A stretch of DNA of 64,000 nt. It comes from Deferrisomatales bacterium (GTDB taxonomy: Bacteria; Desulfobacterota; Deferrisomatia; Deferrisomatales; JACRMM01). A program made the translations under genes and the position numbers. Each line of letters opens with the position of its first letter. Positions within the stretch are counted from its first letter, which is position 1. The notes beneath the pieces are model-generated. The model saw only the letters and a list, made by a program, of their open reading frames with translations, ran no database searches and was not told the origin of the DNA. Location of the stretch: the NCBI GenBank assembly GCA_033551855.1, contig JAWSUI010000002.1:64001-128000 (forward strand), written 5' to 3'. Shown here piece after piece: positions 1 through 64,000 of the stretch.

Positions 1-578
1 CTGCCCTGGCCCCCGCCTACGATTGGGTCTTCGGGCCGGCCCTCGAGAGGGGCCGGCGCGACGCAGTGCGGCTGGTCCGTCCCGGCGAGCGGGTCCTGGA
101 GATGGGAGTCGGCACCGGGCTCGGGCTGCGCCACTACCCGAGCGGATGCCATGTGGTGGGGGTGGACATCTGCCGCCAGATGCTCCGGAAGGCCCGTTGG
201 CGGGCCTTGGTGGAGGGAAACGGGAGGCGGATCGAGCTGCGCTGCGCCGATGCCACGCGGCTGGACTACCCGGACGGGGCCTTCGACGCGGTCGTAGCAC
301 CCTACGTCGTGACCACCGTCGGGGAACCCGATCTCCTGTGCCGCGAAATGCGCCGGCTGTGCCGCGTCGGGGGCCGGGTCATCGTCGTGAGCAACACCCG
401 CGAGGGGGGGTACTACGGCGCAGTCAAATCCCGCCTCTCCCCCTTGATGGAGAGGGTCGGCTTCCGGACCGACCTGGATGTCGAGGGGGTCCTCCGGGGC
501 GCCGGCCTCCGGCTGCTCGAGGCCAGGAGAGTGCCCCCCTTGAGCATCCACAAGGTGTTTGTGGCCGAACCCGCCTGA
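1..578 (+). CDS. Class I SAM-dependent methyltransferase, PmtA-like phospholipid N-methyltransferase (5' truncated by window edge)
   Basis: Frame is open from base 3 (ALAPAYDWVFG...). SAM motif I VLEMGVGTG, GVDIC, DATRL..FDAVV; AYDWVFG and GFRTDL resemble PmtA family. Confidence 0.75.
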   Translation, partial: ALAPAYDWVFGPALERGRRDAVRLVRPGERVLEMGVGTGLGLRHYPSGCHVVGVDICRQMLRKARWRALVEGNGRRIELRCADATRLDYPDGAFDAVVAPYVVTTVGEPDLLCREMRRLCRVGGRVIVVSNTREGGYYGAVKSRLSPLMERVGFRTDLDVEGVLRGAGLRLLEARRVPPLSIHKVFVAEPA

Positions 579-590
579 ATCCCGCCCGCC

Positions 591-631
591 GCGCCGCGGC
601 CGGACCCACCCGGCCGCTTCCCGGATGAACC
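591..631 (+). repeat. End fragment of the ISL3-like MITE family
   Basis: gcggccggacccacccggccgcttcccggatgaacc matches 4085-4120 at 30/36 and ends in the family terminal repeat CCGGATGAACC, followed by an A-rich tract. Confidence 0.6.
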
Positions 632-763
632 CAAAAAAAGGCCTTTTGTCGGCGGTTCTTTGTGGTAAACTGCCGTTCGTCTCTGCCCGGAAGGGGGGGA
701 TGGCCGCCGGGCATGGGGCTCGCCGGCCGGGGATGGATGAGGGAAAGGGATCGGACGGGGACC

Positions 764-1078
764 ATGCATCAAGACAAGAACATCAGCTGCATCGACTGTG
801 GAGAGGACTTCGTGTTCACGGCGGGAGAGCAGGAGTTTTACGCCTCCAAGGGGTTCACCAACGAACCCACCCGGTGCAAGCCTTGCCGCCAGCGCCGAAA
901 GGGCGCCCGCAACGAGGGCAGCGCGGGGGGGGGCTCCTACGGTGGAGCCAGGCCCCAGAGGGAGCTCTTCGACGTCACGTGCGACGAGTGCGGCCAGCAG
1001 ACCCAGGTGCCCTTCCGGCCGAGCCAGGATCGCCCCGTCTACTGTCGGGACTGCTTCAACCGGCGACGCGCCTACTGA
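764..1078 (+). CDS. Double zinc-ribbon protein (zf-trcl + CxxC-x17-CxxC domain)
   Basis: DKNISCIDCGEDFVFTAGEQEFY...PTRCKPCR, then CDECG..VPFRP...PVYCRDCF. Confidence 0.9.
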   Translation: MHQDKNISCIDCGEDFVFTAGEQEFYASKGFTNEPTRCKPCRQRRKGARNEGSAGGGSYGGARPQRELFDVTCDECGQQTQVPFRPSQDRPVYCRDCFNRRRAY

Positions 1079-1100
1079 GGGCCGTTGCCGCCGGCAAGGC

Positions 1101-1136
1101 AAAACGGGGCGGGACCCGCGGGTCCCGCCCCGTTTT
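1101..1136. terminator. Intrinsic terminator, perfect 36-bp palindrome (potentially bidirectional)
   Basis: aaaacggggcgggacccgcgggtcccgccccgtttt is its own reverse complement and lies just after the 764-1078 stop. Confidence 0.85.
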
Positions 1137-1225
1137 CATCGTGCGCCCAAGGACTTGGGGCAGGGTAAAGCTGCGGGGCGGCGGTGTCGATCGGAAGGGA
1201 AAACCCTGGGAAGAGAGGTGCGGCG

Positions 1226-2302
1226 ATGCGGGTACTGGCGATGGTCGGAGTGTTGTTCGTGTCTTCACTTTCGGCCCGCGCCGAAGAAGGGGGCGCCTGG
1301 GTGAGCCACCTGCTGTCCCTGCCGGTCCCGGCGGCCGTGACCCTGTGCGGTGAACCCGTGCCGTTGGACCGGGAAGACGTGCTCGAGCGCTTGGACCTGG
1401 AGCTCGTCGTCACCCTCGGCAGCCCGGTGACCACCTCCCTGTGGTTCAAACGCAGCCCCCGGTTCTTTCCCATGATCGAGCGAGCTCTTCGCGACCGGGG
1501 GCTTCCGGGGGATCTCAAGTACGTCGCCCTCGTCGAGAGCAACCTTCGATCCGACGCCGTGAGCTCCGCAGGCGCCACGGGGCCGTGGCAGTTCATGCCC
1601 GGGACCGGCTCCTCGTACGGCCTGGATCGGTCCCCGTGGCGGGACCAGCGGCGGGACTGGGATGAGGCCACCCGCGCGGCCCTGGACCACCTGGCGGAGT
1701 TGCGGGAATACTTCGGCTCCTGGCCGGCGGCCCTGGCTGCGTACAACGCGGGAAAATCTCGGGTCGCCCGGGCCATGGAGGCCCAAGGCCAGACCGACTA
1801 CTTCGGGCTCCGGCTCCCGCGGGAGACCGAGCGTTACGTCTTCCGGGTGATCGCGGCGAAACTGGTCTTCGAAGACCCGGCAGCGTATGGAATTCGCTTG
1901 GACGGGGCCCGCCGGTACGCGCCGGAGGAGCTTGTCGAGGTCATTCTGGAGGTGCAGCGAAGGGCCATGCCGGTGGCGGCGGTTGCCGAGGCCGCAGGGG
2001 TGTCGTACCGGCGGTTCCTCGAGCTCAACCCCTCCCTTCTGAGCAGGGAGCTGCCCAGGGGAGACCACCGGATCCAAGTTCCCCTGGCGGCCGAGGCACG
2101 CTTTGACCTGTCCCTGGCGCGATGGGAGCGCGAAAACCCGGAAGCCAGGACCGTCTATTACGAGGTCCGCGCCGGCGACACCCTGTCGGCCATCGCCCGG
2201 CAACACCGCGTGCCCCTCGCCGACCTGCTGAGTTGGAACGACCTCACCCCTCGTAGTATCATCCGGCCGGGCCAGGCCCTCGCGGTGCACACCGTCGACT
2301 GA
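1226..2302 (+). CDS. Lytic transglycosylase (SLT domain) with C-terminal LysM, MltD-like
   Basis: Signal peptide; ALVES, GATGPWQFMPGT, ALAAYNAG, LPRETERYV; LysM YEVRAGDTLSAIA...IRPGQAL. Confidence 0.9.
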   Translation: MRVLAMVGVLFVSSLSARAEEGGAWVSHLLSLPVPAAVTLCGEPVPLDREDVLERLDLELVVTLGSPVTTSLWFKRSPRFFPMIERALRDRGLPGDLKYVALVESNLRSDAVSSAGATGPWQFMPGTGSSYGLDRSPWRDQRRDWDEATRAALDHLAELREYFGSWPAALAAYNAGKSRVARAMEAQGQTDYFGLRLPRETERYVFRVIAAKLVFEDPAAYGIRLDGARRYAPEELVEVILEVQRRAMPVAAVAEAAGVSYRRFLELNPSLLSRELPRGDHRIQVPLAAEARFDLSLARWERENPEARTVYYEVRAGDTLSAIARQHRVPLADLLSWNDLTPRSIIRPGQALAVHTVD

Positions 2303-2315
2303 GCGCCGGACCGCC

Positions 2316-2867
2316 TCACGCGGTCCCGAAGGCCCCGCTGAGCATCCCCGGCTCGATCCCCAGGGCGCGGACCGCCCGTTCCCAGCGGTGCTCGGCGGGG
2401 ACGCGAAAGAGGATTTCCGGGGTGGCGGGGACCACGAGCCAGTCGTTGCGACCGAGCTCCTGCTCCATCTGGTCGGGGGCCCATCCGGCGTACCCCAGAC
2501 AGAAGAGGAACCTCTCCGGCCCGCGGCTCGCGGCGATATCGCGAAGGATCTCCAGGGACGTGCCCAGGTGAACGCCGGGCAGGGCGGAAAGGGAACCCTC
2601 GTATTCCCTTCCCTCGTACAACACGAAACCCATCTCGGGCTGCACCGGCCCCCCGAAGTGGACCGGCTCGCCGCTGTCTCCCCGCCCCTCGATGTCCTGT
2701 CCGTCGTAGATGTCGCCGAGCGTGAACGGCGTGGGCCGGTTGACCACCAGACCGAGGGCCCCGTCCTCTCCGTGCTCACACAAGAGCACCACGGTCTGCT
2801 CGAAATTGGGGTCCTTCAGCTGGGGCATGGCCACCAGGAAGTGACCCTTCAGGAACGTCCGTTCGAT
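2316..2867 (-). CDS. YqgE/AlgH family protein
   Basis: FLVAMPQLKDPNFEQTVVLLCEHG..GALGLVVNRP, GGPVQP, LGYAGWAPDQMEQEL..NDWL. Start placed at ATC 2867 behind GAGG; the start is uncertain. Confidence 0.88.
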   Translation of the reverse strand: MERTFLKGHFLVAMPQLKDPNFEQTVVLLCEHGEDGALGLVVNRPTPFTLGDIYDGQDIEGRGDSGEPVHFGGPVQPEMGFVLYEGREYEGSLSALPGVHLGTSLEILRDIAASRGPERFLFCLGYAGWAPDQMEQELGRNDWLVVPATPEILFRVPAEHRWERAVRALGIEPGMLSGAFGTA

Positions 2868-2895
2868 GGGACACCTCGTGGGGGCAGGAGTGGCG

Positions 2896-3114
2896 TCAGT
2901 CGGCGCCCTTCTCGAAGGGCAGGCAGAACAGGCATGGGGTGTACCCCGCGCGGTAGGCCTCCTCCCGGGTCGCGAAGGGAACGGCATTGCCGGCCCACTC
3001 GACGGCGTGGAGGGTACAGCTGAGCTGCTCGTTGCGCAGGTCGTGCACGTGCTTCTTCCGATGGGGGTTGGCGTCTCCCACGTATCGGGTAGCATACTGG
3101 TTCCAGTGGTACAC
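2896..3114 (-). CDS. Small Ada metal-binding-domain-like protein (72 aa)
   Basis: AGGAGG RBS then GTG; YVG...HVH...C...FATREEAYRAGYTPCLFC pattern of Ada Zn-binding-like domains. Confidence 0.7.
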   Translation of the reverse strand: MYHWNQYATRYVGDANPHRKKHVHDLRNEQLSCTLHAVEWAGNAVPFATREEAYRAGYTPCLFCLPFEKGAD

Positions 3115-3245
3115 GGCTCCTCCTTGTGAGCGCCGCCTGAGGCGGCAAGCGGGGCGGTGCTGGTGCAACGCTAGCAGCAGGTCGTCGGGGCGGTCAAGGA
3201 TGCACCCGCCGCACGCAGGGGGCGGCGCAGGGAGGAGGCGGAGGG

Positions 3246-3980
3246 ATGGCAACATATCTGGGCGTCATCGTGCTCCTGGTGGCAGCGGTCTCGGCCTCGG
3301 CGCAAGAATACCGGATCGACCGCCCCGGTGAGCCGACCTCGTCCCCGGTGCACCTGACCCAGCCCATTGAGGGGAGGGTGGAGGTACAGAACCTTCCCCA
3401 GGTCCAGGATGTTCGGGTGCTGGGGGGGCTCGAGGGGCCGGTGGAGGTGCGGGGTGAACTGGAGCTCCGCCCCGGGGAGGGTCTCGCCGTGGAGGTCCTG
3501 AATTTTCCCGAGGCTCCGACCCGCCTCGAGGTGGAGGGCACGGTCAGGGTGGACGACGAACGCCCGGTCCAGGTGTGGGTGGTGAACCCCACCGGACCGG
3601 TGACGGGGCCGCCGAACCGGACCTTTGCGTCCTTCGGCTTCGAGGGCGCGTTCGGCGCAAAGGAAACCCGCGTGCAGCGGACGCTCCACCCCCCGGAGGG
3701 ACGGATCTTTCACCTAACCGATCTGGTGCTCGATGCCCGCGCGGACGCGGTGCTCCGGGTCCGCCTGCTCGCCTCCGGCGCAGCCCTGGCGGGGGTCCTT
3801 GTGGCGCAGGGGATGGAGCCCGTTGCCCTGGCCGTGCTGGACTCCCGGCACGGCACCACCCTCCGGCTGGGCACCCCCGTCCCCCTGGGCGGCGGGTTCT
3901 CCCTCGAGGTGGAGGCACTCGGTCCCGGTCAGGGGGCGCCGTTTCGTCTGGCGGCGAGCGGGTACCTGTCGGACCGGTGA
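3246..3980 (+). CDS. Hypothetical exported protein
   Basis: GGAGGG RBS, signal peptide ending ASA-Q, repeated V-E-V-x-N-x-P beta motifs, host-like codon usage. Confidence 0.7.
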   Translation: MATYLGVIVLLVAAVSASAQEYRIDRPGEPTSSPVHLTQPIEGRVEVQNLPQVQDVRVLGGLEGPVEVRGELELRPGEGLAVEVLNFPEAPTRLEVEGTVRVDDERPVQVWVVNPTGPVTGPPNRTFASFGFEGAFGAKETRVQRTLHPPEGRIFHLTDLVLDARADAVLRVRLLASGAALAGVLVAQGMEPVALAVLDSRHGTTLRLGTPVPLGGGFSLEVEALGPGQGAPFRLAASGYLSDR

Positions 3981-4054
3981 GAGCCCGTGGAGGGAGGCGT
4001 CGCGAACGGTCCGGAGGGAAAGGCGCGCCGGAGCGAGCGACGAGCCGGATCAGC

Positions 4055-4120
4055 CTCCCGTGCAGCCCGGCATCGTCTGCCGGAGCGGGCGGGCCCACCC
4101 GGTCGTTTACCGGAAGAACC
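4055..4120 (+). repeat. Right-end fragment of the ISL3-like MITE family
   Basis: cagcccggcatcgtctgccggagcgggcgggcccacccggtcgtttaccggaagaacc is nearly identical to 41047-41104; weaker similarity extends back to about 3985. Confidence 0.8.
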
Positions 4121-4146
4121 GGAAAGAAGGGGCGGGACGGGGCACC

Positions 4147-4890
4147 TCAATGGGGCCGGAAGGGCCCCTCCTGGTGGAGCAGGCCGTGCTGGTCCAGCAC
4201 GGCCTGGGCGGCCAGGAGGTCGGGCAGGCACAGGGCGTGGACCCCCGTGAGCGCCCCCTCCCGCAGCACCGGGAAGACACGGCCCGCCTGCTCCGTGGCG
4301 AGGCGCTCGAGGGCCTGGGCCGCCGCCGCGGAGGAGAGGTTCCCAGGCGGGGTCAGCGAGGCCTCCAGGATCTCTCCCGGTTCGGCCGGGAGGCCGGGCC
4401 GGTTCACGCCCAGGACTTCCAGGTAGGGGGCGGTGGCGTTGAGGATCGCGCTCCACCCTGCCGGGGGGCGGAGCCCCCCGATCAGACGAAGGAACCGCTG
4501 CTGTACCTCGAGGCTGTGCCGTCGGGCCGCGGTGTCGAAGGGGTCTTCCGGGTCGGCGGGGTTCCAGAAGGGGCGCAAGAGGAGCACGGGCGGTGCAGGC
4601 ACCCAGTAGCCCTGCAGGTACGACCGAAAGGGCGCGCTTCCCCATCCCTCCGCCGTGTGCGCCGGGTGCTGTTCCAGGCCCGCCATCAGGAACTCGAGGG
4701 TGTCCGGGTTCCAGAAGAGCTGCCGCACCGGGTGGGAGGGTTGCTTCGGGGCCCAGGAGGGCGGGAACACCGAGCTCGCCTCGTAGCGCTCGAAGACCGA
4801 GGCGGGCACGGAGAGGAGGGTCTGCGTTCCCTGGGCCAGCACGTAGTGGCCGCGGCGAGGCTCGATGACGACGGTTTCGAAGTGGGTCAC
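4147..4890 (-). CDS. Hypothetical protein
   Basis: GTG start (VTHFETVVIEP), protein-like composition (LFWNP, YLQGYW, LRPFWNP), GC3-biased frame; no family recognised. Confidence 0.65.
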   Translation of the reverse strand: MTHFETVVIEPRRGHYVLAQGTQTLLSVPASVFERYEASSVFPPSWAPKQPSHPVRQLFWNPDTLEFLMAGLEQHPAHTAEGWGSAPFRSYLQGYWVPAPPVLLLRPFWNPADPEDPFDTAARRHSLEVQQRFLRLIGGLRPPAGWSAILNATAPYLEVLGVNRPGLPAEPGEILEASLTPPGNLSSAAAAQALERLATEQAGRVFPVLREGALTGVHALCLPDLLAAQAVLDQHGLLHQEGPFRPH

Positions 4891-5157
4891 CGTCAGCCCC
4901 CCCGGCGAGGTGACCGCGCCCAGGGCCCGGTCCGATTCTCGCGGCCCAAGACCGCGCGGCCCGAGACCGCGTGCCGCTCCCCCGCCCGTGCCCGGCTCAC
5001 CCACGCGTTCGGATGCTTCACGGCCTCCTCAGAACCTCACGTTAGCGGGCTTCTGCCTTGCGCCGGCCTCCCCTCCCCGGGCCCCGGGGTCCGGGATTCC
5101 GGGGGACCGTCCCGGCCACGGGCTGCGCGAAGAGCCGCGGCCCGTGGCCGGAAGAGA

Positions 5158-5745
5158 TCAGGGCGGGGCGGACACGAGCTCTCGAATCTCCTGGGCCACG
5201 GCGCCGGAGGCCTCTTCGTCCAGGAAGAAGTAAACGTACCTCTCCACCTGGTCCGCGAGCCTCAGAACATCTTCCGGGGTCTCACCACATCGCTCCACCG
5301 CCTGCAGCAGTCGCCCGGCCCCGTCTCCGAGGCGCCGCCGGAGCAGAGCCCGGAGTCGGGGCTTGAGCTCTCCGGGAGCTGTGGGGGCGCCTGCCTGCGC
5401 ATTGTGGCACGGCTCGCGCACCGGCACACCGGAGCTTCTCCCCTCGTCTGCCAGGCGGGCCGCCTCGAGCACGAGCTTGGCGGGATCCAGGGCAATGGTC
5501 CGGAGGGATGGCGGCACGTCGGTCTGGAACCGGAACGAGCCCCCCGGAAGGTCGAAGAGCAGAGAAACCGCTTCCTCGCCCTGGGCTCCCAGTGCTTCGA
5601 CGTGCACCACCTTCCCCCCTTCGAAGAAGAGGGCGGCGGATCCCTGGGGGGACTGCAGGCGCAGCACCCCGGTCTTGCGGCCGGAGCCGACCAACTGGAT
5701 GATGTCGGGAAGGCTGAAATCCTCCAGGCTGCCCCGAAGCTCCAC
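5158..5745 (-). CDS. DUF4388 (PatA-N-like) domain protein
   Basis: GAGGAG RBS; LRGSLEDFSLPDIIQLVGSGRKTGVLRL...LFFEGGKVVH...GSFRF...LVLEAARLADE. Confidence 0.85.
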   Translation of the reverse strand: MELRGSLEDFSLPDIIQLVGSGRKTGVLRLQSPQGSAALFFEGGKVVHVEALGAQGEEAVSLLFDLPGGSFRFQTDVPPSLRTIALDPAKLVLEAARLADEGRSSGVPVREPCHNAQAGAPTAPGELKPRLRALLRRRLGDGAGRLLQAVERCGETPEDVLRLADQVERYVYFFLDEEASGAVAQEIRELVSAPP

Positions 5746-5813
5746 CCCGTCTCTCCTCACCCTGGCGGGTTCGGCGCTCCCGACCTTCGGGTTTGCCCAG
5801 GCCAGAAGGTGCA

Positions 5814-5880
5814 ATTCTTTGGAGAGCCGCCAAGGGATGTCAAGAATGAAGTTGAAAACACCTCTCCTTCTTCCTACCCT
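5814..5880. promoter_or_regulatory. Divergent sigma70 promoters (DUF4388 gene / engB-cmk)
   Basis: Plus strand: TTGAAA 5852-5857, 17 bp, TACCCT 5875-5880. Minus strand: TTGACA 5843-5838, 18 bp, AAGAAT 5819-5814. Confidence 0.55.
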
Positions 5881-5913
5881 GAACAGCCTTTTCCTGGCGC
5901 CGAGGAGGGCCCG

Positions 5914-7290
5914 ATGACGGACAGGGCAGTCGGGGCCGTGAGCTCCCGCTTTCTCCTGAGCGCCCCCCGTTGGCAGGATGCCCGCGAGCTTCCCTGGCCC
6001 CAGGTGGCCGTGGCGGGCCGGTCGAACGTGGGGAAGTCGTCCCTCGTCAATTTTCTCCTGGGACGCCGAGGGCTCGCCCGCACCTCGGGAGCCCCCGGGA
6101 GGACGCAGACCATGAACTTCTTTTTGGTGGATGAGCGGTTCGCCTTGGTGGACCTGCCGGGTTACGGATATGCCCGGGCGCCGCTCGCCGCCGTGCGCGC
6201 CTGGACGGCCAGTACGCGGGAGTATCTGGAGAGGGGGGACAAGCTGCGGGCAGTGGTTCTGCTGCTGGACGTGCGCCGCGACCCCTCCGTGCAGGACCTG
6301 GCCTTCGTGCAGTGGGTGCGGGCTGCCGGCCGCACCCTCCTGCCCGTGGTCACAAAAGGGGACAAGGTTTCCCGAGGGCGTCGCGCCGGGCGCCTCCGGG
6401 AGATCGGCAGGGCGCTGGGGATCCCCCCGGGGGAGCTCCTGCTGACTTCCTCGCGAACCGGGGAGGGCCGCCGAGAGTTGTGGGACGCCATTGCGGCGCG
6501 GGTCGACGTGGAAGCAACTGCCGGAAAGGGCCACGCGGGGACGGGTGCCCCGGGTGGGTCGCGACCCCTGCCCGCGGGCCCCTTGGTCGTGGCCATCGAC
6601 GGACCTTCGGGTGCCGGGAAGAGCACGCTCGCGCGGGCGCTCGCGGAGCGTCTCGGGTGGAGCCACATCGACACGGGGGCCATGTACCGCGGCATCGGCC
6701 TCAAGGCGGATCGACTGGGGGTCTCCCTGGAGGATGACGCCGGCCTCGAACGCCTGTGCCGGGAGACCAGGCTGGAGCTCCAACGAGGAGAAGACGGCAC
6801 CTTGCGTCTGCTGCTCGACGGCGAGGACGTGAGCCGGGCCATACGGGAGCACCGGGTCAGCGGCCTGGCTTCGCGCGTGTCGGCCCGCAAGCCGGTCAGG
6901 GAAGCCATGGCGGGCTACCAGCGCCGGCTCGGCGAGGCCGCTCCGTCGGTGCTGGAGGGCCGGGACATCGGGACCGTCGTGTTTCCGGACGCCCTCCTCA
7001 AGGTGTTCCTCACGGCGACGGACGAGGAGAGAGCTCGCCGGCGTACCGCAGAGCTCCTCGGCCGCGGTCAGGTCGCCCGGGAAGAGGAGGTGCTGGAGGA
7101 CATCCGCGCACGGGACCGGCACGACAGCGACCGGGAACATGCGCCCCTGCGGCCCGCAGAGGACGCGGTCACCGTGGACACCACCGGCGTGGGCGTGGGT
7201 GAGCTGGTGGAGCGACTGGCGGAGATGGTCGGTGGCATCCTGGCCGCGCGCGGCCTCTGCCGCACCACGGGCCCGGGGAGAGACCGATGA
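5914..7290 (+). CDS. engB-cmk: Fused ribosome-biogenesis GTPase EngB/YsxC and cytidylate kinase
   Basis: One 458-codon frame. G1 GRSNVGKSS, G3 DLPGYG, G4 TKGD, a Gly/Pro/Ala linker, then IDGPSGAGKST, DTGAMYR, EGRDIGTVVFPDA, RDRHDSDREHAPL. Confidence 0.9.
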   Translation: MTDRAVGAVSSRFLLSAPRWQDARELPWPQVAVAGRSNVGKSSLVNFLLGRRGLARTSGAPGRTQTMNFFLVDERFALVDLPGYGYARAPLAAVRAWTASTREYLERGDKLRAVVLLLDVRRDPSVQDLAFVQWVRAAGRTLLPVVTKGDKVSRGRRAGRLREIGRALGIPPGELLLTSSRTGEGRRELWDAIAARVDVEATAGKGHAGTGAPGGSRPLPAGPLVVAIDGPSGAGKSTLARALAERLGWSHIDTGAMYRGIGLKADRLGVSLEDDAGLERLCRETRLELQRGEDGTLRLLLDGEDVSRAIREHRVSGLASRVSARKPVREAMAGYQRRLGEAAPSVLEGRDIGTVVFPDALLKVFLTATDEERARRRTAELLGRGQVAREEEVLEDIRARDRHDSDREHAPLRPAEDAVTVDTTGVGVGELVERLAEMVGGILAARGLCRTTGPGRDR

Positions 7291-7360
7291 AGCGCCTGGG
7301 CCCGGATGGGGGTTCCTGCCGGAATCCTCGCTTCTGGAGTCCCACTCCTGGATTCCTCGG

Positions 7361-7389
7361 TTGTGCTCAGCGGAAACCTGTGCTACCCT
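7361..7389 (+). promoter_or_regulatory. Putative sigma70 promoter of rpsA
   Basis: TTGTGC, 17 bp, extended -10 TGc-TACCCT. Confidence 0.45.
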
Positions 7390-7464
7390 CCGCGCCTTCG
7401 TCCGACAAGAGGGGGCGCTCTGCGGCCCCTTTTGAATAAAGAGCCAAGGAGGTTCAAAGAAGAC

Positions 7465-9189
7465 ATGATCGACCAGAACACCCAGGCAGGTCACCCGGAA
7501 GAGGAGCTGGACTTTGCGGCCATGCTCGAGGCGAGCGAGGGCGGGGCCGAGGAGGGCTCCGTCGTCAACGGCCGCGTCATCAAGCTCAGCAACGACTACG
7601 CGGTGGTCGATATCGGTTACAAGTCCGAGGGGCTGGTGCCCTTGTCCGAGTTTCGGGATGCCGAGGGCAAGGTCGGGGTAAAGGTGGGCGACCAGGTGGA
7701 GGTCCTCGTCGAGGCACTGGAGAACGAGGACGGCATGATCCTCCTCTCCAAGGACAAGGCCGACAAGATCCGGGTATGGGACGCCATCAGCAAGGCCGCC
7801 GAGAACGACGAGGAGGTGGAGGGGCGCATCGTCGCGCGGATCAAGGGCGGGCTCTCGGTGGACATCGGGGTTCGGGCCTTTCTTCCCGGGTCCCAGGTGG
7901 CTCTGCGTCCTGTGCGGCAGCTCGAGAAGCTTCTGGGCGAGACCTACAAGTTCAAGATCATCAAGTTCAACCGCAGACGGGGCAACATCGTCCTGTCGCG
8001 CCGGGTGCTGCTCGAGAAGGAGCGCGAGACTCACAGGAAGGAGACCCTCAAGAGGCTCGAAGAGGGTGCGGTGCTCCAGGGGGTGGTCAAGAACATCACG
8101 GACTACGGGGCCTTCATCGACCTGGGCGGGATCGACGGCCTCCTGCACGTGACGGACATGAGCTGGGGCCGGGTGAACCATCCCTCCGAGGTCTTCGACA
8201 TCGGCGACGAGGTCACCGTGAAGGTGCTCTCCTTCGATCCGGAGCGGGAGCGGGTGAGCCTCGGTTACAAGCAGCTTCAGCCGGACCCCTGGACCGTCGC
8301 TTCAGAGAAGTACGCCATCGGGTCCCGGATCACCGGCAAGGTCGTGTCCATCACCGATTACGGAGCCTTCGTTGAGCTCGAGCCCGGTATCGAGGGGTTG
8401 GTTCACATCTCGGAGATGAGCTGGACCAAGCGGGTGAACCACCCCAGCGAGAAGGTATCGATCGGCCAGGAGGTCGAGGTGATGGTTCTCAACCTCGACA
8501 CGAACCGCCGCCGGATCTCCCTGGGCATCAAGCAATGCCAAGCGAATCCCTGGGAGCTGCTCGAGGAGCGCTATCCCGTGGGCACGGTGGTGCGCGGCCA
8601 GATCCGCAACATCACGGACTTCGGACTGTTCCTTGGGGTGGAGGAGGGCATCGACGGGCTCATCCACGTCAGCGACCTGTCCTGGACCAAGCGAATCACC
8701 CACCCCGGCACCCTCTACAACGTGGGCGACGAGGTGGAGGCCGTGGTGCTGAGCGTCGACAAGGAGAGCGAGCGCTTCAGCCTCGGTATCAAACAGCTGG
8801 AGCCCGATCCGTGGGCCGGGATCCACACCCGCTACCGGGTCGGATCCATCGTGCAGGGCAAGGTGACCAACATCACCGACTTTGGGCTCTTCGTCGAGCT
8901 GGAGCCGGGGATCGAGGGCCTCGTCCACGTGAGCGAGCTCTCCAGCGAGAAGGTCGAGGACGTCTCCGCGGTGGCGGAGGTGGGGCAGGAGATCCAGGCG
9001 GAGGTCCTCAACATCGACCAGGAGGAGCGAAAGATCTCCCTCTCGATGAAGGCCATCGAGGACGCGGAGGTCCTGGCGCAGAAGAAGGCCCTGGATGCCC
9101 TCCACCGGGAGATGTCGGCCAACTCGGCCTCCACCCTGGGGGAGAAGATCCTCCAGGCCCGGAAGGCGAAGGGCAGCGCCTCCGAGTAG
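7465..9189 (+). CDS. rpsA: 30S ribosomal protein S1
   Basis: Six S1 repeats (DIGYKSEG, ITDYGAFIDLGGIDGLLH, GIEGLVHISEMSW, etc.); follows cmk. Confidence 0.97.
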   Translation: MIDQNTQAGHPEEELDFAAMLEASEGGAEEGSVVNGRVIKLSNDYAVVDIGYKSEGLVPLSEFRDAEGKVGVKVGDQVEVLVEALENEDGMILLSKDKADKIRVWDAISKAAENDEEVEGRIVARIKGGLSVDIGVRAFLPGSQVALRPVRQLEKLLGETYKFKIIKFNRRRGNIVLSRRVLLEKERETHRKETLKRLEEGAVLQGVVKNITDYGAFIDLGGIDGLLHVTDMSWGRVNHPSEVFDIGDEVTVKVLSFDPERERVSLGYKQLQPDPWTVASEKYAIGSRITGKVVSITDYGAFVELEPGIEGLVHISEMSWTKRVNHPSEKVSIGQEVEVMVLNLDTNRRRISLGIKQCQANPWELLEERYPVGTVVRGQIRNITDFGLFLGVEEGIDGLIHVSDLSWTKRITHPGTLYNVGDEVEAVVLSVDKESERFSLGIKQLEPDPWAGIHTRYRVGSIVQGKVTNITDFGLFVELEPGIEGLVHVSELSSEKVEDVSAVAEVGQEIQAEVLNIDQEERKISLSMKAIEDAEVLAQKKALDALHREMSANSASTLGEKILQARKAKGSASE

Positions 9190-9213
9190 GCGGCCGTCCC
9201 GCAAGGCAAGAAC

Positions 9214-9255
9214 GCCGAGCCGGGGCCCCAGGGGGGGTTCCGGCTCGGCTCGTTT
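9214..9255 (+). terminator. Putative terminator hairpin after rpsA
   Basis: gccgagccggggcccc...ggttccggctcggc followed by tcgttt. Confidence 0.5.
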
Positions 9256-9330
9256 CGGCGACCCGCCGGTCCGGAGTGCCAGCCGGCTCCGGCCGCGCCC
9301 CCGATGGCCGGGGCAATCGGAGGACGGCCC

Positions 9331-10206
9331 GTGAAGCGACTGCTGATACTGCTAGGCTTCTTCCTGGCCCTCGTGGCCGGAGTGGTGCTGACCCTGGTGG
9401 CGGTCGCCGTCTGGCGGGGGGAGTCGGCCCTTCCGCGGGGGGAGCGGCTGGGGGTTGTGGAGCTCAAGGGGTTCATCTCCAACGCCGAACCCACCGTGGA
9501 CGCCCTGAGAGCCCTCGCGGCCGATGGCGACGTCAAGGCAGTGGTGCTGCGGGTGGAGAGCCCCGGGGGCGGCATCGCTCCTTCCCAGGAGATCCATGAC
9601 CAGGTGGCGCGCACCGCCGCCGCGAAGCCCGTGGTGGTTTCCATGGGTGCCTTGGCCACCTCGGGCGGGTACTACGTCTCGGCTCCGGCGACCCGTATCG
9701 TGGCCAACCCGGGCACCGCCACCGGTTCCATCGGCGTCCTGATCCAGTTCAAGGAGATGCACGCCCTGTTCGACAAGATGGGGTTGCGGACGCGGATCGT
9801 GAAGAGCGGCCCCCTGAAGGACGCCGGCTCGCCCTTTCGGGAAATGAGCGCAGAGGAGACGGCCGTCTTTCAAGGGCTCGTCGACGACCTCTTCGACCAG
9901 TTCGTCGAGGCGGTGGCAGAGGGCCGGGGGCTGGCCTCCGAGATCGTCCGGGGCATGGCGGACGGCAGGGTCTACTCGGGGCGCCAGGCACTGGAGCTGG
10001 GGCTCGTCGACCGGCTCGGCGGATTCTGGGACGCCGTGGACCTCGCCGGAGAGCTCGGGGGCATCTCAGGGGAGCCGAAGCTCGATTACCGGCGCAAGAA
10101 GCCCAAGGGGGTGCTCCGCTGGATCCTCGGTGAGGACCAGGGGGCGCTGGCCCCCCTTGAGGAGGCCTATGCTCCTCCCCCCCGCTATTCCCTGCCCGGT
10201 TGGTAG
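9331..10206 (+). CDS. sppA: Signal peptide peptidase SppA (36K type)
   Basis: N-terminal TM; LRVESPGGG, VVVSMGALATSGGYY, TGSIGV, KSGPLKD, ADGRVYSGRQA. Confidence 0.93.
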   Translation: MKRLLILLGFFLALVAGVVLTLVAVAVWRGESALPRGERLGVVELKGFISNAEPTVDALRALAADGDVKAVVLRVESPGGGIAPSQEIHDQVARTAAAKPVVVSMGALATSGGYYVSAPATRIVANPGTATGSIGVLIQFKEMHALFDKMGLRTRIVKSGPLKDAGSPFREMSAEETAVFQGLVDDLFDQFVEAVAEGRGLASEIVRGMADGRVYSGRQALELGLVDRLGGFWDAVDLAGELGGISGEPKLDYRRKKPKGVLRWILGEDQGALAPLEEAYAPPPRYSLPGW

Positions 10207-10237
10207 GGAGCAGGCGACCGGCCCGGTTCTGAGTCCC

Positions 10238-11860
10238 TTGGACGCCTTCCTCCTGGCCCGCCTCGGTGCCCATCTCTCCCGGCTATGGACCGGAGCCCAC
10301 GTGCAGGGAGTGTGGCAGGACCTCGTCGGCCGCCTCGTGCTGCGCCTGCGAGTGCCCGGCCGCACCGCCCACCTGGTTCTGAGCCCCGGCCCGGAGGTCC
10401 CGGGACTGGGTCTCACACGCAGGCGCCCCGCGTGCCCCCCCGCTCCGCCGGCCCTCGCTGCGTACTTGAGGGCCCACGCCGAAGGAGGGCGACTCGAGGG
10501 GGTTCGGTGCCAGCCCTTCGAGCGAGCCGTGGAGCTGGTCGTGCGGAGGGGCGAGGGGCGGGTCCGGGTGGTCTTGGAAGCCATCGGTCGGTGGGGGATG
10601 CTCCTCGCCCTGGACTCCGAGGGACGGGTGCGGGCGGCATCGCGCTGGGGGGGGGCCAAGCGCAGCACGTTGCGGCCCTTGGAGCCCGGCGCTCCCTACC
10701 GCCCACCGCCCGCCCTCGGCAAGGCGAGGCCCGATCGGGTGCTCCCCGCCGAGATCACACAGTGGACGGCCCAGGGGGAGCCCCTGCATCGCCGCATCCT
10801 CGGTCTGAGCCCCGCGCTCTCGGCCGAAGTGCTCCACCGCCGGACAGCGGGCTCTTCCGACTGGGGGGCGTTTGTCTCCGTCAGGGAAGCGTACGGCCGG
10901 CCGGGTCCCGTGTGGGAATACACCGACGGCCTCTCCGCAGTGGAGCTGACCGGTCGAGGGGCGCCCCGGGCCGTCCACCAGCCGGGGGAGTCGCTGTACC
11001 GGGCGGGGTCGTGGCTCGAAGAGGAGCTGGGCCGCGTCCGGGCCGCCGCCGCCCGTCACCGCCGGGAGCGGCAGGAGATCGCCTTCCGGGAGCGCCTGGA
11101 GCGGCGCCAGGCGCGCATACGAGACGATCTGGATGGCCTGCCCGACATCGCTTCGCTGAAGCACCAGGCCGAGGCCTTGGGGGCGCATCTGTACCGGGTG
11201 ACCCCTGGGGCGCCGTGGGCCGACGTTCCCGACCCTCATGACCCGAACCGGACGTGGCGCATCTGCCTGGACCCGGCCCTCGGGCCGGGGGGCAACCTCG
11301 ATCGGTTGTACGGGCGCGTCCGCCGTGCCCGGGCGGCCCGCGCGGCCCTGGAGGCCCGCCTGGAAGAGACTCGCTGCGAGCTCGTCGCAGGTCTGCCTTC
11401 CTCGGGGGAGGCCCCCCCCCCGGACAGCAGGCAGCGGCCTTCCCAACGGGAGACTTTCCGGCGGTTTGTCTCTTCGGACGGCTGGGCCATCTGGGTGGGG
11501 CGCAACGGCGCCGAGAACGACAGGCTCTTGCGGGAGGCCCGCCCCTGGGATCTGTGGCTGCACGCCCGCGAGGGCCCCGGGGCCCATGTGCTGCTGCGCA
11601 AGCCGGGCCGGGAGTCGCGACCGCCGGACCGGACCCTGGCGGAGGCGGCGGGCCTGGCAGCGCAGCACTCTCGGAGGCGGGGGGATGCCGGTGTGGATGT
11701 CATGGTGGCGGAGGTGGCCCGGGTTCGGAGGGCGAAGGGCGGCGGGAAGGGGCGGGTGCTGGTGAGCGGGGAGCGCACCCTGTGGGTCACCCCGGGGGCG
11801 GGGAGCCCGCGGCCGGCCCCCGGGCCCGTCCGCCCTGGGGGTCCCCGTCCGGGGGGTTGA
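10238..11860 (+). CDS. rqcH: NFACT family protein (RqcH/FbpA-like)
   Basis: NFACT-N (PFERAVEL, LEAIGR, GAPYRPPP), coiled coil, NFACT-R IWVGRNGAENDRL...DLWLHAREGPGAHVLLR...AAGLAA. Start at TTG 10238 or CTG 10229. Confidence 0.8.
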   Translation: MDAFLLARLGAHLSRLWTGAHVQGVWQDLVGRLVLRLRVPGRTAHLVLSPGPEVPGLGLTRRRPACPPAPPALAAYLRAHAEGGRLEGVRCQPFERAVELVVRRGEGRVRVVLEAIGRWGMLLALDSEGRVRAASRWGGAKRSTLRPLEPGAPYRPPPALGKARPDRVLPAEITQWTAQGEPLHRRILGLSPALSAEVLHRRTAGSSDWGAFVSVREAYGRPGPVWEYTDGLSAVELTGRGAPRAVHQPGESLYRAGSWLEEELGRVRAAAARHRRERQEIAFRERLERRQARIRDDLDGLPDIASLKHQAEALGAHLYRVTPGAPWADVPDPHDPNRTWRICLDPALGPGGNLDRLYGRVRRARAARAALEARLEETRCELVAGLPSSGEAPPPDSRQRPSQRETFRRFVSSDGWAIWVGRNGAENDRLLREARPWDLWLHAREGPGAHVLLRKPGRESRPPDRTLAEAAGLAAQHSRRRGDAGVDVMVAEVARVRRAKGGGKGRVLVSGERTLWVTPGAGSPRPAPGPVRPGGPRPGG

Positions 11861-11981
11861 TGCCCCCCCTGCGCTGGGCTACCATGCCCCATCGACCTGG
11901 GTGGACGGGAGGCGGGCATGATCCGCAGGAAACGGGAAGCCCTGACCGGGCGGATTCCGGGCGCGGTGGGCTGAGGGGCCG

Positions 11982-12431
11982 TTGCGGGCTGTCGTGCAGC
12001 GCGTGAGCCGCGCCCAGGTCCGGGTGGGCGGCCGGCCGGTGGGTTCCGTGGGGACCGGTTTCGCGGTCCTGGTCGGCGTGGAGGCCGGTGACGGCGAGGC
12101 CGACGCCCAGTACGTCGTGGAGAAGGTCGTCGGCCTGCGGGCCTTCGAGGATCTCCAGGGTAAGATGAACCTCTGCCTGCAGGACGTCGGCGGTGGCGTC
12201 CTCTTGGTGAGCCAGTTCACGCTCCTGGCGGACTGCCGCAAGGGGCGCCGACCGTCCTTCACGGAGGCGGCAGGCCCGGACCTGGCGGAGACCCTGTACC
12301 TCGCCGTGGCCCGCGGGCTCCGGGAGCGCGGCCTGTCGGTGGCCACCGGCGCATTCCGAGCTGACATGGAGGTGGAGTTGGTGAACCAGGGACCGGTGAC
12401 CCTGCTCCTGGATTCCCGGAGACGGTTCTGA
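11982..12431 (+). CDS. dtd: D-aminoacyl-tRNA deacylase
   Basis: MRAVVQRV, SQFTL, GRRPSF, GAFRADM..LVNQGPVT. Confidence 0.95.
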   Translation: MRAVVQRVSRAQVRVGGRPVGSVGTGFAVLVGVEAGDGEADAQYVVEKVVGLRAFEDLQGKMNLCLQDVGGGVLLVSQFTLLADCRKGRRPSFTEAAGPDLAETLYLAVARGLRERGLSVATGAFRADMEVELVNQGPVTLLLDSRRRF

Positions 12432-12515
12432 CGAGGGCGGCCTCCGGCCCTTCTGCCCCCCTTGCGACGGTTCGGGGGTACACACCAAACGAGTCCGGGC
12501 CGTGCGAGGTCAGCC

Positions 12516-13013
12516 ATGCTCCTGGGGGTTCTCTCCGACACCCACCTGTGTGCCCCCCAGGGGCGGCTTCGGGAGCTCCTCGCGGGACCCCTGGGGGAGG
12601 CGGAGGTGCTCCTGCATGCCGGGGACTACACCGGGGAGACCGTGGTGGATTACCTGGAGCACGGCGACCCCCGACCGTTCTACGGGGTGGCTGGAAACGC
12701 CGATCCCATGTCGGTGGTTCGCCGTCTCCCGGCCACGCGCCTCTTGAGCTTGGCCGGCCGTCGGGTGGGGCTGGTGCACGGGTGGGGCTCGTCCGAGGGA
12801 CTGGAAGACCGAATCCTGGCGAGCCTGCCGCAGGGGCTGGATCTCGTCGTCTACGGGCACAGCCACCGCCCGCGCCGGGCGGAGCGGGGCGAAACCCTGC
12901 TGGTCAACCCCGGCTCTGCCTTCGACCGCCGCAGTGCCCCGGCGTGCACCGTGGCACTGGTGGAGCTGGGGTGCTCTGGAATGGGAGTCCGTTTCGAGGA
13001 GGTCGGGTGTTGA
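12516..13013 (+). CDS. YfcE-family metallophosphoesterase
   Basis: SDTH, HAGD, GNAD, HG, GHSH, NPGS motifs. Confidence 0.9.
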   Translation: MLLGVLSDTHLCAPQGRLRELLAGPLGEAEVLLHAGDYTGETVVDYLEHGDPRPFYGVAGNADPMSVVRRLPATRLLSLAGRRVGLVHGWGSSEGLEDRILASLPQGLDLVVYGHSHRPRRAERGETLLVNPGSAFDRRSAPACTVALVELGCSGMGVRFEEVGC

Positions 13014-13525
13014 CGAGCCGGAACCTGTGGGCTCCCTGGCGCATCGAGTACATCCGGGGACCCAAGGGGCCGGGGTGCCCCTTTTGCGAGGCGCTGGCGG
13101 CTCGGGCGGACCGGCAGCATCTGGTTCTGCACCGGGGGGAGCACGCCTTTGCCATCCTCAACCGGTACCCCTACACGGCCGGGCACCTCATGGTGGTTCC
13201 CAACCGCCACGTGGCGTCGATCGAGGACCTCGAGGCGCCGGAGGTGGCGGAGCTCTGGGCTTTCGCGGTCCGGGCACGGACGGCGCTGGAGGCCGTGTTC
13301 CGCCCCGACGGGTACAATCTGGGCTTGAATCTGGGGCCCGCCGCCGGGGCAGGGATCAAGGAGCACCTGCACGTGCACGTCGTGCCCCGGTGGGCCGGCG
13401 ACACCAACTTCATGCCCGTGCTGGGAAGCGTCCGCGTCATCTCGCAGCACTTGGCAGAGATCTACGAGTCCCTGGCGCCCTGCTTCCTTGCAGCGCCTCC
13501 CACAAGAACCACCGGCGGAGAGTGA
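13010..13525 (+). CDS. HIT family nucleotide hydrolase (Ap4A phosphorylase-like)
   Basis: LWAPWR..YI, CPFC, LNRYPYTAGHLMVVP, HLHVHVVPRW..DTNFM; TTGA overlap with the upstream stop. Confidence 0.92.
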   Translation: MTSRNLWAPWRIEYIRGPKGPGCPFCEALAARADRQHLVLHRGEHAFAILNRYPYTAGHLMVVPNRHVASIEDLEAPEVAELWAFAVRARTALEAVFRPDGYNLGLNLGPAAGAGIKEHLHVHVVPRWAGDTNFMPVLGSVRVISQHLAEIYESLAPCFLAAPPTRTTGGE

Positions 13526-13528
13526 CCC

Positions 13529-13996
13529 ATGCTGGCCTTCGTCAAGAAGATCCTGTTCGCACTGGTGCTGGCGGCCGTCGTGATCTTCGGTTTCCAGACG
13601 GAGAACCTGGAGGCCCTCGGGGCCACCATGCAGTTTCACTTCAAGGTCTGGGACCTGTGGGACATCTACACGACGCCCAAGTTCCCGGTGGCTCTGCTGT
13701 TTATCGTCTTCTTCCTCCTCGGGATCCTCACGGCGGGGTTTCACGGGATCTACGAGAGACTTGCGCGGAAGGTGGAGATCCGGGCACGGGACAAGCGGAT
13801 TCGGGAGCTGGAGAAGGAGCTCGGGGCCCTGCGGGCCGAAGCTGCGGCGCTCAAGCCGCCCCCGCCCGCGGACGAGGCCGTCGCCCAGATTCCAGCCCCC
13901 TTCCCCGCGGCTCCCCAGCGAGGGGAGGATGCTCCGGCCCGGCGGCCCCAGGGAGCCCCGGGGTCCCGTCCGTCGGAAGAAGAGCCGACTCTCTGA
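13529..13996 (+). CDS. lapA: LapA-domain (lipopolysaccharide assembly protein A) membrane protein
   Basis: Two TM segments, FQTEN..., P-VALL motif, coiled coil IRELEKELGALR; typical HIT-lapA context. Confidence 0.7.
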   Translation: MLAFVKKILFALVLAAVVIFGFQTENLEALGATMQFHFKVWDLWDIYTTPKFPVALLFIVFFLLGILTAGFHGIYERLARKVEIRARDKRIRELEKELGALRAEAAALKPPPPADEAVAQIPAPFPAAPQRGEDAPARRPQGAPGSRPSEEEPTL

Positions 13997-14049
13997 AAAG
14001 GGGTGCGCCCGCCCGCCTCCCACACCCCCCCGTCGGAGCCCCTTCCTGC

Positions 14050-16716
14050 ATGACACGCGAAACAGCAGCCGGCCCGGCCCCCGGTGTCCACGCCAAGCGG
14101 ACGCCCATGATGCGCCAGTACCTGGACCTCAAACAGGAGCATCCCGGCTGCATCCTCCTGTTCCGCCTGGGGGACTTCTACGAGATGTTCTTCGAGGACG
14201 CGGAGGTGGCGTCGCGCGTTCTGGAGATCACCTTGACCAGTCGAGACAAGGGGGACGGGGCGGTGCCCATGTGCGGGGTTCCCTGGCACGCGGCCCGCGG
14301 CTACATCGGCAAGCTCGTGGAGAGCGGGTACAAGGTGGCCGTGTGCGATCAGGTGGAGGACCCCCGGCAGGCCAAGGGGCTGGTCCGCCGCGAGGTGGTC
14401 CAGGTGATCACCCCCGGCCTCGTGACCGACACCGAGCTCATCGAGGCGAAGCGCGCCCAATACCTGTTGGCGCTCCACGCCGGCCGGCGGTCGGTGGGGT
14501 TTGCGTACGCCGACGTTACCACGGGGGAGTTCCGGGTGGGGGAGGTCTCGGACTGGGGAGCGGCCGCGGACGAGTTGGCCCGGGTGGAACCGAAAGAGGT
14601 CCTCGTCGCCGAGGGGCACGAGCAGGAGTTGCCCAGGGATCTCCTCCCCTCCGGCCTCGCGGCCACGGCCGTCCCGGCCCAGGGCTTCGAGGCCCGGCGC
14701 GCGCGCCGGGCGCTGCTGGCGCACCTGGGGGTGGGGGACCTGGCGGGGTACGGTGTCGATGACCTGGGGGAGGGTCTCAGGGCGGCGGGGGCGGTGCTCG
14801 CGTACGTCGAGGCCCATTACAAGGGAGGGCTCGCCACCCTGCGCGGCCTGACGCGCCACCGCAGCGGAGGCGCACTCGTCCTGGACGAGCCCACCAAACG
14901 CAATCTCGAACTCTTCCGGACCCTGTCGGGCGACCGCAGGGAAGGCTCGCTCCTCCATCTGCTCGACCGGACCCGCACCGCCATGGGGGGCCGCTGCCTC
15001 CGGGAGTGGCTCGCCTTTCCCCTCGTGGACCCGGTCGCCATCGATGGGCGTCTGGATGCCGTGGGCGAGCTCGCGCGGCGGGGCGAGACCCGCCGCCGCC
15101 TCCGCGATGGTTTGCGGGCTGTGCATGACGTGGCTCGGCTCGGGGGCAAGGCGGCCATGGGCACCGCCAATGCCCGAGACCTGGTGGCCCTGCGCCGGTC
15201 CCTTCAGGCGATTCCGGCCCTGGTCTCGGTTCTGGAGGGGACGGAGTCGTGCCTGCTCGCGGAGGTCGCTGGGGGGCTCGACCCGGTGCCCGAGGTCGCT
15301 AGGCTCCTGGAGCGGGCCCTGGCCGACGATCCGCCCGTGGTGCTGACCGAGGGCGGGCTCCTTCGCGACGGCCACCACCCCGAGGTCGATGAGCTGCGGG
15401 CCATCCAGCGAGACGGGCGGGGCTGGATCGCCCGGCTCCAGGCGAGGGAGAGGGCGCGCACGGGCATCGCGTCCCTCAAGGTCGGGTTCAACAAGGTCTT
15501 CGGGTACTTCCTGGAGGTCACCCGGGCGAATCTGGGCTCGGTTCCGGCGGACTACGAGCGGCGCCAGACCCTGGCGAACGCCGAGCGCTTCGTGACCCCG
15601 GAGCTCAAGGAGATGGAGGCCAAGGTGCTTGGCGCCGAGGACCGGGCCAGGGCGCTGGAGTACGAGGCCTTCCTGGGGCTGCGCCGGACCGTGGCCGGCC
15701 ACCTCGACCGACTCCAGGCGACGGCCCATGCCCTGGCAGCCCTGGACGTGCTGGCCGGCCTGGCGGATCTGGCGGTCGAGGGGGGCTACGTGCGGCCCCG
15801 GCTCCAGCCCGAAATGGCCATCGAGATCCGGGGAGGCCGACATCCGGTGGTGGAGAGCCTGACCGAGGAGCGGTTCGTCCCGAACGACGTGTGCCTCGAC
15901 GAGGACGCCCGGCTGCTGATCGTGACCGGACCCAACATGGCCGGCAAGTCCACGATCCTGCGGCAGACCGCCCTCATCGTCCTCTTGGCGCAGATGGGCT
16001 CCTTCGTCCCGGCGGAGAGCGCCCGGCTCGGCGTCGTGGACCGGGTCTTCACCCGGGTGGGAGCATCGGACGACTTGGCCCGGGGCCGCTCGACCTTCAT
16101 GGTGGAGATGACCGAGACGGCGAACATTCTTCGCCACGCCACGGCCCGGAGCCTCGTGGTGCTCGACGAGATCGGTCGAGGCACGTCGACCTTCGATGGT
16201 CTGTCCATCGCCTGGGCGGTGGCGGAGCACCTCCACGACCTGGCGGCCCCCACGCTCTTTGCCACCCATTACCACGAGCTCACCGACCTCGCGCGGACGC
16301 TGAAGGGCGTGGCCAATTTCAACGTCGCCGTCAAGGAGTGGGGTGGGCAGGTCATCTTCTTGCGGCGTTTGGTGGAAGGGGGCGCCAGCCGCTCCTACGG
16401 CATTCAGGTGGCGCGCCTCGCGGGGGTTCCGGACCGGGTCCTCCGCAGGGCCCGGGAGGTGCTCGGAAATCTGGAGGCCGGCGAGCTCGACGAGACGGGC
16501 CAGCCCCGGTTCGCCCTCTCCGCGAGGGTTCCGCCCCAGCCCGGGGGGCGCCAGTTGCAGCTCTTTGCCGGGGCGCTCGAGCGGAAGCGGGATGCCCTGG
16601 TGCGGGAGCTGGCGGACCAGGCCGTGGAGCATCTCACCCCCGTGGAGGCTCTGGTGCTGCTGCAGGAGTTGCGGGATCGGGCGCGCGCCCTGCGCGCCGA
16701 AGGGGAGCGGCGATGA
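14050..16716 (+). CDS. mutS: DNA mismatch repair protein MutS
   Basis: TPMMRQY, FRLGDFYEMF, TGPNMAGKST, DDLARGRSTFMVEM, DEIGRGTST, ATHYHELT. Confidence 0.97.
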   Translation: MTRETAAGPAPGVHAKRTPMMRQYLDLKQEHPGCILLFRLGDFYEMFFEDAEVASRVLEITLTSRDKGDGAVPMCGVPWHAARGYIGKLVESGYKVAVCDQVEDPRQAKGLVRREVVQVITPGLVTDTELIEAKRAQYLLALHAGRRSVGFAYADVTTGEFRVGEVSDWGAAADELARVEPKEVLVAEGHEQELPRDLLPSGLAATAVPAQGFEARRARRALLAHLGVGDLAGYGVDDLGEGLRAAGAVLAYVEAHYKGGLATLRGLTRHRSGGALVLDEPTKRNLELFRTLSGDRREGSLLHLLDRTRTAMGGRCLREWLAFPLVDPVAIDGRLDAVGELARRGETRRRLRDGLRAVHDVARLGGKAAMGTANARDLVALRRSLQAIPALVSVLEGTESCLLAEVAGGLDPVPEVARLLERALADDPPVVLTEGGLLRDGHHPEVDELRAIQRDGRGWIARLQARERARTGIASLKVGFNKVFGYFLEVTRANLGSVPADYERRQTLANAERFVTPELKEMEAKVLGAEDRARALEYEAFLGLRRTVAGHLDRLQATAHALAALDVLAGLADLAVEGGYVRPRLQPEMAIEIRGGRHPVVESLTEERFVPNDVCLDEDARLLIVTGPNMAGKSTILRQTALIVLLAQMGSFVPAESARLGVVDRVFTRVGASDDLARGRSTFMVEMTETANILRHATARSLVVLDEIGRGTSTFDGLSIAWAVAEHLHDLAAPTLFATHYHELTDLARTLKGVANFNVAVKEWGGQVIFLRRLVEGGASRSYGIQVARLAGVPDRVLRRAREVLGNLEAGELDETGQPRFALSARVPPQPGGRQLQLFAGALERKRDALVRELADQAVEHLTPVEALVLLQELRDRARALRAEGERR

Positions 16717-18344
16717 AGATTCTGGTGCTGGCGGCGTTCCTGTCCGTGCCCGGCATCGCCTGGTCGGGCTTCGGGGAGGCGGCTCCCCACGCCCTTCGGG
16801 CCTACCTGGCGGAGAGGTCCGGGGAGCCGGAGGAGGCGCTCGCCGCCCTGCTCCAGGCGCTGGGGGCCGATCCCGAGTCTGCGATACTGCGCTTGGAGGC
16901 GGCCCGTCTGTACCTGACCCAACGCCGTTTCCAGGAGGCGCTGGAGATCGTCGAGCGCGGCGGCGAGCTGCGTCCGGGGGAACCCCGTCTCCTGGTTCTC
17001 AAGGCCCGCATCCTCGAGGTCTTGGGACGGGTCGAGGAGGCCGTGGCGGCCGCACGGGAGGCGGGCCGAACCGCCGAGAGCGACGAGGCGAGTGCCCTGG
17101 CGGTGAGGCTCCTGGAAGGGCTCGGGCGCGGGGACGAGGCGTTGGGGGATGCCCGGCAGTGGGCGGAGTCCTCCCCTCGAAGCGCCGACGCCCGGTTCAC
17201 CCTCGGGAGGATGCTCCTGGGACGCGGGGAGCTTGAAGCGGCGCGGCAGGCCCTGACCCGGGCCTTGGCGCTGGACCCGAATCACCGGGGGAGCTTGCGG
17301 GCCCTCGCCCGGCTGGAGGAGGAGGAGGGCAACCTCGTCTCCGCGGAGGCGCTCTACCGGCGGGTAGTGGCTGCGAATCCGCACGACCTGGAGGCGCGCT
17401 ACCGGTTGGGGCACACCCTCCTCGTCCAAGGTAGGATGGATGAGGCGTTGACGATCTTCGAGGCGGCGGAGCGCTGGAGCGGGGGAGACCCGAGTGTCCG
17501 TTTCCGCCTCGGCGTGCTCCTCCTCCAGGCCGAGAGGGCGGGTGAGGCCGAGGCGGTATTCCGGACCATGGCGGAGGCCTACGGTGAGGATTCCCGGGCC
17601 TGGTACCTGCTGGGTGTGAGCCTCCTCGCCCAGAAGAAGTACGAGGAGGCGGTGGGTGCTTTCGACCGGGTCCCCCCCGAGGCGCCGGAGCACTCGGATT
17701 CCCTGGTGCGCAAGGCCATCTCCCTCGACGGGCTGGAGCGGAAAGCGGATGCAAGGGCCCTGCTCGAGGCTTGGCTGCAGGATCATCCCGAGGACGAGGA
17801 GGTCACCCTGGCTCTGGCGGGTCTGTGGGAGGACGACGCGGAGTACCGGCGGGCGGCGGACATGCTGGAGGCCTATCTCCGGCTGCGGGAGACCGACAAC
17901 GCCCGGGTCTTCTTCACCCTGGGCGTGCTGTTCGACAAGCTGAAGGACTGGCAGCGCAGCGCCGAGTTCATGCGGCGATCCCTGCAGTTGCACCCGGACG
18001 ACCCCCACGCTCTCAACTACTTGGGGTACACGTACGCGGAGCAGGGAGTGCACCTGGAGGAAGCCGAGAGGCTGATCCTCCGGGCGCTCGAGCTCAAGCC
18101 TGGCGATGGCTACATCATCGACAGCCTGGGGTGGGTGTACTACAAGCAGGGCCGCTACGCGCAAGCCGTGGAGACCCTGCGACAAGCCGTGGAGGCGGCT
18201 CCGTCGGATCCCATCATCTGGGAGCACCTGGGGGATGCCCTGGCCGCTGCCGGTGAGCCGGAGAAGGCGGCAGAGGCCTACCGCCGCACCCTGGAGTTGG
18301 CGCCGGAGACCGAGTCCGCCCGGCGGAAGCTGGAGAGCCTGTGA
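16713..18344 (+). CDS. Exported tetratricopeptide repeat protein
   Basis: Signal peptide, multiple TPRs, C-terminal ALNYLGYTYAE...IIDSLGWVYYKQG...EHLGD; ATGA overlap with mutS. Confidence 0.9.
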   Translation: MKILVLAAFLSVPGIAWSGFGEAAPHALRAYLAERSGEPEEALAALLQALGADPESAILRLEAARLYLTQRRFQEALEIVERGGELRPGEPRLLVLKARILEVLGRVEEAVAAAREAGRTAESDEASALAVRLLEGLGRGDEALGDARQWAESSPRSADARFTLGRMLLGRGELEAARQALTRALALDPNHRGSLRALARLEEEEGNLVSAEALYRRVVAANPHDLEARYRLGHTLLVQGRMDEALTIFEAAERWSGGDPSVRFRLGVLLLQAERAGEAEAVFRTMAEAYGEDSRAWYLLGVSLLAQKKYEEAVGAFDRVPPEAPEHSDSLVRKAISLDGLERKADARALLEAWLQDHPEDEEVTLALAGLWEDDAEYRRAADMLEAYLRLRETDNARVFFTLGVLFDKLKDWQRSAEFMRRSLQLHPDDPHALNYLGYTYAEQGVHLEEAERLILRALELKPGDGYIIDSLGWVYYKQGRYAQAVETLRQAVEAAPSDPIIWEHLGDALAAAGEPEKAAEAYRRTLELAPETESARRKLESL

Positions 18345-19159
18345 AGATTCCCCTGCGGTGCCTCCTTTGCGTGCTCCTCTTCCTCGGGGCGTGTGCGCCG
18401 AGGCCCGCGGTCAGGGAACCCGTGCGGACCCCGGCGGACCCGGCGCCTCTGGAGCAGAGCCTGCTGGCATACAACCGAGCCCCCGGGGCCGTCCGCCTGG
18501 AGGGGAGGCTGCGGATCGATGGCCTGGGGACCGCAGACTTTGGCGCCAGGGTCCGCAAGGGGGTGGGAATGCGGCTCGATGCGGTCGGCGGGCCGTTCTC
18601 CACGCCCGTCTTGTCCCTGGCCTGCCTGGCCGGGCCGAACGGCCTCTGCGAGGTGTATCTGCCGACCCGCCGCACCGCCTACCGGCAGGAGCCGGGCGCG
18701 GGGAGCGTCTGGCTCGAGGCCCTGCTTCGGGGCCGAGTGCACACTATCGGGACCCCGCAGGAGGCCTGGAACCTGTCGGACGGGCGGCGTCTCCTGGTCA
18801 TCCTCGGCGATGGGGGGTGGCGGCAGGAGGTCTTCTTCCTCGCCGGTTCCGACCTTCCCAGCCGAGTGGTCCTGATTCGAGACGGGGAGAGCCGACTGGA
18901 GATGACGTTCCGTGAGTTCACCGAGGTCGGGGGGCACCCGTTCCCGACCCGGGTGGCGCTGCGGACGCCGCAGGACGATGGGGGGTACGGATTCCACTTC
19001 CGGCGGGTCGTGGCCGATTCCGATCCCGCAGGCGACGCCTTCTCCCTGGTCTTGCCCCCGGGAACGGAGGTGGAGACCCTGAGCGGCGGTGCAGAGGACC
19101 CCCGGGTTCGGTTCCCTTTCTGGCTCCCGGCACCCCCTCCCCCATCGGACGGCTCGTGA
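18341..19159 (+). CDS. Lipoprotein, LolB/DUF4292-like
   Basis: Lipobox LGAC; GGPF motif, MTFREFTEVGGHPFPTRV, FSLVLPPG; follows the TPR gene. Confidence 0.6.
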   Translation: MKIPLRCLLCVLLFLGACAPRPAVREPVRTPADPAPLEQSLLAYNRAPGAVRLEGRLRIDGLGTADFGARVRKGVGMRLDAVGGPFSTPVLSLACLAGPNGLCEVYLPTRRTAYRQEPGAGSVWLEALLRGRVHTIGTPQEAWNLSDGRRLLVILGDGGWRQEVFFLAGSDLPSRVVLIRDGESRLEMTFREFTEVGGHPFPTRVALRTPQDDGGYGFHFRRVVADSDPAGDAFSLVLPPGTEVETLSGGAEDPRVRFPFWLPAPPPPSDGS

Positions 19160-19280
19160 GCGCATCCCTCGGCGCATCCCTTCGGCGGGCGGGGACAGGG
19201 CCGGTGAGGCCCGGCGGCCGTCGCTGGAACCCTCTCCCGGAGCGCCTGCGCGGGCACCCCGGGGGCGAGGCGGCGGGGTA

Positions 19281-20042
19281 ATGGTGCCGGAGCTCAAGGG
19301 GTTTCTGGAGCTTTCCTTCGTCGACTGGCCCGGCCGGGTGACGGCGGTGGTCTTCCTGCCTCGGTGCAATTTTCGCTGTCCTTACTGCCACAACCATCCC
19401 CTTGTGCTCGCCCCCGAGCAGGTGGCGACGGTTCCGCTCGAGGCCGTCCTTGCCCGCCTCGATGCCCTTCGCGGGTGGGTGGACGGCGTGTGCGTGACCG
19501 GGGGTGAGCCCACGCTGGAGCCGCGGCTGCCCGAGTTGCTGGCCGTGTTCCGGTCTCGGGGCCTGGGGGTGAAGCTCGACACCAACGGCTCCCGCCCGGC
19601 CGTCCTCGCGTCCCTCCTCGCCGGGGGGCTCCTGGAGTCGGTGGCCCTGGACGTGAAGGCGCCCCTGGAACCGATCCCCTACCGCCGCAACGCGGGGGCC
19701 GGTGCGGACCCGGCGCAGGTGGCGACGAGCCTCGAGCTCCTCGCCCGGGCGGAGATACCCCTGGAGGTCCGCACCACGGTGCACCCCTCCCTCCTGTCCC
19801 AGGAGGAGGTGCGCCGGCTCGCGGCCCAGGTGGGGGCGGCCTGCGCCGTGCGCCGAGGTCCCGCCGCGGAACCAGTGCGGTTCACCCTTCAGAGGTGCCG
19901 CGGGGAGGACCTCCTCGACGGGAGACTGAAGGCCTTGCCCCCCCTGCCCCCCGAGGTGTTCCAGGAGTGGGAGCGGGAGGCCCGGTTCGCCTTCACGGCG
20001 GCGCACCTTGACTTGCCGCCGGGCGGTGAGTACGATCTATAA
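19281..20042 (+). CDS. Radical SAM protein, anaerobic ribonucleotide reductase activating enzyme family (NrdG2-like)
   Basis: SFVDWPG...CNFRCPYCHN, VTGGEPTL, KLDTNGS, LDVKAP, EVRTT. Confidence 0.88.
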   Translation: MVPELKGFLELSFVDWPGRVTAVVFLPRCNFRCPYCHNHPLVLAPEQVATVPLEAVLARLDALRGWVDGVCVTGGEPTLEPRLPELLAVFRSRGLGVKLDTNGSRPAVLASLLAGGLLESVALDVKAPLEPIPYRRNAGAGADPAQVATSLELLARAEIPLEVRTTVHPSLLSQEEVRRLAAQVGAACAVRRGPAAEPVRFTLQRCRGEDLLDGRLKALPPLPPEVFQEWEREARFAFTAAHLDLPPGGEYDL

Positions 20043-20179
20043 CCTTTTCCGATCCGTTCCGGTTCCCCAGGGGCAGGGCCCTGGCGTCGGGGGCTTTTCC
20101 GAGGCGGCCGCGTGCCCTCCGGTGGGCGAGGAGCTCTCCTTCGGCGGGAGACAGACGCGGGCGAGAGTGCGAGGTGGGG

Positions 20180-21052
20180 ATGGTGAGGGTCGCCGCGATC
20201 CAGGTTGCCGCTTCCGGGGATCCTGAGCGCAACCTGCGCAAGGCTTCCCAGTACCTCGAGGTGGCTGCGGGGAGAGGGGTCGAGGTCGCCTGTCTGCCGG
20301 AGCTCTTCTGCCTGCCGTGGTTCCCGAGGGGTGCGGACGATGCCACGGCCCTGGCCCAGGCGGCGGAAGGTCCCTTGGCGACGGAGTTGGCGGCCCTCGC
20401 CGGCCGTCTGGGCCTCGCCGTGGTCTGCCCCTTCTACGAACGGGCCGCCGACGGGGTCTGCTACAATTCTGCTCTCCTGATCGACGCCAAGGGCGCGGCG
20501 GTGGGCCTCTACCGCAAGGCCCACGTCCCGCTGCTGCCGTACTGGGAGGAGAAGCGCCACTTCGCCCCGGGGGACCTCGGTTTCCCGGTCTTCCCCCTGG
20601 GGGGCCTGCAGGTCGGGATCCAACTCGGCTGGGACAACTTCTTTCCCGAGGGTTTCCGGTGTCTCGCGCTGGGGGGGGCCGGCCTGGTGTTCCTGCCGAC
20701 CGCCGCAGCGTTCGCCAGCCAGGAGCGGTGGCTGGCTCTCGCGGTGGGCCACGCGGTGGCGAACGGGGTGTACGTGGTCCGAGTGAACCGGGTGGGGAGC
20801 GAGGGGGGGCTGGACTTCTACGGCCAGAGTTTCGTGGTGCGGCCCGACGGGGAACTCGCCGTCGAACCCCTCGGCATGGGGGAAGGGATCCTGGTCGCGG
20901 AGTGTGACCCGGACGTGGTGGACCGCACCCGGAAGGTCTGGCCCTTTCTTCGGGATCGGCGCCCTCGGCAGTATGCGCGGGTGGCAGGCATCGAGTGGGG
21001 GCCGGGACTGCTTCCCCCGGCGGAGGATGGGCAGGCCGGGTTCCCCGCGTGA
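20180..21052 (+). CDS. Carbon-nitrogen hydrolase (nitrilase superfamily), catalytic Cys replaced by Gly
   Basis: LPELF, YNSA, YRKAHVP, WEEKRHFAPGDLGFPVF, GIQLGWD, NRVG.E..FYGQSF, RDRRP. Confidence 0.88.
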   Translation: MVRVAAIQVAASGDPERNLRKASQYLEVAAGRGVEVACLPELFCLPWFPRGADDATALAQAAEGPLATELAALAGRLGLAVVCPFYERAADGVCYNSALLIDAKGAAVGLYRKAHVPLLPYWEEKRHFAPGDLGFPVFPLGGLQVGIQLGWDNFFPEGFRCLALGGAGLVFLPTAAAFASQERWLALAVGHAVANGVYVVRVNRVGSEGGLDFYGQSFVVRPDGELAVEPLGMGEGILVAECDPDVVDRTRKVWPFLRDRRPRQYARVAGIEWGPGLLPPAEDGQAGFPA

Positions 21053-21132
21053 GGGATTGCCCGGAAGGCGCGGGACGGGACGAGCCGACGGATCGGTGGG
21101 CAGGGGGACGGGGTAAGGAGGCACGGGAAGCC

Positions 21133-21321
21133 ATGGGGTTGGACATCCGTACCCAGTGTGCCGTGTGTGCATGGCGGGAATCCTGTGCGAAGAAGTACAC
21201 GGTGAAGGAAGAATCCTTGCACTGTCCTGATTTCTCCCGGGACCAGGCTCTCCCGGCGGAGTCCGAGGAGCGGATCGTCCCTGCTCGTCACAAGCGGGTC
21301 GAGGACGTTTTCAGGTCCTGA
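21133..21321 (+). CDS. Small 4-Cys hypothetical protein (62 aa)
   Basis: CAVCAWRESCAKKY...HCPDFSRD; RBS-like sequence upstream. Confidence 0.7.
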   Translation: MGLDIRTQCAVCAWRESCAKKYTVKEESLHCPDFSRDQALPAESEERIVPARHKRVEDVFRS

Positions 21322-21458
21322 GCTCCTTGGAGGGATGATCGTCGGGCGGACACAGCCGGCATCCGGCGAGAGGCGCGGCAGGCGGACGGGGTTCTTGCGG
21401 TGGGCCAGGAGGGATGCGCGTCCTCCTGCCGAAGGAAACCCTTGCGTGGGAGCGGGAG

Positions 21459-22181
21459 ATGCGGGCCTACCGGAAAGTGGACGACCACTACGAGTTGAAG
21501 ATCGAGGGCGGGAGGATGGCGCTCCTGGGGTTGGGGGCCGCCCTGGTGCTCGTGCTGGTCTTCCTGGTGGGGGTCCTGGTGGGGAAGAACCTCTGGGGTG
21601 CGCGCAGGGCGGGGCCGGTGCCGTTGGCGGAGGCCCCTCGCGAGGCCGTCGGGCCGATCGAGGACTTGGCGGACAGGCGGCCCGACCTCTCGTTCTACGA
21701 GGACCTGAAGCGCCCCGATCGACCCGTGGAGGCGCCCTTTCCCCTGCCCCCGCCCCCGGCTCCCATGGAGGAGACACCCGTGCCGGGTCGTGCCGAGGCA
21801 GGCCCCGGGGCGGGGCTGGCGGACAGGGGAGAGGAGGTCCCCGCCCCTGCTCCTGCCCCTGTCGCAGCCCCTGCCCCGGCCCCAGCGCCTGCGCCTGCGC
21901 CAAGGCCCGCGGCCCCGGCGCAGGCCAAACCCCCCCCGCGGCTCCCTTCACCGGTCTTCACGGTCCAGGTGGGGTCCTTCCGAGACCGCGCGGCAGCAGA
22001 CGAGCTGGCCCGCCAGGTCTCTCGGCACGGCGTCAGGGCCCAGGTCGTCACGGCGGTGGTAGGAGATCGGACCTGGCACCGGGTCCAGGTGGGTCGTTTC
22101 GATACGAGGGTCCAGGCCGAGGCTCTCTACCGCGACACCCTGCGCCCGAAAGGAGTACAGGGCTTCGTCACGACCCGGTGA
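21459..22181 (+). CDS. SPOR domain membrane protein (FtsN/DedD-like)
   Basis: TM segment, LSFYEDL motif, Pro-Ala linker, SPOR FTVQVGSF...WHRVQVGRF. Alternative start at 21414. Confidence 0.88.
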   Translation: MRAYRKVDDHYELKIEGGRMALLGLGAALVLVLVFLVGVLVGKNLWGARRAGPVPLAEAPREAVGPIEDLADRRPDLSFYEDLKRPDRPVEAPFPLPPPPAPMEETPVPGRAEAGPGAGLADRGEEVPAPAPAPVAAPAPAPAPAPAPRPAAPAQAKPPPRLPSPVFTVQVGSFRDRAAADELARQVSRHGVRAQVVTAVVGDRTWHRVQVGRFDTRVQAEALYRDTLRPKGVQGFVTTR

Positions 22182-22223
22182 CGCCGAGGGGTGTCCACAG
22201 GGGGAAGAGAAGAGGAGAACTCC

Positions 22224-22688
22224 ATGTCCGGGAACAGCCCCCTCCTGTCCAGGATCGACCGGGAACTGGTGGCGTCGATGAAGGCGAGAACAGCGGCCCG
22301 CACTTCGGCGCTCCGCATGGCGCGGTCCGCTCTGCAGTACCGCGAGATCGACAAGCGGGCGCCCCTGGAAGACGCGGACGTGCTCCAAGTGCTCGGCACC
22401 CTGGTCAAACAGCGGCGGGAGGCCGCGGAGCAGTTCCGCGCCGGCAACCGACCGGAGTTGGCGGAGAAGGAGGAGGCGGAGCTTGCGGTGCTCCGTGAGT
22501 TCCTCCCCGCGGCGCTTTCCGAGCAGGAGCTTCGGAATCTCGTGGCCGAAGTGGTCCGTCAGGTCGGGGCCCAGGGCCTCTCGGATCTGGGGAAGGTCAT
22601 GGGAGTGCTCATGCCCGCTGTTCGGGGGCGCGCCGACGGCCGCGCGGTGAACGACGCGGTGCGCGCCGCCCTGGGGGCCGGACGCTGA
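22224..22688 (+). CDS. yqeY: GatB/YqeY domain protein
   Basis: AAGGAG RBS; VKQRREAAEQF..GNRPELAEKEEAE...FLP..LSE...DLGKVMG...GRADG. Confidence 0.92.
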   Translation: MSGNSPLLSRIDRELVASMKARTAARTSALRMARSALQYREIDKRAPLEDADVLQVLGTLVKQRREAAEQFRAGNRPELAEKEEAELAVLREFLPAALSEQELRNLVAEVVRQVGAQGLSDLGKVMGVLMPAVRGRADGRAVNDAVRAALGAGR

Positions 22689-23161
22689 ACACCCTCGACT
22701 GGGCTTTGGCGGTAGCCGTGGGGGCGATGGCTCTCCGAGGCAGCCTGCGGGGATTCTTTCGGGAGGCCTTCGGGCTGCTCGCACTCACGGTGGGCCTGGG
22801 GGCCTCTCTACTCGGGGGCGAAGCCCTGGGCCGGGAGTTGGGGTCTCGCTGGGATCTCGCTCCCGCGGTGGGCCGCACGGTCGCCCACGTGGGGCTGTTC
22901 CTCGGCCCCTATGCGGTGCTCCAGGCCCTCGGGTACGCCGCTTCGGGGCTCGGGCGCGCCGTTTTCCTGGGAGGCCTGGACCGGGTTGCCGGTGCGGTGT
23001 TCGGTGCGGCGGCGGCGTCCCTTCTGGCCGGGGCGGGACTCGGGCTGGTACTGCAGACGGGCTGGGGCGCGGAGTGGGGTGCCGCGTCGGTGCTGGCCAA
23101 GCCGCTCCAGGAGGCCTTCCAGCGGCTCCTGTTTTGGGCTGCGGGGTACGCGGCCGGATGA
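22685..23161 (+). CDS. cvpA: CvpA family membrane protein
   Basis: (M)NTLDW...RGFFREAFGL...LGGLDRVAGAVFG...SVLA; probable CTG start overlapping the yqeY stop. Confidence 0.8.
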   Translation: MNTLDWALAVAVGAMALRGSLRGFFREAFGLLALTVGLGASLLGGEALGRELGSRWDLAPAVGRTVAHVGLFLGPYAVLQALGYAASGLGRAVFLGGLDRVAGAVFGAAAASLLAGAGLGLVLQTGWGAEWGAASVLAKPLQEAFQRLLFWAAGYAAG

Positions 23162-23327
23162 GGGCCTGCTGCCGGGCATCGAGAGGCCGGGCGGCAGGGT
23201 GCTCGGCGCACCGGAGGGGATTGCCCGGTGGATCGGCGCGGGCTGTGTCCGAGGGTCCGGGGGCCGCGCCTCGACCGGTCGCCGTGTCGCGGGACAGGTT
23301 CTGAGCCCAGGGCACGCCGGCGACCTC

Positions 23328-25646
23328 ATGGACAACCACACCCTGGGTGTACTGGATTTTCCTCGAATCTGCAGCCTGCTGGCCGAGGGGGCCCGATCGC
23401 CCCAGGGTCAAGATCTGTGCCTCGCCCAGGGGCCGCTGCCCAGCCGGGAGGCCGCGACGACGGCACTGGACGAGCTCGAGGCCCTTCAGGCCCTGGAGCC
23501 GGTCCTCGGCATGCCCCCCACCGCGGGGGCTCTGCGCGTGGAGGCCATCCTTGACGCGTCCCGGGCGGAGGGCACCTACCTCGAGATCGAGGCCCTGCTC
23601 GCCGTGCGCGATACCCTGGGCGTGTGCCACCGGCTCCTGGAGTACCTGGAGGACGCCGCGGCAGAGGGGTCTCTCCTGGGCGGGTACGCGGGGCGGATGC
23701 GACCCCTGCGTGAACTGGACGAGCGGTTCGAGCGCACCTTCGGACCCCGGGGCGAGGTCCTCGACAACGCCAGCTCCGTTCTCCAGGGGATTCGTTCCGC
23801 ACAGCGGGCGGTCAAGGCACGGCTGCTGCGGGTGCTGCAGGGGGTGCTCCGCGATGCGGCGCTGGAGCCCGTGGTCCAAGACGAATTCATCACCTTGCGG
23901 GGGGGGCGTTACGTGGTTCCCCTGCGCACCGATTTCCGGGGGTATCTGAAGGGGATCGTCCACGACTGCTCCCGGACCGGCTCCACCTTCTTCGTGGAGC
24001 CCCTGGAAACCGTGGAGCTCAACAACGAGCTCGGCTCCCTGCACGAGGAGGAGTTGGAAGAGATCCGGCGAATCCTGGCGGAGCTGACCCGCTCCGTGGG
24101 GCGGTCGGCGCCGGCCCTTCGGGCGAACCTCGCGGTCCTCGCCCACGTGGATGGGCTGGGGGCTCGGCTGATCCTGGCCCGGCGCCAACGGGCCGTGCGG
24201 CCGGACCTCGTGGAGGAGCCGGTCTTGGATGTCCCGGAAGCCCGGCACCCGTTGCTCGAGGCGCAGGGCGCTGTGGTTCCAGTGGATCTGCTCCTCGGTC
24301 CGTCGGGAAGGCTGCTGCTGGTGACGGGGGCCAACGCCGGGGGAAAGACGGTGGCACTCAAGACCGCCGGCCTCCTTGCCGCGATGGCCTACGCGGGTCT
24401 CTTCGTCCCCGCCCGGGAGGGAGCCCGCATTGGCTGGTTTCAGGGAGTGTACGCGGATATCGGCGACGAGCAGGATCTGGACCGCAACCTGAGCACCTTC
24501 TCCGCCCATGTGGTCAACGTGCGCGACATCCTCGCCCGCGCGGGGGAGGGCGCCTTGGTCCTGCTGGACGAGCTCGGGACCGGGACCGACCCCGGGGAGG
24601 GGGCGGCCCTGGCCATGGCCGTGCTCGACGAGCTCCTGGACCGGGGCTCGCGGGTGCTGGCCACCACGCACCTGGCTGCCCTCAAGGCCTTTGCCTACGG
24701 CCGCCCCGGAGCCCAGAACGCGGCGGTGGCCTTTGACCCTGTCACGGGTCGGCCCCTCTATCGCCTTCTCTATGGGCAATCGGGATGCTCGAATGCCCTC
24801 GAAGTGGCCGAGCGGCTCGGTTTGGAGGCCGGCCTCGTCGAGAGGGCGCGCCGCTACGCGGCGGGGGGCGAAGGGGAGGGCGGGACCTGGCTTCGGGACC
24901 TGGAGGCGGCCCGGGATCGAGCCCGCCGCGAGGCCGACGAGGCCGAGGCGCTTCGCCGGCGCTGGGAAGCCCGCTGTGCAGAGCAGGATGCGGCGCTCGC
25001 CCGGGTTCGGCGAGAGCGCGACGCGGCCCGAGCGGAGTCGCGGGAGCAGGCACGGGCGGTCCTGGACGAGGCCAGGGGGGCCTTGAGAGCTCACATTCGC
25101 CAGTTTTCCGAGGGGCAGGCAACCCAACAGGACAGCGAGCGGGCCCTGGCCGCCACCGAGGAAGCGTTGGAGGAGGCCTTTCCGGCGCCGGCTCCCGAGC
25201 CCGTACGGTTGTCGCCCTCTGCCGTGGCCCCGGGGCGTCGGGTGCGAGTGGTGTCCCTGGGCAAGGACGGAGAGGTGGAAGCTGCCGACGCGGAGGGTCG
25301 CAGGGCGGTGGTGCGGGTGGGCGCCCTACGGGTGACCGTGCCTCTGACGGACATACAGCCGGCGGAACGCCAGACCCCCGAACACCGAGCGGCTCGGGTC
25401 CGGGTGGTCGCCGAGGCGGGCGCCGGGGACGTGATGGTGCTCGGGTGCACCGTGGTTGAGGCTCTCGAGCGGGTCGACCGCGGCCTCAACCGAGCCCTGG
25501 TGGCGGGGGCCGACGGATTTCGCGTGGTGCACGGGCGGGGTACCGGGGCCCTGCGCCGAGCGATCCGGGAGCGCTTGACGGCAGAACCCCACGTGCAGGA
25601 GGTGCGGCCCGAGGGCGACGGCGCCACCTGGGTGGTCCTCCGCTGA
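23328..25646 (+). CDS. mutS2: MutS2 protein (ATPase, coiled coil, KOW-like region, Smr)
   Basis: TLGVLDF, GIVHDCSRTGSTFFVEP, TGANAGGKT, DIGDEQ...STFSAH, DELGTGTDP.EG, VHGRGTGALR. Confidence 0.93.
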   Translation: MDNHTLGVLDFPRICSLLAEGARSPQGQDLCLAQGPLPSREAATTALDELEALQALEPVLGMPPTAGALRVEAILDASRAEGTYLEIEALLAVRDTLGVCHRLLEYLEDAAAEGSLLGGYAGRMRPLRELDERFERTFGPRGEVLDNASSVLQGIRSAQRAVKARLLRVLQGVLRDAALEPVVQDEFITLRGGRYVVPLRTDFRGYLKGIVHDCSRTGSTFFVEPLETVELNNELGSLHEEELEEIRRILAELTRSVGRSAPALRANLAVLAHVDGLGARLILARRQRAVRPDLVEEPVLDVPEARHPLLEAQGAVVPVDLLLGPSGRLLLVTGANAGGKTVALKTAGLLAAMAYAGLFVPAREGARIGWFQGVYADIGDEQDLDRNLSTFSAHVVNVRDILARAGEGALVLLDELGTGTDPGEGAALAMAVLDELLDRGSRVLATTHLAALKAFAYGRPGAQNAAVAFDPVTGRPLYRLLYGQSGCSNALEVAERLGLEAGLVERARRYAAGGEGEGGTWLRDLEAARDRARREADEAEALRRRWEARCAEQDAALARVRRERDAARAESREQARAVLDEARGALRAHIRQFSEGQATQQDSERALAATEEALEEAFPAPAPEPVRLSPSAVAPGRRVRVVSLGKDGEVEAADAEGRRAVVRVGALRVTVPLTDIQPAERQTPEHRAARVRVVAEAGAGDVMVLGCTVVEALERVDRGLNRALVAGADGFRVVHGRGTGALRRAIRERLTAEPHVQEVRPEGDGATWVVLR

Positions 25647-25773
25647 GGCCCGTCATGCGCGCCCCGTTCCGCCCTCCTGCCGTGTCCCGTCTTCCGCGGG
25701 TTGGAGGGCCCTCCGCGGCCGCCACCACCCGAGCGCCTGCCGGGCCCCGGGCCCGGCAGGCGAGTGGGCCGCC

Positions 25774-27534
25774 ATGAGGATCCCCGACGAGGTGCTCGAA
25801 GCCGTTCGGTCACGGGTCTCCATCGTCGATGCGGTGGGCCGCCACGTGGCGCTGAAGCGCGCGGGGAGGAACTGGAAAGGACTGTGCCCCTTCCACGCCG
25901 AAAAGACGCCCTCTTTCGTCGTGAACGAGGAGCGGGGGACCTACCACTGTTTCGGGTGCGGCGCGGGGGGGTCGGTCTTCCGGTTCCTCATGGAGGTCGA
26001 GGGTCGCTCCTTCACAGAGGTCGTGGGGTCCCTCGCGGCTGAAGTGGGGGTGACCCTGCCCCGGGGAGCCAACGAAGATCCCGGTGCTCGACGGGAGCGG
26101 GCCGAGCGCGACGCCCTCCTCGACGTGCTGTCGCTGGCCCAGCGCTACTACCGCCACCAGTTGGAGGCGGGAAGGGCGGGAGGGCCGGCCCGGGATTATT
26201 TGACCCGGCGGGAGGTGGGGCCAGCGGTGGCAGAGGCCTTCGGCCTGGGGTGCGCCCCAGCGGGCTGGGACCACCTGGCGCGCTACCTCCGGGGCAAGGG
26301 CGTCGACTTGTCGGTGGCGGCCACCGCCGGGCTCGTGGCGCCCCGGGCCTCCGGCAACGGGTTTTACGACCGCCTTCGCGACCGGCTGGTGTTTCCGATC
26401 CAGGACGGGCAGGGGCGGGTGGTGAGTTTTGGCGGGCGCGTCCTCGGGGAGGGGGAGCCCAAGTACCTGAACGGGCCGGAGAGCCCCGTCTTTCGCAAGA
26501 GCGAGGTGCTGTACGGCCTTCCCCAGGCAGCGGAAGCCGTGCGGCGCGAGCGCCGCGCCCTGCTCGTGGAAGGGTACTTGGACGTGATCAGTCTCCACGC
26601 CCGGGGCGTTTCCACGGCTCTGGCGACCCTCGGGACCGCTCTCACCGCCGATCACATCCGGGCCCTGCGCCGGAGGGCCGACGAGGTCGTGCTGGTCTAC
26701 GACGGGGACGAGGCGGGCCGCAGGGCCGCATTTCGGAGCCTGGACCTGTTTCTCTCCGAAAGGTATCCGTGCCGAGGCATCCTGCTGCCGCCGGGGGAGG
26801 ATCCGGACAGCTTCATGCGCGGCGGGGGCGACCTGGCCTCCCTGGCTGCTTCGGCGAGGCCGTTGCTTGAGCTGTACTTGGAGGAGAGTGCGTCGCGTTT
26901 CGACCTGACTTCCGTCGAGGGAAGGGTGGCGGCTGTCGACGACCTGGCTTCGCGCCTCGCGGTGGTGTCCGATGCCCTGGCCCGGGATCTCTATGTGAAG
27001 CAGGCCGCCGAGGCGCTGGAGGTGGATGAGGCCCACTTGAGGACGCGCCTTCGCGCCGGATCCCGGCGCCCCGGTGCTGCGGCTCCGACGCAAGGGGACG
27101 CCGAGGTGCCGGAGGACCCCATCGAGCGCAGTCTGTTGGCCTGCCTTCTTGCGCATCCCGAGCACCGGCAAGCCTTCCGGAGCCGTGGGGTCGAGGAGTG
27201 GCTGCGTCCCGGGCCGCTGAAGGAGGCGGCCCGCTTCGTGGCCGCTCGATCGGAGGCAGCCGAGCAGTTCCCCGTGGACGAGGCCCCGGAGGCGGCCCGC
27301 CGGGCCCTCACCCGGTCCCTCGTAGACGACCGGGCACCGAACCCGGGGTATCCCCAGGTGGAGGCCGCCTTGCGGGTCCGACACCTCTCGGGCCGGACCG
27401 CAGCCCTCGTGCGCGAGATCGCCAGAGCGGAGCGGGGGGGGGACGCCGAAAGGGTCCTCGCCCTGCAGCGGGAGAAGACCGCCCTCGACCGGGCGCTCTC
27501 CGAGTGCAGGCGTCCACACCCGGAGCACGGGTAG
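25774..27534 (+). CDS. dnaG: DNA primase DnaG
   Basis: CPFH...CFGC zinc finger, KYLNGPE, VEGYLDV, YDGDEAG, GEDPDS. Confidence 0.96.
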   Translation: MRIPDEVLEAVRSRVSIVDAVGRHVALKRAGRNWKGLCPFHAEKTPSFVVNEERGTYHCFGCGAGGSVFRFLMEVEGRSFTEVVGSLAAEVGVTLPRGANEDPGARRERAERDALLDVLSLAQRYYRHQLEAGRAGGPARDYLTRREVGPAVAEAFGLGCAPAGWDHLARYLRGKGVDLSVAATAGLVAPRASGNGFYDRLRDRLVFPIQDGQGRVVSFGGRVLGEGEPKYLNGPESPVFRKSEVLYGLPQAAEAVRRERRALLVEGYLDVISLHARGVSTALATLGTALTADHIRALRRRADEVVLVYDGDEAGRRAAFRSLDLFLSERYPCRGILLPPGEDPDSFMRGGGDLASLAASARPLLELYLEESASRFDLTSVEGRVAAVDDLASRLAVVSDALARDLYVKQAAEALEVDEAHLRTRLRAGSRRPGAAAPTQGDAEVPEDPIERSLLACLLAHPEHRQAFRSRGVEEWLRPGPLKEAARFVAARSEAAEQFPVDEAPEAARRALTRSLVDDRAPNPGYPQVEAALRVRHLSGRTAALVREIARAERGGDAERVLALQREKTALDRALSECRRPHPEHG

Positions 27535-27606
27535 GCTCTTCAAACGTAGAATTTCCGTGGTACTTTGACTGCGGTGCCGGGTTTCCATCGTAAGGAGACG
27601 GAGTAG

Positions 27607-29421
<1,815 letters not shown>

Positions 29422-29547
29422 GAAGCCGCCCGGGACGTGTCGGAGGCGAGACGCGATTCGTTCGTGTTGCAGTGCAGCCCGATGGGCGGCCGGGGGGTCG
29501 GCGTTTTTGGGCTGTTTTCATGGGTTGCGAAAGGGGGCCGAAACCCC

Positions 29548-29576
29548 TTGACGCTGCAACGCAGCAATGCTACCCT
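29548..29576 (+). promoter_or_regulatory. sigma70 promoter with PhaR-type operator in the spacer
   Basis: TTGACG 29548-29553, 17 bp, TGc-TACCCT 29571-29576. CTGC-AAC-GCAG at 29554-29564; second near-site TTGC-AGT-GCAG at 29467-29477. Confidence 0.65.
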
Positions 29577-29628
29577 AGTGTCAGATCGTAGAGAATAACC
29601 TCGCGACCGACCCTAAGGAGGCATTCCC

Positions 29629-29904
29629 ATGGCGAAGAAAGACGTTCTGACGGAGACCACGGAGAGGATGACGGCCGGCGTGGCCGCCCAGGCCGAGTTG
29701 GCCAGCAAGTTTTTTGCCCTCTACCAGACCCAGGCGGAGGGAGCCCTGAAGTTCTGGACGGACACCTCGGCCAATGCGATGGCCGAGGGCCAGAAGGCGG
29801 TGAAGGAGTGGGTCGACCTGGCCGCCGGCGTGGCGGCGGAGGCCCGCAAGTCCTGTGAGGTGAGCATCAAGGAGGCGACCAAGGTCTTCACGCCCCCTGC
29901 GTGA
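29629..29904 (+). CDS. Small helical phasin-like protein (91 aa)
   Basis: TAAGGAGG RBS; Ala/Glu/Gln/Lys-rich amphipathic helices; own promoter and terminator. Confidence 0.6.
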   Translation: MAKKDVLTETTERMTAGVAAQAELASKFFALYQTQAEGALKFWTDTSANAMAEGQKAVKEWVDLAAGVAAEARKSCEVSIKEATKVFTPPA

Positions 29905-29935
29905 GGAACGGGTCGCGCCCTCACCGGGCGATCAT

Positions 29936-29970
29936 GGAAAGGCCGGCCGTCGTGCCGGCCTTTCCTATTT
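29936..29970 (+). terminator. Intrinsic terminator
   Basis: ggaaaggccggc-cgtcgt-gccggcctttcc followed by tattt. Confidence 0.75.
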
Positions 29971-30002
29971 CCTCCCCCGAGGCCCCGGCGGTTCTCCCTC
30001 CC

Positions 30003-30206
30003 GGCCCGCCCGGAAACGGCCGGGTGACTACGCCCACTCCGGCGGCCGATGCCGGACGTCCCGACGCATGCGAGCCCTCGGGCCCTCCGGAACGCCTGAG
30101 GGGACCACGGGCCCCGGCGGGGACACGCTCATCGAGCGGCCGTCCGCCTGCGCCGTCGGACCCACCCGGCCGCCCTCCGGTACGGCCGTCATTCCCCGGA
30201 AGCGCC
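30003..30206 (-). mobile_element. Degenerate full-length copy of the ISL3-like MITE
   Basis: Colinear with the reverse complement of 40896-41104, including an identical 21-mer tcgagcggccgtccgcctgcg; both ends eroded. Confidence 0.7.
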
Positions 30207-30968
30207 CCCTTTCCCCTCCCCGATCATCGGTGCGCCGGTCCAGGACAGCACCGCCCGGAGGACCGAAGCGCTGTGACCGAGTTGACCGTAGGCCTCCTCT
30301 TGGGTGGGCAGGCGGTCTTCCGCGCGGAGCGATTCGCCGAGCGTCACGGACAGATTCGCGACCCGGGCGACCTCCCGGGCCAGGTCCGCCTCCGAGCGGA
30401 TCGTGACGGGGTAGACCCGGATCTCCTCCCATCTTTCCAGGATCCCGTCATTGACGACCCCGTCCATGGCCCCGTGGTTTCTGCGGTTGAATTCGTCGTA
30501 GACCATGTTGTGGAGGGGCATCGAGAGGTCCCCGAGGTAGTGGGCGGCGAAGGCCATGTGGTGCTCGGCGTACGCGCCGCGGGTTCTCTGGGCCGTGTAG
30601 GCGCGGACTGCCGCCAGCACGGCGCCGTAGAGGTGCCCCCCCGGGTCCACCGTGTCGTAGCGCCCCACCTGGCGCAGCACTTCGGCCGGGGTCACTTTTC
30701 TCCCCGGGGGATGGTTCACGTAGTGGTTGTGGGCCTCGAGGTTCCCGGCCTTGACCTTTGCCATGTCCGCCCCGGCCGCGTTGTACCATTTGGCGTAGCC
30801 GGCCGCCCTCGCCACGGCGAGGTGGGTCTCGTCGTACCACGCCGGCGCCGGTGCCCCGAGCAAGGCCGTGCCGAGGGCGGCGAGGACCAGTCGCGGCAGG
30901 AAAGCCCTGCGCGGACCCCGGCGCCCTCCCCCACCGCGAGCCGGGCGGTCCGCGCCCAAGACCCTCAC
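30189..30968 (-). CDS. Exported S1/P1 nuclease / Zn-dependent phospholipase C fold protein
   Basis: Signal peptide ending APA-W; WYDETH, HNHY, HYLGDLSMPLH, NHGAMD metal ligands; GTGA overlap with the upstream gene. Confidence 0.75.
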   Translation of the reverse strand: MRVLGADRPARGGGGRRGPRRAFLPRLVLAALGTALLGAPAPAWYDETHLAVARAAGYAKWYNAAGADMAKVKAGNLEAHNHYVNHPPGRKVTPAEVLRQVGRYDTVDPGGHLYGAVLAAVRAYTAQRTRGAYAEHHMAFAAHYLGDLSMPLHNMVYDEFNRRNHGAMDGVVNDGILERWEEIRVYPVTIRSEADLAREVARVANLSVTLGESLRAEDRLPTQEEAYGQLGHSASVLRAVLSWTGAPMIGEGKGGASGE

Positions 30969-31336
30969 GGCAGGATGATGCCGCCTCCGGCCTGTTGGGG
31001 GGTTACGATCCGGGTCGCCTCCCGGCGGCGAAACTCCTCCACCTCTGCCATCAGGCGGTCGATGGCCGCTCCGATCGCGCCGGGGAACTTCTCCATGGCC
31101 TGCTGGAGGTTCTGCGCCTCGAGGCCGGCCTGGACCGGGAGGTTCCCCGCTGGGGTCATGATCTGGCTCTGCCCGACGAAGATCACGGCCCGTCCCTTGT
31201 CCAAGGTGCCGTCCTGCTTGACCGGGGTCAGGCGCCGGATGGTGGCGACCTTGAGATCGGTGAAGAGCTCCTCCCGGTAGAGGTTCTGTTGATCCACCCG
31301 GAGCTCTGAAACCTTGAGGCCCTCGCGCTCGCTCAT
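30965..31336 (-). CDS. Conserved hypothetical cytoplasmic protein
   Basis: AGGAGG RBS; NLYREELFTDLKVATIRRLTPV..DG..D..R...FVGQSQ...A.RIVTP pattern. Confidence 0.8.
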   Translation of the reverse strand: MSEREGLKVSELRVDQQNLYREELFTDLKVATIRRLTPVKQDGTLDKGRAVIFVGQSQIMTPAGNLPVQAGLEAQNLQQAMEKFPGAIGAAIDRLMAEVEEFRRREATRIVTPQQAGGGIILP

Positions 31337-31942
31337 GGACGCCTCCTGCCGGAACCGGGTTCCGGCGAATAGAGTTGCTTCGGAAGGACCAGCTCCCCCA
31401 GCCCTGCCGTGTTGCCGTTTCCCCCCGATGCACCGGGGTGCCCCGGGCATCCTCTTGCACGGGGGCGAGACTGTCAAGGCGCGACCGCGCCCTGGATCCC
31501 CCGTCTCGGCAGGGGGGGGAGTCCCTGGATCCCGCGCCCCAGGGTGTGGTGGTGGAGGATTCCGGGGTCGGGGAGCCCATGCGTTTCTCCGCGAGATCGG
31601 CAGCGGTTCGAAGCGGTGGCCACGAGGGGCCCGGGTGCGCCACGGTTCAGCGATCCCGATTGGTTTGTGCGCCTCGGTCGATGCGGGCCGCGGCTGCTCC
31701 AGGCCTCCCCGACTCCGCCCAACACGTGGCGGTGGACGTGGGGCGCCCCGCGCGGTGCGCCGCCTGGGGCCCCGGCCCGTCGGTTCCCGAGACGGCGGGT
31801 CCTCAGCCGTGCCTTGACGGCCCCGGCCCGGGGCCGGTAGTTTGAGCCTCTACGCCAAACGGCATATCGAAACACGTTGATGCCTCGCGGGCACCCAGGG
31901 AAGGCGGTCGGCCGGGCAGGCGTGAGGAGGGGTGGGCGGAAC

Positions 31943-33895
31943 ATGCTGGGCCTCCGAAACTTGCGGCTTCGCGGGAAGCTCTTGGTGATGGTCCTCCCGC
32001 TCGTGGTGGTGCCGGTCCTCCTCGTGGGGGCGGTGGTCGGCGCCATCGCCACGCGGCAGGCCCACCGGGGCATCACCCAGACGAGCGCCGACGACCTCGA
32101 GCACATGGCGCAGTTCAGCGTCGACCTTCTCCACGCCCACCACCGGCAGTTCCAGGTCTACGAACAGGACAAGAAGGCGATGGTGGAGAGGGACCTGGCC
32201 ACCCTCGTCAACTTCGCCGTCAGCCTCTTCGACGCGGAGAACGAGCACCACCGAGCCGGGGTCGTGCCGCTCGCGGCCGCCCAGAGGGAGGCCCGACGGG
32301 CGCTGCGGGCGGTGAACATCGGGGAGACGGGCTACCTGTACGCCATGACGACCTCGGGCACCCTGGTCATCCACCCCGCGCGGGAGGGCGACAACATCTA
32401 CGACGCGGTGGATGAGGACGGACGTCCCTTCATCCGCGAGATGTGCGAGAAGGCGCCGACCGCGCCCTCCGGTGAGGTGCTCACCATCGTGTACCCCTGG
32501 CGCAACGAGGTGCTGGGGGACGTCCACCCGCGCCGCAAGGTCGTGACGTACCGCCACTTCGAGCCGTGGGACTGGATCGTCGCGGCCGGCAGCTATCTCG
32601 ACGAGACGTACGAGGACGCCGCCTTCGAGCGCCGGGCCTTCGAGGACCTCAAGGACAGGATCTCCCAGAAGAAGGTAGGACAGACCGGCTACATCTACAC
32701 CATGACCCGGGACGGAGTGCTCACCATTCACCCGAGCCAGGAGGGGCAGCGGATCTACGAAGAGCTCGACGACGACGGACACGCCTTCATCCGGGAGATG
32801 ACCGAGCGGGGCAGCGGGTGGGTGCGCTACCCGTGGAGGAACCCGGGGGAACCGGCCGCGCGGATGAAGATCGTGCGCTACGAGCACTTCGAGCCGTGGG
32901 ACTGGATCGTTGCGGTCGGTTCGTACGAAGATGAATTCTACCGCGAGGCCGATGCCATCCGCGGCCGGATCCGCTGGAGCGTGGGCGTGCTCTCCCTCCT
33001 TGTGGGGCTGGGGTCTGCGGTCCTCCTGTTCTGGGCGTCCAAGGTCTACACGGACCCGGTCCAACGGGTCCTCGAGGGAGTGCGCCGGGTCAAGAGGGGC
33101 CGGCTCGACGAGAAGATCCCCGTGACGTCGGCCGACGAGCTCGGGGAGCTGGCTGCCAGCTTCAACCGGCTCATCGACGTCCTCAAGCGCAACCGTGAGA
33201 TGGAGGACAGCCTCGCCCAGCAGGGGAAGATGGCCTCCCTGGGGGTGCTGGCCTCGGGTGTGGCACACGAGATCAACAACCCCCTCGGCGTCATCCTGGG
33301 CTACGCGGCCTATCTCGAGCGGAAGCTCGATCCTGAGGACCCGAGCTTCCGGTACATCCAGGAGATGCGCCGGGAGAGCAACCGGTGCAAGAAGATTGTT
33401 CAGGATCTGCTCAGCTATGCCCGGGTGCCCCGCCCCGTCCCCGTGGAAACCGACCTCAACGCGCTCCTCGATCAGATCGCGGACTTTGCCGAAAACCACA
33501 CGGACATGCAGGGGGTCGTCCTCGTCAAGGAATTGGAGCCGGCCCTGCCCCATCTGGCCCTGGATCCGGACCAGGTGCGCCAGGTGGCCATCAACCTGAT
33601 CCTCAACGCGGGGGCCGCGATGCCGGAGGGCGGCAGGTTGGCGATTCGCACGGCCATGGGGGAGCCGGGGTTGGTGGACGTCGTCTTCGAGGACAGTGGC
33701 CAAGGCATCCCCCCGGAACACCTGGAGAGGATCTTCGAGCCCTTCTTCACCACCAAGGCCCGGGGTACGGGGCTCGGCCTAGCCATCTCCAAGCAGATCG
33801 TGGAGCAGCACCACGGCACGATGCGGGTGGAGAGCGCCGTGGGGAAGGGAACCACCGTCACGCTGAGCTTTCCGGTTGCGGCGGAGGTGTTCTGA
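31943..33895 (+). CDS. Sensor histidine kinase with tandem Cache domains and HAMP
   Basis: Two TMs; two Cache repeats (G.TGY.Y.M...HP..EG; YPWRN; HFEPWDWIVA), HAMP DELGELA.SFN, H-box VAHEINNPL, GTGLGL. Confidence 0.93.
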   Translation: MLGLRNLRLRGKLLVMVLPLVVVPVLLVGAVVGAIATRQAHRGITQTSADDLEHMAQFSVDLLHAHHRQFQVYEQDKKAMVERDLATLVNFAVSLFDAENEHHRAGVVPLAAAQREARRALRAVNIGETGYLYAMTTSGTLVIHPAREGDNIYDAVDEDGRPFIREMCEKAPTAPSGEVLTIVYPWRNEVLGDVHPRRKVVTYRHFEPWDWIVAAGSYLDETYEDAAFERRAFEDLKDRISQKKVGQTGYIYTMTRDGVLTIHPSQEGQRIYEELDDDGHAFIREMTERGSGWVRYPWRNPGEPAARMKIVRYEHFEPWDWIVAVGSYEDEFYREADAIRGRIRWSVGVLSLLVGLGSAVLLFWASKVYTDPVQRVLEGVRRVKRGRLDEKIPVTSADELGELAASFNRLIDVLKRNREMEDSLAQQGKMASLGVLASGVAHEINNPLGVILGYAAYLERKLDPEDPSFRYIQEMRRESNRCKKIVQDLLSYARVPRPVPVETDLNALLDQIADFAENHTDMQGVVLVKELEPALPHLALDPDQVRQVAINLILNAGAAMPEGGRLAIRTAMGEPGLVDVVFEDSGQGIPPEHLERIFEPFFTTKARGTGLGLAISKQIVEQHHGTMRVESAVGKGTTVTLSFPVAAEVF

Positions 33896-33896
33896 C

Positions 33897-35273
33897 GTGG
33901 GCGAGCCCAAGCGCGTCCTCGTGATCGATGACGAGGAGGCCCTGTGCCGCATGGTGGATGCGGTATTGACCGACAGCGGCTACGCGGTCACGACCCGGAC
34001 CCGTTCCCTCGAGGCCTTGCAGGGCTTTGAGCCCGGCCGCTTCGACCTGGTCATCACGGACGTGCGAATGCCGGGAGTGGACGGCCTGGAGGTCCTCCAG
34101 AGGGTAAAGGCCGCCTCCCCCGGCACCCCCGTGATCGTGATCACGGCCCACGCCACGGTGGACATGTCGATCCAGGCCCTTCGCAAGGGCGCCTACGACA
34201 TGGTTACGAAGCCGTTCGAGCCGGAAGAGCTGCTCTACCGGGTCCGCAATGCGCTGCGCCAGAGCGAGCTCCTCGAGGAGAACCAGGGGCTTCTGGAGGA
34301 GCTCGCCGAGAGGTCGCGTTTCGGAAGCATCGTCGGCGACTCCCCCCGTCTTCTCGCCGTGCTGGAGACCGCCCGAAAGGTGGCGGCTCGAGACATCTCG
34401 GTCCTCATCACCGGCGAGTCGGGAACCGGCAAGGAGCTGGTGGCCCAGGCCATCCACGCCCACTCCCCTCGGCGGGGAGGCAAGTTCCTGGCCATCAACT
34501 GCGGCGCCCTCCCTCCGTCGCTCCTCGAGGGGGAGCTCTTCGGGACCCGGAGGGGCGCGTTCACGGGTGCGGACCGGGACCGGAAGGGCCTGCTGGAAGC
34601 GGCCGACGGCGGGACCCTCTTCCTCGACGAGGTGGGAACCCTCCCACTGGAAGTGCAGAAGACCCTGCTGCGGTTCCTCCAGGAGAGGGAGTTCTTCCGG
34701 GTGGGGGACACGCGGCCGACCCAGGTCAACGTGCGCATTCTCTCGGCCACCAATGCGGACCTGGACGACGCGATCCAAGAGGGACGGTTCCGGCAGGATC
34801 TGTACTACCGGCTCAATGTGGTCAACGTCCATCTCCCCCCCCTGCGGGAGCGGGCGGCGGATGTCCCGCTCCTCGTGGCGCACTTCGTCCGGGAGCAGAA
34901 CGAGCGCTTCGGGACGCGCGTGAAGGGATTCTCGCCGGAGGCCATGGAGGCGGCCTACCGCCACCCCTGGCCGGGAAACGTCCGCCAGCTCCGCAACGTG
35001 GTGGAGGCGTGCCTGGCCGTCGTCTCGGGCGAGTACGTGGATCTTCCGACCCTGGCGCAGTTCATCGAGGTTCCGTCGGCCCGCGCCGAGACGCGGCCGC
35101 CTGCTCCGGGGGGCGATTACGCGTCGGCCCTTGCGCGGTTCGAGGTCGCGTACCTGGGGGACCTGCTGAGCCGGACCCAGGGCAATGTCGAGGAGGCGGC
35201 CCAGCTCGCGCGCATGAACGTGGCCACCATCTACCGGAAGATCAAGAAGCACGGCCTCCGCAGGGACTCCTGA
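33897..35273 (+). CDS. sigma54-dependent response regulator (NtrC family)
   Basis: Receiver DDE..D..MP, GESGTGKE, GAFTGA, FLDE, WPGNVRQL, Fis HTH. Confidence 0.95.
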   Translation: MGEPKRVLVIDDEEALCRMVDAVLTDSGYAVTTRTRSLEALQGFEPGRFDLVITDVRMPGVDGLEVLQRVKAASPGTPVIVITAHATVDMSIQALRKGAYDMVTKPFEPEELLYRVRNALRQSELLEENQGLLEELAERSRFGSIVGDSPRLLAVLETARKVAARDISVLITGESGTGKELVAQAIHAHSPRRGGKFLAINCGALPPSLLEGELFGTRRGAFTGADRDRKGLLEAADGGTLFLDEVGTLPLEVQKTLLRFLQEREFFRVGDTRPTQVNVRILSATNADLDDAIQEGRFRQDLYYRLNVVNVHLPPLRERAADVPLLVAHFVREQNERFGTRVKGFSPEAMEAAYRHPWPGNVRQLRNVVEACLAVVSGEYVDLPTLAQFIEVPSARAETRPPAPGGDYASALARFEVAYLGDLLSRTQGNVEEAAQLARMNVATIYRKIKKHGLRRDS

Positions 35274-35311
35274 CCCGACCGCGGATCCTCGCAGTAGCCC
35301 CCGGCCCTCCA

Positions 35312-35357
35312 TTCGCATTGTTGCGAAAGAGCTCCTCGCGGCTCGCAATCCGGCGAA
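35312..35357. promoter_or_regulatory. Tandem enhancer (UAS) palindromes
   Basis: TTCGCA-TTGT-TGCGAA at 35312-35327 and CTCGCA-ATCC-GGCGAA at 35342-35357, 30 bp apart, upstream of a sigma54 site. Confidence 0.55.
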
Positions 35358-35573
35358 ACGCGGTCTCTCTCGCCGCTGCCTATCCGTAATCCACTGATTT
35401 TATTACCGTTGGTTCTCTTACTCCCGCGCTAGGGCTCCCCTCGGCGCGGAAGGGACGCGTACGCCACCGATATGCGATTTGCAGCGGCGCGAAGACGCCC
35501 CTCGAGGTGCCGGCGGACAGGCGCCGGAATAACTCTTCATCTACTCGAAATCATTTCGCTTACAAGAAATGAA

Positions 35574-35607
35574 AAACTGGTTGATTTCTCGTGGCACGTA
35601 ACGTGAA
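35574..35607 (+). promoter_or_regulatory. sigma54 promoter (-12 variant) with adjacent IHF-like site
   Basis: TGGCACG at 35592 with GG-N10-GA instead of GC; reverse strand AATCAACCAGTTT (35574-35586) resembles WATCAANNNNTTR. Confidence 0.55.
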
Positions 35608-35652
35608 TTCAAAGCCGGGCAGGCACAACGACCTCTTTCCCGGCGGGCGGCC

Positions 35653-37272
35653 ATGACACGAAGCAGCCTGTGCGACTTCTACGGTTCCCAGGAGGGCGGG
35701 TGTGACGTGGGTGCCGAGTACATCTCCACGTCGGACGTGCAGATCATCGTCCGGTACTGCACCGCTCGCTACCAGGACTGTTCTCGCTTTCAGCAACTGG
35801 CCGAGGGGCACGCCCCAGCCCCGGGGCGTCGGCGCGAGGCGGGGCCCGCGGGCGGAAACCCCGCCGAGGTCCTGGCGCGCAACGCCGCGAACGCCGTCCC
35901 CCCCCGTTCACCCGTCCATGAAACCACAGGAGGGATCCCCATGAGTCAAACGACCCGAAACCGCGGCTGGACCGTTGCCCTGTCCGGCACGGGCATAAAC
36001 CTCGCCTTGGGCGTGCTGTACGCCTGGAGCATCTTCAAGGGGGCCATCGCCGCGTCCATCCAGGAGGGAGGCGGCTTTCGCTGGAACCCCGCGGCCCTGA
36101 ACGACCCCTACGCTGTTTGCTGCCTCGTCTTCGCCTTCGCCATGATCGCGGCAGGCCGGGTGCAGGACCGCTTTGGGCCTCGGCTCACGGCCATGGTGGG
36201 CGGACTGCTGGTGGGCGCCGGGTTCGTCTGGGTGTCCCAGACCACCAGCTACCTGGCGTGGGTGCTGGGCTTCGGGGTCCTGGCCGGGATCGGGATCGGG
36301 TTCGGCTACTCCGCCGCGACCCCGCCGGCCCTCAAGTGGTTCCCGCCGGCCCGTACGGGCCTGATCGCGGGCATCGTCGTCTCGGGCTTCGGGTTGGCGT
36401 CGGTCTACATCGCCCCCTTGGCCACCTACCTGCTGGGAGCCTACGGCGTGCAGACCTCGATGCTGATCTTCGGCGTGGCCTTCACGGTCATCGTGGGCGG
36501 GCTCTCCCTGCTCCTGGTGAACCCGCCGGCCGGGCACCTCTTCGGTGAGGTCGCGAAGAAACACGAGATGACGGCCAGGAGCGCCCCCTCGGTCAAGGTG
36601 CGCGGGGATTTTCGGCCTTCCGATATGGTCAAGACCATCAACTTCTACATCCTCTGGAGCTGCTTCTTCATCGGCTCCGGAGCCGGCCTCATGGTGATCG
36701 GAAGCGTCGCCGGCATGGCCCAGGCAAGCCTCGGCACCCTGGCCTTCGTGGCGGTCGCCGCCATGGCGGTGGGGAACGCCGGAGGACGGATCGTCGCCGG
36801 TGTGGTGTCGGACCGGATCGGGCGCAGTCGCACCCTGTTCATCATGATGGTCGCCCAGGCCGTGCTCATGTTCGCCGCGGTCCCTGCCATGCGCACCGGC
36901 AGCGCGGTGCTCCTCGTCTCCCTCGCGACGCTCATCGGGTTCAACTACGGAACCAACCTGAGCCTGTTCCCGTCTTTCACCAAGGACTTCTGGGGGCTGA
37001 AGAACTTCGGCACGAACTACGGCATCCTCTTCACCTCCTGGGGGGTCGCCGGGTTCGTGATGGGTAGGGTTTCCCAGATGTTGACCGCGGCCACCGGCAG
37101 CTACGAGACCTCCTTCGTCCTCGCCGGCGTGCTGCTGTTGGCGGGAGCGGGGCTCGCGCTCACCCTGCGCGAGGGCAAGGCCTACCAGATGGCCCACGCG
37201 CTCGAGGAGGCTTCCGCGGCAGCCCGGCCCGAGGCCGACAAGCCTGAGGTGGCTGCCGCCCAGGGTATCTGA
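35653..37272 (+). CDS. OFA (oxalate:formate antiporter)-family MFS transporter with in-frame Cys-rich N-terminal extension; internal start at 35941
   Basis: GVLYAWSIF, GRVQDRFGPR, KWFP..RTGL..G, GRIVAG.VSDRIGR, WGLKNFGTNYG; AGGAGG RBS before ATG 35941. Confidence 0.88.
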   Translation: MTRSSLCDFYGSQEGGCDVGAEYISTSDVQIIVRYCTARYQDCSRFQQLAEGHAPAPGRRREAGPAGGNPAEVLARNAANAVPPRSPVHETTGGIPMSQTTRNRGWTVALSGTGINLALGVLYAWSIFKGAIAASIQEGGGFRWNPAALNDPYAVCCLVFAFAMIAAGRVQDRFGPRLTAMVGGLLVGAGFVWVSQTTSYLAWVLGFGVLAGIGIGFGYSAATPPALKWFPPARTGLIAGIVVSGFGLASVYIAPLATYLLGAYGVQTSMLIFGVAFTVIVGGLSLLLVNPPAGHLFGEVAKKHEMTARSAPSVKVRGDFRPSDMVKTINFYILWSCFFIGSGAGLMVIGSVAGMAQASLGTLAFVAVAAMAVGNAGGRIVAGVVSDRIGRSRTLFIMMVAQAVLMFAAVPAMRTGSAVLLVSLATLIGFNYGTNLSLFPSFTKDFWGLKNFGTNYGILFTSWGVAGFVMGRVSQMLTAATGSYETSFVLAGVLLLAGAGLALTLREGKAYQMAHALEEASAAARPEADKPEVAAAQGI

Positions 37273-37307
37273 CCGTTTCGCCTCGGGCCCGTCCCCGAGG
37301 GAGGAGA

Positions 37308-37333
37308 GAGGGCCCCGCCGAGGCGGGGCCCTC
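37308..37333 (+). terminator. Hairpin after the MFS gene
   Basis: gagggccccgcc-ga-ggcggggccctc; weak U tail. Confidence 0.5.
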
Positions 37334-37500
37334 GTCGTTGGGGACGACCGGTTTCCATCGGAGCGCGACGCGCTCTGCCGCCGCCCCTCTCGTCGGACCC
37401 GGCCCCCTCGGGTGGAGCCACTTTCCCTGCAGGGCCGGGTTGGGGGAGGATGGTGGGGTCGCGCCCCGGGGCACGACTCGGACAGGGGAGGGAAGCGAGG

Positions 37501-38691
37501 ATGGAGGCACTGGTGCTCTACTGCCGGGCGGGCTTCGAGACCGACGCGGCCGCTGAGGCCGCGGAGGCAGCGCGGGCCCGCGGGGATGCGGTTCGGGTTT
37601 CCCTGGGGCAGGGCTATGCCGTTCTCGAGGTCGAAGCCCGAGGAGGGGCGGGCTCCGTCTCGGCCCCCGGCCCTCGCGACCTCATCTTCTCCCGGCAGGT
37701 CTTCCGGGCGACCGAGCGCCTGCCCCTTGCGAGTGCCCCGGACCGGGTCGCGGCACTCTGCGAGGGGGCCTGGCGCCAGGCCAGGCGGCTGGGGCTTCGC
37801 GGGTACTCGGAGCTCTTCGTGGAGGCGCCCGACAGCGAGGGCGGGAGGCGCCTCTGGCCCCTGTGCGCCGCGCTCTCCGGCGAGCTGAGAGCGGCTCTGG
37901 AGGGGCGGGGCCTCCTGGGGCCGAGGTCTCCCGGGCCCCGACTCCACGTCTTCCTCTCCGAGGACTCCACCGTGCTCCTGGGGACCTCCCCGGCCGGGGG
38001 CGTTTCGCCGTGGCCCATGGGGATTCCGCGGCTACGCTTCCCCGCCGGCGCGCCCAGCCGGTCGGCCCTCAAGCTCGAGGAGGCCCTCCTGGCCTTCGTC
38101 CCCGAGGGGGAGCGCCAGGCCCGACTGCGCCCCGGGATGCGCGCGGTGGACCTTGGGGCCTCTCCGGGGGGCTGGGCCTGGGTTCTCGCCGCCCGGGGCA
38201 TCCGGGTCACCGCGGTGGACAGCGGGCCCCTGGACCGCGCGGTCCTGGAGACCGGCCTCGTGGACCACGTCCGAGCGGACGGGTTCACCTGGCGGCCTCC
38301 CCGGCCGGTGGACTGGCTGGTCTGCGACATGGTGACCGCGCCGGCGCGGGTGGCCAAGCTGGTGGGGTTGTGGGCCTCCCGGGGCCTCTGTCGGGAGGCG
38401 GTCTTCAACCTCAAGCTGCCCTCGGCGAGTCGTCTCGGGGAGGTCCGGCGTTGTGCCGCCGTCGTGGTCCGGGAGCTGGGGCGGGCAGGCCGGGGCCACG
38501 TGCTGCGCTTCAAGCACCTCTACCACGATCGGCAAGAGGTAACCGGGCACCTCCGGGTCGAGCCGGCACCCCGGCCCGGCGGGGGAGAAAAAGCCCAGCC
38601 GGCGAGGGCCCGAAGGCCCCAGGAGGAACGCCACGGGCGGGCGCGCAGGGGGGAGAGACGTCGCCCCGTCCCGCGGGACGGTCGTCAGTAG
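37501..38691 (+). CDS. rlmM: 23S rRNA C2498 2'-O-methyltransferase RlmM
   Basis: LYCRAGFE, LIFSRQ, MGIPRL..APSRSALKLEEA, DLGASPGGW, CDMV, KHLYHDRQEVT. Confidence 0.93.
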   Translation: MEALVLYCRAGFETDAAAEAAEAARARGDAVRVSLGQGYAVLEVEARGGAGSVSAPGPRDLIFSRQVFRATERLPLASAPDRVAALCEGAWRQARRLGLRGYSELFVEAPDSEGGRRLWPLCAALSGELRAALEGRGLLGPRSPGPRLHVFLSEDSTVLLGTSPAGGVSPWPMGIPRLRFPAGAPSRSALKLEEALLAFVPEGERQARLRPGMRAVDLGASPGGWAWVLAARGIRVTAVDSGPLDRAVLETGLVDHVRADGFTWRPPRPVDWLVCDMVTAPARVAKLVGLWASRGLCREAVFNLKLPSASRLGEVRRCAAVVVRELGRAGRGHVLRFKHLYHDRQEVTGHLRVEPAPRPGGGEKAQPARARRPQEERHGRARRGERRRPVPRDGRQ

Positions 38692-38815
38692 GGCCGGGGC
38701 CCTCCGCGGAAGGGGGTGGGAGAGGGCAGGGAATCCGGGTATCCTGGGCAATCCAAACACCCCGGCAAGCGGTGCCGGGAGGTCCGAACCCCTCGCCGCC
38801 CTCGGAGGAACGTCC

Positions 38816-39790
38816 ATGCTTTGGCCCCGGCTCCTGATGCTCCCCCTCCTTCTCCTCCTGGCAGCTCCTGCCCCGACCCTCCCCCAGGAGGCCGGCTTTC
38901 AGGAGTGGCTGGAGGAACTGCGCCGGGAGGCCCTGGCCGCCGGGGTCGCGCCGGAGACCCTGGACGCAGCCTTGACCGGGGTCGAGCCCATTGCCCGCGT
39001 CATCGAGCTCGACCGCCGCCAGCCCGAGCTCACCTGGACCCTTGAGCAGTACCTGACCCGCATCGTCTCGGAGGAGCGGGTGGCCCGAGGTCGGGAGAAG
39101 CTCCAGGAGCACGGGGCACTCCTGGACGCGGTCGCGAAGAAGTACGGAGTGCAGGCCCGCTTCCTCACGGCCCTCTGGGGGATCGAGACCAACTACGGCC
39201 AGACCTCCGGGGGCTTCCAGGTGATCCCGGCCCTCGCCACCCTGGCCCACGACGGCCGCCGCAGCGCCTTCTTTCGCCGGGAGCTTCTCTTGGCGCTCCG
39301 CATCCTGGACCAGGGGCACGTGACCCCGGACCGCATGGTCGGGTCCTGGGCCGGCGCCATGGGGCAGATGCAGTTCATGCCCTCGACCTTCGTGAGCTAC
39401 GCCGTGGACGGGAGCGGGGACGGGAAGATCGACCTCTGGGGGAGCCGCGAAGACGCTTTCGCGTCGGCGGCCAACTATCTCTCCCGGATGGGCTGGGACG
39501 GGGCCCGGACCTGGGGCCGCCCCGTGCGGCTGCCCCCGGGTTTCGACGGGGCTCTCCTGGGGCTCGAGGTGCGAAAGCCACTGGAGGAGTGGCAGGCCCT
39601 CGGCGTGCGCCGGGGCGACGGCGGCGGCCTCCCCCGCGTGGCCGGTCTCCCGGCCTCGGTGATCCAGCCCGACGGGCCGGGAACTCCTGCCTACCTCGTC
39701 TACGACAACTTCCGGACCCTCATGCGGTGGAACCGCTCCCAGTTCTTCGGCATCGCCGTCGGTACCCTGGCGGACCGGATCGGGGGGTGA
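38816..39790 (+). CDS. Lytic murein transglycosylase (MltB/SltB family)
   Basis: LDRRQPE, WGIETNYG, LATLAHDGRR, GSWAGAMGQMQFMPST, NF..LMRWNRS. Confidence 0.93.
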   Translation: MLWPRLLMLPLLLLLAAPAPTLPQEAGFQEWLEELRREALAAGVAPETLDAALTGVEPIARVIELDRRQPELTWTLEQYLTRIVSEERVARGREKLQEHGALLDAVAKKYGVQARFLTALWGIETNYGQTSGGFQVIPALATLAHDGRRSAFFRRELLLALRILDQGHVTPDRMVGSWAGAMGQMQFMPSTFVSYAVDGSGDGKIDLWGSREDAFASAANYLSRMGWDGARTWGRPVRLPPGFDGALLGLEVRKPLEEWQALGVRRGDGGGLPRVAGLPASVIQPDGPGTPAYLVYDNFRTLMRWNRSQFFGIAVGTLADRIGG

Positions 39791-40701
39791 GGCGGCCTCA
39801 GGGAACACCGGCAACCGTGCTGCTCCTGTTCCTCGCGGGCCTCCTGGGCGGCCCGGCCGCGGCGGGGGACGAGGAGGAGGGGTTGCGCCGGGCGTGGGAT
39901 GGCCACCGGGAGCGCGCGGCCGTCGCGGGCCTGCCGGAGCGCCTGGAGATTCGGTCCCGGGAGGGACCCGCCGAGATCTGGGCCGAAGTGCTCGGGGTGC
40001 TGCCCTTTCCGTTCGAGGTCGTCGCCGCCGCCTTGGAAGCTACCGTCCAGTGGTGCGACTTCGTCCCGCTCCACTTCAACATCAAGGCGTGCGTCTACGG
40101 GCTGGACCCCGGTGAGCCCTTCCTGGTGCTCTACTCGGGACGCAAGGGCTACGGCACCGCCGAGGACGCACACCGCTTCGACTACGGGTTCGCCGCGCGC
40201 GTGGCCCCGGGCCCGTACCTGGGGGTCGAGCTGCGCTCGCCGGGGGGTCCCATGGGCACACGGGACTACCACCTTCGGGTGGAGGCCTTGCCCGTGGAGG
40301 GGGGCACCTTCGTCCGGTTTGGGAGCTCTTATGGGCCGAGTCGGACCAGCCGGGCCGCCACTGCCCTGTACCTGGGAACCCTGGGCCGGAGCAAAATGGG
40401 ATTCAGCCGGGAGGGGGAGCCGCCTGTCCCCGTGAGGGGCGTGCGGGGCATCGTGGAGCGGAACGGCGTGCGTTACTACCTGGCACTCCAGGCCTTCCTG
40501 CACACCCTGCACCTGGCGGGCGAGGAGCGGTTCGAGTCCGGGGTGCGCACCTGGTTCGATCTGGCGTCACAATACCCGGAGCTCCACGAGACGTCGTGGG
40601 AGACCTACCGGAGGACAAAACGCCGGGAGCGGGAGGGCCAGCTCGAGCTCCAGCGGGCCCTCGAGGCGGGAGGCCTCTCGGCCCTGCCCGGTGCCCGCTG
40701 A
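39787..40701 (+). CDS. Hypothetical exported protein
   Basis: GTGA overlap, signal peptide; WCDF.PLH.NIKAC, GPMGTRDY, YLGTLGRSKMGF, RGIVERN..RYYLA look like conserved motifs of an unnamed family. Confidence 0.75.
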   Translation: MRRPQGTPATVLLLFLAGLLGGPAAAGDEEEGLRRAWDGHRERAAVAGLPERLEIRSREGPAEIWAEVLGVLPFPFEVVAAALEATVQWCDFVPLHFNIKACVYGLDPGEPFLVLYSGRKGYGTAEDAHRFDYGFAARVAPGPYLGVELRSPGGPMGTRDYHLRVEALPVEGGTFVRFGSSYGPSRTSRAATALYLGTLGRSKMGFSREGEPPVPVRGVRGIVERNGVRYYLALQAFLHTLHLAGEERFESGVRTWFDLASQYPELHETSWETYRRTKRREREGQLELQRALEAGGLSALPGAR

Positions 40702-40798
40702 GCGCCACCGGGACACCGCCCGCGAGCCCCCCGCACTCCCAGCCCTCACCGGGCTTGCGTTCGTCTGCCCCCTATCCGAACCCGGCACTCGGCAGCTC

Positions 40799-40826
40799 TG
40801 GAGTCGACCCGGTTTGGCGGACACCG
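40799..40826 (+). repeat. Possible orphan IS3-family terminal inverted repeat
   Basis: TGGAGTCGACCCGGTTTGGCGGACAC has a TG start, ACCC, and GGACAC ending at position 26, as in IS3-group ends. Confidence 0.4.
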
Positions 40827-40895
40827 TATCTCTTTCGCGGGGAGGCACATCGGTGCGACGATGGCGGCTGCAATCCGCAGGAAGGTCTGAAAGAG

Positions 40896-41104
40896 GGTTC
40901 ATCCGGGAAATGACCGGGTACTCGTGTCCGGGGACGACCGGTTGGGCCCGGCCACGCAGGCGGACGGCCGCTCGACGGGAGCAGCCGTGTCGGGAGCGGC
41001 GATGCCGCAAGGATTCCGAAAGCGGCGCGGGAGCGCACCTACCGTACAGCCCGGCATCGTCTGCCGGAGGGGGCGGGCCCACCCGGTCGTTCACCGGAAG
41101 AACC
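40896..41104 (+). mobile_element. Non-autonomous MITE (209 bp) with ISL3-like ends and 8-bp target site duplication
   Basis: TIRs GGTTCATCCGGGAAATGACCGGGT and (reverse complement) GGTTCTTCCGGTGAACGACCGGGT match 20/24; TGAAAGAG is duplicated at 40888-40895 and 41105-41112. Confidence 0.85.
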
Positions 41105-41217
41105 TGAAAGAGGATGCTTGGGGCGCCGAACTGCGATCGGGGCCGCGACCCGTCCGCAATCGTCTCGGCGTGGAGACGGGGCTCCCTAGAGTCGCCCAGC
41201 CGGGAGGGAAGCCGAGG

Positions 41218-41838
41218 ATGACCGAGACCGCCGTTGCCCCGTGGCACGCCGAGGGGCTCCTGTTCGAGAACTGCAGCTGCACCCTGGTGTGCCCTGGCCA
41301 CGTCCACTTTTCCCAGGGATGCACCCTCGACCGCTGCGTGGGCTACTGGGCGGTGCGCTTCGACGCCGGGGAGATCGACGGGGTGGATCTCGCGGGGGCG
41401 AAGGCGGTGGTGGCGTTCGACTCGCCCCAACACATGATCGAGGGGGGCTGGACCCAGGTGCTGGTCCTCGACCCGGCGGGCGCGGAGGCCCAGCGGGCCC
41501 AGGTGGAGAGGATCCTGCGAGGGGAGGCGGGCGGTCCCTGGGCCGTTCTCGGCCGCTTCGTGGGCGAGCGGCGGCCGACGATCCTGGCGCCGATCGTCAT
41601 CGAGGACGAGGGTCGCGTCAAGAAGGTGCGGGTCGAGGGGCTCCTGGATGCCCGGGTCGAGGCCATCCGGGGCCGGGACAAGGGCCGTGAGGTCACCTTC
41701 GAGAACATGTTCAACCAGATCCACCCCCCCAGCCAGGTGCTGGCGCTGGGGTCCACCGTCTTCGACGACGGGGAGATCCGGATCGGCACCAAGGACTCCC
41801 ACGCCCTGTACTCCCACTTCACCTGGCGGGTGGGGTGA
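41218..41838 (+). CDS. DUF1326 domain protein
   Basis: W..EG..FENCSC.LVCP...C...C.GYW...G.IDGVDL.G...P..MIEG.W...Q...ERI..GEAGGP; paired with DUF2182. Confidence 0.85.
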   Translation: MTETAVAPWHAEGLLFENCSCTLVCPGHVHFSQGCTLDRCVGYWAVRFDAGEIDGVDLAGAKAVVAFDSPQHMIEGGWTQVLVLDPAGAEAQRAQVERILRGEAGGPWAVLGRFVGERRPTILAPIVIEDEGRVKKVRVEGLLDARVEAIRGRDKGREVTFENMFNQIHPPSQVLALGSTVFDDGEIRIGTKDSHALYSHFTWRVG

Positions 41839-42659
41839 ACCCGGAGCGGCGTCCCCGGCCGCCCCTCACGGCCGGGGCGCTGGGCCGCCAGCAGAAGGCG
41901 GCGATCCTCCTGGCCAGCGGGCTCCTGGTGACGGCCCTCTATGCCTATCTTGCGGCCGCGCACCCGGGGGAGACCCTGCTGGGTCGGGCCGCGGCCGCGG
42001 GGCCGCAGGCCGGTCTCGGCCACCTGGGGCACGGGGCCCTGGGGCACGGCCCCGGGGCCTCGCTGCCGGCGGCGTCCGCCATGTGGATGGCCATGATGGT
42101 GGCCATGATGCTTCCCCCGGTGCTCCCCTGGATCTGGTTCTTCGCGGCCGCCACGCGCCCGACGGCCCCCGGCCGGCGCCTGTGGGGGCGCACCGTGGTC
42201 TTCGCGTCCGGCTACTTTGCCCTGTGGGCGCTCTACAGCGTCTCCGCCGCAGGGGCACAGACGGGGCTGGCGGCCCGGGCCCTCCTCCACCCCACGGCGC
42301 TCAAGGTCGCTCCGGCGGCCGGGGGGGTGCTCCTCCTTCTCGCGGGGGCGATCCAGTTCTCCCCCCTCAAGAGCGCGTGCCTCAAACACTGCCGCTCCCC
42401 CGTGGGCTACTTCCTGACCCGGTGGCGGGACGGCCCTCGGGGCGCCTTCTCCATGGGGTTTCGCCACGGGCTCTACTGCCTGGGGTGCTGCTGGGCGCTC
42501 ATGGCCCTGGCCTTCGCGCTGGGCACCATGAACCTCGTGTGGATGGCGGCCGTCAGCCTGCTCCTGTGCGTGGAGAAGATCGCCCCGGGGGGGGAGCGAT
42601 GGAGCAAGGTCTTCGGCGTGGGCCTCCTCGCCTGGGGCGCGGCCCTGCTCCTCGGGTAG
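41835..42659 (+). CDS. DUF2182 predicted metal-binding membrane protein
   Basis: MWMAMMVAMMLP, GY..W, QFSPLKSACL.HCRSP, G.YCLGCCWALM, MNLVWM, EK. Confidence 0.9.
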   Translation: MNPERRPRPPLTAGALGRQQKAAILLASGLLVTALYAYLAAAHPGETLLGRAAAAGPQAGLGHLGHGALGHGPGASLPAASAMWMAMMVAMMLPPVLPWIWFFAAATRPTAPGRRLWGRTVVFASGYFALWALYSVSAAGAQTGLAARALLHPTALKVAPAAGGVLLLLAGAIQFSPLKSACLKHCRSPVGYFLTRWRDGPRGAFSMGFRHGLYCLGCCWALMALAFALGTMNLVWMAAVSLLLCVEKIAPGGERWSKVFGVGLLAWGAALLLG

Positions 42660-42672
42660 CGGGGGACTCTCG

Positions 42673-42887
42673 GGCTCATCCGGGAAACGGCAGGGTGTGG
42701 TTGAGGCCGCCCGCTCCGGCGGCCCATGCCGCACGGCCCGACCCGTGCAAACCCTCCGGCCTCCCGGTCTGCCGGATGGAGTCGCGGGTCCCAGAGCGAA
42801 CCCGTCATCGAACGGCCGTCTTCCTGCGCGGCCGGACGCACCCGACCGTTCCTGGGAACGAGGCCGCCGTCATCCCACGCAAGGGAC
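42673..42887 (-). mobile_element. Degenerate full-length copy of the ISL3-like MITE
   Basis: Starts ggctcatccgggaaacggcagggtg (TIR-like); internal gcccgctccggcggcccatgccg and tcgaacggccgtcttcctgcgcggccgg match the 30003 and 40896 copies. Confidence 0.65.
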
Positions 42888-42931
42888 TTTTCTTGCCGGC
42901 AGGCCCGGGCCGGGCCTACCCCGAGCCGCGG

Positions 42932-44026
42932 CTACCTCCCGGCGGGGAAGAGGTCCGCGTAGCGTCCGTGCCCCTCCCCCTCCAGGTCCACGGCCGGGAC
43001 GAACCGCAGCGCCGCGGAGTTGATGCAGTAGCGCCTGCCGGTCGGGGGCGGGCCGTCGGGGAAGACGTGACCCAGGTGGGAGTCGGCCCCCCGGCTTCGC
43101 ACCTCGACCCGGGTCACGAAGAAGCTCCGGTCCTCGAGCTCCACCACGTTCCCGGGCTCCAGGGCGCGGGTGAAGCTCGGCCACCCCGTGCCGGAGTCGT
43201 ACTTGTCCAGGGAGCTGAACAGCGGCTCGCCGGAGACGACATCGACGTAGATCCCGGCCTGCTCGTGATTCCAGTAGGCGTTGTCGAAGGGGGGCTCGGT
43301 CCCGTCCTCCTGGGTGACCCGATACTGGAGGGGCGTCAGGCGGCGGCGCAGCTCCTCGGCGGGGGGCTTCGCGGCGCCGCGGGCTTCCTGCGGGGGCGCG
43401 CCTGCGGGCGGCGCCGCGGCTCCCTCTCCCCACACCTTCCCGAGGAACTGGTCCCGGCCCGAGCTCCAGCGGTAGTACAGGTACCTGAGGGAGTGGGTCC
43501 TGTGGTAGTCCTGATGATACTCCTCGGCCCGGTAGAATGCGGTCAGGGGCACGATCTCGGTGACGATGGGCCTTGCGAACCGCCCGGAACGGGCCAGAGC
43601 GTCACGGGACTCCTCCGCCAAGCGCTTCTGCTCGTCGTCGGCGTAGAAGATGGCCGTGCGGTACTGGGGACCCCGGTCCACGAACTGTCCTCCCGGGTCC
43701 GTCGGGTCCACGTGCCGCCAGAAGACGTCGAGCAACTCGCGGTAGGACACGCGGCCTGGGTCGTAGGTCACCTGCACCACCTCCAGATGGCCGGTGTCGC
43801 CCCCGATCACCTGCTCGTAGGTGGGGTTGGGCACGTGCCCGCCCGCGTAACCCGAAACCACCTCGAGCACGCCCGTGACCTTCTCGAAGTCGGCTTCCGT
43901 GCACCAGAAACAGCCGCCGGCAAAGGTGGCGGTGGCGGGGCCGTCGCCCTCGGCGGAGGAGCCCGCGGGGCCGGCGCCCCACGCGGCGGCGAACAGCACT
44001 GCAGCAAGAGCGATGTGAAACGTCAT
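42932..44026 (-). CDS. msrAB: Exported bifunctional methionine sulfoxide reductase MsrA-MsrB
   Basis: Signal peptide; [14 protein letters not shown]; Msr[30 protein letters not shown]. Confidence 0.95.
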
Positions 44027-44199
44027 GGGGTACACCTCCGCGGGCGGTCTGCGGGGGAGCCCGGCTGCCTCCCCTCCCTCGCCCTTCGCCACACAGCATA
44101 ACCACTGCCGCCTGCGCCGGCTCCCGAGAAGGGGGCAAGGGTGTGGGGAGGTCGGGGCGGGGGAGAGGGGGGTGAGGCGGTCGGGCTTGGAGGCGGGTT

Positions 44200-45435
44200 C
44201 TAGACGGGGCGCACGGCGCAGTATTTCTTCTTGCCGGCCCGCAGGAGCACCGCCCCGTCCCGGAGGTCGGCCGTGGTGATCCGCCGGTCCAGAGCGGTCA
44301 ACGGTTCGCTGTTCACGTAGGCGCCGCCCTGCTGGATCAAGCGCCTAGCCTCACCGCGGCTCTTGGCGAGACCGACCTCCGCGAAGAGCACGAACGCCTC
44401 GACCCCGGCCTCCAGCGCTGCAAGGGGCACCTCGTGAGAGGGGACTTGGGCCAGGTCGCCGCCCCCTGCGAAGAGGGCCCTGCTGGCGGCGCGGGCCTTC
44501 GCGGCCTCCTCCTCCCCGTGGATGATCGCCGTCACTTCGTAGGCCAGTACCTCCTTGGCGGCGCGGAGCTCGGCGCCCCCCAGGGACGCGAGGCGCCGCA
44601 CCTCCCCCATGGGGAGGAAGGTGAAGAGCCCGAGGAAGCGCCCCACGTCCGGGTCCTCGGTGTTGATCCAGTACTGGTAGAAGTCGTACGGGCTCGTGCG
44701 GTCCGCCGCGAGCCACACCGCCCCTTGGGCGGTCTTGCCCATCTTCGCCCCCGAAGACGTGGTGATGAGCGGAAAGGTGAGGGCGTGGGCGGTCTTGCCC
44801 TCGACGCGCCGGATCAGGTCCACCCCGGCCAGGATGTTCCCCCACTGGTCGTTGCCCCCCATCTGGAGCGCGCAGCCGTGCGTCTGGTGGAGGACCAGAA
44901 AATCGTAGGCCTGGAGCAGCATGTAGTTGAATTCGATGAAGTTCAGGCCGGTCTCGAGGCGCTGTCTGTAGGACTCGGCCGCGAGCATCCGGTTGACGGA
45001 AAAGTGGATGCCGATGTCCCGGAGAAACTCGATGTAGTTGAGCGGGACGAGCCAGTCGGCGTTGTTGAGGAGCAGGGCGCCTGTCTCGAAGTCGAGGACC
45101 CGTGCGAGCTGCGCTCGGATGCCCAAGCCGTTCTGCTCGATCTCCTCACGGGTGAGCATCTTGCGCAATTCGGTCCTCCCCGAGGGGTCGCCGATCAGGG
45201 TGGTGCCGCCTCCCAGGAGCGCGATGGGGCGGTGCCCGGCCCGTTGCATGTGCGCCAGCCCCATCACCGGCAGGAGATGCCCGACGTGGAGGCTCGAGGC
45301 GGTGGGGTCGAAACCGACATAGCAGGTCAGCGGCGCGACGGACGGCCTGCCGAGGGCCTCCCGCAGCTCCCCCTCGTCGGTGGACTGCTCCAGGAAACCG
45401 CGCTCCCGGAGGGTGTCGAAGACGTGTTGGGCCAT
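44200..45435 (-). CDS. tyrS: Tyrosine--tRNA ligase
   Basis: [38 protein letters not shown]4 domain, RAGKK. Confidence 0.97.
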
Positions 45436-45466
45436 GGGCTCGCTCCTTCGGATCTGGGGACGGCGA

Positions 45467-45545
45467 ATCATAGCAACGGCCCTAGGGGCGGTCAACGGCG
45501 GGTCCATGCAGGGCGGTTGGACGGGGCCGGAGAGCGTGCTATATA
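45467..45545. promoter_or_regulatory. Divergent sigma70 promoters (tyrS / primase-mqn operon)
   Basis: Minus strand: TTGACC 45495-45490, 17 bp, TGc-TATGAT 45472-45467. Plus strand: TTGGAC 45517-45522, 17 bp, TGc-TATATA 45540-45545. Confidence 0.65.
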
Positions 45546-45594
45546 GCAGGAGTGCCCCGCCTGCTCGGGCGGGTGCGGCCGAGCCGGGTGCGCC

Positions 45595-46752
45595 ATGGAC
45601 CGACCCCTGGAGCCGGGGCCCACGCGGGCCGAGGTGCTGCGCACTTACTGCCTCGTCGACTTCGCGGCGCGCCGGCAGCCGGGGTTTCGCAACCACCTGG
45701 TGCCCGTGGGCCGGATCGCCGAGCTGACAGGGCGCTACGGGGCCTACGGGTGCTACGCCACCTTCTATCTGTACGACGAGGCCGTCCGTGCCCACGCCCG
45801 CTCCCGGGGCACACAGGGCCGGCCGTCGGTGGCGGGGTACGGGGGTCCGGTGTACGCCCCGGTGTGGCCCCTGGACATCGATGCGCCCGACCTGGAAGTG
45901 GCCCTGGAGGCGGCGCGGGCCGTAGAGGCCCATCTGGAAGGGGCCTGGGGGCTTCCCCCGGAGGCGATGCGGCTCTACTTCAGCGGGAAGAAGGGGTTTC
46001 ACGTGACAGTCGACACGCGGCTCTTCCGCGCGCCGACCCCTTCCCGAGCGGCACCGGAGCTTCTGCACCGGCTCACCCGCCGCTTGGCCCGGGAGCTCGG
46101 CGTCCCGGGGTCGGGCTCCCTGGATCTCTCCCTTCGGGACCGGGTGCGGCTGCTGCGTCTGCCCAATACCCGCCACGAGGAGAGCGGGCTCTTCAAGACC
46201 CCTCTGGCGCCGGACGAGCTGCGCTCCCTGGGAGTGGATGGGATTCGGCGGCTGGCGCGCACGCCTCGGCCCCTCTGGCGGGTGGACCCTTCGGGGCTCC
46301 TCTTCGGGGGCTCGGCCGTCGTGCTGCCCCGGGCGCGGGCCGTCCTGGAGGAGGTGGCTGCGGAGAGCGGCCCTTCGCCCCCGCCGCCAGCGAAATGCCT
46401 GGGCGGCGGCGCCCGCGACGAGGTGCTGGCGTGCCCTGCCCGGCGCGCTCTCCTGGAGGCGCCGGCCCCGGCGGGGCAGCGCAACAACACGGCCATTCGC
46501 CTGGCCTCCTGGCTCCGGGAGGGGGGGTGGGGGGAGGAAACCGTGGCCGCGCGCATGGACGAGTGGAACCGGGCCAACCCCGCACCGCTAGGGGAGGACG
46601 AGGTGCGCCACGTCGTCCGCTCGGCCTTCGCCGGCCGGCAGCCGTACCGTTACGGCTGCCGGGACGCCCTGATCGAGCCCCACTGTCCCCGCGACGTCCG
46701 GGAGCGGGGGCGCTGTCCCTATCATCAGGGGCAGGAAAGGAGCAGCCCGTGA
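45595..46752 (+). CDS. Archaeo-eukaryotic primase (AEP) superfamily primase-polymerase with PriCT-1-like domain and Cys-rich C-terminus
   Basis: Motif I LDID, motif II YFSGKKGFH, motif III LD, RLLRLPNTRH; PriCT GQRNNTAIRLASWL...WN..N..PL.EDEV...VRSA; YGC-x8-C-x9-C. Confidence 0.85.
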   Translation: MDRPLEPGPTRAEVLRTYCLVDFAARRQPGFRNHLVPVGRIAELTGRYGAYGCYATFYLYDEAVRAHARSRGTQGRPSVAGYGGPVYAPVWPLDIDAPDLEVALEAARAVEAHLEGAWGLPPEAMRLYFSGKKGFHVTVDTRLFRAPTPSRAAPELLHRLTRRLARELGVPGSGSLDLSLRDRVRLLRLPNTRHEESGLFKTPLAPDELRSLGVDGIRRLARTPRPLWRVDPSGLLFGGSAVVLPRARAVLEEVAAESGPSPPPPAKCLGGGARDEVLACPARRALLEAPAPAGQRNNTAIRLASWLREGGWGEETVAARMDEWNRANPAPLGEDEVRHVVRSAFAGRQPYRYGCRDALIEPHCPRDVRERGRCPYHQGQERSSP

Positions 46753-47513
46753 GGCAGGCGCTGGATGTGCTCTGCGTTGGTGCCACCCACGCGGAGGTTC
46801 GGGCGCTGGAAGCGGAGCTCGCGAGGTCCCAGGCGTGCCGGGCGGCGGGGCGGCCCTGCCGCTGGGGGCGGATCGGGGAGTTGCGCGTCGGGGTCCTGGT
46901 CACCGGGGTGGGGAAGGCCAATGCGGCCCTCACCCTTGGAGAGGCCCTGGGGTCGGTTCGCCCTGCTCTGGTGCTCGCTGTGGGGGTAGGGGGAGCCTAC
47001 CCGTCTTCGGGACTGGGGGTCGGCGAGGTGGCCGCCGCTACCGAGGAGATCTACGGGGACGAAGGGGTCGAGACCGCCGAGGGTTTTCTGGGGATGGAGG
47101 AGCTCGCTCTGCCCCTCTGGGAGGACGCCGAGACGCGCCGCTTCAACCGTTTCCCCGCCGATGCGCGGGTCGTGACGGCCCTTCGCGGCGCCGGCGCCGG
47201 CGGCGTGCCCCTCCGGACCGGCCCTTTCGTGACCCTGTCCACGGTGACCGGCACCCAGACCCGGGCCCAGGAGCTGCAGCGCAGGTTCGGGGGGGTGTGC
47301 GAGACCATGGAGGGCGCGGCCTTCGCCCACGCTGCCGCGGTGCATCGCCTCGCCTTTGGGGAGGTCCGGGGCGTCTCCAACCCGGTGGGGCCCCGGGAGC
47401 GGGACGCCTGGCAGGTGGAGGCCGCGGCGGCCGCGGCGCAAGACGTGGTGTTGCGGTTCCTGGCCCAGTGGTGCCCGGAGGCCGCGGAGAGACGGCCGGG
47501 CGCTGAGGATTGA
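46749..47513 (+). CDS. mqnB: Futalosine hydrolase
   Basis: TGVGKANAA, GVGGAY, EIYGDEG, TLSTVTGT, ETMEGAA, EVRGVSNPVGPR..W; directly upstream of mqnD. Confidence 0.9.
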   Translation: MRQALDVLCVGATHAEVRALEAELARSQACRAAGRPCRWGRIGELRVGVLVTGVGKANAALTLGEALGSVRPALVLAVGVGGAYPSSGLGVGEVAAATEEIYGDEGVETAEGFLGMEELALPLWEDAETRRFNRFPADARVVTALRGAGAGGVPLRTGPFVTLSTVTGTQTRAQELQRRFGGVCETMEGAAFAHAAAVHRLAFGEVRGVSNPVGPRERDAWQVEAAAAAAQDVVLRFLAQWCPEAAERRPGAED

Positions 47514-47551
47514 CGCCCCGGTGCGAGGGCGCGGGCCGGGAAGGAGCGAGC

Positions 47552-48394
47552 GTGGGACGCACCATCGGGGTGGGCTACTCCCCCTGCCCCAATGACACCT
47601 TTCTCTTCCATGCGCTGGTGCACGGGCTGGTCGACACCGAGGGGTACCGTTTCGAGCCGGTGCTCGAGGACGTGGAGACGCTGAACCGTTGGGCGCTGGA
47701 GGCGAGGCTCCCCCTGACGAAGGCGAGCTTCGGGGTGCTCGGACAAGTCCGGCGCCGCTACTGGTGCCTTCGGTCCGGCGGGGCCCTGGGGTGGGGGTGC
47801 GGGCCCCTGCTGGTGGCCCGGGAGGCCAGGCCGCTGGAGGAGCTCGTGCGGACGCCGGTCCTCGTGCCGGGGCTCCACACGACGGCCAACCTGCTCCTGA
47901 CCCTGCGGGCCGGACGGGCCGTGGAACGCCTGCCCCGGGTGTTCCACGAGGTGATGCCGGCCGTAGCCCGCGGGGAGGCTGCTTCCGGGGTGATCATCCA
48001 CGAGGGGCGCTTCACCTATCACCGGCACGGGCTCGTCGCGGTGGAGGACCTGGGGGCTTGGTGGGAGCGCGAGACCGGGCTCCCCATCCCCCTGGGAGGG
48101 ATCCTGCTCCGACGGGGGGAGGCGGGGGTGGACCCCGCGGTCGTGCAGCGGGCGGTGCGGCGCAGCGTGGAGCACGCCCTGGCGCACCCCGACGCACCCA
48201 TGCCGTACGTGCGCAGTCACGCCCAGGAGTTGGAGGACGGGGTCATCCGGGACCACATCCGTCTCTACGTGAACGACTTTTCCCGGGACCTGGGGGAGCG
48301 GGGAATCCGGGCCGTGGAAGAGCTCCTGCAGGCGGCGGCCCCCGGGGACGGGGGGGAGGCGCCGGAGACCCTGTTTCCCCCCGCGGACCCGTGA
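47552..48394 (+). CDS. mqnD: 1,4-dihydroxy-6-naphthoate synthase
   Basis: GYSPCPNDTF, DVETLN, GGALG.GCGP, IIHEGRFTY, WWERETGLPIPLG, HIRLYVNDFS. Confidence 0.95.
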   Translation: MGRTIGVGYSPCPNDTFLFHALVHGLVDTEGYRFEPVLEDVETLNRWALEARLPLTKASFGVLGQVRRRYWCLRSGGALGWGCGPLLVAREARPLEELVRTPVLVPGLHTTANLLLTLRAGRAVERLPRVFHEVMPAVARGEAASGVIIHEGRFTYHRHGLVAVEDLGAWWERETGLPIPLGGILLRRGEAGVDPAVVQRAVRRSVEHALAHPDAPMPYVRSHAQELEDGVIRDHIRLYVNDFSRDLGERGIRAVEELLQAAAPGDGGEAPETLFPPADP

Positions 48395-49200
48395 GCGGGG
48401 CCCAGGGCTTCGGCGGCCCCCGAGCCGTGTCTCCGGTGGTGCTCGTGCACGGGCTGGGAGTCGATCACCGCATGTGGTCCCTGCAGGTGCCGCACCTGCA
48501 GCAGGTGGGCCCCGTGTGGGCCCCGGATCTGCCGGGGTTCGGCGCGTGCCCGCCCCTGCCGGTCGAGCGACGCACGCCGGAGGGGTACGTGGACTGGCTC
48601 GCCGCCCGCCTCCGGGAGCGGGGCGCCGGCGCCGTCCACGTGGCCGGTTACTCGATGGGAGGAACCCTCGCCCTGCTCCTGGCTCTCCGGCATCCCCGGA
48701 GGGTTCGCAGCCTGGCCCTGTGCTGTTCCTCCCCCTGCTGGGGCCGGGGTGCGCGGCACGCGGCGGCCTTCGCTTTCGGGGCGCTGGGCGGCAGGTTCGC
48801 CATGGAGGTCTTTGTGCGATCGGTGGAGTGGGGGTTCGCGCGTTACAGCGCCGATCCGGGGCTGAGGGCCGAGGTGGCCGCCATGGTCCGGGGGGCCGAT
48901 CGGGCCACCATGCTCTCGCTCTACCACTCGCTGGCCGGGACCGACCTCCGGGCGGAGGTGCCGCGGGTGGCCGCCCCGGCGCTCGTGGTGGGCGGGACGC
49001 GAGACTGGCTGGCTCCTCCGTCCCACCAGAAGCTTCTGGCCCGGGCGCTGCCCCGTGCCGAGCTGCGGCTCGTGAAGGGCGGGAACCACATGTTGTGCGC
49101 GGCGCAACCCGAGGAGTTTGGCGGCCTCCTGCGGCGCTTCTTCCGGGACGCGGGAGAGGGCCCCGTTGGGCCGGGAAAGGCGGCGTGGCCGGGATGGTGA
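48391..49200 (+). CDS. Alpha/beta fold hydrolase
   Basis: LVHG, DLPGFG, nucleophile elbow GYSMG, GG.RD, G.H. Confidence 0.88.
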   Translation: MSGAQGFGGPRAVSPVVLVHGLGVDHRMWSLQVPHLQQVGPVWAPDLPGFGACPPLPVERRTPEGYVDWLAARLRERGAGAVHVAGYSMGGTLALLLALRHPRRVRSLALCCSSPCWGRGARHAAAFAFGALGGRFAMEVFVRSVEWGFARYSADPGLRAEVAAMVRGADRATMLSLYHSLAGTDLRAEVPRVAAPALVVGGTRDWLAPPSHQKLLARALPRAELRLVKGGNHMLCAAQPEEFGGLLRRFFRDAGEGPVGPGKAAWPGW

Positions 49201-49730
49201 ACGAAGAGGTCAAGCGGTTCCTTCGGGGGCGGGACTTCGCGGTCCTGTGCGTGGTGCTCGACCTGGGGGGGGGCCCCGAGGCCGTGGTGGTGGTCAAGTC
49301 CACCGCCGACCTCCTGGCCGGCCTCCGGCTGGCGCAGGCCCCGGTGGAGATGGGGTGGGCGCTGGAGCGGACGCCCCATGGACCGGTGCTCTGCCTGGTC
49401 GTCCGTTGTGCCGGCGACGGGGTGGGGGAGTTGGCCGGGGAGGCGTATTTCGATCCTGCGGACCAAGAGGATCTGAGCCTCCTCGAGCGCCTCGCCGGGC
49501 AGGAACGGGTGCGGGCGGCCTTCCTGGACGAGGAGCTCCAACCTGTGTGGCTGGCGGAGGAAGAGTGGGACGAGGTGCGCCGTCTGGAGACCGAGCAGGT
49601 GCGGGACCGGTTGGAGGAGCTCCGGGAAAGGTGCCGGCAGTACGACTTCGAGGCGGCGAAACGGGCCTTCCAGGACGAGCTTCCTCTGGCACGCCTCCTG
49701 GACCGAGTCTTCCGGGGCTCCCGGCCGTAG
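49194..49730 (+). CDS. Hypothetical protein
   Basis: Overlaps the upstream stop; GC3-biased frame; PHGPVL...EAYFDP...DFEAAK..FQ. Confidence 0.7.
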   Translation: MVNEEVKRFLRGRDFAVLCVVLDLGGGPEAVVVVKSTADLLAGLRLAQAPVEMGWALERTPHGPVLCLVVRCAGDGVGELAGEAYFDPADQEDLSLLERLAGQERVRAAFLDEELQPVWLAEEEWDEVRRLETEQVRDRLEELRERCRQYDFEAAKRAFQDELPLARLLDRVFRGSRP

Positions 49731-49905
49731 GGGCAGGAGGTGGGCCTGCCCGGCCGCCTCTCCTCTCCGAAAGCCTGTGAAACCATCTGCCGTGCGACCG
49801 GGTTGCGCCGCCGCGTCCTCCTCGCCTATTTGCCGGATATGTCTAGTGGTTCGCTCCTGGCGGCCCTGGACTCTCGTCTGCTCGCCGCGGTTCTCTCTCG
49901 GGCTC

Positions 49906-50820
49906 TCACCGGGGCTCGAAGCCTCCCTTCGCCCGGTTCCACTCGTACACGGACGCTCCCCAGAGCCGGCGGAGGTCGGCCGGGTCCATCCCGAGCCCTT
50001 GGGCTGCCTCGAGGCGTTCCAGCGCGTCGAGGACCTCCGCGTCGCTGATCTGGAAGTCGGCGTTCTGGTCGGCCCAGTGCACGAACTCGAGGTCGATCCG
50101 GCTCTCCCCGCGCACCGGGATCCCGCTCCCTTCCGCACCGGGTGGCACCACTTCCCCCGAAAAACGGTGGGCCGATCCTTCCGCACCGTCGGCCGGGGCT
50201 CGGACGAGGTAGGCAAGCCGATTGGTCCCGTCCTCCAGGGGGAGGATCCACTTGAGGATCCCGTCCGGGGTGGGCCCCTGATCGGGGTCCGGCACCGCGC
50301 CCAGAAGGGTCCAGTCCGGCGGCAGGGTCTCCCGGAGCACCACCCGCTGGGGGGACCCCGAGACCGCTCGCAGGTGCACCACCACCGGCACTTCCGTGCC
50401 GGGTGGCGTGTAGGACGGTAGCCGGCGCATCGCCTCGACGACGACGAGGGGGGGCGGGCTGATCCAATGCCATGCCGCCCAGAGTCCCAGGAGGCCGAGG
50501 GCGGCCGCCCCCGCCAGCCAGGGCAGGAGCCGCCGGGGCTGGCCCTCGGCGGCCCCCTCGGCGCCGGTGCCCCACGCGTCTGCCTCCGGTTCCTCCAACA
50601 GGAGATCCTCGAGCGGGCTTTCCAGGGCGTCGGCCAGGGCTTGGGCGTTTTCCCGTTTCACCGCGGGCGTTCGATTGTTCTCCCACCGGCTCACCGTGTC
50701 CACGCTGACCTTGGCCACCTCGGCCACGTAGAGCTGGGTGAGACCCTTGGCCTCCCGCAGCAGGCGCACTTTGTCGCCGTCGAGCCTCACCGTGGGGGGT
50801 TTGCGAACCAGCGATGTCAT
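49906..50820 (-). CDS. Membrane-anchored XRE-family HTH protein with extracytoplasmic beta-sandwich and EF-hand/dockerin-like tail
   Basis: LREAKGLTQ..VA....VS..TVSRWEN HTH, one TM, LRETLPPDW...KW...LAY beta domain, ADQNADFQISDAE. Confidence 0.8.
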   Translation of the reverse strand: MTSLVRKPPTVRLDGDKVRLLREAKGLTQLYVAEVAKVSVDTVSRWENNRTPAVKRENAQALADALESPLEDLLLEEPEADAWGTGAEGAAEGQPRRLLPWLAGAAALGLLGLWAAWHWISPPPLVVVEAMRRLPSYTPPGTEVPVVVHLRAVSGSPQRVVLRETLPPDWTLLGAVPDPDQGPTPDGILKWILPLEDGTNRLAYLVRAPADGAEGSAHRFSGEVVPPGAEGSGIPVRGESRIDLEFVHWADQNADFQISDAEVLDALERLEAAQGLGMDPADLRRLWGASVYEWNRAKGGFEPR

Positions 50821-51111
50821 GGGCCGCTTCCTGTGTCCCTTCCGAGTCCTGGGCGTGTCGTCCTCGAGGTCGGCGAGGGGAAACCTACCAGAGTCACGCC
50901 CCGGCGTCATCCCGTAACCCCCCCTTTGGATTCCCCGCATGGGCGGTGTCACCGGTGGCGAACCCGGCCCTGCCCGGCCCGACGCAGACCCGATGCGGGC
51001 CGGCGCCGGGCCGCGTACGCCCCGATGCGGGTGGCGGAGGGCGCGAGCAGGCCGTATAGAAGGGGCAAGGGCGGAATTCACCGCCCCGACGTTCTGCAGA
51101 GGAGGCACACG

Positions 51112-51468
51112 ATGAACCAGCGATACCTGCCCCTGACCGTGCTCGCCGTGGCGGCCCTGACCTTTGGTCTCGCGTGGGCGGCCAGCCCGCCGGCCCAGCC
51201 GGCCCCCGTGACCAACTTCGGAAAGAAGGCTCCGGTGATCTTCGATCACGCGCTCCATGCGGGAGAAGGGTTCACCTGCGTGCAGTGCCACCACAACGAG
51301 GCCGAGGGCGAGTATCGCTGCGGCCAGTGTCACAAGCTCGAGACCGAGGGCGGTGTCTTGAGGATCCAGGATGCGTTCCACGGCAAGGACGTCGGTGTGT
51401 GCTGGAGCTGCCATCGGGCTCCGGAGGGGACCCACAAGCTCAAGTGCAACGACTGCCACCGGGAGTGA
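51112..51468 (+). CDS. Tetraheme class III cytochrome c (c3-like)
   Basis: GAGGAGG RBS, signal peptide, V.FDH..H, four CxxCH (CVQCH, CGQCH, CWSCH, CNDCH). Confidence 0.93.
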   Translation: MNQRYLPLTVLAVAALTFGLAWAASPPAQPAPVTNFGKKAPVIFDHALHAGEGFTCVQCHHNEAEGEYRCGQCHKLETEGGVLRIQDAFHGKDVGVCWSCHRAPEGTHKLKCNDCHRE

Positions 51469-51837
51469 CCTGTACTCCCGTCTCCCGCCCCGTCTTCCCC
51501 GGGATGTGCGGCCGCGGGGGCACCACATATCCGTGCCCCTGCGGCCCAAGGGGTCGTCGGACCCGCTCCCGCTCCCCTTCCGCCGGCCCGGTCACCGATA
51601 TGCGATGCGGCAGTTGCCCCTAGGGCCACGCCGAAGAGGTGTTCGATCCCGAACCTCCCGGTGGCCGCCCGGTAGCGTCTCTGCCCCCGAGGAGGGTCCC
51701 AGTGGCCTCCCTTCCACCCGAACCATTGGCGGGGTGGTGTCTTTTCCACCCCGGCGCCCGTGGGGAGCAGCCCTGCCGGAGCCTAACGTCCCGCCCGAAC
51801 ACGGTTTTCTGGTTCAGCCCCCTACCGCGCAAGCGGG

Positions 51838-51853
51838 TGGCACACACCTTGCT
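51838..51853 (+). promoter_or_regulatory. sigma54 promoter upstream of lpxC
   Basis: TGGCAC-ACACC-TTGCT, consensus -24/-12. Confidence 0.8.
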
Positions 51854-51908
51854 TAGTAACACCTCCTTGATGCGCGGGGGGTGGAACAGCGACGGCGTAG
51901 GAGGCCCC

Positions 51909-52829
51909 ATGGCCTTTCAGCAGACCCTGAAGATTCCCGTTTCTCTTTCCGGTGTGGGGCTCCACACCGGCCAGACCGTTCACCTGCGGTTGCTTCCCGC
52001 GGCCTCGGATTGCGGGGTGCGGTTTCGGCGCTCGGACCTGACCCCGGCCGTGGAGATCCCGGCCCGCAGCGAGCACGTGGTCGAGACCACGCTCGCCACG
52101 GTGCTGGGGAAGGACGGAGCGCAGGTCTCCACGGTGGAGCACTGCTTGGCGGCCCTCTATGCCCTTGGGGTCGACAACTGCACGGTGGAGGTGGACGGAC
52201 CGGAGCTTCCCATCCTGGACGGGAGTGCTGGACCCTACGCGGCCGCCATCCTGGGCGCCGGGCTTCGCCGACAGCGGGGAACCCGTCAGGTGCTGCGGGT
52301 GGAGAAGCCCATCCGGGTCGAGAATGGGGACAAGTTCTGCATCCTCCGTCCGGCCGAGAAGTTCCGGGTGACCTACAGCATCGACTTCGACGGACGCTTC
52401 CCGGGCGCCCAGCACTACTATCTCGACGTGGGGCCCCGCACGTTCGCCACCGAGCTCGCGGCAGCGCGCACCTTCGGGTTTCTCGCCGAGGTCACCTACC
52501 TGCGCTCCGTGGGAAAGGCTCGAGGCGGGTCGTTGGAGAATGCCGTGGTGGTGGACGGGGACCGCGTGCTGAACCCGGAGGGTCTGCGGATGCCCGACGA
52601 GATGGTCCGGCACAAGATCCTCGACGCCGTGGGAGACTTGGCCCTCGCCGGACGGCCCGTCTGTGGGCACCTCATCGTCCACAAGGGGGGGCACGCCCTC
52701 CACGATGCCCTGGTGAAGGCGCTCCTGGCGAATCCCGATGCCTGGTCCCTGGTGGACATGGATGCAGCACCGCGCCGACGGGAGCGGGCCACCGTCGTGC
52801 CGAGCCCCCTGGTTCCCGCCCACGCCTGA
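51909..52829 (+). CDS. lpxC: UDP-3-O-acyl-N-acetylglucosamine deacetylase
   Basis: GVGLHTG, TVEH, PILDGSA, ARTFGF, GGSLENA, RHKILD.VGDL, GH. Confidence 0.97.
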   Translation: MAFQQTLKIPVSLSGVGLHTGQTVHLRLLPAASDCGVRFRRSDLTPAVEIPARSEHVVETTLATVLGKDGAQVSTVEHCLAALYALGVDNCTVEVDGPELPILDGSAGPYAAAILGAGLRRQRGTRQVLRVEKPIRVENGDKFCILRPAEKFRVTYSIDFDGRFPGAQHYYLDVGPRTFATELAAARTFGFLAEVTYLRSVGKARGGSLENAVVVDGDRVLNPEGLRMPDEMVRHKILDAVGDLALAGRPVCGHLIVHKGGHALHDALVKALLANPDAWSLVDMDAAPRRRERATVVPSPLVPAHA

Positions 52830-52998
52830 GCCAACATCTCCTCCCCGGGGGTAGCGCCCCCGGACTCCCGGACCTCGTATGCTGCCCCCCGGTGGTCTTG
52901 GGCCGGGGCGCGGGGTTGCCCCCGTGTCGCCGGTCTTCTAGAATGCGGCCTTCCCCGAGGCGGCCCGAGCCGCCCCTCGCCCTTCACCGGGACGGCCC

Positions 52999-53589
52999 AT
53001 GGGACTTCGGCGCATCGCAGCGCTCAGCCTCACCCTGCTCTTCGTCTTCCTCGCGACCCCGAGCTCGGGTCGCCTTGCCCGGCAGCCGCACATCGATGGC
53101 GTGAACCTTCGGCGGGGGCCCCACGCGGACCTGATCGTGGACTTCCGGGTGGAGGGGCTCCGAAACCGGAAGATTCTCGAAACCCTGGACAGCGGCCTGC
53201 CTGTGCGCTTCACCTACTGGGTCCGGGTTGTCCGGCCCCGAGAGCTTCGACGGGACCAGATCGTCGCCGAGGTCCAGATCGAGCGGGCTCTAGAGAAGGA
53301 CAACCTGAAGAATCGATTCCACGTGACCCTCTCCGAGGGCGCCGACGCCGAGGAGGTGGCCACCCTCGACGCGGCTCTCCAGGCCATGAGCCAGGTAGAG
53401 GGGGTCAGTGTGCTGCCCCTCGACGCTCTCGGCGGCCGGAGGCCGATGGTTCTCATGCTCAAGGCACAATTGCAGAAGTTCCAACTCCCGTTCCACCTCC
53501 ATTATCTCTTCGCGTTCGTCTCCTTCTGGGATGTGGAGACCGAGTGGCACTCCCTGCCCCTGCCGGACTCCCCGAACGCCCTCCCGTGA
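52999..53589 (+). CDS. DUF4390 domain exported protein
   Basis: Signal peptide, L.SGLPV.FTY, FVSFWDVETEW; position upstream of ntrY. Confidence 0.75.
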   Translation: MGLRRIAALSLTLLFVFLATPSSGRLARQPHIDGVNLRRGPHADLIVDFRVEGLRNRKILETLDSGLPVRFTYWVRVVRPRELRRDQIVAEVQIERALEKDNLKNRFHVTLSEGADAEEVATLDAALQAMSQVEGVSVLPLDALGGRRPMVLMLKAQLQKFQLPFHLHYLFAFVSFWDVETEWHSLPLPDSPNALP

Positions 53590-55801
53590 GGGGCTTCCCG
53601 GACACCAGGAGGGTCCTGCGCTGGGGACCCCTGCTCCTGGCGGCCCTAGCACTCTTCTGGGTTGGGTTGAACGTCCTCCAGTGGCGTCTGTTCGAAGAAG
53701 CCCAGGGGGGGAGCCTGCTGGAGACCCTTGCGGTCTTCGGTCTGATCAACCTGAACATCCTCCTGCTCCTGCTCCTGGTCTTCCTGACCCTGCGCAACCT
53801 CGCGAAGCTGGCCTTCGAGAGGCGCAGCGGTGTGCTGGGCGCCAGGCTCAAGACCAAGCTCGTCCTCGCGTTCCTTTCCATGACCGTCATCCCCACGGCG
53901 CTGCTCTACCTCGCCAGTGCGGGCTTTCTGGCCCGGAGCATCGACAGCTGGTTCAGCAGCCGGGTGGAGGGGGCCCTGCGCCAGGCACTGGAAGTGGCCC
54001 GCGCCTACTATCAGGCCGAGGAGGGCAGGGTTCTCCACTACGCCCGTCGCCTGGCTGAGTCTCTGCCCCTGGAAGGCATGGGGGAGGATCTCGGGCGCAT
54101 CGAGGCGCTGCTCCAGGACCGGGCCTTGGAGGATCCCCTGGGGGCGGTCACGGTCTTCTCGGCCTCCGGCGAGGTGCTGAGCGTGGTGGCCAACCCCCGC
54201 TTCCCCCTCCCCGAGCTGGCCACCGCTGAGGCGCCGGAGGTGAGGCAGGCCCTCCTGGGGAGGGAGGCGGCCGGCTTGGGCCACTTCTCCTCCGGGGATT
54301 TCTTGCGCGGCGCCGCACCGATCCGGAATCCGCAGACGGGGGAGATCTGGGGGGCGGTGGTGGTGGACGGGTACATGCCTGGCCGAACCCTGGAGCGGCT
54401 CGAAGAGATCACGGCCGGATTCGAGGAGTATCGGCAACTCGAGGTGCTGAAGGCCCCGGTGAAGGCGAGCTACATCCTGCCGCTGCTCCTCGTGGCGCTG
54501 CTCCTCGTCTTCGCGGCGACCTGGTTCGGCTTCTATCTGGCCCGGGGGATCACCGGTCCCATCCAGGAGTTGGCCCAAGCCACCCAGCGGGTGGCGGGGG
54601 GCGATCTGGAGTTCCAGTTGGAGGTGGTGAGTCGGGACGAAGTGGGGACGCTGGTGGAGTCGTTCAACCGGATGACCCGAGACCTCCGGGCGAGCAAGGG
54701 CCAGGTAGAGGCGACGCAGGTCACGCTGAGCCGGGCGAATGACGAACTGGAGCGCCGCCGCCGTTACATGGAGATCGTGCTCGGCCGCGTGGCCGCCGGG
54801 GTGGTGAGCACGGACCGGGGAGGGAACATCACCACCATGAACGAGGCGGCGAGGGAAATGCTCGAGGTTGGCGACGAGGTGTTGGGAAAGTCGTACCGGG
54901 AGGTCCTTGCCGGGGAGGCGGAGTGCCTGGTCACCGATCTGCTCCGAGAGCTCGGGCGCTCCCGACAGGATGCCCTCCAGAGGCAAGTCCTCCTGAACCT
55001 GGGAGGGCAGAGGCGCTCGTTCCTCGTACACCTGACCCGCTTGCGGGACGAGGGCGGTGAACCCATCGGCACGGTGGCGGTCTTCGACGATCTGACAGAG
55101 CTGGTGAGGGCCCAGCGGGCCCAGGCGTGGCAGGAGGTCGCACGCCGCATCGCCCATGAGATCAAGAATCCCCTCACCCCGATCCAACTCTCCGCCCAGC
55201 GGCTGCGACGCCGGTACGCGGACCTCCTGGCGGAGGAAGAGGGAGAGGTCCTGGATCAGGCCACACGGACGATCGTGGCACAGGTGGATGGCCTCAAGAG
55301 GCTCGTCGACGAGTTCAGCCGGTTCGCGAAGATGCCCGAGTCGCGGCCCGCCCCCGAGGACGTCAACCGGTTGGTGGAAGAGGTCGCGGCCCTCTACAAA
55401 CCGGTCCACGGCCAGATTCAGTTCGAGGTGCGGTTGGCCTCCCAGCTGCCGATCGTCGAAGTCGACGCCGAGCAGCTCAAGCGGGCCCTGGTGAACCTCC
55501 TCGACAATGCCGTTTCTGCCCTGGAGGGGGTGGCCCACGGGCGCATCGAGCTGCTGACCGAGTTCGAGCCGGAGCGGCAGGTGGTGCGGGTGGTGGTGGC
55601 AGACAACGGGCCGGGGCTCACTTCAGAGGCGCGAGAGCGGCTCTTCGAGCCCTACTTCTCGACAAAGAAGGGAGGGACCGGCCTGGGGCTCGCGATCGTC
55701 AAGAGCATCGTGGCCGACCATCGGGGCTATGTGCGTGCTGTGGACAACCGTCCACAAGGGACCCGCTTCCTTCTCGAATTTCCCCTCCAGGGAGCCAACG
55801 C

Positions 55802-55805
<4 letters not shown>
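53586..55805 (+). CDS. ntrY: NtrY-like PAS/HAMP sensor histidine kinase
   Basis: RLKTKLV.AF...P, SIDSWFS, HAMP, PAS, AWQEVARRIAHEIKNPLTPIQLSAQRL, FEPYFSTK.GGTGLGL. Confidence 0.92.
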
Positions 55806-57163
<1,358 letters not shown>

Positions 57164-57202
57164 GAAGCGACGGGGAGAGAGTCCCCCCCTGGTGCGGGGG
57201 GC

Positions 57203-57736
57203 TCAGTGGGAGCGCAGCACGCGGCCTCCGGGAGCACCCCGACAAGCGTCGCCCTGGGCGTGCCAGCGCACGATCGTTCCGGAGCCGTCGGCGATGAAGG
57301 TGAACTCGCACGTGTTCCGGAAGGTCTGCGGCGGATAGTAGGTCCCCGGGTAGATGGTGGTGGTCTGCGTGCGGACCCCGTCGTCCCGGCTCCGCAGGGT
57401 CTCCACCGTGGTGGGGGTCTCGTATCCCGGGATCACGCCGGTCACCACGCGGCTCCACGTGTACGCGCGTTCGCCCCCCTCCAGCTCCCGGAGGACGTAG
57501 TTGTACCCGAAGGTGTCCTGGGCGGTGCCGATCGGCCTTCCCAGGAAGGCGTCCATGTGGGTTCGGAATTGCCCTGCGGTGGCGCACCCGGCGGCTGCTG
57601 CTACCGTCAGCAGCGCCCACCGACGCAATGTGACCCGGATTCCCGCAATGTCCCTCTCCAGGCGCGCCCGCCCGCCGCGGCGTCCCTCGTGCCCCCCGGC
57701 GTCGCCCCCCCGCGTGGCGCCCGCCCCGGCCGTCAT
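57203..57736 (-). CDS. Hypothetical lipoprotein (true start may be about 57630-57650)
   Basis: Lipobox AAGC; MDAFLG, YTW, CEFTF..D..G.I..W...G..C; ATGA overlap with usp. Confidence 0.6.
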   Translation of the reverse strand: MTAGAGATRGGDAGGHEGRRGGRARLERDIAGIRVTLRRWALLTVAAAAGCATAGQFRTHMDAFLGRPIGTAQDTFGYNYVLRELEGGERAYTWSRVVTGVIPGYETPTTVETLRSRDDGVRTQTTTIYPGTYYPPQTFRNTCEFTFIADGSGTIVRWHAQGDACRGAPGGRVLRSH

Positions 57737-58161
57737 ACCCGCACCACCAGGACCGAGCAGGGAGCGTGTCGGGCGACCCGGCTGGCGTTGGGGCCGAGCA
57801 GGAGCTCGGTTCCCTCCGGATGGTGTGCGGCCATGACGATGAGGTCTGCCCCCACGGTCTCCGCCATCTCCAGGATGCGGCGGTAGATGGAGCCCTGGGC
57901 CACGACGCACTGGACCGGGATGCCCTCCGGGACCTTCTTCTCGACCAGCTCGTGCAGGGCGGCCTTGGCCTCCTCCACGATCGCTTCCTCGGCCCCCTTC
58001 GGGAAGAACTGGCCGACCAGGGGCATCCCCATGTCCGGGACGACGGTCAGCACGTGCAGTTGGGCTCCGAAGCACTGGGAGAGCCGGGCAGCGGCCTCCA
58101 GCCCCGGGCGCCGCTCGGTCTGCCACTCGATGTCCACCGGGACGAGAATGTGGCGGTACAT
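57733..58161 (-). CDS. Universal stress protein (TRAP-associated, TeaD-like)
   Basis: MYRHILVPVD, ADLIVMA.H, LLGPNA.RV.RHA.CSVLVVR. Confidence 0.92.
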   Translation of the reverse strand: MYRHILVPVDIEWQTERRPGLEAAARLSQCFGAQLHVLTVVPDMGMPLVGQFFPKGAEEAIVEEAKAALHELVEKKVPEGIPVQCVVAQGSIYRRILEMAETVGADLIVMAAHHPEGTELLLGPNASRVARHAPCSVLVVRV

Positions 58162-58173
58162 GGGACTCCTCCT

Positions 58174-60378
<2,205 letters not shown>

Positions 60379-60493
60379 GCGGCCTCCCTTGCTACCTGGC
60401 GGCCCTGCGGGCACCCCGCCGGGCTTTGTTTCGGCAGGCGCGGACTTCTTGCCTCGAACCCGAAACCTCGGCGACAGCACGCCCGCACCGCCG

Positions 60494-60515
60494 TTCGCGG
60501 GCAAGCCCGCTCCCA
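60494..60515 (-). repeat. Single REP-like palindrome
   Basis: Reverse strand TGGGAGCGGGCTTGCCCGCGAA resembles GT[AG]GGAGC-type REP sequences. Confidence 0.4.
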
Positions 60516-60536
60516 GGAGAAGCCCGCCGGAGCGAT

Positions 60537-60577
60537 CCACCCGCCCGGGGCCGGCTTGCCGGTCCCGGGCGGGTGGC
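60537..60577 (-). terminator. Stem-loop after the TAXI binding protein gene (terminator or mRNA stabiliser)
   Basis: ccacccgcccggggccggc-tt-gccggtcccgggcgggtgg. Confidence 0.55.
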
Positions 60578-60583
60578 GTGGGC

Positions 60584-61555
60584 TCAGATCCAGCCCTTCT
60601 CCTTGTAGTACTTCGCAGCCCCCGGGTGCAGGGGGGCCGAGAGGCCCTTCATCATCTCCGCCGGGTCCAGGTTGCGGAACGCGGCGTGGGACTGCTTGAG
60701 CTCCTCCAGGTACTCGAAGACGATCTTGACGAAGTCGTAGACGGTCTGCTCGGCCACCGCTTCGGACGTCATCATGGTCGCGGTCACCGCGAAGGTCTCC
60801 ACGGGCTCGGTCACCCCGTGGTAGGTGCCCGCGGGGATGGTGGTCATGATGTAGAACGGCCTCTCCTCCACGAACTTTCGGATCGCGTCGCTGGCGATCG
60901 GGATGATCCGGATGTCGGTGGAGGTGGCCGGCTCCTCAATGGCCGCACTGGGATTGCCCACGGTGTAGAAGAACGCGTCGATCTTCTTGTCCACCAGGGC
61001 CCGGGAGGCCTCGGCCTGCTGGAGCCCCTCGGCCCGGATGTCCTTGCCCTGGTCGATGCCGTAGAGCCGCAGTACGTCCTCGGCGTTGCCCCGCTGGCCC
61101 GAGCCGGGGTTGCCGATGTTGATGCGCTTGCCCTTGATGTCCTCCACCTTGGTGATGCCCGTGTCCTTGCGGGTGACGAGGAGGACGGTCTCCGGGTGCA
61201 GGCTGAAGACGCTGCGCAGCGACCCGACCGGTTTCCCGGCCCAGTCGGCCTCACCGTTGAAGGCCTGCCAGTTGCGGTCCGACTGGACCACGCCGAAGTC
61301 GAGCAGACCCCGGTCCACCGCGTTGACGTTGAACACCGAGCCTAGGGCGGGGCGCCCGACGCAGTTGTACTTGCCCTCGGCGTGCCTGTTGACCAGGTTG
61401 CACACCTGGAGGGCCACTTGGTAGTAGACCCCGGTGACCGCGCCGCCTCCGATCAGGAGGTCCTGGCCCGCGGGGGCCGGGCCCGCCGCCAGGCTCCCGA
61501 CGGCCAGCGCTGCGGCCGCCACCAGGGCCTTCCATCCGCTGCCTGTCTTCTTCAT
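60584..61555 (-). CDS. TAXI family TRAP solute-binding protein
   Basis: Signal peptide, TGVYY, GSV.N, VQSD, SLHPE, GNPGSG.R, APLHPGAAKYYKEKG. Confidence 0.95.
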   Translation of the reverse strand: MKKTGSGWKALVAAAALAVGSLAAGPAPAGQDLLIGGGAVTGVYYQVALQVCNLVNRHAEGKYNCVGRPALGSVFNVNAVDRGLLDFGVVQSDRNWQAFNGEADWAGKPVGSLRSVFSLHPETVLLVTRKDTGITKVEDIKGKRINIGNPGSGQRGNAEDVLRLYGIDQGKDIRAEGLQQAEASRALVDKKIDAFFYTVGNPSAAIEEPATSTDIRIIPIASDAIRKFVEERPFYIMTTIPAGTYHGVTEPVETFAVTATMMTSEAVAEQTVYDFVKIVFEYLEELKQSHAAFRNLDPAEMMKGLSAPLHPGAAKYYKEKGWI

Positions 61556-61672
61556 CGCCGCCTCCTTGTGTTCGTGGGCATCATTGCCCGGTGGAAAGGT
61601 CGCCCGCCCGGGTCGCGGTTCCGGCGCGGCGGGTTGCCCAACCCTGGGAGTCTAGCGCCCTCCCCCGCCCGG

Positions 61673-63006
61673 TCAAGGGGAGGGGAGCGTCTCGTGGGCA
61701 GCCTCTAACGCTTCCCCCAGGGCCCCGACGAGGAAAACCAACTCCTCCTCGGTGACGGTGAGGGGTGGGCTCAAGAGGAGGTGGTCGCCGCGGATGCCGT
61801 CCGCACCCCCGTCGCCGGGGTAGGTGACGAGACCCCGGGCCATGGCCTCGGCCGCCACCTTGTAGGCCATCTTGCGCCGCGGGTCGAAGGGCTCCCGGGT
61901 CGCCTTGTCGGCCACCAGCTCGACGCCGGCGAAGAGCCCCAGCCCCCGCACATCCCCCACGAGGGGCAGGTCGGCCAGACCCTGGAGGGCCTCGAGCATC
62001 CTCTGCCCCAGGGCGGCCGAGCGTTCCACGAGCCGGTGCTCCTCCAGATAGCGCAGCACCGCCGCGCCGATCGCCATGGAGACCGGGTGCTGGCCGTAGG
62101 TGTGGCCGTGGGTGAAGCTCCCGGAGCCGCCGCGGATGGCTTCGTGGACCGAACGGCGCACCAGGACCGCCCCGATGGGGGCGTACCCGCTGGAGAGACC
62201 CTTGGCCAGCACGGTGAGGTCTCCTTCGACCCCCCAGTGCTGCAGCGCCAGGTTGCGGTCGGTGCGACCGGCGCCGGTCATCACCTCGTCCGCGATCAGG
62301 AGGATGCCGTAGCGGTCGCAGATCGCACGAATCCGCTGCCAGTACCCGTCCGGCGGGACCAACACGCCCGCGGTCGCCCCCACGACGGGCTCGGCGATGA
62401 AGGCCGCGACGCTCTCGGGCCCCTCGTAGCGGATGGTCCGGTCCAAGGCTTCCGCGCAAGGAAGACCACAGGACCCGACTCCCGCCCGAAGGGGCAACGG
62501 TAGCAGTAGCAGGGCTCCACGTGGGGCGTGTGCTGGATCAGCGGCAGGTAGGGGCTCCTGCGCCCCGTGTGTCCCCCCAGGGCGAGGGCGCCGGCCGTGT
62601 TCCCGTGGTAGGAGGTCCACCGGGACACGACCTTGTAGCGGTCGGGCCGGCCCATCTCGCGCCAATACTGACGGGCGAGCTTGACGGCGGTCTCGACCGC
62701 CTCCGAGCCCCCGGAGACGAAGTAGACCCGGTCGAGCTCCGGGTCCGGGGAGAGTGCCGCCACCCGTTGGGCCAGCTCCTCGCAGGCCCGGGTCGTGAAG
62801 TGGCTCCCGTGGGCGAAGCTCAGCGCGTCCATCTGGGCATCGGCCGCCTGCCGGATCTCGGGAACCCCGTGGCCGATGGTGACGACGCACGCCCCGCCGG
62901 AGCCGTCCAAGTAGCGCCTTCCGCCGGCGTCCCAGATCCACGCGCCCTCGGCGCGGACGGCTTCGGGGTAGGTCTTGGAGGGGCTCCGGTGAAATACGTG
63001 GGACAT
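61673..63006 (-). pseudogene. Class III PLP aminotransferase split by a 1-nt frameshift near 62475 (pseudogene or sequencing error)
   Basis: N-terminal half (YLDGSGG, SGGSEAVE, SYHG.T) is in one frame; C-terminal half (AEPVVG, IADEVMTG.GRT, AKG, HGHTY, RGLGL) is in another. Confidence 0.85.
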
Positions 63007-63066
63007 GGCTTCCTCCGTGGCGGTTGACCGGTGACGGGTGGCTAGGGCCTAGGGGCTCGGGCCACT

Positions 63067-63109
63067 GTCGTATCTGTCCCATGGGTCCTATAGGTCATAG
63101 GTCCCATCG
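63067..63109. repeat. Short tandem 9-mer repeat GTCCYATRG
   Basis: gtcgtatct gtcccatgg gtcctatag gtcatag gtcccatcg. Confidence 0.55.
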
Positions 63110-63129
63110 CTTCCCAGCGCGCAGCCTCC

Positions 63130-63963
63130 TCACGGTCTCTGCGCAATCCCCAGGATCTCCCGGGCCTGGGCCGGGGTTGCGATCGTTCGGCCCGCCTCCG
63201 TCGCGATGCGCACGGCGCGCTCCACCAACTGGGCGTTGGAGCGGGCGAGCTCTCCCTTTCGGTAGTAGAGGTTGTCCTCGAGGCCGACGCGCACGTGGCC
63301 TCCCAGGGCGAGGGTCGTCAGCAGGATCGGCAGGTGCCCCGTGCCAATGCCGATCGAGCTCCACGTGGAGCCCTCCGGGATGGTCCCCACCAGGTGGAGC
63401 AGCTCCCTGGGGGTGGCCGAGGCGCCCCCCGGGGCCCCCAGCACGAACTGGAAGTGCAGCGGCGGATCCAGCAGTCTCCGGTCTCGCAACCGCAGACAGT
63501 TGCCGATCATCCCGGAGTCGAAGATCTCGAGCTCCGGCTTCGTTCCCGCCTCCCGCATTCGCCGGGCCAGATCCTCGAGGAAATCCGGGGGGTTCAGGAA
63601 GACCCCGTCCCCGAGGTTCATGCTCCCGGCGTCGAAGCTCGCGAGCTCGGGGCGGAACTGCAGGGGGATGAAACGGGCCTCGTACGCCAGGTTGCGGCCG
63701 GGGATGCCGCTGGTGGTGAGGCACACCACCGGGTCCGCCCCGGAGGCAGCCAGACGCTCCAGCACCCGCCGGTAGAGCTCGGCGTCCTGGGTCCCCAGGG
63801 CCGTCTCCGGGTCACGGACGTGGATGTGCACCACGCTGGCGCCGGCTCGCGCCGCTTCGGCCGCAGAGTCGGCGATCTCCTCCGGCAGGATGGGGATGTG
63901 GGGGCACTTCTCCCGAGGGGTGCGGCTGCCGGTGATGGCGGCGGTGAGGATCACGGGGGTCAC
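63130..63963 (-). CDS. Beta-keto acid cleavage enzyme family (DUF849 / Kce-like)
   Basis: ILTAAITG, P..PEEIA, VHIHVRD, GSMN, KPELEIFD, GGHVRVGLEDN, ATP.QAREIL. Confidence 0.93.
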   Translation of the reverse strand: MTPVILTAAITGSRTPREKCPHIPILPEEIADSAAEAARAGASVVHIHVRDPETALGTQDAELYRRVLERLAASGADPVVCLTTSGIPGRNLAYEARFIPLQFRPELASFDAGSMNLGDGVFLNPPDFLEDLARRMREAGTKPELEIFDSGMIGNCLRLRDRRLLDPPLHFQFVLGAPGGASATPRELLHLVGTIPEGSTWSSIGIGTGHLPILLTTLALGGHVRVGLEDNLYYRKGELARSNAQLVERAVRIATEAGRTIATPAQAREILGIAQRP

Positions 63964-64000
63964 GTCGCAGTCCTCCTCGTGTCGCGGATCGGTGCCGTCT

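Follow-up and report, generated by a model that had tools for sequence, protein, structure and literature searches.

The window (here, the whole stretch of 64,000 nucleotides that was analyzed) encodes a stand-alone AEP primase of 385 amino acids (P0001, positions 45595..46752, + strand), which we interpret, with roughly even confidence, as a helicase-less single-chain primase of archaeal type that the host would keep as an accessory enzyme, one that would act outside the DnaG replisome to reprime or fill gaps when the cell is stressed or growing slowly. The observations behind this interpretation are an intact AEP active site, a PriL-CTD/PriX-like domain, a chromosomal site, purifying selection, joint inheritance of gene and locus, a patchy distribution, and the presence of intact dnaG and priA in the same genome. 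Weighing against it are the rarity of the gene, which was detected in 7/21 class genomes, 23/301 Binatia, and 5/77 genomes of a Scalinduaceae-centered order (one of the five a weak 634-aa frame), the broken-looking state of some copies (L027, L065, L089, and G126, where assembly error is possible), and two copies, L051 and L057, that are probably mobile (see below).

Domain architecture and predicted structure

The open reading frame has no internal stop codons and is a real gene. The protein comprises a PriS-like catalytic domain (approximately residues 14 to 256; 45634..46362, + strand) carrying D94/D96, S130, K133, H136, D177, R185, R188, and H194, a linker, and a helical C-terminal domain (46408..46728, + strand) similar to PriCT-1 and the PriL CTD, with R296 and a predicted metal site made up of C280, C355, C364, and C374. 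Among 46 aligned homologs, D94/D96, the stretch S130-G-x-K133-G-F-H136, D177, D182, R185, R188, and H194 were invariant or nearly invariant, including full invariance at superfamily motifs I (hhhDhD; D94/D96), II (sxH; H136), and III (hD; D177). C280, C364, and C374 were also invariant, and C355 nearly so. Residues 287 to 344 matched Pfam PriCT_1 (E value of 4.3e-11). The intact AEP motifs, the PriCT-1-like domain, and the YGC-x8-C-x9-C spacing described in an earlier interpretation of the letters alone (the sequence-only reading) are thus borne out. Other profiles gave a weak match to Pfam DNA_primase_S (E value of 2e-4), a PriS score far under the cut-off in NCBIfam, and matches to phage primase families in PHROGs. 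One PHROG profile (E value of 4e-14) has 1028 positions, the length of BcMCM, a characterized primase-helicase of the phage/prophage type, and solely from this length we infer that it represents BcMCM. By sequence profile, the only significant relatives of solved structure were archaeal PriS proteins (E value of 3.5e-10), with D177 aligned to their conserved Asp; MpCAPP and DbCAPP were not matched in this comparison with PDB sequences.

The AlphaFold model of the full protein (pLDDT of 86.7) has the RRM-derived AEP fold that the earlier reading anticipated, matching PriS, LigD-Pol, Prim-PolC, and CAPP structures with Z scores of 10.8 to 12.7 and rmsd values of 3.4 to 4.3 over 180 to 220 aligned residues; Prim-PolC (Z of 12.2) and LigD-Pol (12.0) are among the top folds, and CAPP scored 10.9. 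The proposal of a PriS-like and a PriL-like module in one chain is supported, although the C-terminal domain resembles the yeast PriL Fe-S domain only weakly (Z of 4.0 to 4.7). The same domain matched PriX (7.5) and the helical domain of NrS-1 (6.1), all scores that are middling for helical domains, and when modeled alone it reached a pLDDT of 73, below the confidence of the full-length model. Matches in the ESM Atlas comprised one PriCT_1 cluster, in which Binatota were the commonest, and otherwise only viral clusters.

Similarity to known primases

The layout is that of NEQ395 from Nanoarchaeum equitans, a single chain of about 390 residues (393 in the archaeon) with a PriS domain, a linker, and a short four-Cys PriL-CTD (PMC10250227). 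Compared through published residue positions and layout rather than by direct sequence alignment, the catalytic spacing matches (S130/K133/H136 and D177-R188 versus S119/K122/H125 and D194-R205 in NEQ395), and the four cysteines are separated by 75, 9, and 10 residues versus 75, 12, and 8 in the archaeal protein (positions 289, 364, 376, and 384) (PMC10250227). In the accessible part of that report, arginines of the NEQ395 CTD are required for priming and the cluster is dispensable in vitro. These results suggest by analogy that the C-terminal site likely holds a 4Fe-4S cluster, with Zn still possible, that the cluster, if bound, is probably structural, and that R296 may hold the initiating nucleotide as a counterpart of R301/R303 in NEQ395. 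However, NEQ395 is the replicative primase of its cell, whereas the gene described here is an accessory one in bacteria with an intact DnaG, is not found in 14 of the 21 class genomes, and has its nearest relatives in phages.

Those nearest relatives are AEP-PriCT primases of phages and prophages (23 to 37% identity), with the motifs and the four-Cys set in common; because the cysteines are shared with phage proteins, they are no host invention. The phage enzymes often have a fused or adjoining DnaB, AAA_25, or DUF3987 helicase (in Bacillus phage vB_BceM_WH1, the primase is gp048 and DnaB is gp050, two genes apart), whereas the present primase has neither helicase nor phage genes, belongs to a separate clade, and is chromosomal with host promoters. 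Members of the PolpTN2/PrimPol-PV1 supergroup also combine AEP and PriCT-1 domains with a PriL-like region and a motif IV arginine, but as far as the available text of PMC5862659 goes they are nearly all carried on mobile genetic elements (MGEs), with extra WH, HTH, or helicase domains that are absent here. The H-R-H triad of our primase (H136, R188, and H194) is the one given there for archaeal PriS (PMC5862659). A literature search returned no description of the clade, although supplements (CAPP homolog lists and PrimPol-PV1 tables) or Iyer et al. 2005 could list members.

Genomic context within the class

The primase is the first gene of a run on the + strand. Its stop overlaps the GTG start of mqnB (futalosine hydrolase, 46749..47513, +; TIGR03664, 206 bits with a cut-off of 124.7) in the sequence GTGA, and there follow an mqnD-type menaquinone biosynthesis gene (47510..48394, +; PF02621, E value of 7e-70; start at TTG 47510 or GTG 47552), an alpha/beta hydrolase gene overlapping the mqnD stop (48391..49200, +), and a last gene for a 178-aa conserved protein of no known family (49194..49730, +; no Pfam, NCBIfam, or PHROG match), which is 57 to 72% identical in five relatives (one a partial match) and always located after the hydrolase. 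Co-transcription of the primase with mqnB is probable, because the genes overlap. The divergent neighbor is tyrS (44200..45435, −; Pfam tRNA-synt_1b, E value of 1e-85), an intact dnaG lies 18 kb away (25774-27534), and the primase has a GC content of 0.74 and a GC3 of 0.88, similar to mqnB. The GTGA overlap, the divergent tyrS, the intact dnaG, and the host-like GC had been noted correctly from the sequence, as had the absence of phage or integrase surroundings: there was no tRNA or Rfam match in the window, no convincing att-like repeat at 44 to 50 kb, and no integrase (12 window proteins were scanned with Pfam and the others judged from gene calls), and the primase is syntenic and inherited with mqnB. 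Elsewhere in the window, a DUF1326 and PpoB2 gene pair (41218-42659) and a fused MsrA-MsrB gene (42932-44092) lie beyond tyrS, not found at this position in the fetched relatives, and 49906-50790 encodes an HTH_3 protein that has a long C-terminal part as well as a predicted membrane segment and that in relatives is conserved beside a gene for a small cytochrome c-like protein.

In all 7 primase-positive genomes of the class the gene is located directly before mqnB, with the stop/start overlap; synteny of tyrS, primase, and mqnB in relatives was one of the checks proposed in the sequence-only reading. A long gene order (tyrS, promoter, two small desulforedoxin-like genes [PF06397], primase, mqnB) was found in G011, G013, and G015. 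The same order without the primase appears in G007, G009, G012, and G020, and in G008 and G010 the small genes are kept before mqnB with the primase missing. No remnants of the primase were detected at an E value of <0.1 in 10 primase-less loci; G014 gave no mqnB match above the cut-off, so the missing primase there is uninformative. Values of dN/dS were 0.22 to 0.41 for the primase (7 pairs, the high GC partly saturating dS) versus 0.20 to 0.60 for mqnB, dS was similar to that of the neighbors, and the primase tree had a shape like that of mqnB, its deep nodes being weakly supported. The position before mqnB, purifying selection, tree shape, and presence in a third of the class (7/21) indicate a domesticated but dispensable gene, which appears to be an old, selected, and repeatedly lost passenger of the operon. 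The chromosomal site, the selection, and the conserved locus also agree with the earlier view of a domesticated primase that is not prophage-borne. As a separate observation, most class relatives have the two desulforedoxin-like Cys proteins (PF06397, approximately 62 and 85 aa) at the start of the mqnB operon (e.g., L013:1463-1902, L124:7380-7819, and L129:6983-7431); both are missing from 45435-45595 of the window in this genus.

A consensus promoter scan recovered only the tyrS site, TTGACC-17-TATGAT (45467..45495, −; 10/12 matches, shuffle mean of 0.0). It missed a promoter-like site on the + strand, TTGGAC-17-TATATA with an extended -10 TG (45517..45545, +), which is conserved in relatives: 13 of the 14 relatives compared share the extended -10 TG(G/C)TATA at the equivalent position (six of these 13 lack the primase), and TGnTATA occurs just 70 times in the contigs of ≥20 kb of this genome. 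The sigma70-like promoter that had been assigned to the primase is hence real by conservation but not the primase's own; kept in 6 of the 7 primase-less genomes examined, it appears to be the ancestral site of the operon. Its -10 region (45537-45548) is a perfect 12-bp palindrome, TGCTATATAGCA, that contains the only two TGnTATA matches of the window and is not conserved as a palindrome in relatives. Insertions are concentrated upstream of the operon promoter, where three genomes have CRISPR-Cas or cas-like loci, one has dnaE2, and another has short tandem repeats (L011:5500-8540 in G016, L123:7760-14000 in G008, L125:1-3020 in G010, L126:7484-10600 in G017, and L127:7246-7810 in G020).

The most striking part of the sequence-only reading was a functional tie to menaquinone, in which the primase would be coupled to quinone synthesis by the futalosine pathway and would signal respiratory status or redox conditions by way of its Fe-S cluster. 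The stop overlap with mqnB in all 7 positive class genomes and the small Fe-Cys4 desulforedoxin-like genes in the same operon of relatives would fit such a coupling. However, mqnB flanks only 5 of 55 clade loci, all five from the class of the window and none outside it (at one Omnitrophota locus, an MqnA/D-like gene lies 2 kb off, past an opposite-strand gene). The operon, its promoter, and the GTGA coupling also occur without the primase, as in G012, where a small gene overlaps mqnB by the identical GTGA, and mqnC and a second MqnA/D-family gene are on other contigs of the genome. In addition, the cysteines are common to phage relatives, and Cys mutants of NEQ395 still prime, according to the accessible part of PMC10250227. 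A coupling of this kind is very improbable, and the link is not supported as function; what remains is positional, a local arrangement that, in the genomes examined, was confined to this bacterial class.

Phylogeny, distribution, and mobility

The names attached to the closest homologs suggest a Deferrisoma-related class for this genome. A profile search retrieved 4907 representatives at an E value of ≤0.001, and a GTDB-wide scan yielded 166 relatives, from which 79 loci were examined. FastTree separated a clade of mostly 350-to-420-aa proteins (91 of 208 rows, after 23 of 231 were excluded as partial or over-long), with a support of 98/91 in an unrooted IQ-TREE of 43 rows. We analyzed 55 clade loci, including four partial ones placed by identity and one pair with identical proteins. 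Many outgroup proteins are 570 to 1050 aa long; a scan of 15 such long proteins revealed DnaB, AAA_25, or DUF3987 domains in 7. DnaB-like sequence was found at 0/55 clade loci versus 28/80 viral loci and 7/24 outgroup genome loci (lower bounds, derived from one query), and the window has no HerA-like ATPase. The best viral matches to the primase had 33% identity, none of the 23 usable top ones fell inside the clade, and a plasmid search gave zero matches. The clade probably descended from primase-helicases of phages or mobile elements, followed by loss of the helicase and at least one domestication.

Two loci on separate branches of the clade, L051 (1110-8173) and L057 (940-7881), have a HerA/DUF87-like ATPase, the primase, and a serine recombinase consecutively (with a ThiF gene upstream in L057), and these copies are probably on mobile elements. 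This run is, in its own right, a possible uncharacterized type of integrative element. They give some weight to a reading in which the clade lives on integrative elements of this ATPase-primase-recombinase type and the chromosomal copies, having left them several times, are helpers or stranded replicases that persist because they prime the second strand of mobile DNA that enters the cell or already resides there, or else bring little benefit. The patchy presence across unrelated phyla with repeated losses would fit as well, and PriCT-bearing AEPs are described, in the part of PMC5862659 available, as exclusive to MGEs. On the other hand, among the genes scanned, 53 of the 55 clade loci had no integrase, recombinase, or terminase (many loci being cut by contig ends), and simple decay is hard to square with a gene long inherited under purifying selection and served by a conserved promoter of its own (see below). 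We regard this reading as rather doubtful.

Search for repair and defense partners

LigD PolDom and Prim-PolC are, like the primase studied here, chromosomal bacterial AEPs with an AEP-proper fold, and they are used in repair; they act with Ku/LigD or LigC and are not known to have a PriL-like domain. The genome (G000, rated 100% complete, 132 contigs) has priA and dnaG and gave no match for Ku, ATP-dependent ligase, or dnaE2, so the partners of those enzymes are missing both from the operon and from the genome. A second, weaker DnaG-like gene, possibly derived from a mobile element, lies on another contig (G000:C85:5532-6587). Across the class, ATP-dependent ligase was found in 2/7 primase-positive versus 1/14 primase-negative genomes, cas1 in 4/7 versus 5/14, and dnaE2 in 5/7 versus 7/14; in Binatia, the ligase was present in 12/23 positive versus 31/46 negative genomes (the 46 hand-picked from 278). 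There was no link of the primase with ATP-dependent ligase, cas1, Ku (five genomes only), dnaE2, or priA in these sets of nonindependent kin, and together with the lack of Ku, ligase, and dnaE2 in this genome, this means that no repair partner was identified. That the primase is a gap filler of the LigD/Prim-PolC type, serving end joining or base excision repair together with an ATP-dependent ligase, is suggested by the high rank of these two folds, but the ligase and Ku data oppose it and the presence of a PriL-like domain favors de novo priming, which makes it highly unlikely.

CAPP_A also consists of an AEP domain and a PriCT-like CTD with conserved cysteines, and helicase-fused non-CRISPR homologs of it are mentioned in the available text (PMC8211822). 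Our primase differs from CAPP_A in having neither a TPR nor an RT domain and no consistent cas1-cas2 linkage. A CAPP-like or antiviral role, in which it would provide prespacers for Cas1-Cas2 or act otherwise in defense, draws on the similarity to the CAPP fold and on G016, where a cas1-cas2-cas4 module and a CRISPR array are immediately upstream of the primase. Yet this is the only one of the 55 clade loci adjoined by cas1, and in G008 and G010, which lack the primase, the corresponding position holds a WYL gene together with cas-like genes. Across the class, cas1 showed no link with the primase (see above), and in the present genome it is on contigs other than that of the primase. A PADLOC scan matched 0/46 clade members to defense systems, and the sequence profile does not find CAPP; we consider such a role very improbable. 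With no repair partner, no consistent cas1 linkage, and no helicase, the primase would fall outside the LigD/Prim-PolC, CAPP, and MGE replicase groups, and it appears to work like a monomeric PriS-PriL primase.

Stress gene settings in other bacteria

In one subclade, a TATAAT-like box ends 6 to 7 nucleotides before the start codon at 20 of 23 primase loci and seems to be a conserved, dedicated leaderless promoter of the primase; the corresponding counts are 4 of 225 for non-primase genes at these loci and 2 of 28 for further primase loci. In Binatia, the primase often combines such a promoter with nearby stress genes of a dormancy type. By eye, only this -10 element, and no shared regulator box, was visible upstream of the primases. 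At least two genes of a stress or dormancy type (CBS, BON, USP, hemerythrin, ferritin-like, Hsp20, HPF, NAPRTase, RtcA/RtcB, Crp, ribonucleotide reductase, or prkA-spoVR) are found within 5 kb at 19 of the 55 clade loci, a raw count without a background rate that comes mostly from nonindependent loci of one Binatia lineage, and at these loci the primase is as a rule oriented away from them. In Binatia-type loci (L018 to L067; e.g., L029, L040, and L217), there is a recurring island with CBS, BON, hemerythrin, ferritin-like, USP, NAPRTase, and ribonucleotide reductase genes and, furthermore, GAF-PAS kinase, sigma-54 regulator, and sigma-70 genes, which we take to resemble hypoxia or dormancy regulons such as DosR. 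An S30AE protein is reported under DosR control in the available part of PMC3390679. In other settings, one copy is located inside a mutasome cassette (imuA-imuB-primase-dnaE2, L054:2136-9971) and one after prkA-yeaH-spoVR (L036).

Possible role

For the host-kept accessory primase that we favor, every step beyond the protein anatomy is conjectural. The enzyme would bind single-stranded gaps on the chromosome without a helicase partner, begin a short primer with the help of its C-terminal domain, and pass it to a host polymerase; the outcome would be repriming past stalled forks and gap filling, an aid in stress or slow growth. Along these lines, a PrimPol borne by an MGE supports genome stability in Thermus, as stated in the accessible part of PMC9751324. 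As for the history of the locus, the primase probably entered an older operon consisting of the promoter, the two desulforedoxin-like genes, mqnB, and mqnD, and the later loss of the two small genes in this genus would have left it in first position. A broader version, in which phage-derived PriS-PriL(4Fe-4S) primases were domesticated repeatedly as a DnaG-independent repriming enzyme for dormancy and redox stress, a bacterial counterpart of eukaryotic PrimPol that is possibly Fe-S-tuned, is a tentative and, on balance, unlikely extension.

Among chromosomal AEPs of bacteria, those with an established job are, to our knowledge, the LigD, Prim-PolC, and CAPP types. If our interpretation is correct, this list would grow by a primase that has a PriL-like metal domain, works without a partner, and is kept by its host, and some bacteria might reprime without DnaG. 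As a single chain of 385 aa, the protein would also be a handy model for the role of the Fe-S cluster of primases.
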